Assembly: GCA_050239825.1 (NCBI GenBank)
Contig: JBFXGO010000036.1
Location: 1-21,128, forward strand
Direction: 5' to 3'
Source: a bacterium
GTDB taxonomy: Bacteria > Hydrothermota > 32-111
Length of the DNA: 21,128 nt
Shown here one piece after another: positions 1-21,128 of the stretch. The notes under the pieces are model-generated. The model had not been told where the DNA came from and made no database searches. It was given only the letters and a program-made list of their open reading frames with translations. A program made the translations under genes and the position numbers. How positions within the stretch are numbered: position 1 is the first letter of the stretch; every line of letters starts with the position of its first letter.

Positions 1-1010
1 CGCCGCTTAATCAAGATGGGATGTTGTGGGGACACACCGTAGGAATGTCCCCAAACCACTTGATGGGCGTCTGCGCGGAGCGTCCTCGCCGACTTGTAGC
101 TTTCACTTTCAATAAGTTATTTAATTGTTTAAATCTTCACAAAGCATTGGCTGGGGTGTAATGGAGTCTGCGACTCCATGATAGACGCCTCGGGTTGCAC
201 CAGAACTTTGTGAAGATTATTGTAAAGACAAAATCTTACTCAGCAGTATATTGAATGTTAACTGTACTGCAATTTTTCTTCGGAACTGTAAAGACAAGTC
301 ATTTATTCAACTCCCCGTATTATGCGCAAGGCACATGGCTCACGGCTGATTTGGGGGGCTGCTGGCGGGCTTAGCGTCGGCTCGCACACTCCGCTTCGCC
401 GCTTAATCAAGATGGGTTAGCATAGCAAGGGGAGAACCACTTGATGGGCGTCTGCGCGGAGCGTCCTCGCCGACTTGTAGCTTACACTCTCAATAAGTTA
501 TTTAATTGCCTGTTGCAGTGGGGACACACCGAAGGAATGTCCCCACATTGGCGAGGGTGTAATGGACGCGAGCGTCCATGATAGAAAAAACGGGTTGTAC
601 CAGAAGTTTTAGAAGATTACTGAAAAGACAAAATCTTACTCAGCAGTATATTGAGTGTTAACTGTACTGCAATTTTTCTTCGGAACTGTAAAGCCAAGTC
701 ATTTTCTCAACTCCCCGTATTAAGCTCAAGGCACAAGGCACACGGCTCACGGCTGACTTGAGGGGCTGCTGGCGGGCTTAGCGTCGGCTCACACACTCCG
801 CTTCGCCGCTTAATCAAGATGGGAAAGCGTAGCAAGGGGACGACCACTTGATGGGCGTCTGCGCGGAGCGTCCTCGCCGACTTGAAGCTTACACTTTCAA
901 TAAGAATTGACTTGCTTGTCCTCGGAAAAACATTGAATAGCAGTGCGGAGATGCACTGGAATTTTTCCTCGGAACTGTAAAGACAAGTCATTTACTCAGC
1001 TCCCCGTATT
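1..1010. repeat. Tandem array of imperfect, highly structured ~290-400 bp repeat units (about <1-321, 322-721, 722-1010); candidate ncRNA array or MITE/REP-like composite element
   Basis: CGCCGCTTAATCAAGATGGG recurs at 1, 397 and 804. ACCACTTGATGGGCGTCTGCGCGGAGCGTCCTCGCCGACTTG occurs three times. CTCCCCGTATT occurs at 311, 711 and 1000. Many inverted repeats, no credible ORF. Runs off the left edge of the window. Confidence 0.9.
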
Positions 1011-1019
1011 GTGTTTTGA

Positions 1020-1096
1020 CTTTTACAATCTTTTACCTTTTACCTTTTACCTTTCTTTACTTAGTATCATTTGCCTTTATCCTTTTACACTTTTAC
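1020..1096. repeat. Short tandem heptamer repeats (CTTTTAC)n
   Basis: CTTTTAC at 1020, 1030, 1037, 1044, 1082 and 1090, plus degenerate copies. Confidence 0.7.
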
Positions 1097-1117
1097 ATTC
1101 TTTCTATATCTATTATA

Positions 1118-1146
1118 TTGACTTTACTTTAAATATAATATAAAAT
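1118..1146 (+). promoter_or_regulatory. Sigma70-type promoter for the gcvPB operon
   Basis: TTGACT (1118-1123), 17 bp spacer, TAAAAT (1141-1146); RBS AAGGAG at 1163-1168 before ATG 1174. Confidence 0.65.
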
Positions 1147-1157
1147 AACTAGTTATT
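1144..1157. promoter_or_regulatory. Perfect 14-bp palindrome AATAACTAGTTATT over the -10/+1 region; possible operator
   Basis: Exact self-complementary sequence overlapping the predicted -10 box; it is AT-rich, so it could be chance. Confidence 0.35.
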
Positions 1158-1173
1158 AAATTAAGGAGTTTTT

Positions 1174-2628
1174 ATGTACGATAAACTTGTTTTTGAATTG
1201 TCTGATTCAAATAAGAATACGGTATCAATCCCTGAAAACAACTACAACATCAAATTGGAATCCTGCATATCTTCAAAAAACAGAAGAGAAAACGATGCTG
1301 ATATTCCAACAGTGAGCGAGATTGACATATTGCGCCACTTTGTGCTTCTATCCTATAAGAATCATCACCTTCAGAAGGGTTTCTATCCTTTAGGTTCATG
1401 CACAATGAAATATAATCCTGTTATAAATGAGGATATATCATCAAACCCGAAGGTGACAAAAATTCATCCCTATCAGGATATTGAGGATGTACAGGGAATG
1501 CTTAAAATAATGCATGAGCTTCAGTATATGATTCTTGAAATTACAGGATTCGATGCCATGTCACTTCAGCCTGTCGCCGGCGCGCATGGCGAATTTGCAG
1601 GCATGATGATAATGAGCGATTATTTCAAAAGTAAAAATGAGAAGCGCACAAAGATTCTTATTCCGGATTCCGCTCATGGAACAAATCCTGCATCCTGCAC
1701 TTTGGCCGGATTCAAATCAATTCAGATAAAATCAAATGCAAACGGTGAAATAGACCTTGAAGACCTTGATAAAAACATGGATTCCGAAACTGCCGGCATA
1801 ATGATAACAAATCCAAACACACTCGGCATATTTGAAACGCAGATAGAAAAAATCCGGGAAATAGTACATTCGAGGGGCGGTTTGATATACATGGACGGAG
1901 CAAATCTTAATGCGATAATGGGTATAGTGAAACCCGGAGAAATAGGATACGACATTCTTCACATAAATCTACATAAGACATTTTCCACTCCTCACGGAGG
2001 AGGAGGACCCGGAGCAGGCGGAGTCTGCGTCGTGAAGAAACTTTCCGATTTTCTTCCTCCCTTTATAGTGAAAGAAAACAAAAACAGGTATTCTCTTGAT
2101 TATCCAGTGAAATCAATAGGAGCCCTGCACTCATTCTACGGAAATGTCAACATAATGGTTCGTGCATGGGCATATATAAAAATTATGGGAAACGAGGGCA
2201 TAAAGGAAGCAACAAGGATGGCGATTGTAAACGCCAATTACATAAAGTCAAAACTGCGCGGAGTATACGACCTTCCCTATGACAACCCGACTCTCCATGA
2301 AGCAGTGTTCAGCGGAAGAATGCATAAAAAAGAGTATGGTGTCTCAACTCTTGATATAGCGAAACGGCTTCTTGATTACGGATTTCATGCTCCGACGATT
2401 TATTTCCCACTCATAGTATCGGAGGCGATAATGATTGAACCCACTGAAACAGAGACCAAGGAGACTTTAGATATTTTCATAGAGGCGATGAAGAAGATAA
2501 GTGAGGAGGCAAAGACAAATCCGGAACTTCTAAGGAATGCCCCTTCATCAACTCCTGTAACCCGTCTCGATGACATAAAGGCAATGAAGGATATGAATGT
2601 AAACTGGTACGGAGAGAAGCATGCTTGA
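1174..2628 (+). CDS. gcvPB: Glycine dehydrogenase (decarboxylating) subunit 2, glycine cleavage P-protein beta chain
   Basis: Motifs FYPLGSCTMKYNP, QPVAGAHGE, PDSAHGTNPAS, TNPNTLG, PLP-lysine motif HINLHKTFSTPHGGGGPG, DIAKRLLDYGFHAPT, MIEPTETE; 484 aa is typical of the split beta subunit. Confidence 0.97.
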   Translation: MYDKLVFELSDSNKNTVSIPENNYNIKLESCISSKNRRENDADIPTVSEIDILRHFVLLSYKNHHLQKGFYPLGSCTMKYNPVINEDISSNPKVTKIHPYQDIEDVQGMLKIMHELQYMILEITGFDAMSLQPVAGAHGEFAGMMIMSDYFKSKNEKRTKILIPDSAHGTNPASCTLAGFKSIQIKSNANGEIDLEDLDKNMDSETAGIMITNPNTLGIFETQIEKIREIVHSRGGLIYMDGANLNAIMGIVKPGEIGYDILHINLHKTFSTPHGGGGPGAGGVCVVKKLSDFLPPFIVKENKNRYSLDYPVKSIGALHSFYGNVNIMVRAWAYIKIMGNEGIKEATRMAIVNANYIKSKLRGVYDLPYDNPTLHEAVFSGRMHKKEYGVSTLDIAKRLLDYGFHAPTIYFPLIVSEAIMIEPTETETKETLDIFIEAMKKISEEAKTNPELLRNAPSSTPVTRLDDIKAMKDMNVNWYGEKHA

Positions 2629-2968
2629 CAATTTCACTCCTGTCACATATACAGAGATAACCGAAGAGAGAAAGAAAGAGATTTTGCTGAAAATTGCAAA
2701 AAATATTGTGGCGCGCGGTTTAACTACTCCGGCTATAATGTTTCTCGAATCTGTCAAGCCGATGAATTTTGTGGGAGCACAGGTTATGATATTTTTTGAA
2801 CCGATTATACTGACTTTTTTTAATATAAAAGAGTACAGGGAAGCGGCGCTGATGTTTGAGGAGAGAGGCACTGTGGAGAAACTTATAAATGAAATAGAAA
2901 ATGCGGAAAACGAAACAAAGAAAGAAAAAATTAAGGATAAAGAGAAATCTGTTAAGGAGGATAAATGA
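2621..2968 (+). CDS. Small hypothetical protein (115 aa), overlapping both gcvPB and the GlmL-like gene
   Basis: RBS GGAGAG; overlaps the gcvPB stop and has an ATGA overlap with the next gene; helical core PAIMFLESVKPMNFVGAQ. Confidence 0.8.
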   Translation: MLDNFTPVTYTEITEERKKEILLKIAKNIVARGLTTPAIMFLESVKPMNFVGAQVMIFFEPIILTFFNIKEYREAALMFEERGTVEKLINEIENAENETKKEKIKDKEKSVKEDK

Positions 2969-4758
2969 AAGAAAAGAACCTAATTACAAGGATTCTCGCA
3001 ACAGATTGCGGAAGCACTACGACGAAAGCAATCTTGATTGAGAAGCGCGACAATGAGTATAGACTGATAGTCAGAGGCGAGGCTCCTACGACTGTTGAGG
3101 CTCCATACGAAGATGTAACCAAGGGCGTTCTCAACGCGATAAAAGAGGTTGAAGAGCTTGCTGAGATAAAAATTCTCAATGGAGATGATATAATCAAAAG
3201 GGAAAAGAATGAAGGCGACGGAGTGGACATATATATTTCTACTTCATCAGCAGGAGGCGGGCTTCAGATGATGGTTGCCGGAGTTGTTGACAAGATGTCT
3301 GCGGAATCAGCCGCAAGAGCGGCTCTCGGCGCAGGTTCCATAGTTATGGATGTTGTCGCAACCAATGATAAAAGGCTCGACCATGAGAGAATCAAGAGAA
3401 TTAGAACTCTCAGGCCTGACATGATACTTTTATCCGGAGGCACTGACGGAGGCACAATAACCCATGTGGTGCAGTTGGCTGAGATAATCGAGGCGGCTGA
3501 CCCCAAGCCGAGATTCGGCGCAGGATACAAACTGCCCGTTATCTATGCCGGCAACAAGGATGCGGCAGGAGAGGTCGCAAAAAGACTGGACAAGAAAACA
3601 GCTCTCTATGTTGTTGACAATCTTAGGCCGACTCTTGAAAGAGAAAATCTGCAACCTGCAAGAGACAAAATACATGATTTGTTTATGGAGCATGTAATGG
3701 CACAGGCACCCGGATATAAAAAACTTATGGATATGACTGATGTGCCGATTATGCCCACACCCGGAGCTGTAGGGCTTCTTATCGAGGCAATCGGAAATAG
3801 AGACCATATAGAGGTTTTGGGAGTAGATATCGGCGGCGCCACAACGGATGTCTTTTCATTCTTCAAAAAGACATTTAACAGGACAGTCTCCGCAAATCTC
3901 GGAATGAGCTATTCAATATCAAATGTTGTGAAAGAGGCGGGTCTCAAGAATATTATGAGGTGGGTGCCGTTCGAAATGGATGAAAAAGATCTGAGGAACA
4001 GAATAAGAAATAAGATGATAAGGCCCACGACAGTTCCTTCAACACTGGACGAACTTCAGATAGAGCAGGCGATATCAAGGGAGGCTTTGAGGCTTGCTCT
4101 TGAACAGCATAAGGCAATGGCGGTGGAGCTTAAGGGAGTGCAGAAGGAGAGAACAATCTCCGATGCATTTGACCAGTCATCAAGCGGAGGCACGCTTGTA
4201 AATATGCTCACTCTCAACCTTGTTGTCGGCTCCGGAGGTGTGCTGTCGCATGCTCCGAGGAGAGTGCAGTCGGCTCTTATGATGATAGACGCATTCCTGC
4301 CGGAAGGGGTCACAATGCTCACTGTCGATTCAATATTCATGATGCCGCAGCTCGGAGTTCTTTCTACTGTTCATGATCAAGCCGCCACAGAGGTCTTTGA
4401 GAAAGACTGCCTTGTAAGACTTGGGTCATGCATAGCTCCCATAGGAAACTTAAAGGAGGGACAGGAGGCGGTCACAGTCAAATTTGAAGGTCAGGAGCAT
4501 AAGGTGAACTTCGGAGATATTAAGCTTATACCGATGGAACTTGGCAAGAAAGTTAGGGCTACAATAGTTCCTGCAAAATCCCTTGATATGGGAATTGGAA
4601 AAGGAAAGGAAATTGAGGCTGATTTGGAAGGCGGAGTGGTCGGAGTAATAATAGACGCAAGAGGTCGCCGTCCATTCACTCTTCCGGATGACGAGAAGAC
4701 AAGAGTGGAAAAGCTGACAAAGTGGATTAAAGCATTAAACGTCTATCCAGAGAAATAA
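2965..4758 (+). CDS. glmL: Glutamate mutase L (GlmL/MutL-reactivase)-like ASKHA-superfamily ATPase, 597 aa
   Basis: Actin-like ATPase motifs: phosphate-1 DCGSTTTK, STSSAGGGL, LLSGGTDGG, MPTPGAV, phosphate-2 DIGGATTDVFS, RTVSANLGMSYS, adenosine GSGGVLSHAP; RBS AAGGAGG. Confidence 0.85.
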   Translation: MKEKNLITRILATDCGSTTTKAILIEKRDNEYRLIVRGEAPTTVEAPYEDVTKGVLNAIKEVEELAEIKILNGDDIIKREKNEGDGVDIYISTSSAGGGLQMMVAGVVDKMSAESAARAALGAGSIVMDVVATNDKRLDHERIKRIRTLRPDMILLSGGTDGGTITHVVQLAEIIEAADPKPRFGAGYKLPVIYAGNKDAAGEVAKRLDKKTALYVVDNLRPTLERENLQPARDKIHDLFMEHVMAQAPGYKKLMDMTDVPIMPTPGAVGLLIEAIGNRDHIEVLGVDIGGATTDVFSFFKKTFNRTVSANLGMSYSISNVVKEAGLKNIMRWVPFEMDEKDLRNRIRNKMIRPTTVPSTLDELQIEQAISREALRLALEQHKAMAVELKGVQKERTISDAFDQSSSGGTLVNMLTLNLVVGSGGVLSHAPRRVQSALMMIDAFLPEGVTMLTVDSIFMMPQLGVLSTVHDQAATEVFEKDCLVRLGSCIAPIGNLKEGQEAVTVKFEGQEHKVNFGDIKLIPMELGKKVRATIVPAKSLDMGIGKGKEIEADLEGGVVGVIIDARGRRPFTLPDDEKTRVEKLTKWIKALNVYPEK

Positions 4759-4768
4759 CGGAGGAATC

Positions 4769-5890
4769 ATGGCACATTCATATACGCCGGGTTTAAAAGT
4801 AACAGAGAAAGCAATAGTGAGGAAAGAGCGCCGTCTTCCTTTAAAAGGGACTGTCTTGTCCAAAAAGGATGAGATTGTGATGGCGGACGACATTGTCGCT
4901 ACAACATCTCTTCCGGGGGATGTGGAGAGGCTCAATCTAGCAGGAAAGCTGGGAGTTCCTGCAAAAGAGGCACTTTCATTTTTAAAAGTAAAAGCAGGCG
5001 ATGCCATTAAAAAGGATGAAGTGATAGCCGAATCAAAGGGATTCTTCGGTCTCTTCAAATCAACCATACCCTCCCCGATAGACGGATTGGTAGAGTCATA
5101 CTCTGAGATAACGGGAATGCTTACTCTCAGAAAACCGCCCAAGAAGGTTGAGATAGACGCATATGTCAATGGAAAAGTCGTTGATGTGATAGAGAATGAG
5201 GGAATAATCATTGAAACTCCCGCAACATTTATACAGGGAATCTTCGGAATAGGCGGTGAAGTGAAGGGTGTCTTAAAGCTTGTTGCCCAGACTCCTGATT
5301 ATGTGCTGAAACCTCAGGATATAACTGATGAAATGAAAGGCAAGATAATAATTGGCGGTTCTCTGGTGACAAATGAAATACTCAGAGCCTGTGTCGCCAA
5401 AGGCGTTTTGGGAATAGTGGTCGGAGGAATCAATGACAAAGAATTGAAAGAATTCCTCGGAGAGGAGATAGGAGTTGCCATAACCGGACAGGAAGAGAAG
5501 GGAATAACGGTTGTAGTGACCGAAGGATTCGGACAGATGAATATGGCCAGAAAGACATACGAAATTTTGAAAAAGAATGACGGCAAAAAAGCCTCGATAA
5601 ACGGAGCAACGCAGATAAGAGCCGGAGTTCTCCGTCCTGAGGTTATAGTCACATACGATGTGAAGACGACTTTCAGCGAATCAAAGCACACGGAAATGGG
5701 AATGGACATAGGTTCGGTAGTGAGAATAATCCGTCAGCCCTTCTTCGGAGCAATAGGAAAAGTTGTCGGACTTCCGCATCAACTGCAGAAGATTGAGACA
5801 GAGGCGCATGTCAGAGTTCTTGAATTTGAATTCGAGGACGGAAAGAGAATAGTTCTGCCGAGAACCAATGTTGAGTTAATTGAAGAATAA
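4769..5890 (+). CDS. Hypothetical protein with N-terminal barrel-sandwich-hybrid (lipoyl/biotinyl-like, RnfC/NqrA N-terminus-like) motifs and a C-terminal KOW-like motif
   Basis: VKAGDAIKKDEVIAE...IPSPIDGLV resembles a hybrid motif; GSVVRIIRQPFFGAIGKVVGL resembles KOW; RBS GGAGG. Confidence 0.75.
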   Translation: MAHSYTPGLKVTEKAIVRKERRLPLKGTVLSKKDEIVMADDIVATTSLPGDVERLNLAGKLGVPAKEALSFLKVKAGDAIKKDEVIAESKGFFGLFKSTIPSPIDGLVESYSEITGMLTLRKPPKKVEIDAYVNGKVVDVIENEGIIIETPATFIQGIFGIGGEVKGVLKLVAQTPDYVLKPQDITDEMKGKIIIGGSLVTNEILRACVAKGVLGIVVGGINDKELKEFLGEEIGVAITGQEEKGITVVVTEGFGQMNMARKTYEILKKNDGKKASINGATQIRAGVLRPEVIVTYDVKTTFSESKHTEMGMDIGSVVRIIRQPFFGAIGKVVGLPHQLQKIETEAHVRVLEFEFEDGKRIVLPRTNVELIEE

Positions 5891-5904
5891 ATAAAGGAAG
5901 GTGT

Positions 5905-7110
5905 ATGAAGACAAAAATTTTCCTTCTTCTCTTTATCATCCTGCCCGTGATTGCATTTGCTCAGACAGCGGACACAACAGCAACGGATACCACAGGAATC
6001 TATGATTTTACAGCGGTGAAATCATTCACGGTCTCTGATGTCGGTTCGGATGACGGAACAGCTCTGAATGTAAAATGGGAATTTGCCGAAGATCGGCAGA
6101 CAACCGACAAATTCAGACTCTACAGGGAAACAGAGGGCGACACATGCCGACTTTCACTATCGGATTGTACGGGTGTCGGCGAATACACTGATGAGAATCT
6201 CAGCATGAATATTCCGTACAGATACTCCCTTGTGGCTCTCGATTCAATAGGCAATGAAATGAAGGGTAGCATAAGCACAGAATATATGAAGCCGAAGCCG
6301 AATTATTTCAAAAAAGATAAAATAATTCTTCTTCTTATGATTATTGTTTATATGGCTGTGATAATAATTCTTGTTGAGACAGTCAAAAAAGGAAAAGTAT
6401 TGTTTGTAAGAAAAATATCTGGACTAGATACTCTTGATGAAGCCGTGGGAAGAGCAACTGAAATGGGGCGGCCGGTTCTTTATGTTCCCGGTTCCTCCTC
6501 AATGTCGGATATTGCCACCATTGCTTCTCTCAATATTTTGGGTCCTGTCGCCAAGAAGATTGCAGAGTATGACACAAGGCTTATAGTGCCGAATCGGGAC
6601 CCGATTGTAATGACTGTCGCCAAAGAGGTTGTGAAGGAATCTTACTCTGAGGCAGGCAGACCCGATGCTTATAATGACAATGATGTCTTCTTCCTAACCG
6701 ATTCCCAGTTCGGATACGCAGCCGCCATAAGCGGCATTATGACAAGAGAAAAACCTGCAACGAATCTACTGCTCGGAATGTTTTGGGCAGAGTCCCTCAT
6801 CATGGCTGAAGCTGGAAACACTTCCGGAGCGATTCAAATAGCAGGAACTGATGCCGTAACTCAGCTTCCATTCTTCATCACTTCATGCGATTATACTATT
6901 ATCGGAGAGGAGCTCTATGCGGCAAGCGCATATCTTTCAAGAGAGCCGCTCCTGATGGGAACACTGAAGGCTCAGGATTACTTTAAAGGCATGATAATAA
7001 TATGTGTGAGTGTTTATCTGATTTTGCTGATTATATCGACAGTTGCTGGGGGGGATGTATCCTTCCTCAACAAAACGCTTGAAACAATAAGATTCATCTT
7101 CAAATCATAG
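5905..7110 (+). CDS. Membrane module 1 subunit A: signal peptide, FN3-like extracytoplasmic domain, TM, DUF6754-like domain, TM
   Basis: Signal peptide ending AFA-Q; VSDVGSDDGTALNVKW...YRYSLVA is FN3-like; RKISGLDTLDEAVGRATEMGRP and GAIQIAGT...CDYTIIGEE are shared with the paralogue at 9275; DUF6754 assignment is from recall. Confidence 0.8.
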   Translation: MKTKIFLLLFIILPVIAFAQTADTTATDTTGIYDFTAVKSFTVSDVGSDDGTALNVKWEFAEDRQTTDKFRLYRETEGDTCRLSLSDCTGVGEYTDENLSMNIPYRYSLVALDSIGNEMKGSISTEYMKPKPNYFKKDKIILLLMIIVYMAVIIILVETVKKGKVLFVRKISGLDTLDEAVGRATEMGRPVLYVPGSSSMSDIATIASLNILGPVAKKIAEYDTRLIVPNRDPIVMTVAKEVVKESYSEAGRPDAYNDNDVFFLTDSQFGYAAAISGIMTREKPATNLLLGMFWAESLIMAEAGNTSGAIQIAGTDAVTQLPFFITSCDYTIIGEELYAASAYLSREPLLMGTLKAQDYFKGMIIICVSVYLILLIISTVAGGDVSFLNKTLETIRFIFKS

Positions 7111-7118
7111 GAGAGAAT

Positions 7119-7796
7119 ATGTTCATAAGAAGAACTCTACCGCTTCTAATCGCAGGATTCTTCGGAATAGCTTGCATCATCCAGTTCTTTGTTCCGCATC
7201 CTGCTTCACGAACATTTTACAATATGGTTCTTGACTGGATGATAATCGTCACTGCATTCACATATCTGATGGCAGTCCAGTCAACAGTCGAACTCCACAC
7301 GACAAAGATAAAGAGAAGAGTCGAAGGATGGCAGTATTCGCTTGTTGTGTTGATTTCTCTTGCCATTACGGCCTTTATAGGGATTTTAGGAGGCGCATTT
7401 GTCCCTTCAACTCTGCTTATGAAGCTCATACCGGCATTCAAACCTTCAAGCACATCTCCTCTGATGTACACATATCTTTATATGCAGGTTCCAATGCAGT
7501 CAACCATATTCTCGCTTCTGGCATTCTATATGGCATCCGCCGCGTTTCGTTCATTCAAAGCAAGAAGTTTTGACGCGACAATGCTTCTCTTAACAGCGGC
7601 GATTGTCACCATAGGAAGAGTGCCTTTGGGAGAATTCATCTACAAAGGGTTTCCCGAAGTGGTTGAATGGATTTTGAAGTATCCCAATATGGCGGCTCAG
7701 AGAGGAATACTTATTGGAGTTGAGCTGGGAATAATCGCCACCTCTCTCAAAATAATACTTGGAATTGAAAGAAAATACTTGGGAGGCGGAAAATGA
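7119..7796 (+). CDS. Membrane module 1 subunit B: ~6-TM integral membrane protein
   Basis: Multiple hydrophobic segments; PMQSTIFSLLAFYMASAAFRSF and LGIERKYL are shared with the paralogue at 10583. Confidence 0.85.
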   Translation: MFIRRTLPLLIAGFFGIACIIQFFVPHPASRTFYNMVLDWMIIVTAFTYLMAVQSTVELHTTKIKRRVEGWQYSLVVLISLAITAFIGILGGAFVPSTLLMKLIPAFKPSSTSPLMYTYLYMQVPMQSTIFSLLAFYMASAAFRSFKARSFDATMLLLTAAIVTIGRVPLGEFIYKGFPEVVEWILKYPNMAAQRGILIGVELGIIATSLKIILGIERKYLGGGK

Positions 7797-8659
7797 AATT
7801 CGTTAATTTTGTCAACAATCTTGATAAAAGATGGATATATCTTCTTATCGCATTGGTTATAATTATTCCCTTTGTCTTTCCGGTCGGATGTCCGATGAGG
7901 ATTACCCCCCCAGTGCAGTCAATGTATAATTATATAGAAGATTCAATACCGGAGAATGGAGTTCTTCTTTTGGGAATAGATTACGACCCTTCAACGATGG
8001 CTGAGCTTCATCCGATGGCAAAAGCTCTCACATATCATGCTTTTTACAACAATCTCAGAGTTCTTTTCGTAACAATGTACCCTCAGGGTTCGGGAATGGG
8101 GCAGGACATAATAGACAAAACTCTTGAACACTGGAATGAAGTGCATCCTGATTTGAAAAAAGAGCTTGGAAAGGATATCACCCTCCTCGCTTATGTGCCG
8201 GGTGTCTCTGCAGTGATGCTGAAAATGGGTGAAGACATACCTGCAACATTCAATGAAGACGCATACGGAAACAAACTTGAAAACCTTGATGTTATGTCGG
8301 GAATCAAGACATACGACAACCTTAACTATATGGTTGAACTTGCCGGAAGCAGTGTTGTGTTGTCATGGCTCATGTATGCAAACGGAAGATACAACCTGAA
8401 GATGGGTATAGGAACAACGGCAGTCTCTGCGGCCGAGTATTATACTTACCTGCAGTCGGGACAGGCAAACGGTCTCTTGGGCGGGCTTAAAGGCGCCGCC
8501 GAATATGAAAAACTTATAGCCGAAAATCACAGTTACAGCGGAAGAAAGGATGCATCCGTGGGAATGGACGCACAATCAGCCGCGCACATACTCTTCATAC
8601 TTCTTATAATTTTAGGCAATATTGTATTTTTCATAAAGAAACACAAGGAGGGCAGGTAA
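7793..8659 (+). CDS. Membrane module 1 subunit C: alpha/beta domain between an N-terminal and a C-terminal TM helix
   Basis: ATGA overlap with subunit B; IDYDP, GLLGGLKGAAEYE and GMDAQSAAHIL are shared with the paralogue at 11235. Confidence 0.85.
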   Translation: MKFVNFVNNLDKRWIYLLIALVIIIPFVFPVGCPMRITPPVQSMYNYIEDSIPENGVLLLGIDYDPSTMAELHPMAKALTYHAFYNNLRVLFVTMYPQGSGMGQDIIDKTLEHWNEVHPDLKKELGKDITLLAYVPGVSAVMLKMGEDIPATFNEDAYGNKLENLDVMSGIKTYDNLNYMVELAGSSVVLSWLMYANGRYNLKMGIGTTAVSAAEYYTYLQSGQANGLLGGLKGAAEYEKLIAENHSYSGRKDASVGMDAQSAAHILFILLIILGNIVFFIKKHKEGR

Positions 8660-8660
8660 G

Positions 8661-9266
8661 ATGGCAATATCTACTAATATCTGGATTTGGATTGCGGCTC
8701 TTCTTACACTTTCGATTTATTCATTCCTTTACAAGGACAATCCATTTTACAAATTTGCGGAATATCTTCTTGTTGGAATTTCAATAGGATACGGCATCTC
8801 TGTTTATTGGCACAATACAATAATAACAAAAGTTTACAATCCCCTGGTGCATGACAAGGATTTTTTGGTCATTATACCCCTGCTTCTCGGTCTCTTGATG
8901 TTTTCAAGATTTTTCAAAAACTATTCTCATCTTTCGAGAATTCCGATTTCATTCATTGTGGGAGCAGGAACAGGATTGTCAATTCCGTCATCATTTGAAT
9001 TTTTATTCAAACAGGTTCAGGGGACGATGCCTACGGCATTTAATTTCGGAAATTTGATAATAGTTGTAGGAGTTCTGACTACTTTGGTTTATTTCTTCTT
9101 TTCGATGGAGCATAAGGGCTTTGTAGGAAAAATTTCCCGAGTGGGAATAACCTTTATAATGATCGCATTCGGAGCCGCATTCGGATATACAATAATGGCG
9201 AGAATATCGCTGTTTATAGGCAGAATACAATTTCTGCTCTCAGACTGGCTCGGCGTAATCAAATAG
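8661..9266 (+). CDS. Membrane module 1 subunit D: ~6-TM integral membrane protein
   Basis: WIAALLTLSIYSFLYKDNPFYKFAE and FIMIAFGAAFGYTIMARISL are shared with the paralogue at 12071. Confidence 0.85.
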   Translation: MAISTNIWIWIAALLTLSIYSFLYKDNPFYKFAEYLLVGISIGYGISVYWHNTIITKVYNPLVHDKDFLVIIPLLLGLLMFSRFFKNYSHLSRIPISFIVGAGTGLSIPSSFEFLFKQVQGTMPTAFNFGNLIIVVGVLTTLVYFFFSMEHKGFVGKISRVGITFIMIAFGAAFGYTIMARISLFIGRIQFLLSDWLGVIK

Positions 9267-9274
9267 GAGGCCAA

Positions 9275-10576
9275 GTGAAAAGAAACCTTCTCTTGTTGTT
9301 TCTGACGGCTGTACTGCTCTTTTCTGCAGTATCATCACAGGATAAGCCCGTCTCGGAAATTTTGTCGGATTCGATAAACATCGCTGGGGAATCAATCCAG
9401 CTGGGAAAGATTCTCAGTGTTTCCGACATCCCCAATGACGGAGGCGGCGGAGTCGAAATAAACTGGTCTTTAAATGATACTTTATCAAATTATTTTATAA
9501 CGATAATAAGAAGAGAGGGCGATGAAAGAAAAGTCGTGGCTACAGACCTTCTGGCATCAAGTCAGCAGGTAAGAGATGTCAACTCTGATGAAGACAAATC
9601 AAATATAAAAGACGGAACTGAATATTTTTATACGGCTGTTTTGAGCGAGTATGCGATATCACAGGAGATACTCGATTATATGCTCTGCGATTCTTTGGAT
9701 ATGAAATCTCTGAAGATTGCCGATGCAACTCAGACTTACCTTATTTCGGAGGAGAGCGGTCCCGTCACCTCCAAGGCGTCATGGTTCAATCTTGAAAGAT
9801 TTACGGTTCTAATATCGGCAATAATAATTACTTTACTTTTTCTCTTCTACTTCCAGCTTGCAAAGAACGGGAAGGAGTTCTACATAAGGAAAATAAACGG
9901 TCTTGATGCAGTTGAAGAGGCTGTGGGAAGAAGCACAGAGATGGGGAAACCCATAATGTACATCCTTGGAATAGGATATGTCACCGATATTCCGACGATA
10001 GCGGGTTTGACGATTCTCGGGAGAGTCGCCAAGAAGGTCGCGGAATACGAGACAAAGATTCTTGTTCCCTCCTATGACCCGGTTGTAATGACAACGGCTC
10101 AGGAGGTTGTCAAGGAGGCATTTACAGAGGCAGGCAGACCCGATATATACAATAAAAATGACATCATGTATATAACGCAGGACCAGTTCGGATACGCGGC
10201 CGGAGTTGACGGAATGATGATGAGGGAGAAGCCGGGCGCCGTCTTCCTTCAGGGTCTCTTCTTCGCGGAATCTCTTATTCTCGCAGAGACGGGACATTCA
10301 ATAGGCGCTATACAGATAGCAGGGACGACTGAAACAGCGCAACTGCCGTTCTTTGTTGCGGCATGCGATTATACTCTCATAGGAGAGGAGATGATGGCCG
10401 CATCAGTCTATCTTCAGAAGGATCCGCTTATGCTGGGTTCGATAGTGGCTGAAGATGTAATGAAAGTTGTAATAGTGATTATTCTTATAATAGGATTCCT
10501 TCTCGGTGTTCTTGGCCCCGGACTTCATATTGAATTCTTCAACAAACTCTTCAATCTTTTGATTGAGATTCTATAA
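9275..10576 (+). CDS. Membrane module 2 subunit A (paralogue of 5905-7110; DUF6754-like)
   Basis: GTG start with RBS AGGAGG; signal peptide; VSDIPNDGGGGVEINW; RKINGLDAVEEAVGRSTEMGKP; GAIQIAGT...CDYTLIGEE. Confidence 0.82.
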   Translation: MKRNLLLLFLTAVLLFSAVSSQDKPVSEILSDSINIAGESIQLGKILSVSDIPNDGGGGVEINWSLNDTLSNYFITIIRREGDERKVVATDLLASSQQVRDVNSDEDKSNIKDGTEYFYTAVLSEYAISQEILDYMLCDSLDMKSLKIADATQTYLISEESGPVTSKASWFNLERFTVLISAIIITLLFLFYFQLAKNGKEFYIRKINGLDAVEEAVGRSTEMGKPIMYILGIGYVTDIPTIAGLTILGRVAKKVAEYETKILVPSYDPVVMTTAQEVVKEAFTEAGRPDIYNKNDIMYITQDQFGYAAGVDGMMMREKPGAVFLQGLFFAESLILAETGHSIGAIQIAGTTETAQLPFFVAACDYTLIGEEMMAASVYLQKDPLMLGSIVAEDVMKVVIVIILIIGFLLGVLGPGLHIEFFNKLFNLLIEIL

Positions 10577-10582
10577 GGAGGA

Positions 10583-11224
10583 ATGATGTTGAAAAGCAAA
10601 AACATTCCATTGGCGATAACATTCATAGTCGGTCTTATAATGATTGTTTCATTCTTCATTCCCCACAAACCATTCGGCGATATTGAACAGATATCTCTTA
10701 AATGGTATTCAATCATTGCGGGATTCACAATGCTTTTAGGAGTAGATTCTCTAATAGGTCTTCACTACAGGAAAATCAAGAGAAAAGAAGAGAATTGGAT
10801 ACATTCCATAGTCCTCATAGCCGGATTTGTAATGGTTGTGATAGCCGGAGTTGTTGGCACGGTGCAATTCGGCAGCGCATTTGATGAAAGATCTTTCTTT
10901 ACCTACATCTACAACTATTTCATAGTTCCTCTTCAGGCTACGATGTTTTCTCTTCTTGCTTTCTTCGTTGCATCAGCCGCATACAGGGCATTCAGAGCAA
11001 GAAATACGGATGCGGCCCTTCTTCTGATAACAGCTGTGATTGTTATGCTTGGAAGAGTTCCCATAGGAGAAGTAATCTCTCCTTACCTGCCGAGATTTAC
11101 AGACTGGATAATGGAGGTCCCGCAGATGGCCGCAAAGAGGGGCATCGGACTCGGGATTTATCTCGGGGCTCTGGGAGTCTCAATAAGAATAATTTTAGGT
11201 ATTGAAAGAAGCTACCTATCATAA
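10583..11224 (+). CDS. Membrane module 2 subunit B (paralogue of 7119-7796); start may be 10586
   Basis: PLQATMFSLLAFFVASAAYRAF and LGIERSYL; RBS AAGGAGG. Confidence 0.85.
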   Translation: MMLKSKNIPLAITFIVGLIMIVSFFIPHKPFGDIEQISLKWYSIIAGFTMLLGVDSLIGLHYRKIKRKEENWIHSIVLIAGFVMVVIAGVVGTVQFGSAFDERSFFTYIYNYFIVPLQATMFSLLAFFVASAAYRAFRARNTDAALLLITAVIVMLGRVPIGEVISPYLPRFTDWIMEVPQMAAKRGIGLGIYLGALGVSIRIILGIERSYLS

Positions 11225-11234
11225 TGGAGAATGT

Positions 11235-12071
11235 ATGAAAATATTTGAAAAATTAGCTCATATTGACAGAAGGTACATCTACATACTAATCGCCGTTGTA
11301 GTCATAGTGCCACTTCTGTTAAAACCGAAATTGCCTATAATACCGACCAAGCCGGTGAAGGATATATATGAGTATGTTGAAAATCTCCCTCAGGGAAGCA
11401 ATATACTTATTTCAATAGATTATGATGCGGCTTCAATGCCGGAACAACAGCCGTTTTTGGAGGCATTGCTGAGGCAGTGTTTCAGAAACAAATTAAAACC
11501 TGTAATGATAGTGCAATGGCAGCTCGGCGCTCCTTTGGGAACTCAGGGTCTGGAGAAGATAGCCAAAGAGTGCAATGCCGTCTATGGAGTAGATTATATC
11601 AATCTCGGCTATCGTCCGGGATATGTGGCGCAGATGGTGGGTATAGGCCGCGAGATAAGGGATTATTTCGCAGTCGACTACAAGAATGTCTCTATAGATT
11701 CATTCCCAATAATGAAGAATATTCACAATTACAATGATTTTGCGCTTCTCGTCGGTCTTGAAGCAGGCGCAACCTACCTCCTGTGGGTTGAATATGCCGG
11801 AGGAAGGTTCAAGCAGAAGATTGCTCTGGCTTTAAATGCGGTATCTGCTCCGGATGCATATTACTTTTATCAGTCAAAACAGATAATAGGATTGGTGGGA
11901 GGAATGAAGGGAGCCGCAGAATATGAAGTATTGGAAAACAAAGTAGACCTTGCAGTTGCCGGAATGGCGTCGCAATCATATTCGCACATTCTCATAATTC
12001 TTTTCATTATATTCGGTAACATTGCATTTTTTGTTGAAAAGAACAGAAAGAAAAAGGAAGGAGGCAATTAA
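11235..12071 (+). CDS. Membrane module 2 subunit C (paralogue of 7793-8659)
   Basis: ATG 11235 with RBS GGAGA preferred over TTG 11202 because MKIFEKL aligns to the paralogue start MKFVNFV; IDYDA and GLVGGMKGAAEYE. Confidence 0.85.
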   Translation: MKIFEKLAHIDRRYIYILIAVVVIVPLLLKPKLPIIPTKPVKDIYEYVENLPQGSNILISIDYDAASMPEQQPFLEALLRQCFRNKLKPVMIVQWQLGAPLGTQGLEKIAKECNAVYGVDYINLGYRPGYVAQMVGIGREIRDYFAVDYKNVSIDSFPIMKNIHNYNDFALLVGLEAGATYLLWVEYAGGRFKQKIALALNAVSAPDAYYFYQSKQIIGLVGGMKGAAEYEVLENKVDLAVAGMASQSYSHILIILFIIFGNIAFFVEKNRKKKEGGN

Positions 12072-12688
12072 TGGCAACTACAATAGGCATTTGGATAGCC
12101 GCTGGTCTAACTTTATTTATATACTCTTTCCTCTATAAAGACAATCCGTTTTATAAATTCGCAGAGCATTTGTATGTGGGTATTACGGCCGGCTATTGGC
12201 TGATTTATACTTGGGCTTACACAATTCAGCCGATGCTTCTTGACCCTATAATAAAAAATAAGGAATTCATTCTTATCATTCCGGCTTTTTTCGGAATAAT
12301 TATGCTCACGAGATGGTTCCCGGCAATTTCTTGGCTTTCAAGATGGTCGATTGCTTTTACAGTGGGAATTGGAGCGGGACTTGGAGTGACGGGGTCCATA
12401 CAGGGTTTCATTCTTCCTCAGCTTAAATCAACCATTCTTCCAATTACAGGATTTGATTTTGCCACTTTCAACAATCTGCTTATAATATTCGGAGTGATTA
12501 CAACTCTTGTGTATTTTTATTTTTCAAAAGATCACAAAGGATTCCTTGGACACGGAGCAAAAATCGGAATGACCTTCATAATGATAGCATTCGGCGCATC
12601 CTTCGGATATACTGTTATGGCTCGTATCTCACTCCTGATAGGAAGAATCTACTTTTTAATGTTTGACTGGCTGGGGTCTATCTTTTAG
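12071..12688 (+). CDS. Membrane module 2 subunit D (paralogue of 8661-9266)
   Basis: TAATG overlap with subunit C; IYSFLYKDNPFYKFAE is identical to the paralogue; FGYTVMARISL. Confidence 0.85.
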   Translation: MATTIGIWIAAGLTLFIYSFLYKDNPFYKFAEHLYVGITAGYWLIYTWAYTIQPMLLDPIIKNKEFILIIPAFFGIIMLTRWFPAISWLSRWSIAFTVGIGAGLGVTGSIQGFILPQLKSTILPITGFDFATFNNLLIIFGVITTLVYFYFSKDHKGFLGHGAKIGMTFIMIAFGASFGYTVMARISLLIGRIYFLMFDWLGSIF

Positions 12689-12691
12689 GAA

Positions 12692-13447
12692 ATGAAAGCG
12701 TACTATGTGCCCTTTGGCAGGTATGATGTTTATACCAACATGGCAATAGACGAATATCTTTATAAAAATGTGAGCGAGACGGTTTTGAGATTCTATGAAT
12801 TCTCAGAACCGTCCGTTACAATAGGGTATAACCAGAAATACGGAAGCAGATTTAATCTGGATTTTGTCAGCGAGAAAAGGATTCCCATTACAAGAAGACT
12901 GACAGGAGGAAGGGCTGTTTTTCACGACGGAGACCTCACATATTCCATATCTGCCGATTTTAGTTGCTTTGCGCACGGTTCATCCGGTCTGGATATGGTT
13001 TCCAGATATAAAAAAATATCGGATGTTTTTTTGAAGGGATTCAAATCTATGGGGCTGGATGTTTCTGTCTTTGAGGGAAAATCCCTGAAGCCATTTTCAT
13101 CTAACTGCTTTGATTCTTCTTCAATACATGAATTGACAATAAACGGAAATAAAATACTTGGAAGCGCGCAGGTCTTTTCCGAGAAGGGATTCATGCAGCA
13201 GGGGACAATCTTGGTAAAAAACGGAGTTTTTAGACCTGCCGAACTTTATGGAGAAAACTTCCAAAAGAATATTGAAATTATAACAAGTATGGTTTATAAT
13301 ATTAAAGATATGGCAAAAGAGTTGTATGACTCGTTTATGGGTATGTTTGATTATGAATGGGAAGATTTGCAGGTAAGCATTACAGACTGTGAAGTCGTGA
13401 AGCTTATCGATTTTTATAAAAATTCAGAATGGATAAAGAGGGTGTAA
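12692..13447 (+). CDS. Lipoate-protein ligase family protein (LipM octanoyltransferase/LplA catalytic domain-like)
   Basis: NMAIDE, LRFY, TIGYNQ, RRLTGGRAVFHDGDLTYS, NGNKILGSAQ (catalytic Lys), QQGTIL. Confidence 0.9.
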   Translation: MKAYYVPFGRYDVYTNMAIDEYLYKNVSETVLRFYEFSEPSVTIGYNQKYGSRFNLDFVSEKRIPITRRLTGGRAVFHDGDLTYSISADFSCFAHGSSGLDMVSRYKKISDVFLKGFKSMGLDVSVFEGKSLKPFSSNCFDSSSIHELTINGNKILGSAQVFSEKGFMQQGTILVKNGVFRPAELYGENFQKNIEIITSMVYNIKDMAKELYDSFMGMFDYEWEDLQVSITDCEVVKLIDFYKNSEWIKRV

Positions 13448-14325
13448 TGGATTTAACAGCCAACCTTGAAGTCTTCTCGGGCGCCGAACTTATAAATCTG
13501 ATTTCTCAGGGAAAGAAGACCGGGGTGCTTTACTTTGACATTTCAGGAGAGAAGGGTGAGCTTTGCTTTATAGAAGGAGCTCCGGTTCATGCATCTTTTA
13601 AATCATTATTCGGAGAGGAAGCTCTATACAATATTATGATTGAGAAGCAGGGGAGCGTTACCTATAAAGACAAAATTGCTGTAAAAGACCATACCATACA
13701 AAACAGCAGCGCATCAGAGCTTTTAAGCCAGATAGAGAAAAGAAAAGTTGAATTTGACGACCTTGCCAAAAAGCTCCCTCCATTTGAAGCAATACTCGAA
13801 AAGAGGGCTGACGGATTGGGTGAAAATATAAGTTTAAGGAAATCTGATTGGGCAGTCATCAGAATAGTAGATGGGAAGAAGAATATAAAGACTATAATCA
13901 AAGACAGCAAACTCCCGCTCTTTGAAGTATATAAGACTCTTGAGTATCTTCTCTCAAAGGGAATGATCTTTGACAGGTCACAATCAGAGAAACTCAGGCA
14001 GGAGCTTCTTGTATCAATGAACAATATTGTTGAAGCATTTTCCATAAAGGGCGCAAACACAAAGGATTGGGCTCTCTCTCTGATTGATATGGTTATGAGC
14101 AATGGCTATGAAACAATCGGCGGAATGATAAAATATACAAGCGACTCTCTGACGGCTGATGATGCGATACTGAAAGTTTTAGACGGCGATAAGGTTGCAA
14201 AGATTAAACAGTTTCTCTACAAAGCGGCTTATGAAAAAGCAACAGGCGACCTTGGACCGATGATAGCAAAGAAAAAGTATAAAGAGTTAATGCAAAAAGA
14301 AGGGGTAAGTGATGGGACTTTCTGA
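13447..14325 (+). CDS. DUF4388 (PatA-N-like) domain protein with a winged-helix-like middle segment
   Basis: MDLTANLEVFSGAELINLISQGKKTGVLYF...GELCFIEGAPVHA...GEEALY; DWAVIRIVDGKKNI...VYKTLEYLLSKGMI; start at ATG 13447 (TAATG overlap) preferred over 13429. Confidence 0.8.
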   Translation: MDLTANLEVFSGAELINLISQGKKTGVLYFDISGEKGELCFIEGAPVHASFKSLFGEEALYNIMIEKQGSVTYKDKIAVKDHTIQNSSASELLSQIEKRKVEFDDLAKKLPPFEAILEKRADGLGENISLRKSDWAVIRIVDGKKNIKTIIKDSKLPLFEVYKTLEYLLSKGMIFDRSQSEKLRQELLVSMNNIVEAFSIKGANTKDWALSLIDMVMSNGYETIGGMIKYTSDSLTADDAILKVLDGDKVAKIKQFLYKAAYEKATGDLGPMIAKKKYKELMQKEGVSDGTF

Positions 14326-15064
14326 ATTAGTTGAAAAGTTGAAATCCCGTTTCCTTATTATCGATGGGGTGAGGATAAGCAAGGAGGACGGTGAAACTTT
14401 GGAGACTGTCGGAGACGGCAACCCGAAGATGAATGAAATCGGTGCATTTCTCGGTTCGGCCGGTGAAGTCATCTTCAACCGACTCCAATTGCAGGCTCCG
14501 GAGTATGCAATATTCAATGTTGATGATATGAACATTGTGATTGTAAATGAAAACACAAGCTTCACAGTTCTGCGGGTAAATGGGTCATCGGCAGGAATAT
14601 ATGAAGAATTTATTACCGCATCGGCTAAAACCGAAGAAACACCTGTTGAAATTCAGGAGGAGAAGGAAGAGGCGCCTCAATTGATTGAAACAGATGAACT
14701 CTCCTCATTCGCAGATTCAATTCAGGAGAACAAACTCGGCGAAATAGAAAGAAAACTTTTATCAGCCAAAATCATACAACTGAATTACCTTGTTGAGGAG
14801 TTTTCAAAGGGAGGTAGCACTGAAAAGTGGAATAGTTCGGTTTCAGCCATGATATCAAATATGGCGGAGCTGAAAGCGGCTCTGACAGTGACCAATAAAG
14901 TTTCGATTAATGATATAGTCTCGGTTGAAATAACCAGAGAGGAGATACAGGCAAAGACAAAGACGCTGATTGACGGTATCTGCAAAAAAGCCGTTGAAGA
15001 GTATGGAGCGGCAGAGGCAAAGAAGATGGTTCAAAATGTCATTGAGAAACTCAGCAAAAAGTAA
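14312..15064 (+). CDS. Hypothetical protein with N-terminal Roadblock/LC7 (MglB-like) domain, acidic linker and helical C-terminal domain
   Basis: LSELVEKL...IDGVRISKEDGETL...EIGAFLGSAGEVIFNRLQL...YAIF matches the alpha-beta-beta-alpha-beta-beta-beta Roadblock pattern. Confidence 0.65.
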   Translation: MGLSELVEKLKSRFLIIDGVRISKEDGETLETVGDGNPKMNEIGAFLGSAGEVIFNRLQLQAPEYAIFNVDDMNIVIVNENTSFTVLRVNGSSAGIYEEFITASAKTEETPVEIQEEKEEAPQLIETDELSSFADSIQENKLGEIERKLLSAKIIQLNYLVEEFSKGGSTEKWNSSVSAMISNMAELKAALTVTNKVSINDIVSVEITREEIQAKTKTLIDGICKKAVEEYGAAEAKKMVQNVIEKLSKK

Positions 15065-15073
15065 GGAGTGAAA

Positions 15074-15784
15074 ATGACATACAATATAGAAATATTAAAA
15101 GAAAAAAACAAAGCCTCCTTCGTGTTTTCTCACATCAATGAGCATGTTTCAAAAACCGGCGCCACCGGTTATACGGACGAGACTGTCAAGCAGATTGTAG
15201 TTGTTTTAAAGCAGTCTCTTGATACTGCGAATATTGAATCTGTTAATAAAATCGAGTATATTTCCGGAGACAAAAAACTTTTTCTTTTCATAAAATCCGG
15301 CGGAGTTTACGGACTTCTTGTGGATGCAAAGACAAATGTTGAAATCGAGTCTGCTCTCGTAAAAGATAAGGTTGAAGAGAAGATGCCGGAAGATAATGCA
15401 TCAAAATCAAAGATAGTGCTTAAGGAGAGAAAGAAAATAACTTTAAAGGGGGGCAAGAGGGAAGAATCCGAAGAAGTCGAAGAGGAACAGCCTGTTAAAG
15501 CGGAGCCTTTAGCAAAAGCGCAGACCGAGAAGCCGACAGAATCTGCAATCAAAGTAAACTCATCTACATATGACCTTATAAAAAAGGCGGCGGCGGAATA
15601 TCTTGAGGATTTTTCAGATGATATAATCAATAACATAATACACGAGATGAAACTGAATGTCACTCTCATGACCTCTGATGATGTTGAAAAATTCCTGAAG
15701 AGACTCTTCAGCTCATCAAAGATGATTATCGGACCCTCTCAATCCCAGAAAATGATAGATGATATCAAGAAAAAAATAACGTAA
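15074..15784 (+). CDS. Hypothetical protein, possible divergent Roadblock-like N-terminus, charged linker, helical C-terminal domain
   Basis: RBS AAGGAG then ATG 15074; VNKIEYISGDKKLFLFIKSGGVYGLLVD strand pattern; Lys/Glu-rich linker. Confidence 0.7.
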   Translation: MTYNIEILKEKNKASFVFSHINEHVSKTGATGYTDETVKQIVVVLKQSLDTANIESVNKIEYISGDKKLFLFIKSGGVYGLLVDAKTNVEIESALVKDKVEEKMPEDNASKSKIVLKERKKITLKGGKREESEEVEEEQPVKAEPLAKAQTEKPTESAIKVNSSTYDLIKKAAAEYLEDFSDDIINNIIHEMKLNVTLMTSDDVEKFLKRLFSSSKMIIGPSQSQKMIDDIKKKIT

Positions 15785-15794
15785 CGGAGGATAT

Positions 15795-16184
15795 ATGATA
15801 GAAAGTCTTGTTAACAGAATGCTTTTCCTTCAGACAGGAATACCGCAGTATGTGGTCAACTCAAAATCCACGGCAAGTGTAATTACGATTGCTGGAGCCA
15901 TAATGCTCTGGTTTGCATTGTTCTTTATGGGAATCATAGCAAAAAGGTATGAACAGGTGCTTCATAAAAAAACAGACTGGCAGTTCATAATTCTTTCACC
16001 GACTGGAATTTTAATTTATGCGGTTATACAGGCGTACAGCCTGATGATTGTTGGAAACTTAAAAATGACTGATTCTGAGACATGGATCGCCTACATATTT
16101 TTCTTTCTCTCGGGTTTTCTTTCTCTAATAGGGTCTCTCAGATTCTTCAAAGTTGTTATGCCTCATAAAGGAGGTTCAAAATGA
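15795..16184 (+). CDS. Small 3-TM membrane protein
   Basis: RBS GGAGG; three hydrophobic segments; ATGA overlap with the next gene. Confidence 0.75.
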   Translation: MIESLVNRMLFLQTGIPQYVVNSKSTASVITIAGAIMLWFALFFMGIIAKRYEQVLHKKTDWQFIILSPTGILIYAVIQAYSLMIVGNLKMTDSETWIAYIFFFLSGFLSLIGSLRFFKVVMPHKGGSK

Positions 16185-16531
16185 GAATGATATTTCCTGC
16201 GGAGATACTCCTTGCCATAGGCATGATTCTTTTTTCTGTATCTCTATTCATATCAGGATTGATAGTGCGCCGTCTGCTGAAGATAATCAAAAAACACGGA
16301 ATATGGATTCTTCATATTCTTGGCGGACTCCTTGTTCTAGCAGGAACAATAGTTCATGTAATCAAGCTTACGGTTTACTTTCCCGCTCTTGCAAGGTCAA
16401 ATCCTTATGACCTTCTTCCCCAGATTGCTAAGACAATGCAGGTCGGTTCGGTAGAATCTCTCATGGTGCTGCTTGCCGGGCTCTTTGCGGTTGTCGGTTC
16501 GCTGATTTACTTTGCATGGACGAATAGGTAA
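16181..16531 (+). CDS. Small 3-TM membrane protein, possible distant paralogue of the preceding gene
   Basis: RBS AGGAGG; three hydrophobic segments with a basic loop after TM1. Confidence 0.75.
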   Translation: MRMIFPAEILLAIGMILFSVSLFISGLIVRRLLKIIKKHGIWILHILGGLLVLAGTIVHVIKLTVYFPALARSNPYDLLPQIAKTMQVGSVESLMVLLAGLFAVVGSLIYFAWTNR

Positions 16532-16541
16532 CTTGCGGGTA

Positions 16542-16569
16542 TTGACTTTAATAACAAGGCGAGTATAAT
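16542..16569 (+). promoter_or_regulatory. Sigma70-type promoter for the exbB-exbD-exbD-tonB operon
   Basis: TTGACT (16542-16547), 16 bp spacer, TATAAT (16564-16569); RBS AGGAGGT before GTG 16627. Confidence 0.65.
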
Positions 16570-16626
16570 TTTGCTCTGTTATTTTGAATTAAATTTGACA
16601 AATAAAAATCCTAACAGGAGGTATCT

Positions 16627-17253
16627 GTGGTAGAGTTTTTTCAGAAAGGCGGATGGTCAATGTGGCCTCTTTTGGTTTGTGCAATAGTAGGAATAGTATT
16701 TGTTATAGAGAGAATTGTTACATTTGCTATAATAAATAAAAGTCCTAAAAAATTTGTAGAGTCTTTGAAGTCAATTATTGAGAAGGATGGCATCGATGCA
16801 GCAGTTCAGTTCTGCTCAAAAAATTCTTCTCCGTTCGCCCGCATTATGGAAGCGGCATTGACCGAGTTTCAGTATGTTGGAAAGAATAAGCAGGCCATAG
16901 AGGATGCAATTTCAAGAGCATCTGTTGTTGAACTTGCATTCCTTGACAGAGGCATGGCTTACATTACAGCGGTAATCACACTTGCGCCCATGCTCGGCTT
17001 CTTGGGGACCGTCTCCGGAATGGTCAATGCATTTGACGCAATAGCCCTTGCAGGTTCGGTTGAACCGAAGCTTGTCGCAAGCGGTATTTCAGAGGCTCTT
17101 ATAACAACTATGACAGGTCTTGTTATAGCTATACCTATTTCAGCGGCTCACACATACTTCTCATCAATCATAAACAGCTATTCAAGGTCTCTCGAAGATG
17201 CGTCAAACAAGATTATGGATATCTTGATGAGTTTGGAAATAGAAGAAGCATAA
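16627..17253 (+). CDS. exbB: MotA/TolQ/ExbB proton channel family protein
   Basis: GGWSMWPLL, APMLGFLGTVSGMVNAF, GISEALITTMTGLVIAIP. Confidence 0.93.
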   Translation: MVEFFQKGGWSMWPLLVCAIVGIVFVIERIVTFAIINKSPKKFVESLKSIIEKDGIDAAVQFCSKNSSPFARIMEAALTEFQYVGKNKQAIEDAISRASVVELAFLDRGMAYITAVITLAPMLGFLGTVSGMVNAFDAIALAGSVEPKLVASGISEALITTMTGLVIAIPISAAHTYFSSIINSYSRSLEDASNKIMDILMSLEIEEA

Positions 17254-17263
17254 CGGAGAAGGT

Positions 17264-17695
17264 ATGTTCAAAAGAAAAAAATCAACTGCATCCCCAGACA
17301 TACCGACCGCTTCTCTCGGAGACATTACATTTCTTATGCTGATTTTCTTTCTTGTGACATCAAGCTTCAGCACAGAGATGGGTCTTCAGATAGTTCTTCC
17401 CGAAGAATCCAAAGAGACAATTACCATGCTGTCCAAAAACATTGTTCATGTCAGGATAAATAAATTCGGAGATGTGAGGTTTGAGGATGAGCCTGTTGAA
17501 TGGATGAAGGTGAATGAAAAAGCGGTTGAAATGCTTGAAAAGCCCAATGGCGATTCGCTTGTCTTTTCAATCATACCGACCCGTATGGCAAAGTATGATT
17601 ACATGATAAGGGTCTTCGACCAGTTGAAGATTGCTTATGACAAGACTCAGATGAAAGAGAAAATAAGCCTGTCACCTGCAGAAGATGACGAGTAG
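17264..17695 (+). CDS. exbD: ExbD/TolR biopolymer transport protein (copy 1)
   Basis: ASLGDITFLMLIFFLVTSSF TM with the conserved Asp. Confidence 0.9.
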   Translation: MFKRKKSTASPDIPTASLGDITFLMLIFFLVTSSFSTEMGLQIVLPEESKETITMLSKNIVHVRINKFGDVRFEDEPVEWMKVNEKAVEMLEKPNGDSLVFSIIPTRMAKYDYMIRVFDQLKIAYDKTQMKEKISLSPAEDDE

Positions 17696-17703
17696 GAGCA
17701 AAC

Positions 17704-18132
17704 ATGAGAAAGCATTATCAAAAACTTGAACAGGGAAGTCCAGTCATTCAGACATCGACGACATCGGATATCGTCTTCCTTCTTTTGATATTTTTCATGG
17801 TGACTACCGTTTTCAGGCAGGAGCAGGGGCTCCAGATAGATATGCCTCAGGCATTATCTTCTAAAAAACTTGAATCGAAGCACATTTCCCATGTGTGGGT
17901 CGGCTATGATGGTGATAGAGGCGTCGTTTCCATAGATGACAGAATTGTTCCAATAGCCGCCATAAGAAATATCATTGAGCAGAAGAAGAGAGTTGACCCC
18001 AATCTGATAGTGTCGATAATGGCTGACAAGAACACACCCTATTCAATCTCCAATGATGTTTTCGGCCAGCTGATAAAGGCAAATGCCTTGCATGTCTCTC
18101 TCAGCGCTAAAAAAATAAGTGAAATCAAATAG
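17704..18132 (+). CDS. exbD: ExbD/TolR biopolymer transport protein (copy 2)
   Basis: SDIVFLLLIFFMVTTVF TM with the conserved Asp; IMADKNTPY. Confidence 0.9.
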   Translation: MRKHYQKLEQGSPVIQTSTTSDIVFLLLIFFMVTTVFRQEQGLQIDMPQALSSKKLESKHISHVWVGYDGDRGVVSIDDRIVPIAAIRNIIEQKKRVDPNLIVSIMADKNTPYSISNDVFGQLIKANALHVSLSAKKISEIK

Positions 18133-18145
18133 CTAAGGAGAGAAA

Positions 18146-18760
18146 ATGGATAAATTTATAACCAATGATATTAAAAACAGGTATCCTTTCTTCATCAAGT
18201 CATCTCTTCTTACAACTCTTGTGATGTGCATCATTCTGTTTGCTTTTGCTCCGAAGTTAAAGAATAATCCATACCAGATGAAAGCAAAGAAAGATGTTGT
18301 CGTGATGGAAAAGCTTCCTGAACAGATTCAGAAGATCAATGAGCCCAAAGAGATAGAGAAGCCTCAGCTTCCAAAAAAGATTGTCGAGACAACCAAAGAA
18401 TCTGAAGTAACGAAGAATATCGACCTGACAACGACCTTTGAAACAGAAAACATGCAGGATGATTATGAAGGAGAAATTTTCAGAATTTATGAAAAAGCGC
18501 CGCAACTTGCTCAGAGAATAGACCCCGATTATCCGCAGATGGCGCGTCAGCTTGGAATTGAAGGGACCGTCTTTTTGGAAATTATTGTGGAAAAGGACGG
18601 AACAGTATCAAGCGTCAGGGTTCTAAAATCAGTTCATCCGCTTCTTGACGAATCTGCGACAGCGGCCGCATACAAACTGTTATTTACACCTGCGATGACA
18701 AGAGACCTTCCGATAAGATGTTATGTCACTTATCCGATTACATTCAGATTGACTAAATAA
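18146..18760 (+). CDS. tonB: Energy transducer TonB
   Basis: N-terminal TM, Pro/Lys/Glu linker, TonB C-terminal domain PDYPQMARQLGIEGTVFLEIIVEKDGTV...FTPA...PITFRL. Confidence 0.92.
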   Translation: MDKFITNDIKNRYPFFIKSSLLTTLVMCIILFAFAPKLKNNPYQMKAKKDVVVMEKLPEQIQKINEPKEIEKPQLPKKIVETTKESEVTKNIDLTTTFETENMQDDYEGEIFRIYEKAPQLAQRIDPDYPQMARQLGIEGTVFLEIIVEKDGTVSSVRVLKSVHPLLDESATAAAYKLLFTPAMTRDLPIRCYVTYPITFRLTK

Positions 18761-18783
18761 AGAGATAATTAAAATTTGGGAAT

Positions 18784-18814
18784 AAAAAAACTCCGCGAAA
18801 GCGGAGTTTTTTTT
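18784..18814. terminator. Bidirectional intrinsic terminator between the convergent tonB and rpsT genes
   Basis: A7-CTCCGC-GAAA-GCGGAG-T8. Confidence 0.92.
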
Positions 18815-18818
18815 ATCT

Positions 18819-19070
18819 TTATGACTTCTTAACGAGTTTAGTGAGCTGAGACTTTTTATTGGCGGCTTTGTTCTTTTTTATAACATTTTTTGCCGCGGCT
18901 TTATCAATAATTTTGTAGCCTTCATTGACTATTTTAGTCTTCTCTTCCTCTGTTGATGCCTTAAGAGCGCGCTTCATGACTGATTTTATCTTTGATTTCT
19001 GTATGCGGTTCCTGCTTCTTTTTGCGACATCCTGTCTTGCCGATTTTACCTGTGATTTGCTTTTTGGCAA
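18819..19070 (-). CDS. rpsT: 30S ribosomal protein S20
   Basis: KSQVKSARQ...RNRIQKSKIKS...IIDKAAAKNVIKKNKAANKKSQL; TTG start with RBS GGAGGT. Confidence 0.95.
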   Translation of the reverse strand: MPKSKSQVKSARQDVAKRSRNRIQKSKIKSVMKRALKASTEEEKTKIVNEGYKIIDKAAAKNVIKKNKAANKKSQLTKLVKKS

Positions 19071-19097
19071 AAATACCTCCTGATTGATTTTTTATGT

Positions 19098-19125
19098 ATT
19101 ATATCGGTAAAAATCAAGATGTCAA
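19098..19125 (-). promoter_or_regulatory. Consensus sigma70 promoter of rpsT
   Basis: Minus strand TTGACA (19125-19120), 16 bp spacer, TATAAT (19103-19098). Confidence 0.75.
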
Positions 19126-19215
19126 GGGGATAGGGAGACTAATAAGATAATATAACAAGAAAAGTAAAGTTCTGGTATAATTATTCTGAATATGAAAAAA
19201 AATATAACAATCAAT

Positions 19216-19244
19216 TTGACAAAGATTAAAATATAGTTTAACAT
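19216..19244 (+). promoter_or_regulatory. Possible sigma70 promoter divergent from rpsT
   Basis: TTGACA (19216-19221), 17 bp spacer, TAACAT (19239-19244), upstream of RBS AAAGGAGG. Confidence 0.45.
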
Positions 19245-19270
19245 TTTATTAACTTTAACCCAAAGGAGGA

Positions 19271-19561
19271 ATGAAGTGTTAAAGGAATGGGGATGTTCAT
19301 ATAAGAATTTGGTTTCCTCTCTCTCTACAAAATCAGCGTTTAAGAGTAATTCAAAGGATTTTAACAATCATATGCATCATTACAACTGGGATGCTAATTA
19401 ATTCGGAAGAACAATCAGTCTCTGATTCTTTAAATTGTGCTACTTTAGGAAAAATATCATTATCGTTTGTTGAGGATGTTTCCATTATGGATGAAATAGC
19501 ATACGTAGCAAATGCAGGGGGAGGTCTTTCTTTAATTGATATAAGCAATTTCACAAGATAA
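19271..19561 (+). pseudogene. Disrupted 5' fragment of an LVIVD-repeat secreted protein
   Basis: The + frame reads ...QRILTIICIITTGMLINSEEQ...VEDVSIMDEIAYVANAGGGLSLIDISNFTR* (signal-like segment plus one LVIVD repeat). There is an in-frame TAA at codon 4 from ATG 19271, and GTG 19276 is in another frame. The frame ends at the IS remnant. Confidence 0.65.
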
Positions 19562-19703
19562 TGGCCTCTTGAAATAGGACACGATTTAATGATAGAATGT
19601 GTTAAAAAAGGAGGTAGAAACGGACTACAAGAGACACGAATCGGGATTCAAGGCGAAAGTTGCGCTGGAGGCAATAAGTGAGGTTGATATTAAAAAAATA
19701 TAA
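19557..19703 (+). mobile_element. IS3-family left-end remnant (IRL-like sequence plus first codons of OrfA)
   Basis: ATGGCCTCTTGAAATAGGACAC resembles an IS3 IRL. RBS AAGGAGGT is followed by ACG (19620; probable mutated ATG) and DYKRHESGFKAKVALEAISE, matching the HTH_Tnp_1 start motif FKAKVALEA. Confidence 0.7.
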
Positions 19704-19818
19704 AAGAAAGCATCAATCATTAAGATACAAAACTCCATCTGAAGTTTATGGAGGTATTACAAATGTTCAAACAGCTTAACAGTAAACACAATTTATCAAA
19801 ATCTTGTGTCTTGACAGA

Positions 19819-20505
19819 TTATTCTTTTACAAGTTTTTGCGATTTAAGGATTCTGTAAACAGAACTTAGAGACATAAAGAACCTTCCTGATTCATGACCA
19901 TATACAAAGATGTGACTTATAGGCTTATTCCAGAATCTTTCATCCCAAGCAGTATTGATAACAGCATCCCTTTCCTGAGGGAGGATTTTGTTCCATGCAG
20001 TTCGAGGTTTAAGAGGTTTTGGATTAGCCCATCTTCTATATTTACGGGTGTCTATGTCTATTATGGAGCACGACTCTTTCTGTGTTAAACCGTTATCAAT
20101 AGATTCTTTAATTGCAGTAACCACTTTTTGTTTTACCTCATTACTGAAATGACCTTTAAGATGTCCCTTAAGGTTCAGTCCACTCTTTTTTTTTAGCAAG
20201 GATAGCTTGTGCCCGACAGCGGCTAATGCATCTTTGGTGTTTTGCAGTTCCTGATTGACTTTCTCCAGTTCCTCCACAGGTACAAGCTGTTGCTTCCGTC
20301 CCGGCTTTCCCCTCTGTGCCAATGCAGACAATGCCGCAGATTGAACCTTCTTGCGGATGATTACAAGATCCCATGGCTTGAGATTGTGTTTTTTGAGAAT
20401 CTGTTTGACTGGAGCATTCGGCAAATTGCATTCCGTGTAAATCTGAAACAACTGTTCCGGAGTCAATTTTGACTTCTCTTTCTTCGTGTTTAGGATAGTG
20501 TCCAA
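19819..20505 (-). pseudogene. IS3-family transposase fragment: OrfA (HTH plus coiled coil) fused in frame to the OrfB N-terminus
   Basis: Coiled coil ending LSLLKKK at an A9G tract; then CSIIDIDTRKYRRW...NKILPQERDAV...SLSSVYRILK, typical of the OrfB N-terminus; stops before the rve/DDE core. Confidence 0.72.
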
Positions 20506-20566
20506 TTTTTACCTCCTGTAAGATTATTATAACTATTCCGCCGATAAATGCAACCGAGGCGGCTCA
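19819..20566 (-). mobile_element. Truncated IS3-family element (left inverted repeat to mid-OrfB; DDE domain and right end absent)
   Basis: Minus strand begins TGAGCCGCCTCGGTTG at 20566 (IS3-type TG end), followed by RBS AGGAGGT and a transposase ORF. Confidence 0.7.
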
Positions 20567-20595
20567 ATATACAGGGGTTACCACCTGTATATTGA
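20564..20595. repeat. Perfect 12-bp inverted repeat abutting the IS3 end
   Basis: TCAATATACAGG (20564-20575) / CCTGTATATTGA (20584-20595). Confidence 0.75.
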
Positions 20596-20671
20596 AAAAC
20601 CATCATTCATAGTGTATTATTTACACTATATGAGGACACTATCGCTGATAAACTCGGCAACCATTTAAGTA

Positions 20672-20830
20672 TTGACAAAAAAGAATATATTTAGTAAAAT
20701 TACTTTGTTAACATTGTTGAAATATAATAAATCTTTAAATAAAAATCGGGTCTTGACAAAAATAAATATATTTAGTAAAATTTATTTTGATAAAATTATA
20801 AAAATAATAAATATTTAAATAAAAGCTGGG
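20672..20830 (+). promoter_or_regulatory. Two ~80-bp direct repeats, each carrying a near-consensus sigma70 promoter
   Basis: TTGACA 20672 -17 bp- TAAAAT 20695 and TTGACA 20753 -17 bp- TAAAAT 20776; shared AATATATTTAGTAAAATT and ATAATAAAT-TTTAAATAAAA...GGG; 81 bp period. Confidence 0.8.
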
Positions 20831-20938
20831 ATGGATGAGAAAAAAAGAAAGAAAAGAAAAATCAAAAATATTATATAAAATAGTAATATTTATTAAATAT
20901 AAAATATATAAAAATTCTTCAAACTTTATGAGGAAATC

Positions 20939-21128
20939 ATGAAAATATTATATTATTTTGTTCTAGGAATAATAGTGTTATTCATTTTAAACAGTTGCGA
21001 AATAAGCTGGTTGGAAAGAGATTACTATTATGCAGGAGTAATGAATAGCGATTTAATAGTAAATGGCGAGAACATATACTTCACCAGATGTTACAAATTC
21101 AGTCCTAAAGGTGGTATTGATACTTATG
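20939..21128 (+). CDS. Putative lipoprotein, 5' part only (runs off the window; not in the ORF track)
   Basis: MKILYYFVLGIIVLFILNSC-EISWLERDYYYAG...; lipobox-like LNS-C; RBS GAGG; open to the window end. Confidence 0.7.
   Translation, partial: MKILYYFVLGIIVLFILNSCEISWLERDYYYAGVMNSDLIVNGENIYFTRCYKFSPKGGIDTY

Follow-up and report, generated by a model that had tools for sequence, protein, structure and literature searches.

What kind of element forms the array of structured repeats at the left end of this DNA, and does it act as RNA or as DNA? The stretch analysed here (the window, 21,128 nt) is contig C61 of a 2.1-Mb draft genome (G000). The first-pass annotation of its sequence had left two branches, a repeated ~360-nt ncRNA of the plus strand and a non-autonomous element handled as single-stranded DNA (ssDNA). 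Comparing the array with its copies in the same and related genomes, we find that it is probably a genus-specific, non-coding, selfish mosaic of the NIME/BIME kind, likely folded as ssDNA and likely spread by nuclease-triggered recombination, and not an RNA. The copy number, the intergenic position, the order and polarity of the modules, the matches between spacers and gene ends, the covariation of paired arms, the shuffling of modules and the gain and loss of sites between species are observed, and this reading is built on them.

Three copies of a ~290-nt core lie in the window, each made of rod A, a linker, rod C and tail D, and the repeats there are 84-97% identical. The array runs leftward onto contig C30, whose end overlaps window positions 1-127 exactly and uniquely (127 nt), and rightward to about position 1100 as TTTTAC-type heptamers. 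The joined array reads, in order, secreted-protein gene, terminator-like hairpin, tail D, Ssn-type hairpin, three units, heptamers, promoter-like site and gcvPB. The annotation had proposed a look for a transposase or similar gene to the left of the window; contig C30 carries the terminator and the secreted-protein gene there, and no transposase. The features are as follows.

1-95, plus strand: 3′ part of rod A of unit 1, with a T1 palindrome in its loop; the unit starts on contig C30.
28-52, plus strand: T1 palindrome, GGGGACA...TGTCCCC with a CCGTAGG loop; its start agrees with GGGGWSAS, the motif given for TIRYT terminal repeats in the available part of PMC3733652.
97-128, plus strand: linker B of unit 1.
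132-218, no strand assigned: rod C2, with a 13-bp outer stem, a conserved CATTG bulge and a tip hairpin at 161-179; pair probability 0.96-0.97.
224-316, plus strand: tail D, hairpin E1 (243-270) and a second tail D.
324-347, plus strand: spacer H7, GGC(T/A)CA(C/A/T) heptamers, which resemble the flanks of the four-helix-bundle gene on G000 contig C49 and lie inside the 308-316/353-361 pairing.
353-476, minus strand: start motif and rod A1 (373-476) of unit 2; best fold on the minus strand.
Within 373-476, minus strand: conserved internal loop of the unit 2 rod A1 (G·A/A·G, G-Y, G·G).
479-618, plus strand: linker B, then T1 (520-544) where rod C2 would have its left arm, the tip hairpin at 562-579 and an unpaired C2 right arm.
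624-716, plus strand: tail D, hairpin E1 (643-670) and a second tail D.
724-754, plus strand: spacer H7 heptamers, identical at 26 of 33 positions to the downstream flank of the four-helix-bundle gene.
760-883, minus strand: start motif and rod A1 (780-883) of unit 3, with GCGTAGC in its loop on the plus strand.
886-998, no strand assigned: linker B, alternative rod C3 (919-973) and tail D (975-998).
919-973: internal feature of rod C3, TC/TC on the plus strand and tandem G·A on the minus strand.
1018-1100, plus strand: TTTTAC(C/A) heptamer run closing the array; similar heptamers stand beside the four-helix-bundle gene of genome G002.
1118-1146, plus strand: sigma-70-like promoter match (10 of 12), predicted by consensus, downstream of the array and upstream of gcvPB.
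1174-2628, plus strand: gcvPB, glycine dehydrogenase subunit 2 (NF003346, 696 bits against a cut-off of 441), a host neighbour outside the element.

Elsewhere in the window, nested insertion-sequence remnants occupy 19558-20650 (a multicopy non-coding element of ~260 nt and an IS3/IS481-like fragment of 228 aa). An operon at 2965-12688 contains a MutL/GlmL-like gene (PF13941) and a membrane block of four genes, DUF6754 among them, that is present twice (5905-9266 and 9275-12688).

The array is not an assembly artefact, a possibility that the annotation had raised. Unitigs of run X1 at single-copy depth (22-28) cover 264-370, 664-736 and 965-2700 with 0 mismatches; this evidence consists of contigs, and among the pieces listed none spans the whole array. 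The summed depth in run X1 was ~4800 on the core against 22 on the gene, while runs X2, X3 and X6 covered only fragments. In run X2 the summed contig depth reached ~2100 on rod A in window 721-900 with almost none on gcvPB, and a relative with many core copies may be present in that sample.

Checking the proposed helices, we found all of them in place and complementary. Pairing is perfect in 376-381/469-474, 389-394/456-461, 406-411/440-445 and 941-946/953-958, and includes one G·T in 643-650/663-670. It is also perfect in both 161-168/172-179 and 562-569/572-579, where the changes in the two arms match. Unit 345-725 folds with z scores of -3.2 on the plus strand and -4.4 on the minus strand, and 0 of 100 shuffles fold as well. 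The architecture drawn around these helices did not hold. The 'closing helix' 353-361/708-716 is complementary at 8 of 9 positions and reaches a pairing probability of 0.00-0.01 when 1-1010 is folded; 353-361 pairs across a short spacer with 308-316 (0.62 on plus, 0.68 on minus). The GAGA loop, taken for a GNRA loop, is GGAGCT or of the TTAAGC type in relatives and so is unconserved. Unit 3, said to lack the middle domain, carries the alternative rod C3 (919-973); it is unit 2 that has lost the outer stem of rod C2, its left arm being replaced by the T1 palindrome.

The repeat is abundant in its own genome. Counting arrays with at least three modules, and dropping five single-motif clusters as chance, we found 46 arrays, each of 1-6 units and with 110 core copies in all, which take up 41.8 kb (~2% of the G000 genome). 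All 46 arrays are extragenic, lying between ORFs or at contig ends, with units head-to-tail and no ORFs found between them. In genome G002, two cores stand tail-to-tail at L076 and L077, against the head-to-tail rule of G000. The modules always follow one another as start motif, rod A, linker B, rod C, tail D and spacer, and the rod C slot holds C2, C3, C4 or T1 with a half rod. Polarity is nearly fixed as well (rod A start 127 of 129, SRM 45 of 47, tail D 144 of 145). Tags occur on spacers only; rod A, with a length of 82-131 nt, carries none. The spacer after tail D (n = 122) is a heptamer run in 47 cases, SRM in 38, E1 in 14 and others in 23; in total there are 47 SRM and 47 heptamer spacers, plus TIR and other types. 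A CRISPR-like or guide array was rejected because the variable parts are recurring modules and not unique spacers.

Its range is narrow. A covariance model found the core in 3 of 151 genomes of the phylum, all three of one WOR-3 genus, and BLAST found it in 4 of 41 genomes, the fourth as a single weak match. The annotation had recognised no known family, which is right for the core and wrong for the spacers, which match the ends of small genes. Rfam gave no match at the gathering threshold for the whole window, at E ≤ 5 for 1-1200 or at E ≤ 1 for five other array loci, and the core had no match in plasmid and phage collections searched in distant mode. Pattern scans returned 10 viral loci, none with a significant model match, and 90 metagenome stretches, of which 80 were screened and 1 was a true copy (L190). 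The genome-collection scan returned 16 loci, all of this lineage by sequence save one chance match; the array contigs L041, L042, L045, L047, L053 and L054, in assemblies labelled Firmicute or archaeon, are probably misbinned. Literature searches on four-helix bundles with heptamers and on WOR-3 with repeats left the repeat family undescribed among the matches listed.

Is the pairing maintained, as first proposed? Between subfamilies it is: rod A shows double changes at 17 of 25 pairs among 22 variants, a score that 0 of 500 shuffles reach, and 90% of alignment cells pair, compared with at most 41% in slid controls. These 22 non-redundant variants were taken from 73 and represent only about five lineages, and the structure was drawn from the same sequences. 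Within the window the covariation claim fails for rod A, because the three rod-A helices are almost invariant in the 99 main-subfamily copies. Paired arms are linked, in 54 of 59 copies for the tip hairpin and in 35 of 38 for C2 across ~70 nt (Fisher p = 2e-5). The 15 variable sites in G000 are unlinked (r2 ≤ 0.11), and 91 units hold 89 haplotypes. Selection or arm-to-arm copying could each give the arm linkage. Where A1 stems carry rare variants, these disrupt pairing to a similar extent whichever strand is read, by our own count. The starts and ends of rod C are never chimeric between types (C2-C2 35, C3-C3 22, C4-C4 18), and the left arm of rod C is missing in 25 of 104 units.

The annotation had favoured a plus-strand RNA from a few G·U pairs, and for rod A the larger alignment reverses that call: read as the minus strand, the 22 variants have 49 G·T against 13 A·C cells. 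The minus strand also carries a conserved tandem in the internal loop of rod A (G·A in 22 of 22 rows, A·G in 21 of 22), and at two more places tandem G·A stands in lieu of Watson-Crick pairs (in 6 and 5 of 22 rows). Rods C3 and C4 carry the same tandem G·A. Sampling 20 and 14 of the 99 units, we obtained the lower z on the minus strand in 17 of 20 with RNA energies and in only 9 of 14, a weak preference, with DNA energies. Counting the outer stems of rod C by eye, with chance rows dropped, nine rods had minus-strand wobbles and zero had plus-strand ones. Other features belong to the plus strand. Hairpin E1 and the spacer helix have their wobbles there; 85 of 91 rod-A loops contain the mini-hairpin GCGNAGC with a free N, and the T1 loop reads CCG[AT]AGG in 45 of 46 copies. 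Arrays contain 334 of the genome's 802 GCGNAGC motifs, and many copies sit in the stem of rod A, where they compete with it. Tandem sheared G·A pairs are stable in DNA; our literature search on them in ssDNA returned no source for this stability. The mini-hairpins of the GCGNAGC type are far more stable in DNA than in RNA, according to the part of PMC13037366 available. With the mini-hairpins mostly on plus and the wobbles and tandem G·A on minus, the features point, indirectly, to DNA more than to one RNA strand.

Of the two original branches, the element handled as ssDNA is the better supported. The repeated ~360-nt plus-strand ncRNA is weakened, as the units have no fixed ends and the closing helix is unformed in context. 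The reversed strand argument for rod A, the losses of the rod C left arm (25 of 104) and the origin of the spacers as ends of other elements count further against it, and a closed 360-nt RNA of the plus strand was rejected. A different RNA reading has the core as a multicopy structured ncRNA, most likely of the minus strand, or an RNA-level element, with the ends of other elements merely inserted alongside. We regard it as distinctly unlikely. The strong covariation between subfamilies would suit it, as would the clearer minus-strand preference with RNA energies (17 of 20) and the absence of chimeric rod C types; tandem G·A and G·U wobbles are also common in RNA. Such an RNA would have to tolerate ragged ends, frequent half-units, the lost left arms of rod C and a closing helix that does not form, it has no Rfam match, and in 18 of the 19 gaps between co-directional genes its strand would run antisense to both neighbours. 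The only reverse transcriptase that we found (G000:C17:33697-35190, L025; 497 aa, no intron features by eye), possibly a defence-type enzyme, lies far from the arrays.

The spacers say more about the ssDNA mosaic that we prefer. Arrays with their margins make up 2.6% of the genome, and against this background three kinds of gene end are concentrated there. The SRM-type spacer matches a ~50-nt TGTC-tagged hairpin upstream of a 94-aa GIY-YIG gene (PF01541, G000:C27) that has hairpins on both sides, and 57 of the 75 genomic matches of the upstream hairpin fall in or at arrays. This hairpin-gene-hairpin layout is that of ssnA, and Ssn cuts ssDNA next to such hairpins and is inactive on RNA or dsDNA, as reported in the portion of PMC11893778 at hand. 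The intact G000 ssn gene stands one gene and a tRNA away from an array. In G001 the downstream hairpin of a broken ssn gene runs directly into an array and recurs in L002, and in G002 a second ssn end recurs in L082-L084. The match between spacer and ssn is species-specific, the arrays of relatives carrying their own ssn ends. Beside the G000 ssn gene lies a tandem structured ~140-nt repeat (G000:C27:46400-46810; also C7:73238-73595), and G002 has a tRNA gene at the matching place. At G000:C27:45279-45410 (L028), and also in G002, T1 palindromes flank a ~70-nt GC-rich insert that follows a tRNA gene and partly copies its 3′ end.

The second kind of end comes from Y1 genes. G000 has four, with a C-terminal HTH, each bounded by terminal inverted repeats with dispersed halves, as TIRYTs are bounded by terminal inverted repeats in the available text of PMC3733652 and PMC6006769; NF047646 scored 57 and 73 bits on Y1 genes, below its cut-off of 80. 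Their terminal repeats lie at arrays in 12 of 22 cases for C5, 7 of 23 for C14, 3 of 12 for C18 and 1 of 11 for C56, and one array match to the left terminal repeat of the C5 gene is identical at 31 of 31 positions. The G000 Y1 genes adjoin no array; a G001 Y1 gene abuts one on one side, across an N gap. Gene-less, MITE-like pairs of TIRYT terminal repeats 150-210 nt apart occur at C14:36255-36465, C19:6836-6983, C19:9972-10119, C28:13896-14106, C41:22136-22345 and C47:6392-6603 of G000.

The third kind includes the window's own spacers, which are of the four-helix-bundle heptamer type. Four-helix-bundle genes (TIGR02436) at G000:C49:6990-7830 (L026) and at L263 of G002 are flanked by inverted runs of 7-nt repeats whose sequence differs by species, which suggests a mobile class with heptamer-run ends; our literature search turned up no paper about such genes. 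The flank of the C49 gene has 26 of 38 matches at arrays, and GGC(T/A)CA-type heptamer runs have 52 of 75. Judging from these flanks and from internally deleted TIR pairs, the Ssn, Y1 and four-helix-bundle genes would all be mobile.

No mover of the core itself emerged. We found no gene flanked by rod A or rod C. Of the 14 genomes of the family, 13 have Y1 genes and 6 have Ssn-like genes, mostly without the core, so their presence does not explain it. The search for a GxxExxY gene as candidate mover gave none. The three genus genomes had no TnpB above cut-off and no Y2 transposase (the control likewise without any match), IS110 was found as fragments only, away from arrays, and the 5 PF00589 matches in G000 lie beside no array. 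The core could also descend from an autonomous ssDNA element (PATE-, IS91- or REPtron-like), now lost or unassembled, whose left and right ends have fused and are still moved in trans as a unit, with a preference for existing REP-type hairpins. The strand-specific, invariant non-canonical loop of the core resembles a protein recognition site, and the head-to-tail arrays would agree with it. So would the rod-A start, since 8 of its 24 truncations or variant junctions associated with arrays (26 rows less two coding chance matches) lie at positions 15-18 beside the conserved loop, and the G002 arrays that often begin right after a GTAG-type palindrome. Against such a parent, we see neither fixed ends nor a target duplication, 89 of 91 units are distinct mosaics instead of recent identical copies, TnpB stayed below cut-off in the three genus genomes, and the IS110 fragments lie away from arrays. 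We think it unlikely.

Array sites are gained and lost between species. Array ends are ragged and half-units are frequent; the first and last modules vary. A MITE was rejected, as the unit has neither terminal inverted repeats nor fixed ends, and comparisons of filled and empty sites showed no target duplication. At most of the relatives' array sites that we examined, G000 has no array alongside; some sites are shared and differ in content or orientation, the array being reversed relative to the same gene at three of them, and array remnants lie upstream of gcvPB in both relatives. In G000 the plus strand of the array follows both flanking genes in the same 18 of 19 gaps and agrees with the inferred leading strand for 34 of 41 arrays and 24 of 29 contigs (p = 5.5e-4 against 50%), including 13 of 16 arrays with opposed flanking genes. 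Since 73% of genes, and 30 of 43 tRNAs, are also on the leading strand, array polarity is not clearly above that of genes, and replication is not separated from transcription. A first replichore model based on codon usage (7 of 21) was discarded after it drifted to AT-rich foreign genes.

Could all this be neutral junk, tandem duplication and gene conversion with matched arms made by quasi-palindrome template switching and no selection on structure? Units within an array are more alike than units across contigs (5.1 against 6.2 differences), and broken rods persist, as would be expected. Template switching perfects imperfect inverted repeats, according to the available part of PMC7202029. Copying from arm to arm would erase mismatches, but the G·A/A·G/G·G loop persists between flanking stems that change, and tandem G·A replaces Watson-Crick pairs at the two further places. 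The polarity is fixed, too, arrays on one contig always sharing a strand (9 of 9 contigs). We hold the neutral account to be very unlikely.

Under the ssDNA mosaic that we favour, the hairpins would form on ssDNA during replication. Ssn may then nick beside its hairpin, Y1 enzymes may act at the terminal repeats, or both. Repair of the nicks by recombination among the ~110 copies could give tandem gains, module swaps and new sites, with pairing presumably kept by selection for recognition, by arm-to-arm copying, or by both. A bolder form of this model, for which we see only a slim chance, makes the core a strand-specific site of ssDNA capture and recombination, with the invariant tandem G·A loop, that joins the ends of three unrelated single-gene elements into ordered, replication-oriented trains. 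If true, Ssn, TIRYT Y1 and four-helix-bundle genes would share one ssDNA mobility route.

The origin and spread of REP-type repeats are still an open question. In the sections of PMC3733652 available, CGTC-type repeats are described as lacking a transposase, and a link between them and Ssn came as late as 2025, in those of PMC11893778. In the small genome studied here, individual ordered arrays combine an Ssn hairpin with the terminal repeats of TIRYTs and the heptamers of four-helix-bundle genes, which supplies defined substrates and small candidate enzymes for in vitro work. The case is also a warning for ncRNA screens, as DNA hairpins are the most likely source of the strong covariation seen here and a strand called from few G·U pairs can turn out to be the opposite one. 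Assemblies of this genus are broken by the family, too. Should it be no more than a selfish repeat, its importance would be modest.

How does the array compare with known systems? HEARO and omega-RNA arrays are multicopy large ncRNAs and resemble it in size, multi-helix fold and copy number. The repeat differs in having no Rfam match, no fixed ends and no nuclease ORF inside or beside the unit. Integron attC arrays, as covered by the available text of PMC5371416, are likewise head-to-tail rows of long, imperfect hairpins whose unpaired features are specific to one strand. In sedentary integrons the attC bottom strands lie on the leading-strand template, and by analogy rod A seems to have its better-folding strand there in most arrays, the orientation bias here being unseparated from gene bias. 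Unlike an integron, the family has no gene cassettes between units, no tyrosine recombinase gene beside arrays and 46 dispersed sites; an integron cassette array was rejected on the missing ORFs and PF00589 gene.

REP, BIME and REPIN sequences with RAYTs, and TIRtrons, come closer. Taking what is accessible of PMC3733652 and PMC6006769, they too are extragenic, multicopy, palindromic, mosaic and genus-restricted; TGTC-tagged and GTAG-type hairpins are among the modules here, and the genome has Y1 genes bounded by TIRs with dispersed halves. REP is a 20-40-nt palindrome tagged GTAG or CGTC, whereas the core rods are 80-130 nt and untagged. BIME units alternate (PMC2817692, available part), whereas the units here are head-to-tail with one polarity. 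No Y1 gene is flanked by the core, all 4 in G000 being bounded by TIRs. The TIRtron/TIRYT type, Y1 with terminal inverted repeats and dispersed copies, is present and fits some spacers only.

In the NIME system, dRS3/NTS hairpins and RS elements (PMC1797815) go with the GIY-YIG nuclease SsnA (PMC11893778), as far as the available parts of both papers describe it. The constant part here is a large covarying two-rod core, the Ssn hairpin being one of several spacer types. That hairpin is long (~50 nt) and is not dRS3, whose ATTCCC-N8-GGGAAT delimits every NIME module, and other spacers match the ends of Y1 and four-helix-bundle genes. The repeat works like a NIME or BIME, but we do not file it as a member of either, because it fails defining features of each. 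Array content that changes at shared loci may be one likeness to NIME/Ssn. Clearer ones are the long intergenic arrays, where hairpins of the Ssn type alternate with repeat modules of 50-150 nt, and an ssn-like gene that has these hairpins on both sides.
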